A stretch of 63,872 bases of DNA, filler included, from Rhabdomonas costata (GCA_019059605.1; 18 parts of 18 records of this genome joined end to end with filler, not necessarily neighbours in it); one strand, 5' to 3'. Positions 1-63,872 are shown, numbered from the whole stretch's first letter. A program made the numbers and translations. Notes: generated by a model from the sequence alone, not told the origin.

Positions 1-1156
1 GGTTTTGGTTTTATCGTGTGTGCACGGTGTAACGGATATCAGCGTGTCTGCCCTTACTCGGGCATTAACACATATGAACCCATATGAACCCCGGTTCGGG
101 ATCCTGTGAATCAACTTCCATGGAAGTTAATGCTTCACAGGATCTTAAAAAGGTGAGGGGTTAATAAGCTAGGGGTGGAGAGTCGCGTCGTAACCACAGG
201 TTGCCAGCCACAGTTTGCCATATGCCCGGAGTGCAGACCAGCACAGATGCGCACACTGTAGCCGGTTATGTCCATTTTCGTGCTTGGCATTTGTGGAGAG
301 GAAAGGATAGCAAAAACCTTTCCTTGGGCTGTTGTGAAATAGTGTGGGGGAGAGCGGGTCTCCAGTGGTTCCGGTGCTCTCTGCGGCACAGGATCCTTGG
401 TGTTCCTTGTGACGGGCACCCACCCACACACACACACACACAATATTTTTCAGGACCCAATTGCGTGTCCCAGGAGTTTTGTTTGTGCGTCCATGTGTGT
501 TTGTCTGTGGCCTGGCGGTTGGTTCGTTTGCGTTGCCGAGCAATGGGTGAGTAGCTACGGTGGTAGCCGCAAGCGCACGATGACTTTTTTATTTGCTCTT
601 TGTTTGTTCTGCTGCTTCTTGGCTTTATTTTTTTGCAGGCCTTTCAGCCCACCGGGCGCCTCTCACGCGATCTGGTAAGCTCCCCGCTCATGTAACTGTA
701 CAAGTAAAAATGACCCACCCCTTGGGTTCCCTACATTCCCTTCATATGCGTCAGCGCTGACGCCGCGTCGATGGCCGTGGTTGCCCCCGCACGGGCGCCT
801 GGAGCCACGTGCTTCATGTCTGCTTGTCTGTTTGCATGGTGGTTTCAGCAGGAGCAGTGCCCCGCCCACTCATGCTGCTACACAGCAGCTCCTGCGATAC
901 CTTTTCTGTCTGTTTGCGTCAATTATGGGCTCCGTTCTGAGAGAGCGAAGGAAATGTTTTTGTCGTTGCTTCCTGAATGGTTTCTTTAGTCGAGCCGACA
1001 CAGCAGACACGGAGAAAAGAAGGGGGTCATTGCTAAACTGCGGTATCATATGATGAGAAACCTGCCACGTTGCGCTATGAGGAGAATGTGTCGTGTGTTG
1101 TTTTTTCGGGATCCTGCAAAAGGAATATTTTCCGCGCAAACAAAAATCCCACGAAG

Positions 1157-1320
1157 GCTGATGAAGCTTCCCAAATGGGGGGAGGTGCGGTCCACGAGCG
1201 TTTTCAACAACATTCGCCGCCCTCCCAACACCGCGGCCGAGGTCCTGGCGAACGCCATGTTCAAGTACGCCGGGGTCAAGCTTCCCGCGGCTTCCGTGGG
1301 GGCAGAAGCGGCGCCCACAG
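1157..1320 (+). CDS. Probable internal exon of an unknown protein
   Basis: GC3-rich block (LMKLPKWGEVRSTSVFNNIRRPPNTAAEVLANAMFKYAGVKLP...) bounded by AAG| and |GTATGT. No recognisable family. Confidence 0.35.
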
Positions 1321-3443
1321 GTATGTGTCATGACTCTAGGCGATATATAGCTCTTGCTAAGTGATGTGTGTGTGGGGGGGGTACCGAGTAACTCCCCTGC
1401 CTCGGGTGTACGAGTGCCTCCCCTGCCTGGGTATGTTAGGCGCCAGTGGTTTCCGCGTCCCAACGTCTTGTTCAAAGCGCCATCTTGCGGCTTTGGACGA
1501 GTACCATGAAGCATGCACCCAATGGTATCGGATACCTCTGCACGCACAAGGGTATCACGGTACATTGCAAGCTCCCCCTCCCTCAAGCAGACCCGTTCGT
1601 AGTGAGCTGGACGCAGTTTTAAAAGTATGTTGCGATCGCTACGCAGATGACGACACACCGACGCGTGCATCGCCCCCTAACTCCCCAGTGAAACCTTCTG
1701 TTGGAAGCGCGCTACAGGGGGCCTGTGTTGTTCTGGTGTGCCACTTTCACCAACCCCTGCACGCAGTAGATGTTATTCTAGTGTGAATTTATTGCCCGTT
1801 TCACCTCAAAACTGAGAGGTGGAAAAACGTTTCCAAAACAAAGAAGGAGACATTTCGGACTTGCAGAGCTTTGCTTTTCGATTTTCACCCCTGTTGTCTG
1901 AATGAAATTCAATTGTGGGTGTTTTCTGCTGATGCATTTGGTTTGGTGAATTGTGTGCCGATTTTATCACAGAAAAACACCCCTGCTTCCGAGTTCCAGT
2001 TTGCTGACAGTGATTGATTTTAGGCAAGTGAAGTAAAATATTCATTTTGATGTGCATCTTTTCTCCTGGGAGTTCCTACAGTTTGATGGTTGTGTGGAAA
2101 ACTCTCCCTTTTGAGATGAAACGGGCGATATATTTGCTTCACATCATAGGATGCTGCACAACAGTACGCATCAGGGTGATCAAGGCATAAAAATTGTCCC
2201 TCTGCACACCGTCGGGTCGCATCGTTTCACACGGCACAGCAATAACATCGTGAGACCTGACATCGTGAGAGCTGTGGTGCAGATTTTTTCTACGCTTGTA
2301 TGCAGTTAATGCGAGCTTGATTTTGGAAGGTGACCTCGGCTAGGGCATGGTCTCTATCGATGTCTGTGCTCGAATTCGTTGCTCTTCGCACTATCCTCTT
2401 TCTCTCCGCACTGACCCTTCGACCGCTCCGATCTGCACTGCTTCTTCCTCGGTGCCGCATTTTGAATTGCATTTTTGCCCCGAATGTTTCGGGTATACGC
2501 CTGCCACACATCACTCATGCGGTACTGTTCTCCCGAGCTTCTCTCCTTTTTGCATCTGTGCTGCTGTTGTGTGCCCCCTTTGAACACTTTGAACACTGGT
2601 CAATGTGCTGATGTTCCGTAGGTCGTTTTCCTCTTCTATTGTTCAGGACTGTTTGGTCTGGCCCAGCCGGAGAAGGCCTCTGAGAAGCCTGACACGGAAA
2701 AGCCCGCTGAGGATGTGGCTCCACCAGAGATGTAACCTCTCTCACTCTCCAACAACGGCGTGCATATCATGTTTAGCCAGAGAAAGCTGGGGGGTTGTTT
2801 TTTATGCGTTTGATGTGATTCTTTAGATTAGAGATTATCTCGCCTTCCAAGCGAGATAAATGGACGTTTCTTTTGTTTCTGTTTGTGTGCGTGTGTCTGT
2901 TGGTGTGCATCTGTCTCCACGGTGAGAGTCTTCCTCGCTTTTCTCGAGGGCAGATGTACACAACTTTCCTTCCTTTCTGTTTTTTCTTTCTGTCCGGCTA
3001 GCTTTCTTCAAGTTTCGTCCTCACCACCACCACCACCATCCCTGTCAGCTCATGCCCGATGAAGTCGCATTCCTCAATGCCTCTTCTTTGCCAGAGTTGT
3101 GCCCCCATTGCCCTTACCCTTCGGTGCCTGTTGGGCCCTTCCAGCAGCGCGCAAGCACATGGATGCCCATACGCACCCATGAACCGTGCTTGATTCCTTG
3201 TCAAGTATTGATTCGTTGTTTCTGAAGTGAAAAGGGTGAGGAGTGAGAAGGGCAAGTACCGCAAATTCCCACGAAGGCGGTGCATTCACGAATAAATGAG
3301 CATCTGGGTATGGGTTCCCTGGGGATTCCTGATCAAATTCGGAAGTTAGATCCGATCCCTGCCCTTTCAGAATCCCACAGCTGGTCATTATCTCGACGAG
3401 AAGGGGGCGACCATTGACTGGGTTGGCCGGGGCTCTCGGGAAG

Positions 3444-3543
3444 NNNNNNNNNNNNNNNNNNNNNNNNNNNNNNNNNNNNNNNNNNNNTTAATTAATTAAN
3501 NNNNNNNNNNNNNNNNNNNNNNNNNNNNNNNNNNNNNNNNNNN
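3444..3543. other. Artificial contig spacer (N-run + TTAATTAATTAA + N-run), first of 17
   Basis: The same 100-nt spacer, with stops in all six frames, lies at 3444-3543, 6988-7087, 10527-10626, 14069-14168, 17606-17705, 21141-21240, 24682-24781, 28227-28326, 31761-31860, 35295-35394, 38825-38924, 42360-42459, 45893-45992, 49425-49524, 52953-53052, 56494-56593 and 60023-60122. Confidence 0.98.
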
Positions 3544-4778
3544 GTTGTGTGTGGTAACCGATAGTTGTGGTAACACAATAATGCCTTGAGACCATTGTCA
3601 CAACTTGACTTGAGGCTTTCCTATATGACTTTTTGAACGTTCACGTAAAATATGCCACTCTCGAAATGACTTTATTTTTTGCAAGGAGGTTGGGTTAACT
3701 TTGCGTGCTTCGTTGAGGAGTGTTTTAGCAGCTGAAAACTACATATGGCTGGGAACCGGACAGCATTCGTTTAGGAAGGAAAGTTTGAGGCGCGGCGGCA
3801 GGGGCGGCAAGGTGAACTGAGGGACCTTTAACGACTTTTTTCAGACAATGCTTCCATTGGAAAATTGCTACTAATGGTAACCATCACCAACACCACCCCC
3901 AACCTCGGAGCCCTGGAACCTAAACTGGACGGACCCATGGATGACCGATGCATAACTAAAGCAGTGGGGAAGCAAAGCTTCAGAATGACTGAAAAAAGGG
4001 TAGGCAAGAATGGAAGGCAGGGGGAAACCAGTGATAGCAGAAAGAAGAATCAAGTAGAATTGATGCGGGGAAGGAAGCCCTTCTGCCTCAAACGGACCTG
4101 CATTACATGACTGACAGTTGAAAGTTCCATCGTCCTTCAATCGCGCGTCGAATCGTCACTATTTCACCACCCCGGCATTTTTGGATGATCCTTGCGTGCG
4201 GAAAGGGGACAGAAACCAGCCGCACGTGACGGTTAGCTTCAATGTTGTCATGTGCAGGTTTGTTTTTACTGAAGACGACCCCTTTTGCTCTTTGTTTCGG
4301 GTGAGACGAAAGCAAACACCAGAGAAAAAGAAGGTGATTAAAAATTGACACATATGCACTCAAGTGTTCGCACTCCTCTCTATCAGCAATCTGACTGTTT
4401 GTTTGATCAATCAATCGAGCAGTCAATAACCGATCATTGAATGACCCAAATTTAGCTTAGATGCACCCATACCGGGCATCTCAAATTATCACCTACATAC
4501 TAGTGAAAAGGAAAGAGACGCAGTTTCGTCTTCCCTCAGCATGGCTGCTTCCTCGCAAGCATCCTGGATAAAATTCCTCTTTGGTTGTCAAGCTTTAAGA
4601 AAAGAAAACTTTCCAGTTTTTGTTTTTTCAAGTATGAAGCGTGAGTGCTATGGGCAAATCTGCGGTTGTGCGGGGTGCCCGTTGGTAGCAATTGGCAGCA
4701 AATAATGTCTTTGTACGACTCGATTTCACACGTCACTTTCAGCGCCAGCACCTCCGGCTGAAGGTTGCCGATGCACAC

Positions 4779-5406
4779 CTGGGGGTCGGACTTGGTTCTT
4801 GCTAAGCCACCGGGTCATCTCCCTCTTGCTAGTGATGTTCGTGCCAAGCAGGATGTTTACCGTGTCGATGTTCACCGGAATGGGCACCACATTGCCGTCC
4901 ACCCGGCCCACTACGCGGTGGTGGTACGGCACCCACCCCGAAAACTGCTGCAAGTACTCCCACACTTCCGCGTGCTTGGTGTGGAACAGGTGCGCCCCGT
5001 AGAGGTTCACCAGGACGTCCGTCTCAGGGTCGAGGTAATCGAAGCAATTGCCACCGATGTGAGGCCGCCGCTCAATTACAAGCACCGTCTTTCCAAGCAC
5101 ACGGGCGTACCGGTCAGCCAACACCGCTCCGGAAAGTCCTGCCCCAACAACTACGATGTTGGGAGAGATATCAGGGGGCACGCTGTGGTGCAGGCGAAGC
5201 CCAGGAAGGTCTTCGGGGTGGGTGCGGAGCCTGCGCAGCAACCTAGGGACGTAGTCAAACTCCCGCAGCGGGGGCGGAGTGCGGGAAGGTTGGGGCTCGT
5301 GAGAGGGCTGCACAGCGGGCGGTTCAGAGAAGCCCCCGAAGAAAATCGCCAGCGCAAAAAGGTTCATCAGCACAGCAAAACCGATCCCAAGAGTGGCGAT
5401 ATTCAT
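4779..5406 (-). CDS. glf: UDP-galactopyranose mutase (bacterial Glf-type) with N-terminal signal anchor, exon 1 (partial gene)
   Basis: FAD Rossmann motif VVVGAGLSG, then IERRPHIGGNCFDY, YGAHLFHT, YHHRV and PIPVNIDT. Hydrophobic N-terminus plus a Pro-rich stem. The exon ends at CCAG|GTGTGC (4779/4778). Downstream exons were not found in this contig. Confidence 0.88.
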
Positions 5407-7209
5407 GGTATTCTAAAACGTAGAGCAAAAACGACATGTAAGGGCGCTGCGCGCCCTGACGCCGATCTAAGGGGTCCCGAACCGAAACGAAGCGGTTTGC
5501 CATCTTCGTATTTCGTTCCGATTGCTGGCACAGCCACGTCAGGTGTCACTCGCGCGAATGACGCTATACGACGCTGTACGGGTGAACAACACTTTTCGGC
5601 CTATGTCGGTGAACCCCGTTGGAAAAGGATCAAAAACTGGAATATCGGCTGAAAATATTCGGTAGTCACAAGCCTCCAAACCGAGTATTTTTGTTCCATG
5701 AGCCCGAAAGAAGGGGATTAGGTCACCTTCTCCGACTTCAACTCGACGTTTGCTTCGCTTTTTAGTCAGAAAGCAGGGGTTTGTGGGGTTTGGGGGGTTT
5801 GGGCGTCTTAAAAAACTCGCCAAGTCGACCGCCCATGAAATTGAAATTTCTCATCAGGGGGAACGTGGTTCGAAGATACAAATCGTTGATTTTTGTGAGC
5901 GACCTTTTCCATGAGATAGCATATTAACCTGACATACACACATACTCGTATATCAACCCTGCACTTACTACGTTCTTACCTCAGTTGTTTTCGTTTCGGA
6001 AACAAATTCAGAGAAACCGAGTAAAGAACCCCAAACAAGTGCACCCACACCAAGCGAACATAGCACAAACAGAGCCCGCAGCTCTCTTGAGGGCACCAAT
6101 CGTCCTCTTTGCTTTCTCTCTCACGATTTGTGATGGTGTGTCATCGCCGCTTCGCGTCAAACCATCACAAATATTCCTCGGGTGTCACCGCCATCTTCAT
6201 TGCAAACATGCGAAATCGCATCATTGGACAGCACATATTACGGCTGACTCTCCGCTGATTCCAAAGAACATTCTCGCAACTAAGACTATCACTGGATTTT
6301 CCCTACTTTCCATGACCCAGGTCAGCATATGTGCTTTTCTAAAACAAAGGGCCAAACGCACACCAGCACACAAAGTACACTGTTCCCAAAAAACAGTGAC
6401 AGCGGCAAGTGCTCACATTGCACCGCACACACGCACACACACGCACACACACAGAAAGGCACACAATGGCGGGGGGGACATTTGTGAGTACGTTCTCATG
6501 CCGTTGAGGATACGCGAGCAGAAGCCTTGGAAAGAGCTCAAAAGACAATGCACGGAAGCACAACGCAGGCATGCGTGCAGTTGTCATCTCTAATGGCTTC
6601 CCTGGCTGAATCCTGCAGAACTGTCCTCTCACGGGGTAAAAAAAGCTTGTGGGGGGATTTGAACTCTGTGATGCGCTCGGGCACCATCGAGAGTTGGCGC
6701 GCGCCACGCAATGTTCCAGTTCCAAGAACCGAAGCAAGACAGCAAACACACACACACATCTCTCAACAACCTAAATGTTTAGGGGGATCGCGCGGGGCCA
6801 CTGGGCGCCGCAAAGCAAAAACGAACCAACCACGACATCAGTATTTGCAAATCTCCCCATGCGGAACGCAAGTAACTCAGCTAAACTCACATTCATTCCT
6901 GCAACCTCCATACTCAATGCATCCCAGGGCAACCATCTGTCCTTGATGAGTTCCACATCTTCGGCGATCATGAAAAGAACACACACANNNNNNNNNNNNN
7001 NNNNNNNNNNNNNNNNNNNNNNNNNNNNNNNTTAATTAATTAANNNNNNNNNNNNNNNNNNNNNNNNNNNNNNNNNNNNNNNNNNNNTTTTGTTTGGCTA
7101 TTTTTGAGCTTTTCAGGGCCGTTATTGGTCAATTTTGGGGTCCTCCTGGAGACTTCACAAACGAGAAAGGGAAGCTCACGGTGCAACTATAATATCAGGG
7201 GGTCGACAC

Positions 7210-7489
7210 CTGCCACTGCGTCCTCCAACATCTTCTGAAGCTGCCCGCTGTCGTGCAGTGCCAAGATTACTTGGTGCCCCCCAATGTAGCGGTCACCGAA
7301 GAACACCTGGGGCACCACCTTGTGGCCGCGGGCAAGCAGCACCATCCCCGCCCTTCGGCGGGGGTTCCGGGAGAGGTTGATCTCTACCAGCTGGGAGCTC
7401 GCCTCTCGGCCCAGGGTCTTCTCTAGCATCCTCACCGTATGCTGACACTCCGTGCTGCCGTCTGCCACGAAGACAGTGATCCGACCCAT
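7210..7489 (-). CDS. Glutaredoxin-like domain protein, first exon (partial)
   Basis: MGRITVFVADGSTEC...VEINLS...VVPQVFFGDRYIGG: Grx fold with the cis-Pro VPQVF motif and GG. Active site is SxxC rather than CxxC. Donor GCAG|GTGTCG. Confidence 0.75.
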
Positions 7490-8398
7490 TTCGGAGATGC
7501 AGAAAGAGAGAGGCTCAACACAATGGAGAAAGAGAGATGCGGGGATGGAGGGAAGCGTTCACGGAAGGAAAAAAAGATTGGCCCCCGAAGGGTTACATCA
7601 AAGGAACATGGGAACAGCTACAGGAGCAGAGAGAGGCTTTGTGCAGGCGTGGAAGCGTCACACAGACACACACAAACATGCACTGAGTTACGTGTGAAAC
7701 ATGGAATACGGTACGGCTATTGTCTGGCACCGATATAGCATACATCCGCCAAAAAAAACTGCAGACACTTTAACAAATCAACCGAACCCATGCCGCACCG
7801 CTCGAACAGGGAGAAATAATTCATTCTCCACAACCCTTCTCCCTTCATGGGTCAATGTTCAGAGATTTTGGATGCAACACCTAAGCCACACCACAACTTT
7901 GACTCTACGGGGACAAAGAGAAAGACGGGTCGAAGAAGTCCAAGAAATGGCCATGCTTTTTCACTTTTGTTCGTTTTTGAGGAATTTTCGACAATAATCG
8001 GGGGCACGGCAGCAGTGATAACCGCAATAAAGTTGGTTCTTATACAATATTTTGTGAGAGCCGCTGTTATTCGAGCAGGGTGGTGTAACAAAAATTAATG
8101 ACCCCCCTTTTTTTTTCCCAAAGAGAAGCTCCGCTTTCAATCGAAGAAGCGGATCTCAATGCGAGAAAGCAGGCAGAGCGCGTTGTATGTTGGGCTTGCT
8201 CACGGGTTTTTTTTCTTGTCATCCATTTTTGGATGTGTCTCCTGCTTTAAACTGTTTTCTGCATTTCCTGCTTCACGTCCTCTCCGTGCCAGGAATTGCC
8301 GAGCACAAAACGGAGTGAGGCAATATTCAGGTATGCAAAGAAATCGAAAGAGAGCGATTCTGTCTGTCACGCAACGGCCAACAACTGGACTGCAAGTG

Positions 8399-9974
8399 TC
8401 ACCATCGGTACTGCCCTGGTCCAGGCTGCTTGTAATAGAATTCATTCTGCCAGCGTGGCCTCGCAGAGGGCCCCCGCTTCAGCGGCTTCACTGGTTTGAG
8501 GCGAGGCTGAGCCTGTAAGAAAGCAGAGAGAGAGCCTACATTATAAATTAAATACCCCCGGCCTGCTTCGGCCCTCTGTTTAACAGGAACCAGCGAGAGA
8601 GGGAACGGAACCCAATTAAACACCCCCCGGCATTTGCACGAAGCTGTTGTCATGCTGCCATTGCTTTGCAGTAGCGCCCTTGATTTCAACTTATGCGCGC
8701 AATAATGTGGCGCCCAGTGGCCTCGGTTTGTGTGTGTGCGTGTGCGGTGAGTGATGCGGCCAGGGAACCCAGAAACTCACCGGAAAGAACCCCTGTACGG
8801 TCCGAAGACGCGTCGGTGCCTACCGAAAAATGGTTCGGCGCCATTTAGACACTTCCAAATTCATTTCGCAGATGAAAAGCGCTACCTCTTTGACCAGCTT
8901 GATAATTCACTGATAACGCGCGCGACATCCCGCAGATGTGTGTGCGGATGTGGTGCGATCACCAGTACCTCGAAACCCTGCAAGGTAACAAAATAAAGAA
9001 CACACCAGCTTGAAGATCTGAGGCGGATAATACGAGCGGGGCTGAATCACAGGGTCAGGCAAGCCCTTGAACAGCTGCAAACCGGTCATCACGTGCCCCT
9101 CTATGCAGAAATTGTACCGACAAACCAACAACAAGAACGTACCGCTTGCAAAAAAAAAAGGAAACCCTAATTAACTCTTTTTGACTTCACCGCCTTTTTA
9201 GGGGTTCCCGTACCACACCTCAACGTGAACCGGCCAGGGTGGTTGAATTGCCCAAATCCCAATGTCGCTAAACCTCAGCCGACATATTGCACCCCATCCC
9301 ACCCCCCGCAACGAACCCTGTTGAATGGAGTCTCCCGGTGAACCTTGCTCCAGTGAATTATTGGGCAGGGCACAGACCTTGGGTCCGTGCAGGAATTGAT
9401 TCACTAGCCATCTTCCTCCCCTCCTCCAGACACAACAGCTGGAGGACTCGAAGTCATGCACAAACACATACCTTGGCCCCAAGTTTTTAGGTCAGGCAGG
9501 TTAACAGCAGTGACCCAGGAGTTCTCGTAGTACCCTGGCACTTTCATTGTGGCTTTCTTCTTCTCCTCCTCTTTCTGCATCACACAAAGAGGCAAAACAT
9601 GGGCGCACATTTTCACAATTTGCATCACGCTTCCGTCCACATCGGACTGTCACAGGGTCAGTCATCGGCCAAAGAGAGAGACCATTCACAATCGAAGTCA
9701 GAAACAAAATTGCTCTCGTTCCCGCTTTTGAATGCAACAAAAACACCAGAGACGTATCTAAGAGGTGCGAGACAAGATGGTGTCGTCACTCATTCCCCAA
9801 CAATTGCATGTATCTACGCACCACTGCCCGAAGGACAGTGAAGGCCATGTCGATTGGGGACCTCGAAGGCACTCCTTTGGGGGAAGTGCCCCCTTTGCCC
9901 GCGGCGGCAGCAGGGGTAGCACCCGCGGCGGGGGCCTTCGCCTTGGCCAGCCCAAGGCGGCCGAGCCGCAACAT
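8399..9974 (-). CDS. Mitochondrial ribosomal protein mL54-like (4 exons: 9974-9822, 9574-9472, 9100-9006, 8512-8399)
   Basis: GT-AG introns with consistent phases. The MLRLGRLG N-terminus resembles a mitochondrial presequence. Exon 3 TGLQLFKGLPDPVIQPRSYYPPQIFKL matches the mL54 core (G.N..K.G.DP.L.P...YP.WL..L). Confidence 0.65.
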
Positions 9975-10819
9975 TCACGGGGAGAAGGCAGAAGAGGCAA
10001 GCGCGGGAAGAAAGAGGTGAGAAAGGGAACGGGACGTGGAGAGATATTCAATGGAGAAATCTTAACGCTTCAAAAGAAACACTCACTACAACAAAGACGC
10101 CATGAAGACCCAGCATGTTAAACACTTTTCCGAGCAAATCTGTGAGACTTCTCAGGGTCTCAAGGTGGTTAACTTCCTTCAACCAGCAAAATCGTTTATC
10201 AGGGTGCAACAATGTTGATCCCTAAGCGCTAGGAACCAAACTTTATGGGCCACCGCACCAGGTTCCAAAGGAAGAGCCCAACACACGATTTCCGAGCTGA
10301 GTATGAAAGCAAAAAAGGCGGTTACACAGCCCTCAGAAGAACGCAGCACACCGCGGAATCAGCAAGGAGAACAAAACCTGCGGTCTAAAACCCATGATAA
10401 GACCATGGTCGAAATTGCAGAACGGATTTTGGGGTTCCCTGATCGCTTGTCACCTCGTAAGGAGGCACGGACACAATAATGCGGCAGGGTATGATCTTCG
10501 AAATCTCGGCTTCATTAAACACAAACNNNNNNNNNNNNNNNNNNNNNNNNNNNNNNNNNNNNNNNNNNNNTTAATTAATTAANNNNNNNNNNNNNNNNNN
10601 NNNNNNNNNNNNNNNNNNNNNNNNNNTGTGTGGGGGTGAGTAACGCACGCGCAGGCCGCCGTGGCGTCAGGAAGGAAAGCGCAAACGAACGACATCAGAA
10701 AACCTTATCCAACAATATCGAACATAAGTGGAGAGATGGGTCTCAAACGGTGCTACCCATGGGACTGGAGGCACCAAGGAAGTAGTGAAAGTAACCTGGA
10801 GGCCTGGAAGCGCGGCCGC

Positions 10820-12262
10820 TCATACCCTCCAGCTTACGAACACTCCGGGGTGCGGGTGAGTCCAGTTGTTTTTCTTCATGTACTCAAAGTAGGCCGGAAT
10901 GTCCACCACAAAATAGTTGTGCACAAAGACGCGGTCCCTCCATTTGGTGAGGTCGAGCCATTCTGCCTCGTCCGCAAACAGCCCAAAGGCCTTCAGCCAC
11001 ATTTCCTGGTCTGTCCAACGGTATGACCACAAGCCCCGAGGAAAGATGTTGAAGAACCGAGCCATGTCCAAGAACTCCGGGGACTGGTGGTAACCCAGCC
11101 ACCCTCCAAAGAAGTTGCCATGTGCCCCAAGGCTTTCGTTGAGGAACCATGACCTTGAGGCCGCCGCAGGGCGCAGGGTGTGCATGCACCTCTCGCTTTG
11201 CAGAGCCCCGTAGGTCTCCACCATAAGCCCAATATTAACCGTACATGCTGCCAGCAGCGGGATGATCCCACTGTGAAATATCAAGGCCCGGTTCTCTGCC
11301 ATTGCGGCAACGATACTCTGGGGCAAGGGAGCCAAAAACTGAATGTCTGTGTCGACCTTCAGCCAAAAGTCAAAGAGGTCCAGAATTCTAAGGAAGAAGA
11401 GCTGGTGAGTGTAAAACCGGTTGGTCTGAACATAGCTGTACAACGCCATCTGAGGGACACACCCTGAACGAATTCTGTATCTTTTCATTATATTCCGAGC
11501 GAACCGCTTCCGCCCCATATCGTGGACCCACAGCGGGGCATCGAGCCAGAGAGAACCAATGAGTACATAGCTGGTGTTTGCCGATCCAGCGGGGCAATAA
11601 TTGTACAATGTATAGCCTTCATCCAGCTCCGAAACATTCCCATAAGGATGGTGTCTTGCCGACACTCCCTCTGGGGATTCCCAAGGAACAGGACGAAGCC
11701 CCAGCTTCAGCACAATATAAGCCACAGAGATTCGGGCCTCACGGTCCAAGAGAATGAGCAAAGGCAGCCTGTGTGGGGTCAATAGGTGCACGTGCCACGA
11801 GGGCCAGCGGAGCGCAAAGATGTTCAGCTGAGCCTGAGCGTTAAACTTCGAGCTGCCCTGACCTCCCAGCAACAGTACGACCAGCCCCTCGGCAGATCGG
11901 GGATCCACCCACGTCCGCGCTGGAGTGAAGTGAAAGGGCTCCGGCGGCCCCACAATCCGGGCAGCAGAGAACGGGGCCCTCGGAAATTCGCACTGCGCCT
12001 TTTGCCGGGAGGGCCCCAGCAGACTTCGATTGCGAAACACCCGACCCGCGAACCGGTAGACTGGAAAGCTGCTGCTGTCTGCAGCAGTGGTAGTGACAGC
12101 CGGGACTGGGGCCAATTCTGTGGAGGGGACCTCAAGTTTGGGCAAGACCATCGGGTCGCCCTCTTCCGCGGGAGCGTGCCAAAACGTAAACCACACCAGC
12201 GAGATCGCGAAAGACACCAGAAAGCTGCGCAAAGCCGCAACTCGCGAGAAGAGCACAGCCAT
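10820..12262 (-). CDS. GT15/Kre2-like glycosyltransferase (alpha-1,2-mannosyltransferase-like), intronless type II membrane protein
   Basis: N-terminal TM (FLVSFAISLVWFTFW), YVQTNRFYTHQLF, FDFWLKVDTD (DxD motif), GNFFGG and GLWSYRWTDQ. The likely ATG at 12262 is preceded directly by CAG. Confidence 0.72.
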   Translation of the reverse strand: MAVLFSRVAALRSFLVSFAISLVWFTFWHAPAEEGDPMVLPKLEVPSTELAPVPAVTTTAADSSSFPVYRFAGRVFRNRSLLGPSRQKAQCEFPRAPFSAARIVGPPEPFHFTPARTWVDPRSAEGLVVLLLGGQGSSKFNAQAQLNIFALRWPSWHVHLLTPHRLPLLILLDREARISVAYIVLKLGLRPVPWESPEGVSARHHPYGNVSELDEGYTLYNYCPAGSANTSYVLIGSLWLDAPLWVHDMGRKRFARNIMKRYRIRSGCVPQMALYSYVQTNRFYTHQLFFLRILDLFDFWLKVDTDIQFLAPLPQSIVAAMAENRALIFHSGIIPLLAACTVNIGLMVETYGALQSERCMHTLRPAAASRSWFLNESLGAHGNFFGGWLGYHQSPEFLDMARFFNIFPRGLWSYRWTDQEMWLKAFGLFADEAEWLDLTKWRDRVFVHNYFVVDIPAYFEYMKKNNWTHPHPGVFVSWRV

Positions 12263-14660
12263 CTGTCTCGCAAAAAGGGTAAACCTGCTGTAAAACCAAA
12301 CAGAACGTATATATCCTATGAAGCTGCTGTGGAACGTGAGCATGCGGCAACAAGCGGTAATAAGGGTACATTTTGCACCGTATTTTCATTTCCGAATTCT
12401 CATGGATCCCTCCCTCCCGGACTTTTTCGGACCGACCGGTTGTCACTGCGAATTTCCAGATTACCATGGAAAAGTTATAGCCGCACCAGCATTGCCGGTG
12501 CTGTTTTATTAACTCGACGTTGTTGTTTCCTTGACCAAACACCCATAGAAAGGTCACGGACAGTACACTAATTTAACTTGGTACCTTCCAATTAACATGA
12601 CTCAAAATAAAAAAATAGAATCGATTGCAACAAAAAAAGGCAGAGGATAAAGATTAACATGGAGAAATCGCGCGTCAATGTATTCCTATGAAACCTTTTC
12701 ACTTTCACCTCATTGCCGAAAAGCTTCTTGGCGGTTTATTATCACACCTCGATTGGTACAATTCAACCCCCTGCACTGAAAAAGAGGCACCACATTTCAA
12801 CCTTATCGCCAACAACCAATTCACTGGCCCTCTTAGCTGCCCGTGTCCCCGAAAATTCAGGGAATCCCTGCTGCAACGCGAGCAGAACGTACAGTGATGG
12901 TGCATATCGGAACCACTCACATCAGTTGGGCCACATCCTCGACAATTTCCAGCACCCGCTGCCCCAGAGCGTCCTCAGTGAGTTCCCAACTCACCCTCAC
13001 TCTCCAGACCGGGGCCATGATTCCCTGACCAAACTCAGTGCCCTTCCGCACACACACAGGGCTCCCAGCAACAAGAGTACTAGTGGTTCTTCCGCTCTCA
13101 AGCAGTTCAACTGTGACCGACTCCAGCTGAAGACTACTCTGAAAAATAAATCAACACAATAAGAAAGGATTCTTCCCTGCATCAAACAGAGACCACTCTG
13201 CACTTCCCTCCATCGACCAATTGGAGCAGCGAAACGAGAGCGCGGTCATGCAAATGTCAGAGGTGAATGGTTGCTGAAAGAACAATGTATCCAAAGTGCA
13301 TTAGGTGTGGTGCATGATGACTGTATGTTTGGGTGGGGGGAGAAGAGCAGAGCGACACACCTCGGCCTGGGCTATCGTGACGAATGGGAGGTACCTTGAC
13401 AGGCTGCGGTGCAGGGCGCTGAGAAGACTCTCAGGGGCGCCCTCTTCAGAGGAACAAGCATATTCCCTGAATCACCCACACATACATTTCTGCTGCAAAT
13501 GAATGCAGCACAATTTCGGTCCAACAACGTAAACCCTATGAAATTCTGTGACACCTTTCGCTACCAACAGACTGCGTCTAACCAGAAAACATCTGGGCCA
13601 CAAGAGTTAATTCAAGATTCAGAATGACGCGTGGTTCGGATTCGATGGCGCACATCCTAATTTTGACAGAAAGAGTAATAAAGGTCACCTCGCAACCCAC
13701 AACCGGCTATACAAAGCGCAAAAAGCGAAGCAATTTTCGAGAATGGGCACCGAGCTATCGGTCGACCAACAACGGGATAGATGGACAAAGCTCACCGTTC
13801 CACAGAAAGCCTGACGGTGTGCACCGGGATCCCGAGCTTGTGCGAGGCCTCCTCCGCACTCAGCACAGAGATCTTGGACCGAGCACAAAGCTGTGCACAG
13901 AAGGTTGCCGGGCGAATGAGCCCTCGCAGATAATCCCAGAATCCTACCCCTTCAACGCCAAGGCGAGAATCTTCGACATTTGCGCGTTGCGGCATGATCA
14001 ACTAAACTACCGATTCCCTCGTGTACAATGAACCAATGAATGCGGAGTGCGAAACAAGAACAAAAACANNNNNNNNNNNNNNNNNNNNNNNNNNNNNNNN
14101 NNNNNNNNNNNNTTAATTAATTAANNNNNNNNNNNNNNNNNNNNNNNNNNNNNNNNNNNNNNNNNNNNGTGGGTGGGTTCGTGCAGACTCAGGTGGGCCT
14201 CCCAGCTGGACCCTATTGTCAGTGAGCGTGACCGTGCCGCAGTCGCTCGACAGCGCCACCCCCGTTGAAACGCCCCCCTCGCTGAATGCCCTGCCCGGCC
14301 TGCTGGAGGACATGGCAGGGCCCCTCCAGGGGCTGCTTTCCTTGGGTATCTTCCACTGCCTAGGGTTTTCGCGGGAGGGTGGGGGGTGATGTTTAGTGGC
14401 AGCAATTTTTCACCTATTACACAGACACTAAAAAAAAGGGGGAGGGGGTAACGGTTGTGGTTACGGGTAACGGCAGAAAACTGACTGGGATTAGGAAACT
14501 GTTGCCAACACCCTCGAAAAAATGACTTTGTTTCAGGGTTAAAGGTTTTCGGAACAGTTCGCCAGTGCGACCTGAATGGTAAATTCTGGTTAGCACGTCA
14601 ATTGGGCCCAGCAGTGACTTTTTATCAGCACCTCTTGAACTGTTTGTTGTCTTTTTGCAG

Positions 14661-15960
14661 TGACGGACTGTACGGGGCACTACGACTACAGCAATAGCCT
14701 GTGCAGCGTCTCGTGCGGAGGTGGAGTGCAGGTCGGCACCTTTGTCGTGGACACCCCCGCCAATGGCCAGAGCTGCACCCTGGAGGGAACCACGAAGACC
14801 CGCTCCTGCAATCTCAAAAGCTGCCGTATGTGTGCCTGCCTCGTTTTTGTTGGTGCGGAGGGCATCTAATGGTGTTTGAGGTCAAACTGTATCTTCATGT
14901 GCGTGTATTCCCCAAACAGTTTGTGGGGATCCACCTCCAGTACTCATTGTTGCAGCAAGGGGTGGATGGGTGTGTTTGGGGGTGTCCCGAGTGGGTGTCT
15001 CCTTCAGAGCATTTTCTAGGCGTTGTCTCGGAGCTCATGAGCTCAATGTTGCGGTGAACCTCTTGTGGGGGACACTTGTGATTCTCGTGAGCCGTATTGG
15101 AACCCTCTCTCTTTCCTTCTGCTCAGCGCCAAGCTGCCAGGCCACCTTTCCCTCCACGGGGTACGCCACGGGCTGCACCGCTGGGCCCTCGTGCAAGAAC
15201 GTGAGGTGCGCGGCGGGGTACGGCGCTGAGCCCGGGTCCTCCCCGAAGGCCACGTGCAAGAAAGACCATGCCCACTTCACGTACAGCGGATGCGGTTGGA
15301 GGCGCCCCCCCCCCCGTCACGGCTGCTTCGGGTCGAGTAGTATTTGTGTCCAATCCGCGCTATAGGGGGTCCATGGTGCTTAACAGGGGTGTGTGCGCAC
15401 CACCCCTTTCGCGGCGGGAGCGGGTGAGTCATTGGACATAAGCACACCTCTAACAACGAACTGGGAACACTGCCAGGTGGCCTGTTGTCAATCGAAAATT
15501 ACAAAAACATACAGGAACAGAAGCAGGAATCATTAAAACGGAACTGAAAGACGCAGGAAACCCGATGTGAGTTCATGAACTAAATGTCGATGCTGATGTA
15601 CCCTACGATATAAACCCTGAAGCATTTGATGACCGTGAAAGGGAAAGAAATCAAACTATGCCCCCCCCCTCATCTCACTCCTTTCACCTCGCCCAGCGGT
15701 TGGCTTTCGCTGAGATTGTTGTCGGGTATGAGTGTGAGTGAGGGTGTTACTCACTCACCTCTGAAGTCCCACACACACTCTCTCGTTCGCTCTCTCGCCA
15801 GTTCCGTATTGTAAGAAGTCCTCGCCTCCGAAGGGCTTCACCGGCACCTGCCAGGCCGGCCCAACCTGCTCAGGGGTGAAGTGCGCCAAGGGGTACAAGT
15901 CGTCCGGCCCCAAGGCGGAGTGCAAGAAGCCCGGAGGGGCCTTTACCTACACCGGATGCG
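14661..15960 (+). CDS. Secreted modular protein: TSP1 exon plus two 6-Cys module exons (14661-14825, 15127-15294, 15802-15960), partial
   Basis: Exon 1 CSVSCGGGVQ...GQSC...KTRSCNLKSC is a TSP1 domain. Exons 2 and 3 are paralogous C-x7-G(Y/F)..C.AGP(S/T)C..V.CA.GY...PKA.CKK....FTY(S/T)GC. All junctions are phase-1 GT-AG. Confidence 0.8.
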
Positions 15961-17322
15961 GTGCGATGCGTTTTGTTTTTTGTCTTCCCTTCTTCTTCTT
16001 CTCGTGTCTGTTGTGAGTTTTTCTCTGTGGGTCGCTTCCTGGGGTCTCACCGAAAAATGGGAGAGGGGGTAGGACCGCTTCTTTCGACCCGAACCGTCAT
16101 TCTATTCGCTGGGCGACATCCCCCCATGCTCACTACAGGACAGGACAGGACCGCACCAGATAGCATTAACCTCAGAGCTCGAGTTGGAGTGGTGGGTTGG
16201 TGCTGGTTAGTGTGGAGTTTTGGTGGGATGATAGTGCTTGATCGGCGGCTTCGGATCCACGTAGATACTACCCGCACAAGGTCTACCAATACGCTTCAGT
16301 ATTGAATGGAGGACTCGCTTGTGGAAGCCTTTTATCACACGGATTTATCACGGATCACGATTTTAGTATTAGAGTTGAAAGCCAGCGCCGCGTGGAATTC
16401 GACCCACCCATCTTTCCTTTTTTTTGTATGTGAATTGTCCCTGCTCGTATCTTCAGGCAAGTGAGCGAAGCTGCTCCGTCCACCGCAATACCGCTGCTGC
16501 AAGACTGCAGCTACATAACTCACCCCCCCCCCCCCGCCATCTCTACGGGCTGGATACCGAGCGATATGCGGCAACCCACCCTCACAGGGGAACAGCAGCA
16601 CCCGGCTGCCCAGGGCACAAGATACGACCATGGTGCTGCTCCTGTTTTAGTGCATTTTCAGCGCCCACCTCATGCGTATGCTGGGGTCTTCCCCCTAGGC
16701 CCTCCCTCCTAGTATCGGAGTGAGTTAACTGTCTCATAGTTTCGTGTGGTTTCTGTCAAAGAGAGGGGTCAGGATAGGAGTAAAAAAGGACTGAAGCCGA
16801 CACCTTTATTGGGCTGTAACCTTAGTGAGTCAATTGGTAAATTGATGATCTGCAACAGTACCTGCTAGTACGTCACTAAAACCGTCATAACAAACTTGCA
16901 AAAGCCGAATTTAGGTTCTGGAATGCATTTTTCTCGGTCGCTATCACAGTCTTGAAAGCCCCTATAAGATGACAATAGTAGTGTGTACCTTTGTTAATTT
17001 TTGGCACTAACGGATGACCACGCAGTAACACCCACGCAGTACCACGCAGCCAAGCAGGCGGCGTGGAGCTCCAGTTTAAATGCGCCAGTCCAGGCCGGGA
17101 ACGCTGTCCCGTGTGGGTGGCAATGACAAAGTGGTCTCCTACCCAACCTCTCAGTTCCCACATTCTTTTTGTTGGTGCTGTGCATGTGTGTGTCGCAAGT
17201 GTCCACTGCTCAGGGTTCTCCTGAGGTGTAGTAAAAAGCCAACCGGTGCTCGTTCCCTTGGCGTTTTCACCGCCGATGCATTTTTGCCCTTCCTTTTTTT
17301 GCCTCGCCCCCCCTCCCCTCTA

Positions 17323-17455
17323 TGTATCTCAAACATCACACCGGACTCCTCCACAATGCCCCCCGCTTTGCGCTGTCTCCCAGTTTGCCCTTTCGTGTAT
17401 CTCAAAACCTCACACCGGGCTCCTCCACAATGCCCCCCGCTTTGCGCTGTCTCCT
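17323..17455 (+). repeat. Tandem duplication, about 73-bp period, two copies
   Basis: TGTATCTCAAA...CACACCGG(A/G)CTCCTCCACAATGCCCCCCGCTTTGCGCTGTCTCC occurs twice. Confidence 0.85.
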
Positions 17456-18243
17456 GCTTTGCCCCGTCGCGCTGCCATTCTCTCGGCTAGCTCCCAAATC
17501 GAAATCGGTTCATATGCATTGCTGCTTTTTCTTCCCAGCTTTGCACTCATTGCCTGAAGAAGAAATGAAGTTGGCATCCCACTCACCCGCCCACCATATC
17601 TTCCTNNNNNNNNNNNNNNNNNNNNNNNNNNNNNNNNNNNNNNNNNNNNTTAATTAATTAANNNNNNNNNNNNNNNNNNNNNNNNNNNNNNNNNNNNNNN
17701 NNNNNGTGGTGGGTGTGGTTGGGGGTGGGGGTCTGAAGCTGTCTTTCTAAAAAGGCCATTTTTGGCTAGAAGTTTCCTCTCTCTCTCTCTCTTTCTACAC
17801 GCTTCATTCCATTCTTTTATTCAACTTTCCGTTGCATGGTGTACCAAACGTTGTACCTGCGTTCACACTACTCGGTTTCTTGGTGTCCTCCCGAGTGCTT
17901 GTATAAGTCCGAATGGGCTGGTTTTCAAACTGGCGGTGTGTGTGTGTGTGCAGGGGGGAGGTGCAATATTGATGTCCGACCCGTGGGATTCCCTTGTTTG
18001 AATCCCTGTGGGAGTAATTTGTGGTTTTAGGGTGACACAAGCTGCCCTAGGCACGCCAACCGCTTGCATTTATACATAATACAATACAATATAGAAGTGA
18101 CCAAGGCTCTACAGGTGGCATAGGGCTTTGGAGGTGAGCGCACAGAAGACAGGGGTCACCAACAGCCAGCCCGACAAGAGTCAGCGCACAATGGGCCGAT
18201 AACACTTCCGACTATCATGGAGGCCTGTTTCGCACATGCAAAG

Positions 18244-20273
18244 GTGTTCGACCCTTACTGCGGGCCAGCCCACGCAGCAGCCAGACCTTCGCCTCGAGTA
18301 CCTCCCTGCTGGGATCCCGCCCCTCATCTCTGGGCTCTGCCACCGTTATGATGCACGATCTCTCCGTGGTGTTCATGGTCTTAGACGCTCCCCCTCCCTC
18401 GTGTTGCTCTCTTCCTCCGTTACCTTCGTTGACCCTGTCCCTGTGTTGTTTGTGGGTAGTTTCGGACCCGACCTGTGCGGCCGTGTGGTGCCTCCGTAAT
18501 TTGATGCGAAATACCGAGGAAAAACTGTTGTGCAGGTCACCGCGGTTGTGACTATCGCTTGATGTGTTTTGTTGGCGTGTGCCATACTGGAACTTGGAGA
18601 ATATAGGATAGAAAATGGATTCAACTTTATGAAGCGGGTTACATCGTCAAGCAAGAGCTTACGGTATGATAGTAAAAACAGAATATTCAACGACGCAAAA
18701 AAGCGTTTGAATTAAAAAACTGAGAAAAAACTTCATGCCGGAATTCGCTGCTCACGGTGCTCCTTCTTTTGGGAAGTTACTCGCCTTAGAGGAACAATTT
18801 CCTTACAGGAACAATTTTTATCCTTCAGTGGGACATTATTTTCGTTTGTACTCGCGTTAGCTTTTTTGTTTTTAAAGAAATCCTCATTGAGTATGCCCTC
18901 ACAAACGGGGGCCACAGCCGGGGATTTAGATCTACGCGGTTAGCAATGACCGGAACCGTGACAACCAACCTTAGGCCGGTCCTCGGCCCATGGGTATAGG
19001 GTTGGAGAGATGGAAGGTTCGTCACCTGTGAGGAGGATGAATAGAGGGCGATACCGCCACATAGAAAGGTACCTTGTCGTTGTTTTGGTAAATCGGTAGT
19101 GGTTTTTAACGTGATAACATGACCCTTCCCTTCTCTGTCTTTTCGCTGCGGCTCTCTAAGGTTCCTCCAGTGGGGCGGTGGCTTGGTCCGGGTGCCTCGC
19201 TGCACCTGCAGCTCCGCTCAGGCAGCTTCAGCACCTCCACGGGGAAGGCCGCTGTGCTTCGCGCCGCAGACTTTGGGTTCGCGGCGTGGCGCACTGGGTG
19301 GGCCATCCCGGTATGTTCCGGCGCGCAAGGCGCTCCCCAGGGGGAGGAGGACCAGACTGGCGTGAAGGTGGAGCTCGTGGCGGAGCGCTTCGGGGCCCGC
19401 CGCCGCGTTCTGTCATACATGGTTTGCTCTTCATGTGTGTTTGCGAGGATGCTAATTCTCCTCTCCTGTAGGGCCCGGGGTATGCACCGTTGGGGGGGGG
19501 TCTTCTGTTAATTTTTGGCTTTGAACAGGTACCACTGGTGCCGTGCCGTGTACCCCCCCCCCCGCACAACTTTGCTGGAACCTCCTTCGTTGTGGCTTCC
19601 CCGTGGAAGTCTTGCAAGGGTTAGTTGGGCGGTGCGAAACTTACCTAAGTCTCAAATAAAAACTCTCCAGGGGTGAAGGCTGTGCAGCAATGTGCCTAGG
19701 GTCACTGGTTGACGGTTGTTGACGTCTACCTGCGTTAGGCGTCTAGTAAGCCCCCCCCCCAACTTTTTATGACCCTGGTGCACTACAGGAGTCTTTTTTC
19801 TTGGATGCCGGATTTACGCTTCCGCTCCGTGACTGGGAAATGGAAACCGTTGGCGGCTTTTTTTTTTGCTTGTTCCAATTTTTTTTCTGTGGACGCACCT
19901 TTGGTTGGCGTTTGTAGAGAAAAGGCTCGCGTTTGGATTTCTGGAAGCAGAACGCGAGCAATTCCATCTTTTTTTTTTGTTTCCGCAGACCATCGCCCTC
20001 TCCGATCTTCCTGTGAACTCCGCCGCGCAGCACCGAGTGGACTTCGGTTTTGGCCTACTGACGGCAACCCTGAAGCTCAGCCTCCCCACATGCCCTCTTC
20101 GCCCTCCACGGCCCCTTAGCTGCACGGCGGCCGCCTCAAATATGGCCTCTTCGCGGCTCTCCAGCTGCCAGCATCCCAGCCCTCGGGGTACGTCGCTGCC
20201 GCCCAGGTTCCCCGTGCACCAGGATCGGCCTCAGTCTAGAAGGCAGTGCTGGCTGGAGATGGTGCCCACTCTG
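18244..20273 (+). CDS. Multi-exon protein with a possible C2-like beta-sandwich (exons 18244-18377, 19161-19421, 19989-20273), partial
   Basis: Phase-compatible GT-AG junctions join ...HDLSVVFM|VPPVG...LHLQLRSG...VKVELVAERFGARRRVLSYM|TIALSDLP...GLLTATLKL. The C2 resemblance rests on pattern only. Confidence 0.45.
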
Positions 20274-21267
20274 GTAACCTCTGCAAGCCCCTAAACCAAA
20301 GCCTCATGCTTTTTGTGAAGGAGCTTCTTACCAGGGTTTGCCTTTGCTTGTTCGGTGTGTACGGTACATTTCTCGTTTTTCCCTGCCCGGCCCCCTTCGT
20401 CCCCCTGCTGCCGTTTGAAAAGGCAAGATTGGTCTGGGTTTAGAATTGTGTACGACCTCGGTGCTTGTCCGTCTGTGTTGTGCGAGTGTACCGATGCTGG
20501 TGCGCTCATACCGATCGTGGGTTTTGACGCCCTCTTTTATCCCTCGAGGCATTTCTTTTTTTCGGAGGGGGCAGTAATACCGTCACGTCCGCCCCTAATC
20601 CCCTTTGGACTCCTGTGCTCTTGGGTTTTGAAAGGTTAGCCTGTCGCCCCAAGTGCCTCTGGGTCGGTTAAGCTTTTCCATTGCCCCTTTTGCATCTCTC
20701 TGCGAATGCCAGCCTGCCGTGCAGTATTGCCTCGCATTCACACGAACACGCACTGTCTCTCGTCGGTTGGTGACACCAGCTAGACTTCCTGGGCATCTTT
20801 TCCTTTGCTTGGGGTCCAGGTCGATCGTCAGGATACCTGCTTACCAGCAAAAGCCGAATGGATTCTCCTCTTTTCTTCTCCTCCATACATTTCCTCCTTC
20901 GCCTCTCGTTCCTCGCCGCTCGTTTTTCATTTTTGTGCGTTGTAGTGGGTGTTTGTAGTGGGTCCCGCCGAGCGACCCACCTGACTAGCATCAACCACAT
21001 TACATTCTGGCGGTCTTCGACGTTTCTGGTGACGTTCCTGTTTAGACGTGTGGGTTCTCGTGCCCTGAGTCTGCGTGCCGGTATATCCATCGCTTCGCTG
21101 GAGGTATTGATTCCTAGCTCAGGGCACGAGAACCCAAACCNNNNNNNNNNNNNNNNNNNNNNNNNNNNNNNNNNNNNNNNNNNNTTAATTAATTAANNNN
21201 NNNNNNNNNNNNNNNNNNNNNNNNNNNNNNNNNNNNNNNNAGATGCCCCCCCCCCCAAGAATGTCAC

Positions 21268-24200
21268 CAGGGTGTTCACTCCATCGATTAAGTCGAACCC
21301 GCCATGAACGTTACTTTTCAACCACCTGCGGTCAAAATCAAAAAAAAAAGCAACGCGCGTCTGGAAACAAAGCGGATGCTCTATTTAATAATCAGTGGCA
21401 GAAAAGAGCTCTTCAAACCGAATGTGAAGCAGGGTTGTGGGGCATTCAGTCTCGACTTCGGACGTGATCTCGGTGACCTGGTAAATGTTGCAGACACCTG
21501 CGGGGAAGCACCAGGCAGTGGATTGTGTGGGTGGAAGGACACACAAGCTTCCAGTGATTTCCCCCACGGTGCCGCACCTTGATTGTGCTTGGACACGGTC
21601 TTGAGATTTTCTGAAACTTTCTCCTCACCATCAACAATGTACCTGAATCCCACAGAGCAGCACACAGTACCACAAAAATAGCAGCAAGCAAAGGGCAAAA
21701 AGCCCCCAGTGCGCTGTGTGGCGAAAAAAGAGGGAAAGTGGTGCGAGGTGCAGGGCTGAGTCGAAGCAGGTCTGGGGTCTTTGCAAAAAACAGCAGCCTC
21801 CCGAAACGCTCCGGGGGGCCGGTCCATGGTCCATAGGGTCAGAAATTTCTAAACTTCATCCTCAGCCAGTTGTGTGCCCCCAGGCGGCTTTTGCGCCGCT
21901 TCTTGTCGTGTATCCGATGTCGGGCACCCCCACCACACGCATATATATACAAAGTGGTAATCCCGTCCCCATAAAAACCTGTACTCGTACTCGCCGGGAG
22001 GCAGGTACAGTGTAATCTGGAAGAAAACCGCTTCTCCCTCAGTGCACCGCTCCATCTCCAAAGGTTCTTTCCACTGAACACAACCAAATGGAAAAAAACC
22101 ATTGCCCGCCGCGCCAGTATACAAGAATCAAAAACGAGAACTCTGGTGAAAATCAAGAGTGGTTGAGCTGCTTAGAATCATCTGGAAGGATCCCTAAAGC
22201 AACGAGTGAAACAATTGCTGAGGAATTTTGGGATGCTGCACCTCTGCATACCTTGTTCATGCTTCCCACCACAAGCACTTGCCGTGCCTCACCCTGAACC
22301 GTGAGCTCCACCGGAAAGATCTGGTTCGAGTGAAATTCTGATAGACCCGCCAAAAAAAAGTCAACAGTCAAACCTCCAGTCTCCCTGCCATTTTATAAGA
22401 CGTCAAAGATGTCGGAAGAGCATACTGTTTTGGCGGCGCTCCTGAAGTGGGCGTCTGTCTTGCAGGCACACTTCCAGAGTAATGGGATCACCCTCCACTC
22501 GGCTTCCTGCAAAAAAAATGGAACCACAAAAGTTCCAGCCCCCCGTCTCACAAAATCGTTCCAAAGCAAAGGGTTTTAAAATGAAAACAGCACCGCGCGC
22601 GCACTTCTGCTTGTCAATGTACATTTTCCCTTCCCACCGCAAAACGAAGAAGCACTCCAAGTTTTCCATTTCGGCAGTGAACGATAATGCAAATCCTAAC
22701 ATGGTGACTGTCCCGAAGGAGCGGGAAAATGACGTTGCAACAACCCTTCACCCAGTGTTGCAGGAGCAAGATTTCAAGAACTCAAAATCCTCTTCCCTCA
22801 ATAGCAGCGGCGCGAAACCAGGGTGCAAAGTTGCACCCAGTCAGAGTACAATGGTGGTTCGGGGCGAGGAAGAGGGAGGTGGGGAAAAAGGAAACCAACG
22901 GTTCGCTCAAGCATGATGACGGGCAGCAGAAAAATGCACATGGCTGAAACGGCGATTGCCAGCGGGAGAAACGGGGGCGTTTCCTTTTCAAGGAGAGGTG
23001 CGCGCGAGGAGATAAAAGCAGCAAACCTGTCATTGCGATGTGATGAAGCATCAGGGAATGGTTCCGTGTGGTCTCCTTTTGCTTTTCGAGCAAAAAAGCC
23101 TCCGCGCGATCTGATACATTTGTCAAGGAATATGGCAATGACACCCGTCCACACACAACAAACAAATATAGTCACCAATGGCATGAAAACGAACCTTGGA
23201 CGTTCTTTCCGGCTTCTGCGACCAGGCCTTCGGTGATGCAAAATGCAACCTTGCCACGCAGTTGCTTAGCATCCTCGCGCTCGCCGGGGGTAACCTCTGT
23301 GTAACGGACAGCGCACTATTTGCTTACAAACGCTTGGCATTTACTGGGAAAGGAACATTACACACTATCAAGCAAAACTTCAGCACATTCACTCCTCCTC
23401 CTCATTTGTCCAATTTCAAAAACATAATTGCGAAGGAAAAAAGACCGAGAATGCACCTTGTCCGTCTAGTCTGTGCAAATTCGGAGAACTTACCGCGACC
23501 GCAAGTTTGCGATAATCTTCGGCATCACAAAGAGGATTGCCGTGGACGTTCAGAATCTGAAAAACAAAAACGTGGAATACCAACCACATTGAATTCACAA
23601 GCTGGTAAGCTGGTGCAGGAGCAGTGAGGGCAAGTGGCGATACGTAAAGAGACGGCAAGAATGGGAAAAACTTGAAGTCCGGGATGAGGTTGTTGTTCAC
23701 GCTGAGCACCCGCAAGCTCGGAAGCATTCCCAGCCCCTCAAAAGACGCAATCCGATTGCAGCTCACGCACAGGGTCTGTAAAGTTGCGAGCGATCAGAAG
23801 GCTGCAAATGTGCGATGAAATGACTTCTGATCAAAACCAATGCCCTGCCCCCCCGCCCAATACCGATGACCAAATTTGTATTATTCTCCTTCAACAACGG
23901 CCGGGTTACGTCAACCGTTAACACTGAGTGAATTCTAGTGATCGTCACGACCAGCAAAGGCTGATATTGAAGCGGGTTTCTGATGCATGTCACTCAATGA
24001 TGGGAAACGCCTTGACACGGGGGTTCAGGGGATCGTGCACAAATGGGTTTTTTGGGGAAGTTTGGGTTTGAAGTTTGAGTTGGGTTGGGTTGGAATTTTT
24101 GGCTTCTTCTTGTTCTCAGCTTCAATTAGATCCAAGTGCGACAAAAAATAGACAAGGAAGAACACCTCCAATTCATTAAGATCGTGGAAACCCTGAAAGC

Positions 24201-24596
24201 TATCGATGGAATTCCCCGTCAGGTAAAGATGCTGGGAAAAATCAACAGCGCACATTGACGCAGAGCAGAACAACAGAACTTCATAAAATCTTCATAAAAA
24301 TCGGCTAATTGAACTTACCCTGATCCTGGGGATCATAGGAAGAAACTGCACCGATCCGACAAGGAAATTCTGACTCAGATCAAGCACCTGTCATAACAAA
24401 AGAAAGCACAAACGGGACTTATGCCACGTTCCCGAAGGCAAATCTGCCTCAATTAGATCAAGTTTCGAATCCAAGCCCGATTAATGGGGTCAGGATAGGA
24501 AAAATGAATGCAAACATAGTGGCAACAAACCCGCAAGCTTTCTAGGTTCGCAGCAGGATCAAACAGCTGGAAGTCATTCTCACGAAGATAGACAAA
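21268..24596 (-). CDS. AIR9: AIR9-like LRR microtubule-associated protein with a CBM48 (AMPK-beta-type) insertion, 13 exons, partial
   Basis: Exons 24596-24531, 24387-24319, 24231-24166, 23775-23644, 23556-23457, 23296-23195, 23110-23027, 22506-22426, 22337-22252, 22073-21979, 21642-21578, 21497-21419 and 21325-21268 are all GT-AG and in phase. The LRRs FVYLREN, VLDLSQN, HLYLTGN, FPFLPSL, GNPL and AFCITEG follow the AIR9 LRR pattern. They are followed by GSRVEGDPITL, a CBM48 (VLVVGSMNKW...LPPGEYEYRYIVDG) and HIRWLKS...FDLIDG (A9 domain). Confidence 0.82.
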
Positions 24597-25405
24597 CTGA
24601 GAAGTTGAGCAAGGCAAGATGGCAAATGACCTCCTATTTATACGAAACAATTAAACACAAAACACCAACCACACCCAACACNNNNNNNNNNNNNNNNNNN
24701 NNNNNNNNNNNNNNNNNNNNNNNNNTTAATTAATTAANNNNNNNNNNNNNNNNNNNNNNNNNNNNNNNNNNNNNNNNNNNNTTTTTTGTGTATTTTATGC
24801 ATTATCGCCTTTGTTTCTTTTGTGCTTTGGTTACCCTGCCATCTCTCTCGCGTTCCTTCCTGTAAATTGGTTTTTTTTGTGTTGCACTCTTCCCGAACTC
24901 ATGTGCCTGTGCCGCAGTGCCGTGAATTTAGATTTGATTCCCCAGATGAACCGGAAAGGACGTACCATTTCACCTTTTCCTGCGAATTACTTTTCTTGCC
25001 CTTTAATGAACCAAGCATCGTGTAATCCACCATCACCATTTCACAGTCGACACATACTACTAGGAGCAAAATCAGCATCTGCATTAAGGTCATGTGCGAG
25101 AAGAGAAAGTCATGCTAATATCCACTGACAGAAGCATTCACTGTTCTTTCGCGACGGTACGTTTCGCCGTGACAGCAGGCATCCGTTTGGGTGGTAGCTT
25201 GCAGGTGGAAGTGATGCACCCGAGACCACGCCGCTGCGACCGCGCTCCAAGCAGAAGCAGAGAACATCAGGATTCCCCCCTTCGTGCTGGAAACCGCAAC
25301 AACATCTGTGGGCATCAAGCCCCCGTTCGATTCCGCAATGCCCCCGGCAAGCACTATGACCTTGGGCGTCACCACAACCTATCGATCGGGCCGCCCCTCC
25401 AACCC

Positions 25406-27882
25406 CTACAGTAAGGGCCTTCGCCTGGCCCAGATCCGGCTCCAGTTCGGGATTCTTGGGTACAGGCTACCCGAGCAGGGCCGCATCACCAGCACCCCGG
25501 GCGGGGTTTTGGGGTGCAGCAAGCCCCACGAGATGAACAGGTTGTACACGTCGGGGTAGCTCAGGCACTGACCGGGGTAGAAGTCAGGGGGCATGTTCAA
25601 ACACCGCAGCCCTCGAGCCTGCCGCAGGGAGCAGATGATCGACGAGAACGAGGACACCGGGTTGCCCAGAAACTCCTAAACAGGAGAAAAGGAAAGGAAA
25701 CCCGTTGAGACGATTTGGGGACAGAGCATCTGGGAGCAGCTGTCTGAAAAACAGCCAAGACTCATGGCTTCTCAGCTGGCGCGTTGTCAACATAGCAGAG
25801 GTCCTGACTTGCTTCCTTTATTTAAAACTGTCTTTAGAACCAAACACCTGATAATAACCCGGTTCCCATAAAATCGTCCCTGCTCTTCACTTGAGTTCTT
25901 GTGCTGATTGTTCTAAAATTCATCACCAAAGCACCCTCGCAACACTCACACACACACACCATCATACCACCACCATCAAACTACATATATCACCGCCTTA
26001 CGCCATGCTTCCCCATTTTCGTCTCGTCTTCCGCAAAGCGACCTTAGTGTGAGCGATCAACTATTGTCACCAGCCTTCTTTGTCCTCGTACGTCAAGCCG
26101 CCCACAGTGGCGGTATCACAGATCAAAAGGCACTCGGAGATGCAGTCTGCGCTATGAAGAGCAAACACTGGTACGGATACCGTCTAACATGTTGTCTCGA
26201 TTAGACGTTGGAGTGAAGGAAACTCTGGCCCCATCCCAACCAGATCTTCCCGTGTGAAATGTGGGGTGCAGCAGGTGCCTGGTTGGGGGCAGAGTTGCCT
26301 GAAAACTCATCGGAGTCGCGAGCAGCCACGAAACGTAAGGTGATGGCTGAGAAAGGTATGTCTCTCTCACACAGGGGGGGTTTTCTGTCGCCCCTTTCCA
26401 TGGCGCCTAATAACTGCATTGCTTCCCGCCCCACGGCGATGCACAGACACACACACACACACACACCCCAGCCTCAGCCAGGACATGGACGTCGACCAGG
26501 AGCGGGAAGTGCCTGCCGCTGCCCCTCAGGCCCTCTTCTGCCGCCCTCTGCGCCGCCAGCAAAGCCTCCGAGGGGCGGTAGAACACCCCTCCCATCGCGC
26601 GCAGCAGCGCGGAGGCCGTGCGGTTTTGCCCGTCCGTGCCCACGAAGAAGGGCAGCTGCCCCTCCTGCGTTCCCGTAGCGTTGCGCCAGCACCGGACGTA
26701 CTCCGGAGGCATGATGCACTCGTCCCCTGGATTGAACACCCGATCAAACACGCAATATTTGAGAGCTTTACAGCACCCAATCATCATCCAACTGTCAAGC
26801 TGTTGAATGTCAGATTGGGGAATTCACAGTGGTCTCATGGGAAGAGAAGAACTGCTCGCATCGCTTGCAACAACCCCAACACGACGGCGAGGGAACGGGG
26901 AGTGCAAGAACCTGTGGGCCTCCACGGGATCCGCTCCACCTCGTTGTACCTGCAAGGGGAAAAGAAATACCGCGGGTTCATGGCCCTATGGAATGAATGG
27001 TGTTCATTTTGGTGGAGGCGTAAAAGCACGTAGGAAAAGGCCAGGCGGGGGGCGACACTGAAAATGGTACCCACTATATAAACGATCCACTAAATCGATC
27101 CACCTTAGACACGATCACAGTAGTTTCCTAGTGAAGACGAAAGTGTATGTGTGTATGTGTACGCGGTGATGCTTACCGGCGTTTATCTGCCTGATTTCCC
27201 TGTGACACCTGTGACTTGCCGAACGAATCCTTCAGTCATCCTTCAGTCCAGTGGGCGAGCTGCGCTGGCTCTGTTTTTTTTGTGTGTACGACTGCCGAAT
27301 GACGACTGCCCCGTGCGAGTGCAAGGTTGGTGGGCGGCCTTAGCGACATTTTTTTTTTGCGAAGTGTACAAATAAGTGAGGAGGTAAAAGGGTCGGTTTA
27401 TGAACAATCCAGCTGTCCGGCGTTCTTTCTGAGTTCGAAGATGTCCACCTCAGGCTCGGTAGTAGAGCGTAGAGGAAAGTGCGCTGACCACAGCCTGTTT
27501 TCTTGTTGTGTGTTGGGATAGCTGGTGTATCGGAGGACTAGTCAACAGCGGTTGGGCTGGCGTTCGCGACCAAGAGCAGCACACAACCGCGTCATGCCTG
27601 TACGCTGCCCCGTGGCGTCCGCTGCATCCACAAAGGCCTTTGTATTCAGCAGCTTGCTTGCTACGGCACGGCATGGCCAGAGGCAGCGGCGGAGAGGAGT
27701 GCGGTCATTTCGTATTTGTCCCCAGCCTCCTCCAATGTTCATAATACTCACTCGGGATAGTTGCCACACGGACTTCATTCTTATGCAGTCTTCCGTTGTT
27801 GTTTCGGTTCGAACACTTCCACTTCCTACTACTGTTGCAGGACAACCAAGACCAGCAGCTTCCACATGCGCTTCCTCCACGC

Positions 27883-27924
<42 letters not shown>

Positions 27925-28207
27925 CCGCCTCCCTTTCCATCGACTGATAAATATCCAGTGCCTTTCTCCTGCTCTTCGTATGACTTTGAGCCGCTTGTTA
28001 AGGTGCTTTTTCGTGTGTATGTATGTGTGCATGTAGGCACACCACCAGGCCCAGTCCTCCACGTGACCCAAGCAGCGCGCCCGAGTGGGGGCTGTGGCGC
28101 GGTTGCGAAGGTGAACACCAAGGAAGTGCCTGGGGAGGTCCCGAGCCACGCTGAGGACCTCCGCCTGCAGGGCCGCCGCGGGCCGCAAGTAGCGGAAAAT
28201 GCAGTAC
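25406..28207 (-). CDS. O-fucosyltransferase-like (GT-B, POFUT/O-FucT family), 3' exons 28207-28043, 26949-26912, 26765-26467, 25675-25406
   Basis: FLGVHLR motif, FFVGTDG, and LVDVHVLAEAG|EFLGNPVSSFSSIICSLR, the classic O-FucT C-terminal D...A..F.G...SSFS motif. GT-AG introns in phase, TAG stop. Confidence 0.75.
27885..27920 (+). repeat. (GCT)12 microsatellite, intronic
   Basis: Perfect trinucleotide run. Confidence 0.95.
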
Positions 28208-28935
28208 CTGCGCCCCCCCCCACCACNNNNNNNNNNNNNNNNNNNNNNNNNNNNNNNNNNNNNNNNNNNNTTAATTAATTAANNNNNNNNNNNNNNNNNN
28301 NNNNNNNNNNNNNNNNNNNNNNNNNNTTTCTGCCGAGGGGGAGTCTTGTTCCTCTTCCTCCACCAGCAGCGGAAAGGGCAATGGTGGGGGTGGGTGCTGC
28401 CGAAGCCCGCCTTCAGTGTGACCCCGTGCCACCCCGATGCTACCTCACCCAGCTCAATGCTTTCCGAACGTTTTCTTATCCCCGCTGTACTGTACGTTTT
28501 GCGACGCGCGCGTGTCCTTTTTGTATTCGATTTCCACTTTTGCCCATGCACTGGCGCCTGTGCTCTGCATAGCGGGGTTACCCCTGCATCAGATTTTGCC
28601 AAGAAAAAAAAAGAGGGAAGGATGGCAATGATGTTCAAAGATTCCTTTCTCATTAATGTGGTGGCATCTTGGAATTCTGGCAGCGTTCGACACGGCGGCT
28701 ATCGCAGCACTTGGTTTTTAAAATGTCCAACAGGGGCACTGGGAGCTCTGTCTATTTTATGATCGTCTTCCTGTTGGAGGGTGAGTGTGCTGAATTATAA
28801 TGAAGCCATGCGCTCGCTGTCTTTTGCTTAGTCTTTTCCTTGTGTGCATGCTTTCTGTGTGATGTGAGGAGTGGCGACAATTAAAGCGCCGTCTTTCTTG
28901 CTGAGTTTTATCGCCCTAAGCGTTCTCCAGAGAGA

Positions 28936-31723
28936 ATGGCGGACGACGAGTGCGACGTGAAGCTTGTGGACACCAACGGCATTGTCACCAGCTTTTACGA
29001 GCTGCTGTGGAAGAAGAAGAACGAGCGGCAGGAGAAGCAAAGCAAGTACCCCAACTTCTTTGTGTACCTTCCGGACACCATCGTGTACAACTTCTCGCAG
29101 CCGCAGTACTGGTACTTTACCAGGTGTGCGCTTGGAGCCACGGACAGGGATACGAAGGGATCGTTCGACATCGTGGACTGGGGTCGGTGCTACTGCTTTT
29201 TATAGAGGGCCTATTAAGTTTTGGTTTTTTTATTGTGAGTCGGTATGGAGTATTCAGCTCGCCCCCGTCCCCTGCTTCCCACGGCATACTGTGGTTGTGG
29301 ACTTTTCCTCCAGTTATTAATCTTTTGGTGTGCGGTGAAGTTGACGAGCGCTGAAAAAGTGTGGCTGGTAGTCGTTGGCTATCGGGTGTTGGTGATTGGT
29401 GATCACGATCTTCCCATCCCGAATCAAATGGAAAACACGCTTGCTCAACTGCACGTGCGGCGGTGTCGGGAAAATAGGGGTTAAGTTCACAGGTCACACG
29501 CACAATCGTGGGCAAACACGGTAGTTTTAAGCGGGCCCACCTCGGTGTCTCGTGAAGAAAAAGTGACGGCATGAAACCGAAGGCTGGGATTTGGACGGAG
29601 GGCAGACAGTTTAAAAACAATAGTTTTCGAGGTTGCAGTCACCAGAGCAAGACAAAAAGGCGAAACAAGGCAATGCCATGGAAGCGCTCTTCGCACAGCG
29701 GTGTTGGGTTTGTCATTAGCTCGCGCAGCGGCAGCGGATTCCGCAAGCTGGTAAAGAAGAAGCGGCAGAACCTGAACTCCAAGAACATCCTGGACAAGTT
29801 CTTGAAGACGTCTTCGAAGTCTGGAATCGTCGCGGTGTACATGTACAAGGACGAGACCCCAGAGGGCAGGGCCCGGGTCCGCGCGGGAGGGTCCACTGTG
29901 TGCATAAGGTGTGCCTGGGACACCTTTGTTAGTGTCGGGTAATTGTGGTTTGCGATCCACCTCCAGAGGTGAGGCCTCTTCTGCAAACAAATGCAGCTTT
30001 TCCCAAAGTTGGGCTCCTGCCGGCCTCCGTTGTAAGACAAGGAGGCCGCGGTTCGGGTGTGAGGTTGGAATCGGGTTTCTGCCAATTTGTGGCTGGAGTG
30101 GTTGTTAACTTTCAGTTTAGAAAGGGTTATGCTGTGTGTGCAACGCTGGTTTAACTATTGAAAAAACTCTGCGGAAAAGGTCGCGTATGAGCTACGGTAG
30201 AGCGCCCACAAGCAAAACTTCCTTTGGAACGCAACACACGCTCTCAAACGAACAAAAAAAGAGAGCAATACAGACACGGGACACGCCCCCCCTCCCCCAC
30301 CTCCAAACTCAGCATACGACGGAAAAGTCTCATGAAGTAAATACACATAACGTTGCCAATTCGTGGTGTTCCTGCTGTATGATGGTTTTCCTGTGATTGA
30401 TCGGAACGCTCGTAATTGCACCCGCACTCTCCTGTGCACACGAAGGTATCTGAACGCGGACGGGCTGAAGGCCAACCTTCTGCGCCTGGGGCAGTTCAAC
30501 GACAACGGGGTGCTGCAGCAGTTCATCGAGCCCAAGCCCCTGGTGGACGGCAGTGTGCGCAACCACATCATCCAGGCCACGTGGCAGCCCAACCACATTG
30601 CCTTTGACAAGCGGCAGAACAAGCACCTCCTAACTGACGAGCGGTGTGCATGTGTGTGTGCTTCGCACTTTGATTGTAAGGACCCGTTTAGGACACGGGG
30701 CTGTTGCTCTTCCGGCTGATGCGGAGGCTCTTAGTCTGCATTTTTCTTACTCGCGAACCGGAAGGAGAAACCCTGGAGCTTCCGCATCCTGCCCGGAAAA
30801 CAGGATGCGGAAGCTCCAGGGTTAAGGCAGCCAACCAACCGCCCACGTTATGTATGCGCTGAAAGAGAAGGAAAGTTGCAGGCGTGAGAACGGAAATCGA
30901 AAATCTTGCTGAATCTGAGGATATAAACGCACCCCAAGAATGATTATGGTTAAGTATTGGTGGTCTTCTTGTACATTACAGGAGGACGGCACAAGCTGAA
31001 ACACGCACTCCTTGGCAGCAGACTTCGATTGTAAGTGCCCCCAGAAACGGCGGTAAGTGCGTACGTGCGATTACTGTTCAGCTCCCAATAATCAGCAGGT
31101 CGGGATGACACCCCCTAATGACGGTCGCTGGTGCTTGTTTGTAACGTCCGTCAGCAATTCGAAATAATGAATCAGAAAGCTGAGAGCGTCTGTCGAGCTT
31201 GAGCACGCGTTGCAAGGCGTGTATTGGACTCTACTACTTTTCCCGCCGCCCGTCTCCCTCCACCTCATCTCTCTCTTTCCGATTGGGTAGGCACTCGTAC
31301 CAGCAGCGAGCAGAGACGTTCGAGGGCACCTTTGAGAACTCTGAGCCCTTCCCGATGGTTTCCGTGATCCTCCTGGACGAGATTACTTCCATCTGCAATC
31401 GCATCGCCGAGGTTCTCTTCCTTGCTGCTTTCGCCCTGCCAACCGTGTAACGGGTGGCAAACAACATATGTCTGGGGTCGTGCGGCTCGCACCCGCCGTT
31501 GCGATTTGTACCTCGCCCAGGTCACCCCAGCACTCGAATCATGCCGTAATCGTTATCATCGAAGTGAACGAAGGATGTGGGAATTGCAAGATGTCTCCGA
31601 TATCTGTCCTTCCTTCCTTCCTTCCTCACACATAGTGCAGATCTTTGGAGTGCTTGGTACACAGCTTTCTCTCCTGTTTTGCAGCACCTGTGGCACGTTG
31701 CGGACTGCGCGGTGAAGCGGATG
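28936..31723 (+). CDS. Conserved-looking uncharacterised protist protein (exons 28936-29123, 29720-29908, 30446-30643, 31291-31411, 31685-31723), partial
   Basis: Strong GC3 bias and in-phase GT-AG junctions. Motifs LPDTIVY...PQYWYFTS, GVLQQFIEPK, IQATWQP and QRAETFEG. Confidence 0.75.
30769..30823. repeat. Perfect 23-bp intronic inverted repeat (9-nt loop)
   Basis: AACCCTGGAGCTTCCGCATCCTG-cccggaaaa-CAGGATGCGGAAGCTCCAGGGTT. Confidence 0.95.
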
Positions 31724-31754
31724 GTGCAAAACAGGAGAGAAAGCTGTGTACCAA
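31654..31754. repeat. Perfect 30-bp inverted repeat enclosing a 39-nt exon at the contig end
   Basis: TTGGTACACAGCTTTCTCTCCTGTTTTGCA (31654-31683) and its reverse complement (31725-31754). Confidence 0.9.
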
Positions 31755-31934
31755 CCAACANNNNNNNNNNNNNNNNNNNNNNNNNNNNNNNNNNNNNNNN
31801 NNNNTTAATTAATTAANNNNNNNNNNNNNNNNNNNNNNNNNNNNNNNNNNNNNNNNNNNNGGGGGTTGGTGGGCAATCATTTGTGGGTTTTGATGGTCTT
31901 GTTTTTGACTCCTAGATTTTTTTCAAGCAACAAG

Positions 31935-33130
31935 ATGAAGACTCCCAGCTTGGTGTCTTCTGGGGTTCTGGAACTCTCCATGTTTGCCTTGTTGGGGTGG
32001 CTCCTGGCGGCATTTCACATTCGGAGCGGAGGTCAGGATCCTGACCAGGGCCTCGCTGGGACGTCTGTGGGACCATTTGTGAGCTACCGGAAGGTTGTCC
32101 AGGCCCATATTGATGGCATTCTCATGGGGATTATTCAGATGCTGATTGGGTCTGTGCTTGCCCCGTACATCACGGGGACGACGTCAGCGCTGCTGATCGC
32201 TGGCAGCTGGGCCAATCCCTGCAAGTTCCGCTCAGCAGATCCCCCCCGTTCTCAGCTTTAACCAAATTTTCAGAATTGGATTTGACAGCTAGATTCAGGA
32301 TTGTCGGGGTAGTGGGCTTTGATTTGCTATAGCAGAAAGAGCACAAATATCTGGACGACAGATATAACAAATATCGTAATGAAGCGAGCAGGCGGCGAAG
32401 TGTCGTCGAAATGTGTGGGGGGAGCTGAGAAGTTTCGCAATTCTGACCCCAAGGACCGGCCACGCAGCGTTTCGGGAGGCCTGTTGTATTACACAAGACC
32501 CCAGGCCTGCTTCGGCTTAGCCCTCTTCCCCCCAAGTTTTGCAATTAATTATGCACGAGGAGACGTTGGCGTTGGGCGAATGGGATGGAATAGAGAGGAA
32601 ATGGTTCAATGGGAGCCTGAGACTTTGCTTTTGCATCATGGCCAGAGAAAAACTTGCACCACACACAGACCACATGAAGATTTAAGTACGGCACCTCGGC
32701 ACAGGACCTTACTTAGGTGAGTGATTGTTATCGAGTTAACACCCACGCGCGAAGAGAATGCAGTGTTACTTATGATGGGACAAGCAGCTGGAATCGAAAA
32801 GAATTCATTTTTACATGTCAACGTAAACATACGTATGAAGACGTTACGTGTGTTATAAAATATTGTTGTTATCAATTTTGCTGCTGGAATAGTTGCACGC
32901 GAACCAACTGTCGGTTTTATTGGGAGGGGGGTGCTGCGGTTAAGTAGCTGAGTTCTGGGAGGTGATCTTCTGAGCCGGGGCCATTCCCCCGTCTCTTCTT
33001 GGTCCCGGCTGTCTCACCGTCAGCGCCTAAGAAGACCTGGATGAAGGGGCTCTCTACGCTCTCTTTTCTCACCACCTCGGCAGCCTACATTCGACTGTGC
33101 GAGTCATACTTCTCGTCTGGGCCGCGTTGA
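31935..33130 (+). CDS. Small multi-pass membrane protein, styrene-oxide-isomerase (StyC)-like or bacterial-like, 2 exons (31935-32220 and about 32991-33130)
   Basis: TM helices with KVVQAHIDGILMG (His within a TM) and LLIAGSWANP. Exon 2 reads (C)LFLVPAVSPSAPKKTWMKGLSTLSFLTTSAAY...*. The family assignment is by remembered motif. Confidence 0.6.
32221..32990 (+). other. Candidate nonconventional (euglenid-type) or intermediate intron with complementary ends
   Basis: 5' end GCAAGT. The 3' end is ...ATTCCCCC with no AG if the LFLVPA helix is coding. 32228-32263 pairs with 32938-32978. An alternative AG acceptor lies at 33023. Confidence 0.5.
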
Positions 33131-33585
33131 GTTAGGGTAGCAGCATATGCCGCACCCATTGACGTGTGCGATGCGTTCTCTGTGTGTTTTGAAGGAGCTT
33201 TATGGCGATTTGTTCATGCAGGTTAATAGCTTGCTCAGTTGGCTTGCTCATTTGACAGGCCATTCTATATTTTCTGCGATGCGCAAATAGTGTGGTGCTA
33301 ACCTCTGCGGTGAACGTTTTGTGCTGATGGCTCTTAGGGCTGAGTGGAAGGGGGTTCCTGATGGTAGGAAAGAGCAGCCGAATCGTTGTTAACCCCTCCA
33401 AAAAATGAATTCAAGAATCTTGAATGAACCTTATAATTCAGACCCCCCAGCGCTCTGCTTTCGCCCACCACCATCCTCCGCCACCCTTGCCTGTGTTCCT
33501 GGTCGCTCCTGTGCGCTGCTGTTCCTCCCCATTATTCTCCCCATTGCATCGCAGCCGCAAGTGCTTTTTGTGTGCCTTGATGTAG

Positions 33586-35148
33586 CCAAAACGCCCCCAC
33601 CACCACCCGAAAGAAACCCCTATTTCTGGACATCTGGTGGAAATCTTATTACCGACAGCGCGTCCAAAAATTGCTTTCCGATTTGCCCGATCCACCACCT
33701 CTTGGGACTGAAGAAAGATTGTTTTCGTTGATGGGCGATTGGTATGCTCGTGCCTCCAGTGCTGCAATTCAAAGGACATGGGATACCAGCGAAAAGACTT
33801 CTTCAGACCTCAATGAAACTTTCTCCTCCAATCCACTTTCGCACTTCTTAGGTCTTTCTTTTGGCAAAGTTTGTGTGTACCCTCTGGTGGATGTTTGCTT
33901 TGCTCTGATGGTTCGGAGAGGGGGCTCCGTGCCTCTGGACCTCTTTGGGCTGAGGCCAAGTTGATCTTGAAAGTAGCCTGCGCGAATGAGCGTCCCGGAG
34001 TTGAGGGCAGGCACCCCTGGCCCCAGCCCGCTTCGGGCGGCTCGAATGTACCAATCGCTGAAATTGCTAGGGTGCTGCAAATGCCCTTTGGCCAATCTCC
34101 GCCACCCACTCCCCCCAGTGTGCAGTCTAGAAATGTGACTGGGGCATCGCCATCACATCGCCGTCGCAAAGAAAAATATCGGGTAAAGGGTTTTCATTTC
34201 CCTTGAATCACCTGCTTTTCAACTGATTTAGTGCATTCGTCGCGTGCTGGTCAGAATATGAATGATATGTTGTTTTACAAAGAGTTCATTTCACTGCAAA
34301 AAGGAGCACTTCCGGACCTACCGCCTGGAAGAATGTCCCAAAACCAAGTATACGATTCCGAAATCTCTGCAACTGAGGTAACTGTTCTTTCATACGCTGC
34401 CCTGACCAAGTAATTAATTTCATGTGGGACTTATCTTAGTTGTTTTGCTGTCATTCCCGAAATCCGAAAGGCTGCAGACTGTCCTTTTTGGTGATGCTGG
34501 GTGTAGGTCAAGAAACAAGCTTCTCGCCGTGGACACTGACGATCCCTTTGATGAAGACTACGAGATGCTTCCTCCTGAGCTTGGGTTTGAGGTTCCCCGG
34601 CCCTTGTCCAGAGCGGCGGAACAGTCGCAAGGGTTACTGTCACCCTCCTCCTCATTTATATTCAATAGTGGACAGGGCTCAAGCCGGGATTTTGCGTTTT
34701 TGTTCCTCTGGAACATCCGTGGCTCGGCGCACACAGTGGAAAGAAGGGAAAGGGCTCGAAGTGTATGACATCTGGCACAAGAAAGGCGCTCTTAGGTTAC
34801 ACGCTAGTACCAAAATATGAAATTGTATCCTTTTTGTTTTCTGGCAAGCGCGTCCACAAATGGGTTCATCGTTTTCGACGACACCTGCAGATCTGCATAA
34901 CATCGGCCATTTCGGTTGACACCCGAGATTATTCGAGATTATGAATTTCTCTTTTCGTTTTGCGGGCTGGGAAGTTGTTGGATGACTTGCCTCAGACTCG
35001 CAAAGAAGGCCCGTCAAGTGTCCTCCCGGCCTGACTTCGAGGCTGGCTTTGACAAGCTTGAGTTCGTGCCAATCACACGCCACCGCGCCTTGACCGACCC
35101 TGGCAGGCCACTGTCTCTTGCCCAAATGAAGGCGTACTACAGAACCTG
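33586..35148 (+). CDS. Unknown multi-exon protein (about 6 exons), partial
   Basis: A chain of in-phase GT-AG-bounded blocks, e.g. LFLDIWWKSYYRQRVQ..., NMNDMLFYKEF..., WKEGKGLEVYDIWHKKGALR|LAKKARQV...QMKAYYRT. No family recognised. Confidence 0.5.
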
Positions 35149-35420
35149 GTACGTCACAGATTCCTCACCACATCGCCTTTCGTGCGCTGAGCCTCCTAAG
35201 AAATTCACATTTTTTTGTGGTGGCTACCAACTGGTTTGATGGTGCCGATTTGGAGTGCCCAAGACTGGGTAATTCCAATATCTCACTTAAAAACNNNNNN
35301 NNNNNNNNNNNNNNNNNNNNNNNNNNNNNNNNNNNNNNTTAATTAATTAANNNNNNNNNNNNNNNNNNNNNNNNNNNNNNNNNNNNNNNNNNNNTTGTGG
35401 TGTGACGAAGTAGTTGGGGG

Positions 35421-38400
35421 ATGTCGGTATGGGCTGGAAGGGCTGCCTATCTGGATCCAGGTAGCCAGCCCTTCCAGCCCATACCGACATCCCCCAACTA
35501 CTTCGTCTCACCAGTGACCGTGACTCCGGCGGCGCCTCAAGTCACAGGTCAGCTTCTGCAAATCCATTTCCGCATCTGGGCCACGGGAGGGAGCAAGGGC
35601 AACGAGCAGCTTCGGGTTCCCGCGCAATGGGTTACGGGTTCTTTGCGATGGTCGCCCTTCCCGAATGAGGTCAGCGCGGTCGACTGTCCCATGCAGTCCC
35701 TGAACTATGTCTGCTCTTTGGCGGGTACAGTGGCCTTCATTCCCACTGCCGCAACGCACGTGTACCTGTTCTTGATTCCCAACACCACTGTTGTGGGAAG
35801 TTACCCTGCCATCTTCACCTTTTCCAGCGGCTACTTCCAAGATTCACGGTGGATCGCCAGTGCGGCGGATATCTTCATGCAGGGTCTTGTGGATCCCATT
35901 TCCAGCCCGGTGGTGGTCTCCCCTGACGCCGTGGTAAATGCCTCCAGCCAGGAAACGGTGGAATTGCGGTATACAGTGGCCTTCTCTGGACCAGCCTACA
36001 ATCCACAGGTTTGGGTCCCCAGTGGTGCCGTCTCTGCGGGCTCCCTGACCTGGTTGAGCTCCTACTCCTCCTCGCCCATTGACTGTCCGCAGAGCAATGA
36101 CGGAACCTACTTAATATGCTCCTACGGTGGAGTCATCCCCCTGCTGCCTTCTGCACCGATGCAATTGATCCTGCGCTTCACTCCCGCGCTAGCTTTAGCT
36201 GGGGCAATGCCTGCCTTGACTTGGACGGCAGATTCTTTCCTCCCCGTGCTGCACTATCCTCCGCTCTATCAAATTCCCAACTTTGTGCTGGACAATCTGG
36301 TGGTGGTGCAGCCTGGGACAACTACTCTGCCTGGAACGCCCGTTGTCGTAAACGTGGTGTACCATACAACATCGAATCCAACGGCCCCTAACGACAACTT
36401 TGACCTGCAGCTGCGCTTGCCTAGAACTGCTTTGCACGGTATTGTGGGCCTTCACTGGGGATATAGCTCCAACGTCGCTGAAGCGCAACCCTGCTTCGAG
36501 TACAATGAGTGGAACACAACTGTGCGCTACTCGGGGGAGGTGGTCTGCACCGAGTTGGTGTCCTCGCCCCAGCCCCTAGAGCTGTACCTGTTTTTTACTC
36601 CAAGCCTGCGTTGGGTGGGGCAAATCCCGTCTATGCGGCTCTCTGGCCCGTTGTTTGCAGACCTTCTTGTGTCTCCAGGGCTAACCCAGCTGGGGCTTTT
36701 TGACCACATTGTGCTGCGAAGCGGCAGTTTGACTGCCGGGAATCTTGGGATGCTGCACTTCTTCATTAACAGCACCGGGCCCTCCTCTGGAGGAGAAACA
36801 GTGCAGCTCATGCTCCGCACTGACCAGCAGGTGGGCTGGGGCTCCGTCCCGGACTTCACTAGGCAGGTCGCCAACTGTGTCCCGGGCGAATCAATTTGCG
36901 ACAGCGCGGGTTGCTTTGCAGTGCAGCGGTGTGATATCAGCTCGGTTATCTCGTTCACCCAACAAGGAGTTGAGCTGTTCATGTGGGTGGTACCCTCCAC
37001 TACCGTTTCTGGCAGTGTGATTGTGAGCTTTTCGGCCACGAACTTTCAGACAGGATCTTACAACATTTCCGTGCGTGGAGTCTTTTCCATGGTCTCTGAT
37101 GTTTCTATTCGGAATCTTGAGGACCGCGATATTGTGGTTCTTCCCGCCCATTTGCCGATCATGGTGAGTTTCTCTTTTGGCTCAAGCGCCCCTATCTTAG
37201 GTCCTGTCACGATTGTCATCCCAAGTAGTGTAGCCGAGCAGGTTACCTGGACTTCATCCATGACAGGCCAGTGGGCAACTTGTCCCTTCGACCCAGCTAG
37301 CTTGCTTCTCGTGTGCGACATATCCACTGGCTTCTTTTCGGGAAGCTTCTCCTTTGGCCAACTTCTGGTCTCCAGCCTTACTCAGCTTCAGCTCCAGATT
37401 GTGCCCAATGCCACCTTCTCTGGACTCATCGGAAATTCTCTGCAGATTCTTTCCCCGGGATATGCCCCAACCCCAGTGTATATCGGCTTCACTTCTCTGG
37501 CCTACCTGGACCCCCGGGACCCGTCACTTGTGCAACCTGACCCTGCCCAAGCCCAGGCGATGCTAACGATGCCCATCATTCGTCCCAGCACCCCCGTTGC
37601 TTCTGGGGAGCTTGTCCGCGCAGGATTCAGTCTCAACCTTACCTCCAGTTCTTCAGGCAGTGCCGTGGTGTACCTCAATGCAAGCCTGGTTTCCAACACC
37701 GTCAAGTGGGGGCGCACCAAGGACGGCGTGAGTTCGAAGTTCTGTCCCATCGTAGATATAAACGGTTCATATGTTGTGTGCGACTTGAGCGAGTTGCAGT
37801 TTGTAGCTTACGAGGCTCAGCCTGTCTGGCTGTTCTTCGTCCCAGCGGTACAGGAAGGCGTGGCATCGTTTACGGCTGTCTTTTCGGGACAAAACTGGCA
37901 GCCCAGTGTAAGCGAGTTCAGCTTCGTGGTCTTCGGTGACATTCAGCCTGAAGTTCAGCCGGTGCATGTATTTCCTCAAACAGTCATTGCCGGCTTGCAC
38001 CAACTCGTCGCTGTTGAGCTTCTCGTGGCGGCAAGTGGCTTCACGTTCGGAAACGAGACCATTTCGATGGCAAGCTACGCGGTTTGGAACGACAATTTCT
38101 ACTTCGGTGGCCTTTCCTCAGACTTCCAGCTGGCGACCTTGTGTGCCCCTGGGTCGCCCACGATGCTCTCGTGCAGCTTGAATATGACGTTATCACCCTC
38201 ACCCGTTCCTGTGTACGTCTTCTTTGTTCCCAGTGAGTCTGTTGTCGGAATGTACACGTTCCCAATCTACTTTTCGGCCAACGGATTTTTCACCGGTGTC
38301 GCCGTGCCTAACGTCGTGGTTTTGGGGACCACTATTGTCAATGCACTGGTTTCGGTGCTGGTGCGGCCGTTCCAGCAGGCGACTGTGGGCCTCTCTGTCC

Positions 38401-38824
38401 AATCCTTGGGAACCTCAAGCGGGGGAGAGGCTTTGCTAGTGAACTCCCAGTTCATCAACGCCACCACTGGAGTCTCCTGGTCTCTTCACAACAGCTCAGC
38501 TTACGCCCGAAGCCGTTGCCCCCTTCGAAGGCAACCAGGCTTGTTTGTGTGTAACTTGTCCGTGCTGCATCTGAGTCCCACGCCCTTGGCCGTGTACCTA
38601 TTCCTCACTCCCATGCACCAATTCGTAGGCCCTGTTCCCATCTTGGTCCGTACACTGGCGAGTCAGTTTGAAGACACGGTGACGTCCGTGAATGTCACTG
38701 TGGTGAGCGCTCTGCAGCAAATCTCTCCTGCACCTGTGTTCACTGGCGCTGTCCTCCCTGTGGTGCAGACCCTTGTGCCCACCCTTCAGCTTATCACCAC
38801 CAACATCAACCAACACAACCCACA
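35421..38824 (+). CDS. Large intronless protein of 8 tandem 125-145-aa beta-rich repeats (probable surface or secreted protein), partial, probably truncated at both ends
   Basis: The ORF of >1130 codons fills the contig. Repeats share a degenerate V.P...G...W...C(P)...C.L...P..(L/V)YLF..P...G pattern. Very low Lys content and many NxS/T sequons. Confidence 0.85.
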
Positions 38825-38924
38825 NNNNNNNNNNNNNNNNNNNNNNNNNNNNNNNNNNNNNNNNNNNNTTAATTAATTAANNNNNNNNNNNNNNNNNNNN
38901 NNNNNNNNNNNNNNNNNNNNNNNN

Positions 38925-39104
38925 TCCCTCTAAGATCCCTCCGGAAGCAGAATATACTCTCTTACCACAGGCCCTGGCAGAGCACCTCAACCCAGCCTTA
39001 CCTCTGTGAGTGTTCGGCTTCATGTCAGCCCCACAAGCAGGACATTCACTGCATCCAAGGGCAATCTTAAACTTTTCCATCCCTTTTCTTCGTTCGAAGG
39101 TCAT
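38925..39104 (-). mobile_element. Merlin/IS1595-like DDE transposase, N-terminal zinc-ribbon fragment
   Basis: CPACGADM...LRCSARACGKRVYSASGGILEG fits the CxxC...RC....C.K..S...G..F/LEG(S) ribbon that precedes ISXO2-like transposases. Truncated by the contig end. Confidence 0.55.
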
Positions 39105-39849
39105 AAAGCGATAGCATCTCAAATAAACACATAAAATGGAAGCGTGGTACACAACGAAAGTAACGCCGAATTTTTTCGCTTCCAGTTCACATTCTTTACT
39201 TTCACACCGTCAGACACCCCTGATTACCCCTTTCGGGAAAAAAGATCACAACCCATTGATGGTGTTGCCATCAGCCGCTCTGAAGACGCGGGCGTGGCAA
39301 CCCATGCGATGAAAGAAATCGTGCTTCAACTAAAAGCCCTCTGAAAGCCACGTCAACGGCACCTGATCTCACATTTCACCAGTTTCCGAGGTAGCAATGA
39401 TTTATATCAATTTTATAGCAATTTTCACAGTGTTCAATTCACAGGCCCACATGTTGCGGCTGTCTGCAAGCAGCCATATTCACCCGATGCCCGATGCGGA
39501 ACAAGGGCGGGGAAGGGGAGTATGGACATAAATACAAAGCCGGAGCCGGATCACCCCAGGACAGCATAGTAGCTTTTCAGGAAGCCGCCATCAAAACCAG
39601 CAGGCTGGAACCAACTTGCTGGCGAACCGCTTGACACCCAAGCCACAGAGCCGTGAGGCTCGTGAACAAACACGTCCTGGTGCGCTCCTGAGCTCACTCC
39701 GCTAGCGGCTCGTGCCGGGCTCATAGAGGGGATTGAAGCTCCCAGTTGATGTTCGTCACTGCTCCCAGATGCGCCGAAGGAAGGACCTGCACACGCGAAG
39801 GCGGACGCGGATGGCCACAGGAAAGAGGGTCCGGAGACCCCACAAGAGC

Positions 39850-41780
39850 TCCGAAAGGGGCCCGTTTACACCCCTGGGACAGCATCACATTCAGCTCATC
39901 TGTGCGCAAGATGCCCTCGTTGCACCACATCCTCAGAACGGGAAGAAACCTGCTTCTGTCCTCCTTCCTTTCCTCTTGCAAGGGGGGAAAACGCTTCCTA
40001 ATCTCGAAAAAGGTCACGACGGTGCTTTGCTCCACTTTACCTCTGGAGGGTGGACGAGGGACGAGCGAGGCATTCACGGCTTCAAACAGAGATGCTGCGC
40101 GCTCGTCGGTCAGGGTTTGGTTGAACGTCAGGAGAGAGAGAAGGGGCTTGAGGAAGTCAGGGTCGTGCTTCAGTTGATTCAAGCCTTCAGCCGTCGGCTG
40201 CGACGGTGTTGTACAAGAGCGCTCTTGGGCCCATTTCGCATTCCGGGGGGAGGGAACGAACCCTCTTCGAGACCACACAGGGTCCCCGTTCAGTGTGTTC
40301 TGTCATTCTGGAAGCGTAGTACAAGAAGCAAGAGTGGGAAAAGAGTGAGAAGAGTGGGGAGATGGGAAATCGCTGACTGTGGTTTGCACCTGGAATTGTC
40401 ACAGTGAGTGGGGCTAGGCACAGTACATGGACTCAGATTCGCGATTTCCACCATTCTTGGTCCACCGTGAACACTGAACACGAGGTGCTTGTTCTTTACG
40501 ACGGCGACTGCTTTTTTCACTTGCGAAAGCATCAGCAGTATGCAGGCAGTCCTTTGGTGTCGTTCCTGCCTCTAGCTGCATTGTGGCCCTCAAGGCGCTG
40601 GGCCTCATTTCATGCGCGTTGTGTCCCATGCCCCATTATACCCATTATCCATAAGTTGGAGAGGTAGTGGGACGGGATCGTCGTGTGGTGGTGGGGGAAT
40701 CACAAGTTCGATTTTCCACGATTTTCCACGCCCATGACGTCCGTTCACCACGGTGATTAGAGGCCAGGGGCGGGTTCTACGGAAACTCTTCCATTGGTCA
40801 TCGGCAAGCCAACACAGTGGGGCGACAGTTCGCCAACACTCTTGGACAGTGACAGTATGTGGTGCCACCAGACCGCAGATCTGAGTGAATCACTGTGCAA
40901 ATGCAGGGGTGAACTAAACAACAGCACCATTGAGATCAGCCCAATGGTTGATGAAGCTGGCTGGGCGGTGCAGGGAGATGGGGTCCACCATGTTGACCTC
41001 CCTGTGGTAAAGAAATCTCCCCAAGAAGGCCGCATCTAACCCACAGCGAGACCAACCTCACTCCAGGGACACCGCTCCACCCCCCCTCTTATGACTCGAG
41101 ACATGACCCCACCCCCCGATGTTTGGCGGATAAAGGGCCCTTAACCCGCAAGAATACGGCTGATCCTCAAGGACTGTGTATACAGCGTACCCTGAAGTCT
41201 GAGGGAATGTCAGGTCGAAAAATGCATTGGACGGAAACGGCTTCAGCGAAGAAGTCGGCACAAAGAAAAATCCCCAGTTGTCCAGAATCCATACAATGCC
41301 TACAGCGATAGTCGCATGCATATGCAGAACGCACTCCTCAGCAAAGTCGGTCCCTGAGGCACCCGAAGCTGACGAGAGTTATTAAGCGAGATTCTTTCTT
41401 GGCTCACCACCGAGACATTCTTCTTCTCTTCGGATTTCTTCACGGCACTGGCTAACACCAATTAATTTCCCCTTTTATATGTACACATTCCTACCACTGC
41501 ACCACAGGGCCGTATACCGCAGTGTTCAGGTGGTTCGCGCAGTGTGCCAGGGCCTTTGCCTGTACTGCGGTGAGGCCCTTGGCGCAGCACGGCAGGCCCC
41601 TCTCCAGCGCCCGCATGGTCTCCAGGGAGGCCTCGAAGAACACCACCGCAGAGCTAGCCCCGGGCACCGCGGCGTCCCGCAGGGCCTCAGTGATCCCCCG
41701 AGTCTCCTGCAGGAATTCCCGTAGAGCAGTGGCGGCCTCACCGAGCTCCTTCGCGGTGAGCTTCCGGGCTGCCGAGAGGT
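39850..41780 (-). CDS. Unknown multi-exon protein, partial (approximate limits)
   Basis: Coding-like blocks flanked by AG/GT: ARKLTAKELGEAATALREFLQ..., TSGYAVYTVLEDQ, DAAFLGRFLYHREVNMVDP, VKKAVAVVKNK and LKHDPDFLKPLLSLL...LRMWCNEGIL. Confidence 0.4.
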
Positions 41781-43784
41781 ACATTCATACCACACCAATG
41801 CCGAAGGCACAGATATGTTTGCACAGCTTGTGAAGGGCACGAGATGCAGGGAATGGCGTGGAAATCGTAAGGGCAGCTCTTTTGGTAACGGTGAACGACA
41901 AGCAAGGGTGGAGTTTGCGATCGGGTCATCACGCCGCATTCTGAACTGGCGGCTCTACTGGAGTCCAACACACCGCGCGTAATTCAGCGTTCACCTGATG
42001 CCTTTTCTTTGTATGTCGAGTCTGAAAAAGACCCCATGGACCCAGAGGGGAGCAATATGCGCGCAAGGCTTGAAAAACCGGCAACATTCGCACAAAAAAC
42101 GTCGCCGTGTTTCAGAGAGGCTTCTCACGGCAAGGCACTGCGGGTTGGCTTTGCACTGAGGAGGACACCCTTCTTGCTGGGATCCCTAAGTCAAAGAAGA
42201 ACACTGTGGGTGGGGCCTAACCATTTAATCCCCCCCCCCTCGTCAGCTTTTCTTCAAATATGAGCGGTATGCGGGGCCATTCTTCTCACGTGAAGCACGG
42301 GGGGAGGAAACGTAGCACACTTTTAGCAACCAAAACACAGCAAACATATACAACAACAANNNNNNNNNNNNNNNNNNNNNNNNNNNNNNNNNNNNNNNNN
42401 NNNTTAATTAATTAANNNNNNNNNNNNNNNNNNNNNNNNNNNNNNNNNNNNNNNNNNNNCACATCGCCGCGATTGTACTGAATTTAACTCGGTGCCCAAT
42501 GTGTGTTCAGTTTGGCTCTTTCTCCTGGCTGCTTCCTTTTAACGACTTTAGCCCCCTTCTTTTCACTACCACTGCGTTCTGTCAGCTTTGCTCGTTGGCA
42601 CTGCTTTTTGCCGTGACTGAGGGGTAGCAGAAGTGACTTCTGACATGGAGTGAAAGAGATCGGGGCGATGGTCTGTGGACTATGTGGGCGTGCCGACGGC
42701 CTGGACTCCGGGCAGTGGAGCTCCACCGGGGGTCTTTCGCAAGCTTTAGTGGAGGAGTACCTGAGGTGGCTCCAAGGGATTCCTCCAAGCGATCCCGGCC
42801 GCAAGCGTTGCCTGGATTGCTGGATGCGGATGCGTGCCTTTCAGGGTTTGTCTCTCTTTTTGCACTGCTTTCCACATCTGCCGCACTCCCCTCCCCCTCA
42901 TCTTCCGTCACGTCAGGAACACAGGTACGATACTGGGCTGACTAAAATGACATAATAACGAGAAGAACCGCACCATGAGGTTTTACCAAGGGCCGTTTTT
43001 CGGACTGACCATTCACCATACACACAAAGAAATGAAGCCAAAACTCCTGCACCAAACATCGGAGTAGATGCCGAAAAGTCGAGCAGGAAGTAACATTCCG
43101 TCACCAGGCGATCAGGATGTGAGTCAACAATTTTTTGTTTTAATTTAATTTAAGGGTGAGACCGACGGACAACCGATAACAAAAGGAGGACGGAAAATAT
43201 GCACCACAGGGAAGATCTCCCTGAACTGTGTTCTCTGACCATACCTTCAGCGCTACAGGCTCCCAAACAGTGCTCCTCCCAAACAATGATCACTCCAACG
43301 CCCAATGAGAGTCAAGAAGCACTTGCTTGTGCCCTGGATAAGTTCATCGGCCGCCGGTAGTTAGTCCCGTTTCCTAAGGTTTCGAAAACTACGAGCTCTG
43401 TTCTTTTTATGGGTTTTTGGTGGATATGCTCTGTCGTCGCTTTTACTGCTTTTAGGCTACGCGGCCAGTGCGGATGCCACGATGCTAGCTGACCATCTTC
43501 GTGGCTTTGGCATCTCAGACTCCTCCAGCTGAGCCCAATCGTTGCTCCGTAGAACAAGCCCAATCGGTGTGCCGTTGTTGTGGAAGTGGGTCTGATACAC
43601 CCATATAGTTTTCCCCCAGACTGTCCTTTGTGCCACCTCACTCCTGTTTCGCGCAACACACACACATCAGATGGTAACACACGTGCTGCGCTGCCGGAGT
43701 CTTCCTCGGGGTTAATTGCTCCTCTTCGTTCTCCAGTTCTTCTGCACCGTTTTCTTTTCATGGTTTACCCCTCCGCTGTTTCAG

Positions 43785-44824
43785 GGACGTTGTTACTACG
43801 AAGCCCAAGAGCAGCCGCAACTCCAGGTGTCATAAGCTACTATGTGCCTTGATGTTGACAATGTTGGACCTCTAATCATTGGTGCTCGTTGGATCACTCT
43901 AATAGCTTTTGGTTAACTGTGCTCTTAATACGAACCACCAGTTTATCATTCATCATGACATTGTTTGACGAGAAAATGGCTACCAGATTATGTTATGGTT
44001 GTTTGTGGCATGGCGCCCTTTACCATGTGAACATTTCAGCATTTCTGCTCGCAATTTTAGGATCAGTCTTCCGATTACTGGTTTCAGCAGCTTCTTTGGG
44101 TTGCTCCCACACACTTCAGGCCCCTGATCGTCGTTTGAAATACGTAAGGTGAGGAAGAAGGTTGACCAGAGGTCGATTCTCTCCTTCATTTTTGTGTGAA
44201 CATCCTTTTTCTTTTCAATAGCACTGAGGCTTTTGTCGTGGCGCAGCACTACGACCCCCCGCAGGGGTACGTACCAGTGATGGGCTTTCTGCCCTCCACT
44301 GCCAAGCCGGAGGCTTGCGGAGACTGTGCGGATGGTGGCTCGGTTTGTTCTGCGATTGTTCCATTCGTGGCCTGTGGGGACCTCAGTGGCTTCGACACGG
44401 AGCAGAGCTACGAGGTAGCTGCCCAGCACTCCGCACATACACATACACACACCTCTGACCAAAGAGTGTTTTTTGGCTGTAAGTTTAGTTAAGAAGCCAA
44501 AGAAGAAGTCTTTCAGATGTGGTACTGGTTTTCTGAATGAAATAAGAAAATATGGCCGAGCACAATTCGTTCGCACAGCACAGGTGTCTTCTGTTAGATG
44601 GTGGTTTTGTGCTTCGAATTGATTGACAGGTTGAGGTTGGGTGGGATTTTGTTTTTGATCTTTCTTTGTTGATCTTTCTTTGTGGCTAGCTGGAGGACGG
44701 CTACCAGCCCCTGGACCCTGTGCAGCCGCCCGTGAACCCGCCATATAAGGCCTACATCAGCCGAATGAGAGCTGAGGCCTGGGGCTTGGATCCACTGGAC
44801 AAGCAATCTGAGTCAAAAAGGTGA
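43785..44824 (+). CDS. TRM7: tRNA (C32/G34)-2'-O-methyltransferase Trm7/FTSJ1, 3' exons 43785-43826, 44222-44414, 44690-44824
   Basis: KPKSSRNS|STEAFVV, IVPFVACGDLSGFDTEQSY and PVQPPVNPPY are hallmark FTSJ1 C-terminal motifs. GT-AG introns, TGA stop. Confidence 0.88.
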
Positions 44825-45424
44825 AGGTGGACCGACGATTTTTCCGATGAGTTACGTGATCTCTGCTGGTTAAACTTTGGAGCTGTATGTACAATGCAGC
44901 GGTTATGTGGAGTGACGGCATAGCATGTTCGATTTGGGATTTGGGATGAGAGAAGTATCATATAAGCAAAACACCGATAAACATTTAGTTCCTTCAGTTC
45001 CACGAATCCAAGTCAGTCTCTGTCTCAAGGTTTCCGTCGTTCCGTCGTTGTCGTCCGGACCTTCCAGCAGCAACCTTCCACGCACTAATGCGTCGTTACT
45101 TAACCCGGTACTTGGCCGTGGTGAACGGTTTTGCGCACACAAAGTTGGTACGACTTTGGCGTCCCTGTTGCTTCGCTTTTCTTTGGTTGGGTCCCCCGGT
45201 ATCATCGGGAATGCTGATTTTATCGATTTTATCCCTGCAATTTTTGATGATTGATTTTGACAATTGCAAGCCTGACGGCCTTCGGCGGTCGCACCATTCG
45301 TGCCATTGCAAAGCAGAATTGACCCCGTTCATCGGGCCCAGCTGCGGCGAAGCAGCCGGAGCAATCATTTCTAGTGTGCTTCCGCCGTCGAACCCCCGGA
45401 CGCTTATACAGCGAGGTGGTGGAC

Positions 45425-45850
45425 CCCGAGGTGGTGGAGGTCCCAACCCCCCGGTCAATTTTCGTGTCTTTATTTAAGTTCTGGCGCAGGTAGGATACGT
45501 TTTTTGAAGTCCTTATTGGTCCGAGGGTTTTAGAGGTCTTGGGGTTAGGGGTTCGATTTCGAGGTTTTAGGCATTCGGGTTCTGAGTCGCGTCTTTGGGT
45601 TCGGGGTTATGGGTTCAGGTATTCGGCCTTCTGTCTTTGGGTTCGGGGTTCTGGCCTTCTGTCTTCGGGGTTCTGGCTTTCTGCCTTCGGGGTTCTGTCT
45701 TCTGGCCTTTCGGTCTTCGGGGTTCTACTTCTAGGGGGTATACGACCGAGTAATACGAGGGAGTATGCGACCGGCTATTCCTCTGAAGGGGCCCCAAGAA
45801 TACGAGGGTACCCGTAGATGCAGGTAGGGTCCATCTATCTGCATCTCTCA
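45425..45850 (+). repeat. Dispersed repeat copy 1, with internal ~22-bp tandem units and a terminal hairpin
   Basis: CCCGAGGTGGTGGAGGTC...TTTTCGTGTC...TATTTAAGTTC...GTAGGATA is shared with 54669-54753. GGGGTTCTGGCCTTCTGTCTTC-like units lie at about 45600-45725, and an AGATGCAG/CTGCATCT hairpin at 45816-45846. Confidence 0.7.
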
Positions 45851-47402
45851 TGCACCCACCATCTTGGCATCCGGTACCCCTCCACCCCACAANNNNNNNN
45901 NNNNNNNNNNNNNNNNNNNNNNNNNNNNNNNNNNNNTTAATTAATTAANNNNNNNNNNNNNNNNNNNNNNNNNNNNNNNNNNNNNNNNNNNNGTTGCGTT
46001 GGCGGGGGGATGCCAAGCCCCCCTAAAACAGCAAAAAGAATCAGCACCTCGACAAGTCGAAAAAATTATTACACTCAGTAATAAACTTATGATTATATTA
46101 ATCAATATAATCAAGGTCATAACCTTGGTTTGTTCTTGGTTTTTATCAATCCTCCCTCCAGGGAAGAGAACCGGTTTTTTGTTTGCTGAGCTTGGCTTGG
46201 CAAGATTTATATGTATGCTATATGTAATATATTCTTCTCTTTGTTGGTTGTTTCTTGTGTTCCGTGTTGCGTGCTGCTCGTCCTCAGCGGGCGGGCTCTC
46301 TTGTCAAAAGGTTGTGTGTTGCGCCTCGGTCTCGGATAGGAGGGACCGCTTTTGCGAATTTCCAAAGTCTTCTCCGGATGAACCAGCCTGTGTGTTACTC
46401 CAACTACAATTTGCTAGTTTTGCGAGTGGAGAGCTGGGTGATCTGGGTGTTCGTTGCTATGTACACACTGCTCGAGGGGCCTTCTTTTTGTCCCCTTCTT
46501 AGCCACCTCCTCTGTCTCCTTCCAGCTTCACTCATATTTTGTCTTTTGCATCCCCTTCACATCTCATCTTCTTGCGTTCCTTCTTGTAGATTGTCTGTTC
46601 ATTGCTGAACTCCAGCTGCTGCGGCAACTCCTGTGCCTGTGCCGCGGTGAAGTAAAGAAGTAAAGAGTTTTTTGATATTTTTGTCCGAAAATTTCCATTT
46701 TGCCCAGGGGCAGAAAGAAGCAACCACGGACACGAATGTGCAGCGCACAGCCGAAAGGCAGCGCACACAGGGTTTTTTCTGTGATGCACGGGGAGGGCGG
46801 CAGGGATACGTTAGGTGTTATTTGCCAAGATATGTAACGGGAGTGGTCGGATGGTTGCAGTGGCTGCAGTGGGAAGGAATCGGAGGTCTCAAGGCTAGAA
46901 GCCCCGGTGTGTCAGCAAGGAGGTGCGGGCTTGGTCATAAGCGTCGTGCAGCGGGTCAGCGAGGCTTGTTTGTGAGACTTGACCTGACGTTGTTGACCTC
47001 TGGTCTCCCAGAAGAGCGTCCTCAAAGGAACAAAGTTTATAGAAAAACCCGTATTTTTTGTTTTTATGAAGAAAAAAGACGGTTTTTTACAGCCCTGCAT
47101 GCAACCCTGTTTTGCTGTGCTTGGTGCGCTCGAGCTGCAATGTTGTGCTTAATTAGTTGGCAATGTACAGGTGGTCTGAATATACAAGTGCCAGTGTGTT
47201 TGGGTTAACAATTAACAATGGTCACGTTTTTGTTCCCTTTGCCAAACTTTTCTTTCCTTTTCCTTTTCGCCATCCTACGTGGCTTTTCGTGCCGTTCTTT
47301 TTATCCCATAGGTCACAAGCATAGGAAATCGAGACAGAATGCCCCAAGTTATCAGTCATATCATATGAGTTGGGAGATGTTGGGTTTTTTGTGGCTCTAC
47401 AG

Positions 47403-49290
47403 GTGCGGCGTGTCCACGGCTTCCGAATGTTCCATATGCGCAACCCTTGGGGGCAGTTCGAATGGAATGGAGACTGGGGCGACAAAAGCCCGCTGTGGAC
47501 CCAGCACGCCAACGTTGCTCGAGACGTATGCGTTGTTTCTCGTGTTATTCCTTTTTTGTTTCTTGTGCAAGTGTGCAAGTCCAGTAATCTGAGCGCATGC
47601 AATGCGGAGAGAAGCATCGTCGCCCCCCCCCCCGAAAGCGACGTGTTCACTAACTTTCAAAGTTGATAATTTAGGAGAGTTGATGTCTGTAGTGCCTCGA
47701 AAACGTTTATTTTCTATGCTGTGGTTTTTTGAAAGAAGAGATCCCAAAATATCGACGGCTGGATGTGGAAGGGGGATCGGCCCGCAGCAGTGGACATCCG
47801 GTGTATTAGGTCAGCCCCTCCCCCTTCTTATTGCGCCACTATAATAAATGTATTTCTATTGTAATAATGTTTATAATTGCGTCGTTATTAATTAGTGACC
47901 GAGAATTCAAAACAATGAAAAAACACAGTCCAGTGTTCAAAGTCCGGCGCACACAACAGCCGCACAGATGCAAAGGGAAGAGAACGTGAGTGCGGGATTG
48001 GTGACAGTTTGTTATATGTGCGACTGTGTAAAATTAAATTGAGGCGCTTTCTAACAGCGGGGCTATTATTTTGCACGACCAAAAATAGCGTCCCCATTTT
48101 TTTTGCGTCATAAATTTTTTACTGTGGGGTGCGTCTGGCGTGGATCGTAAAAGGGCAGTCGTGAGCGCAGCGCGGTGGTCCCAGATCCAAGGACTTTTCC
48201 TGTGGTGCAAGAAAATGTTCCTTATTATTACAATAGCGCCGCTTTTACATTGAGATTCTTTTTGATAGCGAGGCTAATATTTTTGTACAACTTGGTAATA
48301 GCGCCTGTATTAAATTGTGTGATAATACTAGCGGCGCTATTAAATTGTGTGATAGTAATAGCGGCGCTATTAAATTGTGACACTTAATAACAGTGTCACT
48401 ATATATGTAGGGGGGGCCTAACCGAATAAGCCCTTGGACATCAGGGCTGGAAAAAAGGAAAACGTCAACTTTCAAAATTTGCCTCCTCGACACCTCCGCA
48501 AAATATAACTTGACTTTGTGTACTTTTGCAACCACTTTCGACCACTGCTTTTTTCTACACAATTCGCACTTTTGTCACTTCGTGATACCACAACACCAAG
48601 GATCGCACTGCAAGAGGAGACCGCGGGAGACCGCGCATGAGGGAGGGAGGGGGCAAAAAAAAAGAAACGGCACGGATACCATGGACAACACCGGAAAGCC
48701 AGGAGTGGGCGCAGAATGGCAAGAGGAGAAGTGGAGGAGGAGAGTGGAGGCTTGGTGCAAAAGATCCGAGAATTCAAGTCTGGCTTGTTGATAAAATTGG
48801 GGTGGGGGTGGAACTGTCAGATGGCACCGCTGCTGAAGGAGGCAGAATCCTCTTTATGCTTGCCCTTGATTGGGTTCTTGTAATGTCGACAAAATGGACC
48901 CGGAATGTGCAACTAAGAATGGGTTTTTCGCAACAGTCGAAATGGTAAGCCCACTGGCTCAAACACGGCCTACGTCCCATTTCCCTTCTATAGCTCAAGT
49001 TCACTGCGGCGGACGATGGGATGTTCTGGATGTGCTTGGAGGATGTCGTGCAGAACTTCCGCAGCTTTGACATCCTGGACCGCAGCCGTGGCACCCAGGA
49101 CATCATTCTGAACCTGCACGAGGAGCTGGGGCAGTGCCAGGGCCCTGTCGTGGGCTGCCTCACGGGCTGTGGGCGGTTCTGGTGCTGCTGCCAGGGCCTC
49201 ACGAAGCTGGTCTGCGACCACCAAAGCACAGGAGTCACCCGCGAGGGCGGCACATGCTGCTGCGGAACGTGCCTCGCCCCGAAGTGCTGA
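47403..49290 (+). CDS. Calpain-family cysteine protease, 3' exons 47403-47525 and 48994-49290
   Basis: MRNPWGQFEWNGDWGDKSPLW (catalytic Asn) and DDGMFWM. Cys-rich C-terminal tail, GT-AG intron, TGA stop. Confidence 0.9.
48295..48382 (+). repeat. ~30-bp tandem repeat x3 inside the calpain intron
   Basis: GTAATAGCGGCGCTATTAAATTGTGTGATA-like units. Confidence 0.8.
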
Positions 49291-49899
49291 GCGTTAAAAG
49301 GAGAGAGAGAAATTGGAATGACGGCACTGCATTGGAAGAAATGGCATGCCTTGACTTACCGGGCACATCGTAGAGAGGATAGGAATAGGAAGACAACCTC
49401 ATGGCACAAACATACACAAACCCCNNNNNNNNNNNNNNNNNNNNNNNNNNNNNNNNNNNNNNNNNNNNTTAATTAATTAANNNNNNNNNNNNNNNNNNNN
49501 NNNNNNNNNNNNNNNNNNNNNNNNTGTTGTGGTGGTGTGCACGGCCATAAGGGTGTGAGTGTACAGGTGAGCCCCACCATTTGGGCTTTCGCCAGCGGTC
49601 TGCTGCTAAGCTGAAACACTGGAGACATGGCTCATGCACACCACCACAGGCGATGCAGTACACTCCCGGGGCTCATCAATGAGCTGAAAGTCGAGCACCA
49701 CCTGTGCCAAAAACCAAAGGCACCGATTCCGAAAAAAAAGACATTCCATGCACATCACACAAATGCATTCCCACCAGAACGAACATCCCGGTCGAAGTCA
49801 GCCGCTTCGACAAGTGACGCTGTGCAATGCATCTCGCGCCACGCCGGCACAGTCCCGGGTCAATGGAAACGCATACCGCATATTCAAAATTCAAAAGTA

Positions 49900-52460
49900 A
49901 TAGGAACCTCTTCTGCTCTTCGGATGCAAGTCCTTGCGTACGTCAGAAGAGAAGCCTCGACGAGGCCGTCCGGGATCTGCTCAGCCGTGATAATCAGGCA
50001 AAGTGCTGCGGCCAAGGCATCATCCTGAAGGGCACAGCGACAAAGAACCGACAGAGCGCTGACGCACAAGCATCTAATGCCAATAGCAGACCAGGCTCGT
50101 GCCTTCAAAAGGATGGTGGGACCGTGCAAAAGAAACGGTGAGGGCGTCGGGGAAAAGCACCTGAGGAGCAAAAGTCTGGCTCGACATTCCGAAGCCGCAG
50201 TGGGCTGCCGCGGCACGAGCGCAGGGGGTCCATTTACACCCCACCAAGGGAAATTCAAACGCGATGCCCAGAATCTCGTCGCTGAACCGCTGCCTGCAGT
50301 CAAAAGAGGCCGAAGACGCCGAGCACGAATCCAGAAGCGAGAGCGAATTCCTTTTCCAAACGTGCGCGCATGAGTGCAGAGACGACAACCTGATCTCACG
50401 GGGCACGACAGCAGTCAAGCACCCTTCATCAGAAGAGGAAGAACAACAAGAAGACGAGCCACCAGCTTCGGTTTCACTGAACTCAGCTTGAACTGACACA
50501 GAAGAATGTCCGGCCGGGAGCCCCTGTACGGAAGGCCCCGCCTGTCTTTCCTCACGCACAGCCAGAGTGCTCTGCACGGCCAGGCTCTTCCGAAAGGAGA
50601 GCAGAGGGTCCGCAGGCTGGTAAGGCGACGCCACAGAAACAACGTCGCTGAGGTCCTCGCCACACAGCCGCTCAGGAACGCTCTCAAGAGGGGCGGTGTG
50701 CCCTGCCTCGGCAGTAGCAACCTTGGGTGGAGGCTGCTCACGATTTTCTTCGCCAGAAGACAGGTTCTCCTCAATCACCGCGGGGACCTTCAAGGGCGAT
50801 TCCGAATTATCTGTGTAGCAAGGCACCACTTGTCTCTCCTAATTAGGGGCCCGCCTAGGGGTGTTTTTTTGGCTTCTTAGCGCGATCCGTATCCTAGGGG
50901 CACCCAATTTCCCCTTTCAGCGAAGAATTGATGGAAATGGTATTAATCGAAAACGCTGTTACGAAAGACATCATGACCCATATGGTTTTTTCTGCAACCA
51001 GTTGGCTATTTTGTCTCTTCCCCTTCCGAGAAAGGAAACACACCACTGTCTGCACAAGACTTGGCCCCCAAGAGCTCCAAAACAAAGCTCATGTCCTTGT
51101 CACTCAAAGCAAGTGAGGAGGAACTCGCTGAAATCCCTTTCAGCTTCTGAATCGACACAACACACGAAGCAACGAGAAAAATTCACCGAAAATCCACCCA
51201 GATGTCAAAGACTGGCCAGAAAGATACCGCTCGAAGAGCTTCTTCTGCTGCGTCGGCAAGGCGCCCAATCGCCCGCTGGAAATCCCCTCGGCCGGACTCG
51301 GATTCGGGGCCAGTCTCTAAGCTCTCTTGGGCCGTCACCTTGTCTGCTGCCTTCTTTTTCGCCACAGTTCGAAGATACAAGTTCTCTTCTCTGCATCCAC
51401 AGAAAAGTGACAGGTAAAAAAAAGACTCAAAAAAATTACAGAGGCACGATCCAGAGGACGGCAGAGGCAGCCGCAGTCGAAGTCATGACACCAACTCGAT
51501 GAATGAGCATTCCCTGATTACCCATATCGCTGCAGGCCTCAGTAGGCTGGACACTACACATGGTGGTCACATCGCTCAAGTAAAAAGGGCAAAAGTAAAG
51601 TGAAACACTAAGAATTGAGGCAACTGCGCAGCAAAAACTGCGAATCGTGGATACGTGGTAATAAGGATAAACGGTGAGCAAGCATTATTACCCATTATGG
51701 TAATCACCGCACGAATCAGGGGGCAATTGCAACGCTCCCGTTCAAAACCCTTTCAAGGGCGACCACACCGCAGGAAGTGCATCTTGAGCAAGGTGCGCCT
51801 CAGCTCGTCACGCTGCTGGGTAAGCTGCTCGAGCTGCTTCCGCATCTGCTGCATTTCTGCAGTCAACTGCTCATTCTCTTTCTGGCATGTACTACCAAGG
51901 TGCCTGACAACCAGAAATGTTCGCAGAACCAAAGAAAGGCCGCAAAAAATATGGCGCGGGATGGAAAAGAGAGCACCTCTCCAAAAAGAGCATGTCGGTA
52001 CTCGCATTGAGGTTCCTCATGGCGCTTCGCTTCTGCTGGAGCTGAAGGAGGACAAGGGCAACCAGCAGAGCACTGGTTAGTCCCAGGATAACGCTGCCCA
52101 GGCTTGGAAAAGAACTCTCTTCTGTGTCTGAAATAAAAGAACCCGCCCCATGTGCAAACCAACAAGGACTGCTTTTCAAAATGCAGGTGAGCCGACAAAA
52201 AACATAAACAAAAATAGAAAAAATACAAGCCCACACCACGGATCGGCAGTACACCCGCGCACGAGTTGCCCTGCACGTGGAAAAAGCAAACTGAACTGCC
52301 TTCTCACGGGCTGCTTTCTCACAGGTCTGGGAAACATTGAGAAGAAATGGAAACCACATACCTTCATCAGGGGTTCTTTGAGCCGAGACTTGCAGAGGTC
52401 CAGCTCCCGAGAGAGGCTAACAATGACTTTTCCCATCCGAGCCACATCCTCGGTTGCATG
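49900..52460 (-). CDS. Unknown multi-exon coiled-coil protein, partial (approximate limits)
   Basis: Exon-like blocks DVARMGKVIVSLSRELDLCKSRLKE, KENEQLTAEMQQMRKQLEQLTQQRDELRR and FQRAIGRLADAAEEALRA. Confidence 0.35.
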
Positions 52461-54668
52461 CAAAGCAGGCACACACCAGAGCACGAGAAAAGTAAGCAAA
52501 GCGGAAACCATCTGCAGTAACCTTTGGCGTGAGGAGGAAAGAAAACCAACACCAAAACCAACACCAACAACACCCACCGAAGAGTAAGCCGATCTGCTCC
52601 ATGGTTCCAAACGGTTCATTCTAGCATGGGTCGCCCCAACCCCCGCACTTCAGAAGAGATGACCGCAACCGACTCGGTGAGCAGCCCTTCTGCATTACAC
52701 TAGAATCCACCACTGCACTGCGTGGGAGTGAACTTAATTATAGCCACAGTGGGGGCGGAGAGCAAAATCTGGCCGCAAGCAATAAAAAGCAGCGCTCCTG
52801 TTGTTCTTACGGGCTCGAAGTTCAACTGCCTTTCAGTAGAAATGTTCATAGATCATTATGGCGAATCCAAAGCAACATAGAAAGGGATGCAAAAAACGGC
52901 TACACACAGAGCGCTTGCTCAGCTGCAGGAACATGGAGGGCACAAACCCACCNNNNNNNNNNNNNNNNNNNNNNNNNNNNNNNNNNNNNNNNNNNNTTAA
53001 TTAATTAANNNNNNNNNNNNNNNNNNNNNNNNNNNNNNNNNNNNNNNNNNNNTTCGTCTCGACATTGTGATAAAACTATTGAGTGTCAGTTGAATCGTGA
53101 AAGCACGGAATGGAATGGATTGGAACGGTTGAGCGGGCGGGGCGGAACCGGCGTCTAAGCTCCAGGGAGTTGGCACACAAAACCAGCCTTGCAACTTGCT
53201 GCAAGATGATGATCCCCAGGCTGAACAAACCCAGTAGAATGAAGCAAACAACCGCGCGCGGGTTGAGGTTGCTGAGCTTCATCGAAAAACCCAAGCCAAG
53301 TGGAGCGGATAGAGGAAGGGGGGAAGGGAGATGGCGCAGAGCAAATGGCAAAGCAGATCGCTGTAAGAGAAAGCATGACGTTTCTGGATCTCACACCTAC
53401 ATAACCAGACGCACTTTTTTTTTGAGATGGCAGGTATTTATGCGGCTGCAGCCTTCTGCATGGGGTCCTGAGGGACCCGTTGCTCAACCCGAAAGCAGAC
53501 TTCTGCGGCCTCTGCGGCGCGAACCACCGTTGTGCCTGGCGCACCGGCCGAGGTTGGGGCAGCTGAGGAGGTAATCCATCCACAAGGGTGGGCTGCTTCT
53601 GAGAAACCCCACGTGTTGCCGCTCTCTTACGTTTGCTCCCTCCGCTCCCTCCACACAAGCGAGTGGTTGACCGAGAGAACATATCGAACCAACTTCTTCT
53701 TTGACTTGGGGACAGCTGTGTCTCTTTGTTCGCGTTTGTGTCTGTTTGCGCGATGCAAATACAGAAAAGAGAACACATGAAGGAGACGCAAAGTAAAGCT
53801 GCCGTAACCTAAGACGCAGCCTGCGTGCTCGCACCGAGGGTCCTTTAGCTCTGTTGTCCGACGTGGGGTGCGGCTCACCAGACTGCCATGTACAAAAACG
53901 CGCTGGAAAAACTCTGTGTCCTCCCCTACCCGCCCAACACGGGGGCGAGAAATCCTTGTCGGGGTGTGGTGCGTTTCGAACTGCGAGCTGAGCGTTGCTG
54001 GTGAGGACACCAACTTACCACAGTCAGGGAGGCAACCCGCTGGAGCCCGATCCTTGTTGATGACACACTCAAATAAGCGGGAGAGAGGATCCCTTCTTCG
54101 GCTCGTAGAAGCTGTGTGGCTGGAAGCTGTGGATCTCTACTCTGGTGGTCCCTGGGAAGCTGGGGGTAAAAGCGCGCAGCTGCTCGGGCCCACTCCATGT
54201 TTGATCCGCTTCAGGTTCTGCATCCACCTCCGCAGCAGTCTCAGTAAAATGGCACGCGTATTTTTTGGGGGAGCCGTGCAATAATATTTTTGGTTTCCTT
54301 GTTGCAGTAAGTCAAGAAATCAAACGCTGTAAAAGTCGTGTGTTCTGGTCCCCTAATCACAGAATCTCAGATATTGAAATGCAGAAGCATCCTCTTTTGC
54401 ACAGATTTTATGTGGAATGATTCACTTCTTTTCTGCTTACATTTTGGGAGGTTTAATTTACCAACAAACCCGAATTGGGTTGTTTTACCCGACATTTTTA
54501 AACAGCCTGCTTCAGCATACCTCACACCCCTCACTTTTTGGTCTTTTGGTCTTTAGGGTCCAGGAACCCCCGGGTACCCATCCCACATCTCCTGGGGTCT
54601 ATGCGTTGGTGTCTCTAGGTGTCAGGGGGTGTTTAGGTGCAGGAAGATGCATCAAGGTCCACACGCAT

Positions 54669-54900
54669 CCCGAGGTGATGGAGGTCTCTTACCCCCGGGT
54701 CATTTTTCGTGTCGTTATTTAAGTTCGTTAGCCGGTAGGATATGCTGTTTTTGATATGCTTGAGATTGTATCGGGATCCAGTGGTGTTTTCATGCTTTTG
54801 GGGCTAGGCATTCGGGGTTTTTGTCTTCTGGGGTTTGGATTTCGAGGTTGGGTTCATGCGTGGGTTTATGCCTTTGGTATTCGTGTTCCCAAGTCGAGGA
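54669..54900 (+). repeat. Dispersed repeat copy 2 (homologous to 45425-45620)
   Basis: Shared blocks CCCGAGGTG(A/G)TGGAGGTC, TTTTCGTGTC, TATTTAAGTTC, TAGGCATTCGGG and GATTTCGAGGTT. Confidence 0.7.
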
Positions 54901-54971
54901 TGTCAAGGCATCGGAGTCACCCTATAGCATGAAGGCATGAGTCACGCAGGGTCATGCCGTAATAGAGGGTA

Positions 54972-55303
54972 GAACGCAGTGAATGGCATGGGGTATCTGC
55001 ATCTTCCCCCCTACATGCATTAGAGGTGAGGAGTGGAAGCGCGTAGCGGTGGAACGACGAACCATCACGTCTAGGGAGTGACGAGCGCAGCGAGTCACGA
55101 CCAGCAAAGAACATCTTTTATGCCTTTACTCTTCTTCCCTTCTGAGTTCAGCATTTAGGAAGGATGACGAGCGTAGCGAGGCATCCCGACATCAAAGCAC
55201 TCTTTCTTCTCTTACTCTCTTTACTCTGTATCTGTGAACGAACGTACCGACCTATGTCGGGGAGTGAGTGAACCACTGCATTTAGGAGGAGATGCGTAGC
55301 ATC
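54972..55303 (+). other. Cluster of GNA-triloop / tandem sheared-GA DNA hairpins
   Basis: GA-AC-GCA-GT-GA (54972), CGC-GTA-GCG (55040), GTGAC-GA-GC-GCA-GC-GA-GTCAC (55078-55098), GGATGAC-GA-GC-GTA-GC-GA-GGCATCC (55162-55186), GT-GA-AC-GA-AC...GT-GA-GT-GA-AC (55234-55273) and GATGC-GTA-GCATC (55291-55303). Confidence 0.7.
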
Positions 55304-57181
55304 GACGACCACCACCCACACTAGCATCTGGGTCCCCTTGTGCCTTGCTTCTACCCTTTGCAGGCATCATCACCCTTCATCAAGGCATGGTTCACTCCTC
55401 CACCATAAGGTGCTTACGTGACGCCCCTTCAACCCACCATCACCATATCCACGTGTCTCTTCAGTCGTTCCACCGGCATAAGCACGGTTTCACTCCTTCC
55501 GACCGGGCGTAGCCATGCAGGAATACATCCCTTATGCTTAGCTTGGGTGGTTGAAGGCCTCTTGTCACTCCTGCCTTGCACTGTAGGGAGGGTGTGGTTT
55601 CTGCCTTCACTCCTTCGCCTCTCTGGCTTGCAGGTCTCAACCACCAGCATCGCATAGCCTTCATGCCAACATCACCCTTACTCCTTCTACGCTCTCACCT
55701 CTGGAGGGTGTCAGGAGGGGATGTTGCATGTCTGTCTTGGTGGCCTACGTTACAGCAGGGTGTCACCAAGGACTATGCTGACATCTGGTGCTTGGAGCGG
55801 TCCTACGGATAGCAACATCGAGCCTCACATGCCTCTACCACCAATGCTATTACCAGGTGTGTCGCATCAACCACCATGGTATAGGGTGTAGGGTGTGGGT
55901 CGTGTGCTTCCATGCCAGCTGTGGTGCTATGCCAACAATGTGGTAGTGCAACCTCCAGTGGTAGGACGGCTGTGACCAACATCAACATCGCTAGTACTAC
56001 TGCACGTGGGTACCTTAGTAGTGGTTGTACCGATACATATACGTACGGTTGTACCTACTATGCTAAGTCCTGCACCCAGCCTCCTACGAGATGTGATGCA
56101 GCGCCAGACTCCCTGGGGCTCACTGGCATTGCCATACGTATAGGTATGGTTACCCAGCAAGCTCACCCCAGGCACCAACATCGGGCTCAGTTACGTGGGT
56201 TGAGTGGCATATACCACCGGTCACCACGCGCCTTGCCTAATGCGGGGCTGGTTTACGCTCTAGCCTGGCCTCCATCACCAGGGCTTTCATCCTACGCCCA
56301 ACTACGCAGGGTATCTCACTGCGACTCCTACGCATAGGGTCAACGTAACACGTGGTTCCAGCATGGCTGAGTTACATCGCGGATCGAGCGCCTTGGTTCA
56401 ACTTCACCACATGCGTCCATGGGTTACTGACCTCGTGAGCATCGTCGTTGTTGTCATCGTGTGTGAGTAAAGTGTTATGCGGTGTCTGTGATCNNNNNNN
56501 NNNNNNNNNNNNNNNNNNNNNNNNNNNNNNNNNNNNNTTAATTAATTAANNNNNNNNNNNNNNNNNNNNNNNNNNNNNNNNNNNNNNNNNNNNTGTGTGG
56601 TGTTGTTGCAATTGTGCTTGTGTCCCCGTCCACACACCATTTTCCCGTTCACATAATTCGTGGTGATATTAACTGCCGCACTCGCGTCCCTGTTCAATAC
56701 AAAAATGGTATGTGTCCCGTTCTGTGCGGGCATTCCTTATCCCAGCACCCAGCAGGAGCGAAAACTGTGCGAAAGGTAAACCTAATGCACTCCAAACCAC
56801 ACTCGAACCACACTCCACATGTTTTTTTCATTGGGTAATATGCTGTGGATACGTACATGTCTCTCTTTGCTTTATAGACTTCTTCTCCCTTCCGTAAAGG
56901 GCTGCCCCGAAAGGGCTGCGGTAATTTTTGTGCGGGGTGATGGTAATGGACAAAGGCACTAGCTAAACGGAATCTGAGAACTTGGCAGGTTGATTTTTTG
57001 CAGGGACCGTCGCTTCGAGTTAGCAGAGACCTGTTTCTCTCTCCTTAGGGGCAAGCAGGTAGTCTACTGAGGCTCTGGGTACTATGGGTAAATGCTATTG
57101 TGTGGTAGAGGTACTGGAGGGCACATCCGCACTGGGGCAACCCGTTGAGTTGGAGTCCCTTCGTATGACTGTGGTGGATAG

Positions 57182-58170
57182 GCATCAGCCTGGAGGTCAC
57201 CCTCGCCGACCTGGCGGAGGTCTTCCGCCTGGCCCAGAAGCGCAAGGACGCCCTGCGGGCCGCTTTGCCCGAGGGCGCGGCGTTAATAGTGCAGGGGATG
57301 ACGCGCCCCCCAACGGCGGACGAGCTGCTTCTGCTCACCGAGGTCCCAGTGGACACGCTGCTGTCCCAAGTCAGCGAGGAGCTCCAGAAGGCAACGTTGC
57401 AGCCTTTTGTGCTTGGTTTTGTTGGATGAGTTCTCCCGAGCACCCCATCACGCCTTGAACCGCCAGTGGTGCTTCTAGACCAAAGATACTGGCAGGATGA
57501 TCTTTACCGGGTAGTGTTATTGGATCATAGGCGAGAAGCTCCGAAAGGCAACGTTGCAGTTGTATATTCCTTATTGTTCGATGATCTGTTTTGTTCTTCT
57601 CGCACTCCCGACGCCTGGGACCACCAGAGGTGCTTCTGGGTGTTGCCTGTTGAAGTGTGGCAGTGGTCCCCTCTTGGATCCTACCCAAGTGTGCCATTCT
57701 TTCGGAATGCTATCGATGCTTCGTCACTCCGATTGCTATCAACTGTCGCAGAATATTGCCGGATTTTTGACGGCAAAGTCTCTACTCCGATGTGAAACTG
57801 AACACACAAGAGGATGATGCAGTCCCAGTCCATAGACATAATTCCAAGAAAGTCTTGTCCGATCAAAGTAAACGCATACTCTTCCTTAGCTTGCGCAACG
57901 GATTTCATGATCGTCCCGCAGGGTGAGGAGCTCGAGGATGCCCTGGAAGACCTGGCCCACGCTCATATTCAGAAAAGTGTCCTCCAGAGCGCGCAGCGGG
58001 TGGCCAACGCGCAGGAGGGTAGGGTCTCCCTTAGCCGCCTGGCCCCCACCCGGCGGGCTATGGCGGGGCATTCCGACTCCCCTGCCGTGGCGCATGTCTT
58101 CCCGCAGCGGATCCGAGTAGGCCTCAGCGCTGTGGTGACGTGGTTTGAGGACTGCCCCAGGGAGGAGGCG
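57182..58170 (+). CDS. Unknown protein, exons 57182-57390 and 57922-58170 separated by a GC-AG intron, partial
   Basis: GC3-rich in-frame blocks ISLEVTLADLAEVFRLAQK...EELQK|GEELEDALEDLAHAHIQK. Donor AAG|GCAACG. Confidence 0.55.
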
Positions 58171-60222
58171 GTGCGTCTTGCCTCCCACCTGACCCCATCT
58201 GGACCCTTGTTTAATCTTTTTTGTTTTAGGATCGCTCAATGCAGCACCTTGAGCAGCCACCAGGCATGCGTGGGTCGTTCTTAAGCTCCTGCGTGGTTTG
58301 TATGGGCGAGACGTTTCTGTAATGGTTTGCAAGCCACCTCTCTTGCATGGATGGAGATGACATTGATCTCCGGGTTGCAGAAGCGTAATGAACATATTGA
58401 GACTCTTCACGTTACGGCCATACTTGATGCCATTGTGGCCATGCTTCCCGCAGCTTTTGGCCTTTTCTCCGGTGGTGAGCTCCCCCGCCTCCGAACACGG
58501 CTGCACCCCTTCCCCAAGCGACTGCGGAAGCCAGAGCAGCGATAATTCAATCAGCCCCTGCGGCACTCTCAAGGCACGCGGGCGACGAGTGAGCTTCGTC
58601 TCAGGCGCGATACCAGTCGTGGGGAAGGAGACCGAGGCGAAGGTTTTTCTGTTTGCTATTTTGTGTGCTGTCGTTGTTGCGATATCGTTATCGGCTTATT
58701 TCGTGTTAGCTTACAAGCGTCTTTGGTATTGGTTTTGCTCGTCATGCATACCTAAACTGCTGCCAAGAAAAGACGCTTGCTGCCTGATTGGGCCTTGTGG
58801 CGCAAAGTTGAAACTGGGAGGTCTTTTGGTCCACTTCAGGACGATGTGGAGTATTCCCCCCTGCGGCCTTCTCCGATGGAGTAAGGGACGGTTAAGCTGC
58901 TGCACTCTACTCCTTCCTCTTATTTCTTGCGAAGGGGAATATGTGCATAGTGAGCGAAGGTCCCCGAAGCTGGTGAACGGTTGTGATGTGGTTTGTGTCC
59001 GGGTGTGGATTGGTTGTGTGCGAGGTGTTCACTGGTGTTACTGCGACGCATCACAGGGGTGCGTCGTTGCTCTGCCCCGGGTGTGGGCATTCTTTTCTTT
59101 CTCTCTTCCTCTCCCCGTGGCATCGCAGCTCTCATCCGGGCGCCCTCCCTCTTTTCTCATCTTACGCATCGAGCTGTTTCGAAACCTGGTGACTTGTGCA
59201 CCAGTGGGAATGACGGGGATCGGGGGTGTTGTATGCGTTGCAGGTTGGGTGGTGTGGTTTGCCTTTACCTCGCTGTCTTGCTTCCCTGTGAGACTGCGAA
59301 CAAAGGGATCGCATGCTTTGCTTCTCCTTTATGTGCTTGTGATTCTTGCCGCCCCGGGAATCCGGCTGCTGCCGCGGTTGCCGGCCTCGCCGGCTCTGCC
59401 ACAGTCTGCTGTGTTTTTCCCGCTTCCCTTGCCGTGATTCACACACGCTCTCCAGCACTACGTGAGCGACTATACTGTATTGCCCCAGGCTGTGCTCTGG
59501 GCTGTCCCGCTGTAGGCGCCGAGGGACCTGCCTGCGCCGCCTGCGTTTCGGGAGTTCTTCGTACCCTACCACCCCAGCCATCATTTTCATTTAGACAACT
59601 TGCTTTCTTTTTTGGTTTCTTGATTTATTTCACAGACGTGTTTGATTCCATGTCGCTTCCACCCCCCAAACTCCTCATTTGCTGCGGGTTTACAGAGCTG
59701 GTTTTTCAGGTGATGCGCTCTCCTGAGCTCCATTGCCTCGTCTCTCGTCCCCCACTGGCCAACGCTTGCCATTTGTTGCGCCATTCCCCCGCTCCTTCTC
59801 TCCTTCCCACTGGCTCTCACCGCAGCTCCGCTCCTCCTTCATTCGTTCTGTTTGCTTTTGTTTTTGGGTCAGACCTGCCTCTCCCCACACAGGTATTTGT
59901 ACTCTTGCCACGCATTCCCTTACGGCTTGTCTTTGGCTGTTCCGAAGCCCATTAGGGCTGCAGCTTCGCCCGGTGCACTCAACACTCTCGCGGCTGGGCC
60001 GGTAGCGCAACCCTCGGTGTGGNNNNNNNNNNNNNNNNNNNNNNNNNNNNNNNNNNNNNNNNNNNNTTAATTAATTAANNNNNNNNNNNNNNNNNNNNNN
60101 NNNNNNNNNNNNNNNNNNNNNNTATCAGCACTGGGTTGGCATATGAAAGGTACTCCTCCATATGACCCGGACCTTCCACCTCTCCACTCCAGCTATTTCT
60201 CCAGGGAGGGGCAGCCATATAC

Positions 60223-62884
60223 CTGTAAGCACCACCACATCGGGATCGTCCTGCAAGCACTTATCCAGGTGGGACTTCGTGCCTGTGAGACAGAAAGCCG
60301 ATGTCCCCAAAGGTCCCGAAAAGGACCCGAGTGAGAGTATGTGCATGTGCATCGAGCGCGTTGAGCATATAGCGCTCGGTACAATAGTATTCGGGGAGAT
60401 GGGGCGTTAAAAGTTTAGCACTGCTAACGTGTTTGGCTTTTGCCGATTTTTTTATTGTTGTTGCTGGGCTTTGGCAAAAAAAAATGGGACAGGATTATTT
60501 TAGGGGCGGTGGCCAGTCCACGGCGCGGCCGGAGCGAGCTGGGGTTGGGACGTTCCAGGGAATTTGAAGATGCTCCGTGGAGCACTGCTAAAGGTATAGC
60601 GGTGCCAAACCACTGAATCGGACACTTTTGGGGGAATGTTAATTTTGGGCACGTTGGGGTTAAGTAAACTTCAACCTTGAATGCCTTAATTTTAGCACAA
60701 TGAGGTTAGGAAAACTATTTTCTGCCCCCTAGACAGAGGGTAAGGAAATTCACGACCATTAGCAGTACTATACGTAAAAAAAAAAACGTTGTCAAACGGC
60801 AAGGTCCGACGGAGCTGCAACTTTCTGGGCTCGATCTAGTTCTGGCCTTGACGGCCTGGAGCTTGCCCATCTCTCGGCCGCTTCTTCTGTTTGGGAACCT
60901 CAGCAAAACAGATACACGCACGTACACACTCATAATCACCACCGCGAACTCACTGAGAAACACAAAAACGCACCCACGAGGTCGTCCTGCTCGTACTTAA
61001 TCGCCGCCAGCAGCTTGTTCACGCGCTGGTGGTGCTGCTCCCCAACGACGGAGCTCAACACCTGAGGCGCATACAAAGACATACACAAACGTACACAAAC
61101 GTGAACCGCAAAATCAAAAAAGCGATGGAAAAAGATGAAGAGAGATTATGCACAAACGTAAAAGGGAAGAGTGAGAGAGGGACATGTACACAAACGTGGA
61201 CCGCCGGAACCGAGAAGAGTAGAAGGGATGGACAAGAAGAGAAGGAAATCAGATGTTGCTAACCTTGCCAGGAGTCATTTCGCTGAGCAGCGGCGCTGCA
61301 GATCGCGTAGAATTCTGTTATTGTTGGGCTACAACCAAATCGCAAACTGCTACCGCAGGGGTCGGGACAGATGGGCGGACATTCTACCACACCATCGCCG
61401 GAAGAAATGCGGCGTGGTAGCCGTTATTCTCGCCACTGGCTACCTCAGAATTATTTGGGAGACCAAGCAACAATGGCTGCGAGGAGACACTGACAGGGGG
61501 GCGGAGAGGAACCTTCACAGCCTCGGGGTAGGACCCGCTCTTGTACAGCGACTGCCCGTAGTAGATCCGGTACTCCTCCACATCGGGACACACCTGAGCC
61601 AGGGGAGCAAATGGGTTTCTGCTGGCCTTCAAAGCCCTTGAAAACAAACAGGATTGCCGTTTGAGATTGTCATGAGCCGTATGTTTTATTGCTCTTCAGA
61701 ATTCAAACTAATACGATAAAGAAAGCGTCTCGAACATTCAAGCGGACAAACTTCAGACATGCAGTGAGGTATCAACAACTGATTTCGTAGCAAAAGCACT
61801 ACTCCGCAGCCGAAGCCCAAGACGTATTAATATGGCCATCTCCGGACTAGACGTCACCGTAATCTTCCCCAGACTCCGGAATCAGAGTGACTTAGTCGTA
61901 AGCTTTACAAAGGCCTTGACGACTGGGCTTAAAGTTTGGGGTTTTGGAGATCACGGGTTCAGAACGCCTCCAAAGCAACTGAAGTAAAAATTATGAGCGA
62001 CCCCTGAACAACCCACGCGATTTTTTTTTGGAACCCCAGACTGCAGTCTGCGGAAGAACCTTGCCCGAAAATTTGCCACTCATCTTTTGGCAAAGCGCAG
62101 AGAGAGCCCAAGCTACAATACAGCCGTACTGCATCTGTCACAGAAAAAAAATGACCCCTGCAGGACCCACGACATTTTTGAGCGACCTTACTCTGAGCTC
62201 TGGGGGGGAGGGGTGCGAGTGAGCAGTGCCTTGGTTAGCCGCTCGTACATGATCACGGAGTTGGCGAAATCCCCCATCATGTAGTAGCTGTACCCCAGCA
62301 GGCTCAGCGCGGCCCGACTGCGCGGGAAGTTCTCCAGCTCGTGGCACAGGATCCGCACAACCTGTCGCCCCCACCACAACGTCACTGTGCACAGCATTGG
62401 GGGGCCGCTCAACCCTCACCACCCACCAGTAACTGTTTCTGCCATTTTCCACAGTGGTACGCGCGCGTGGGAGGGGCACCCCACAAATTCTGGACATGGG
62501 ATGAAGGCAGTATACTGTAACAGTGATCGACACATTTGCTATGCTCCCTTCTACGAGGCTCCAACACCACCACAATTTCTGGGACACGTCTGTTTGCTTC
62601 TGCTTTGCTGCAGACGAGAATCCCAGCGTCCCTCCTCCGAGGCTCCAACACCTTGACATTCCGAGACCACCAGACCAAAACGACAAAACAGGTACACGAT
62701 AAAAAAGCTGTCCAGAACGGTAGTGGTGGGTCAGGAAAACGGCTGGAGGGGTCACCTCGTTGAAGTGCCCTTCACGGATGAAGGAGTAGATGGTCTGGGT
62801 GTACGTCCCTCCGGCAACCACGGGAGGCCGGCCCCCGTAGGTCGCCCCGGCGCCCATCATAGTCATCGGGCGGATGGTGTTCAT
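60223..62884 (-). CDS. IFT70: Intraflagellar transport protein IFT70/TTC30 (fleer/DYF-1), 5' exons 62884-62756, 62361-62230, 61593-61513, 61061-60974, 60282-60223
   Basis: YTQTIYSFIREG, SRAALSLLGYSYY, PDVEEYRIYYGQSLYKSG, LLAAIKYEQDDL and HLDKCLQDDPD are TTC30 N-terminal TPR motifs. Intron 2 is GC-AG (AAG|GCACTG). Confidence 0.93.
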
Positions 62885-63331
62885 CGCTGCGGCCCAGCGT
62901 GCACTCTAACTCTCCGAGCAAAAGGGAGGAAGGGGAAGAAGAGGAAGAGGTTGGAAGGGGGGCAGCAAACGCAAATGGAAACCGAACGAGCTCACACAGA
63001 AAAGTATACTGGTGGACGAGGGGAAGAAGAGGCCAACATGGGTGAGGTTGCGGTGAACATTTTTTTTTGGCAAAAAGTCGGCTTTGAATTCGCACGCTTT
63101 TTTGCGCTGGAACGAAGACCTTTGTGTGTGTGTGCTTTACTAACAACCTTAACGATAACTCAAACTTTGCGAGCTCTAAAATTCGCCAGTACCCTGACCC
63201 TACCTCTTCATCTTGTAGTGTATTGGATGGATAGCGCTGGCTGTCGCTTAACTGTTGTGGCTACACAAGTTTTGCCCAGCGGTCGCTACGCAACCGGGTT
63301 TCCAATTGCAACTTTTGCAGGTGTCGTCCTG

Positions 63332-63333
<2 letters not shown>

Positions 63334-63380
<47 letters not shown>
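63334..63380 (+). repeat. (GT)n microsatellite
   Basis: About 23 GT units. Confidence 0.95.
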
Positions 63381-63381
<1 letters not shown>

Positions 63382-63872
63382 ACACGTGCCCGTCAGTAGT
63401 GTGCGAGTCACCAATGATCTCGGCTCGCGAGCAGCCCAACACATCCTGGCCACTCGTCACAGATGCAATCGAATTAACGGGAACCGTTCATCGAATAAAA
63501 CCATCGCTTTTGCTTTATAAGGGCACAACTGGTAACCCACGCTCCCCAAAGCCCTAACCTTGATCGTTCAAATGGGAGGAAGGCTCAAGTTTCCACCGTG
63601 GGTGGACATCGAAGTGAACCCGGAGCACGGGACTTTTTTCCTTTTTCCCCAAAAGCCCAAGCGATGCAAATGCCATTTGCCCGCCACAGCAGACAAAGTG
63701 GCACGCCACAAGGCAGAAGACGTGCAGGGACGAGACACTGACACAAAAAACATACAGCCACGTAGACAGAGATAGACACAGAGGAATACCTGAAACATCT
63801 CCTATGGGTGGTCAGCACGTCTTGGAGAGAGAAAGGGAGGCATCCCGTGCCGTCAAACAGCCAAGCACAACG

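Follow-up and report, generated by a model that had tools for sequence, protein, structure and literature searches.

A candidate euglenid nonconventional intron with paired ends, paired flanking exons and atypical cut-site geometry

The DNA analysed here (the window) is 63,872 bases long and consists of 18 contigs of approximately 3.4 kb each, joined by N44-TTAATTAATTAA-N44 linkers. One of these contigs (31861-35294, its start at 31861 following a linker) carries, on the plus strand, a gene that is split in two. Exon 1 (31935-32220) begins with the ATG at 31935 and comprises 95 full codons (31935-32219) and the first base of codon 96. It is separated by an intervening sequence of 770 nt (32221-32990), which starts with GC and ends with CC, from exon 2 (32991-33130), which supplies the last two bases of codon 96, a further 45 codons and a TGA stop at 33128-33130. 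Read without splicing, the frame opened by the ATG at 31935 reaches a stop codon at 32262-32264, 14 codons past residue 96.

A word-indexed search of 5.8 billion proteins, in which 16 candidates were scored, returned P0001 (141 amino acids) as its sole match. The translation of 31935-32219 is identical to residues 1-95 of P0001 (95/95), and 32993-33127 encode residues 97-141 (tblastn and piecewise translation) with 44 of 45 positions identical. The sole mismatch is residue 137, where P0001 has Leu and the window encodes Ser (TCG). Into and beyond residue 95, P0001 reads GSWANP-C-LFLVPAVSPSAPKK, which is the sequence obtained by joining 32220 to 32991; the 770 nt at 32221-32990 are skipped. The original prediction, that the intervening sequence starts with GC, lacks a terminal AG and on removal gives GSWANP-C-LFLVPAVSP, is thus borne out by this protein.

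Residue 96 (Cys) can be read as T (32220) plus GT (32991-32992) or as TGC at 32220-32222. P0001 is therefore compatible with a junction at 32220|32991, which yields the same mRNA as 32221|32992 (intron 32222-32991), and also with one at 32222|32993 (TGC|CTC; intron 32223-32992). All three placements remove 770 nt and leave an intron with CC, CG or GU at its 3' end, never AG; in the preferred placement, 32221-32990, the 5' end is GC. The boundary had been regarded as uncertain by a few nucleotides. The removal of 770 nt and its borders, to within 2 nt, are now established by P0001, and from this protein 32221-32990 would be removed by splicing.

The source name of P0001 is eukprot:RCo011552, in which RCo most likely denotes Rhabdomonas costata. 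As described in PMC8219788, the only published protein set of R. costata comes from predictions on a Trinity transcriptome; its authors predicted no genes on the genome itself. Since that protein set is transcriptome-derived, P0001 stands for a transcript. Its difference at residue 137 means that this transcript may derive from a different allele or copy.

When 1.84 billion representatives were searched exhaustively with HMMER, 37 proteins reached E up to 1e-3 and six of them E up to 1e-10; 21 of the 37 were aligned with P0001. The join is ungapped in 21/21. Six positions (G90, N94, F98, A102, S120 and F121) are at least 90% conserved among the 21 homologues and P0001, and the join lies in the motif GSWxNPxLFLxxA. 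Family members include a predicted protein of Naegleria gruberi and a protein from a bacterial metagenome-assembled genome (MAG), and P0001 is probably a four-helix membrane protein of a widespread uncharacterised family. Pfam gave no family for the two exon translations, P0001 or the 21 homologues, with one of the 22 proteins showing a weak match to DUF2574 (E 0.095). An Atlas look-up returned 'hydroxylaminobenzene mutase' (score 0.89), a weak lead.

P0002 and P0039, the closest relatives found, share 56-58% identity with P0001 and run without a break across the intron site. Together with P0005/P0045 they form the C- and N-terminal halves, respectively, of one homologue (56-58% identical to P0001), and P0005/P0045 and P0002/P0039 appear to lie on the same two metagenome contigs (5208 and 48,886 nt). 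The interruption in this homologue comes after codon 68 instead, with a read-through whose first residue is Val (GTN). As it is continuous at the site studied here but interrupted after codon 68, intron positions differ between the two lineages. A metagenome scan for the contig encoding P0002 gave six distant bacterial loci only (L001-L006), and the intron-free site is known at the protein level.

Complementarity between the ends of the intervening sequence, originally put at about 36 to 40 nt, was found as an imperfect helix of 30 to 36 bp. Its 5' arm (32230-32271) begins at intron position +10 and its 3' arm (32927-32975) stops 15 nt short of the 3' junction; they are present in the minimum free energy (MFE) structures of both the ends alone and the whole intron. 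In the ends-only fold (32200-32275 plus 32925-33010; MFE -66.9 kcal/mol), 32230-32263 pair with 32938-32975 (30 bp, bulged) and 32266-32271 with 32927-32932 (6 bp). A repeat search listed inverted arms at 32230-32247/32958-32975 (18 nt, 83%) and 32241-32257/32946-32962 (17 nt, 76%). The duplex between 32215-32274 and 32931-32996 has an energy of -51.6 kcal/mol, compared with -25.9 +/- 7.8 kcal/mol for window pairs of the same geometry, and a value this low was obtained for 1/3000 equally spaced window pairs and 0/3000 shuffles. Folding of the region had been suggested as a check. For the whole 801-nt segment folded here, total stability is not above that of shuffled sequences (z -0.53, 5/20 shuffles as stable), but the MFE structure nonetheless includes the end pairing.

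The flanking exons also pair with each other, a feature absent from the original prediction. The exon 1 arm (32202-32215) encodes G-S-W-A-N and the exon 2 arm (32999-33013) L-V-P-A-V, and their helix of 14 bp is present in both the whole-intron and the ends-only MFE structures. Its duplex energy of -25.0 kcal/mol compares with -9.3 +/- 4.1 kcal/mol for control pairs, of which 7/5000 are as low. [quoted passage not shown] Between the exonic and intronic helices is an internal loop (5' strand 14 nt, 3' strand 23 nt), which holds both junctions. Because the two helices bracket the splice sites, both junctions face each other in this one loop, so that the predicted joining of the junctions by end pairing is confirmed in the folds and extended to the exons. 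After splicing, the mRNA still has the 14-bp hairpin, and the exon junction falls in the hairpin loop. A bulge-helix-bulge geometry, of the kind associated with tRNA endonuclease, was ruled out from the loop sizes of 14 and 23 nt.

A near-direct repeat at the two junctions, also noticed originally, was recovered by the repeat search. The left copy, GGGCCAATCCC (32209-32219), is exonic and the right copy, GGGCCATTCCC (32978-32988), is intronic and forms part of the C-rich pyrimidine 3' end of the intron. The copies match at 10/11 positions with a spacing of 769, and 63/5000 control pairs score as well. Relative to the 770-nt deletion the repeat is shifted by 1 nt, and the true microhomology at the junction is 1 nt.

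Nonconventional introns of Euglena follow the code 5'-N3CDG-/-CH'GN5-6|R, as given by Nomura et al. 2025 (PMC12501133). The paired core consists of +4 to +6 with -8 to -6, usually CAG/CTG, and the spacers are exactly 3 and 5-6 nt; a 1-nt change in the 5' spacer abolished splicing in the Euglena knock-in tests of the same report. At the junctions used here, the core positions read AGU and AUU, not CAG and CUG. These could form A-U, G-U and U-A, although their pairing probability is approximately 0 and forcing them costs 9.4 kcal/mol. CAG is found at +13 to +15 and CTG at -21 to -19, and the intronic helix extends from +10 to -16, giving spacers from the junctions of 9 nt (5') and 15 nt (3'). 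By the metric of Gao et al., in which the terminal 10 nt are joined by U7, pairing is 0.0 kcal/mol for all three placements. In E. gracilis, the 0.0 kcal/mol class is reported to contain 131/4498 and 436/11,653 nonconventional introns (2.9-3.7%) and 4075/11,527 GT-AG introns (35%) (PMC11170887).

By our own reading, a stretch that complies with the Euglena code (GCT-CAG...CTG-AGCCGG, then G) is nested within the intron at 32230-32978, with a terminal-10-nt pairing of -9.2 kcal/mol. It is in frame, and its use would add 7 residues that are absent from P0001 and the 21 homologues, which excludes it as the junction used. Its CAG/CTG pair is set 9 and 12 nt further in than the junctions that are used. 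Removal in two steps, the nested intron first and then the other 21 nt, was also rejected, as the remainder is too short for an intron and the 90% cluster of P0001 (1 member) contains no 148-amino acid form.

An intermediate/nonconventional intron is defined in PMC4770533 as one with one canonical border and a stable end-pairing structure. Since its 5' GC, non-AG 3' end and stable structure fit this definition, 32221-32990 belongs to the intermediate/nonconventional subtype, and the 'hybrid' intron put forward in the original prediction is a concept already published under that name. More generally, the borders are not those of GT/GC-AG introns, as for euglenid nonconventional introns, and the 30- to 36-bp intronic helix and the exon-exon helix join both the intron ends and the adjacent exon ends. 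For 32221-32990 the junction bases are U|G and C|G, pyrimidine|purine at both sides as had been predicted, with a purine opening the downstream exon. This agrees with PMC4770533, where the downstream exon begins with a purine in 55/55 introns and the nonconventional consensus is Y|R...Y|R. The core pairing at +4 to +6/-6 to -8 and the exact N3/N5-6 spacers are lacking. [quoted passage not shown]

The intron shares with Euglena nonconventional introns (Milanowski et al. 2014, 2016; Gao et al. 2024; Nomura et al. 2025) the lack of AG and the stem that joins its ends. Y|R at both junctions, the downstream purine, a direct repeat at the junctions, variable length and lack of coding capacity are also common to both. 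In this intron, 0/4 open reading frames lying in or overlapping it match Pfam (E up to 1), and an Rfam match is likewise absent. Unlike the Euglena introns, it has its helix at +10 to -16, no pairing of its terminal 10 nt, a C-rich 3' tract and a nested code site that is not used. It differs from the intermediate introns described in PMC4770533 in that those keep the CAG/CTG core in register.

Putative nonconventional introns have been described in what is, by the source name of the protein, the same species: PMC8219788 reports 105 R. costata contigs whose noncanonical borders have read support; 26 of these were inspected, and 7 were judged to hold putative nonconventional introns (for example, in NODE_718). 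There too the evidence is transcript versus contig, and the present intron may already be among the 105 contigs or the seven curated introns. In hemistasiid diplonemids, too, the exon sequences next to noncanonical introns show a tendency to pair (PMC12621601). The introns described in that report resemble this one in having no conserved terminal dinucleotides, paired ends and weaker exon pairing, but they belong to another lineage, are much shorter (medians 37 and 91 nt) and pair within their terminal 9 nt. On the balance of these comparisons, 32221-32990 is somewhat more readily taken as a genuine further example of the known euglenid nonconventional introns, with an atypical cut-site geometry, than as anything else.

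If so, the intron would be excised by the euglenid nonconventional-intron machinery, which would find its sites by structure and not by AG. Euglenid nonconventional introns leave the pre-mRNA as full-length RNA circles, later than the conventional introns. In the pre-mRNA, the 14-bp exon-exon helix and the imperfect intronic helix of 30 to 36 bp would clamp both splice sites, and the geometry of the sites used would differ from the N3-CAG/CTG-N5-6 rule of Euglena. More tentatively, the machinery of Rhabdomonas might cut inside the helix-clamped loop and ignore the nested CAG/CTG pair, the code then being lineage-specific or the intron dual in nature; this is possible, but we would not expect it. 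A dual-nature intron would have its donor and pyrimidine tract read by the spliceosome and its acceptor set by structure. Rhabdomonas is a primary osmotroph, distant from Euglena.

Removal by the spliceosome itself is rather unlikely. A U2-type spliceosome would use GCAAGU and the C-rich tract, with the helices bringing the CC|G acceptor beside the donor. GCAAGU has G at +5, and the tract (9 of the last 10 intron bases, mostly C) is of the kind reported for conventional introns. The absence of terminal-10-nt pairing is as seen in 35% of GT-AG introns versus approximately 3% of nonconventional introns (PMC11170887), and the Euglena nonconventional core is out of register. Milanowski et al. (PMC4770533) left open the removal of some introns by both routes. 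However, the 3' AG of a conventional U2-type GC-AG intron is missing, and a spliceosomal non-AG acceptor in euglenids is not reported in the euglenid intron papers cited here. The exon 1 end is U and the intron end is C, a Y|R pattern and not AG|G...AG|G, and a clear YTRAY branch motif was not seen in the last 50 nt (own reading). GCAAGT had been proposed as a spliceosomal donor, but this is not upheld by what is described for E. gracilis, where conventional introns have GTGTG and not GTAAGT as their donor consensus and G+5 is the one conspicuous position of GC-AG introns (PMC11170887). Milanowski et al. 2016 (PMC4770533) attribute a 5' GT or GC in such introns to selection for a 5' purine, not to spliceosomal kinship, and in E. 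agilis the noncanonical machinery is believed to handle introns that carry the two types of motif together (PMC12501133). The computed features do not separate spliceosomal removal from the nonconventional route.

The 770 nt might instead be a mobile or repair-derived insertion present in one allele or a recent paralogue, with P0001 translated from a transcript of the uninterrupted copy. Residue 137, Ser here and Leu in P0001, shows that there are at least two sequence versions, and the continuity of P0002 and P0039 across the site, the inverted repeats, the direct repeat at the junctions and a dispersed repeat inside the intron would all suit such an event. Against it, removal of one copy of the direct repeat and the segment between the copies takes out 769 nt and leaves the wrong frame, where the protein needs 770. 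The inverted repeat is subterminal, unlike transposon ends, and a degenerate right copy of the direct repeat beside an exon 2 that is 44/45 identical is ill-suited to a young insertion. Nonconventional introns, moreover, show Y|R...Y|R junctions and exon-exon pairing like those seen here. An insertion of this kind is considered improbable.

Descent of the intron from a miniature inverted-repeat transposable element (MITE) is a separate question from how it is removed, and an origin of nonconventional introns from MITEs has already been proposed in print (PMC3935182; PMC11282704). For 32221-32990 such an origin is plausible. The inverted repeats near its ends, the 10/11 direct repeat at its junctions, a length of 770 nt with no Pfam match and the closest relatives without an intron at the same site all point towards it, and the sequence is short (<1 kb) and non-coding, as a MITE should be. 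The dispersed repeat of approximately 128 nt (32409-32536, plus strand) has a second copy on an unrelated contig at 21740-21870, minus strand (blastn 77.8% over 108 nt, E 4e-15; nhmmer E 7e-34 and 4e-39). The presence of a second copy in so small a sample suggests that this is a high-copy repeat.

The arms, however, lie 9 and 15 nt inside the junctions and the right copy of the direct repeat is degenerate, so that the terminal inverted repeats and exact target-site duplication of a MITE are not seen (10/11 match; 769 versus 770). The intron termini have no second copy in the 63.9-kb window (blastn). The exonic helix arms code for conserved residues, so an insertion cannot have supplied this portion of the inverted repeat. 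A recent origin from an inverted-repeat element, as first suggested, is thus not supported, given the single copy of the termini in the window, the subterminal arms, the repeat out of register and the exonic pairing. The intron is like introner elements and MITE-derived introns, for example those of Micromonas (PMC11282704), in being short and non-coding with inverted repeats near its ends and a repeat resembling a duplication. Introners, as described there, have many near-identical copies, terminal inverted repeats, exact target duplications and spliceosomal GT-AG splicing; this intron, unlike them, has no second copy in the window, repeats that are subterminal and degenerate, and no AG.

Direct repeats beside a strong hairpin are a classic setting for template switching. 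Here, direct repeats do adjoin a strong hairpin, so that the join might reflect switching by reverse transcriptase across it, or the contig might be a chimeric assembly made after whole-genome amplification. The published R. costata draft was made from amplified DNA (PMC8219788), and a neighbouring contig in the window ends in an inverted repeat (36 nt, 94%). Such an artefact is very improbable because only removal of exactly these 770 nt restores the family-conserved protein: the unspliced gene loses the conserved C-terminal half (F98, A102, S120 and F121), the join is out of register with the repeat, and two exact chimeric joints would be needed for an insertion after which the sequence resumes at the next base.

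An ordinary GC-AG intron (32221-33023), ending at the nearest downstream in-frame AG (33022-33023), is rejected as the main form: as had been foreseen, this acceptor would remove C-LFLVPAVSPSA, leaving S at the new join, yet LFLVPAVSPSA is present in P0001, the deleted F98 and A102 are conserved, and all 21 homologues keep GSWxNPxLFLxxA ungapped across the join. The two observations named in advance as fatal to the proposed intron, a join of 32220 to 33024 and homologues without the LFLVPA segment, are therefore both contradicted, and the original interpretation as a whole is partly supported.

The only genetically defined rule for removal of nonconventional introns comes from Euglena and is strict on spacer length. 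The present case is informative because it is fixed by a protein and by family conservation. It combines junctions 9 and 12 nt outside the code pair with a spliceosome-like donor and tract and with paired flanking exons, and this atypical geometry makes it a useful test case, a natural substrate on which to ask whether the rule is lineage-specific and whether 'intermediate' introns are handled by one machinery or two. It remains one example, drawn from a fragmented assembly, and by itself adds no new principle.

Further introns for comparison were sought in the window. Additional protein searches gave no protein with an RCo source name, and tblastn with four UDP-galactopyranose mutase homologues gave a single exon on the matching contig; no local splice-site consensus emerged. 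The published spliced-leader sequence of R. costata is absent from the window with up to 3 mismatches allowed, a tRNA search found none, and Rfam gave nothing on the contig (E up to 1) or on the whole window (gathering threshold). Two other long-range inverted repeats are present in the window (1786-1818/2102-2134 and 19463-19504/19748-19791), neither having sequence in common with the intron termini. The GC content of the window is approximately 50% and coding-looking open frames are few. Open frames 104 amino acids or longer number 191; a Pfam scan of 150 of them gave two matches, NAD_binding_8 at 4729-5412 and LRR_4 at 23419-23793, both on the minus strand.

The gene for P0001, a probable membrane protein of 141 residues, has its closest homologue among metagenome proteins, where P0005/P0045 and P0002/P0039 correspond to the N- and C-terminal halves respectively (56 to 58% identity at the protein level). 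Codon 68 is the last before a split in this homologue, and the read-through opens with Val (GTN). At the protein level, the homologue is uninterrupted where the R. costata gene carries the 32221-32990 intron. Judged from these sequences, intron positions differ between R. costata and the lineage of the closest homologue.

The interior of the intron contains a repeat of approximately 128 nt (32409-32536), a second copy of which lies on the minus strand of an unrelated contig (21740-21870; approximately 78% identity). For the two copies nhmmer gave E-values of 7e-34 and 4e-39; it also detected a third, weak one at 49039-49083 (E 0.016). The repeat has no match in Rfam and is probably a high-copy dispersed element. 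A 13-nt direct repeat (32430-32442, AAGTTTCGCAATT, and 32534-32546, AAGTTTTGCAATT; 12 of 13 positions identical) flanks about 91 nt of it. Because the left copy falls inside the shared repeat unit, the 13-nt pair is probably not a target duplication.

Two other imperfect long-range inverted repeats are present in the window, at 1786-1818/2102-2134 (33 nt, 85%, loop of 283 nt) and 19463-19504/19748-19791 (44 nt, 80%, loop of 243 nt). Neither has sequence similarity to the termini of the 32221-32990 intron; they could be further stem-loop introns or elements. In addition, a hairpin-forming inverted repeat (31651-31757), with 36-nt arms that are 94% complementary and a loop of 35 nt, lies 3 nt from the end of the contig preceding the intron-bearing one. 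Either a natural origin or chimera formation during whole-genome amplification could account for it.

Directly 5' of the ATG of the gene, 31913-31934 reads ...CTCCTAG|ATTTTTTTCAAGCAACAAG, a pyrimidine run plus AG that could serve as a spliced-leader acceptor. [quoted passage not shown]

The window (1-63872) consists of 18 concatenated contigs of about 3.4 kb each, separated by N44-TTAATTAATTAA-N44 linkers; it is several loci rather than a single one, and 'genes' on either side of a linker are therefore unrelated. A single minus-strand exon (4696-5175) encodes a UDP-galactopyranose mutase of bacterial type over roughly its first 130 to 155 residues (E 1.6e-34 for the match in PDB; homologues 55 to 62% identical), and the remainder of this gene is absent from the same contig. 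The strongest coding signal of the whole window belongs to a plus-strand open frame of 1139 codons (35406-38822) that spans its entire contig and for which Pfam gave no hit at an E-value threshold of 1e-5. A minus-strand frame of 521 codons (10823-12385), also lacking a Pfam match, has as its sole match P0038, a 476-aa protein from a 2.1-kb public contig (68% identity, E 6e-208).
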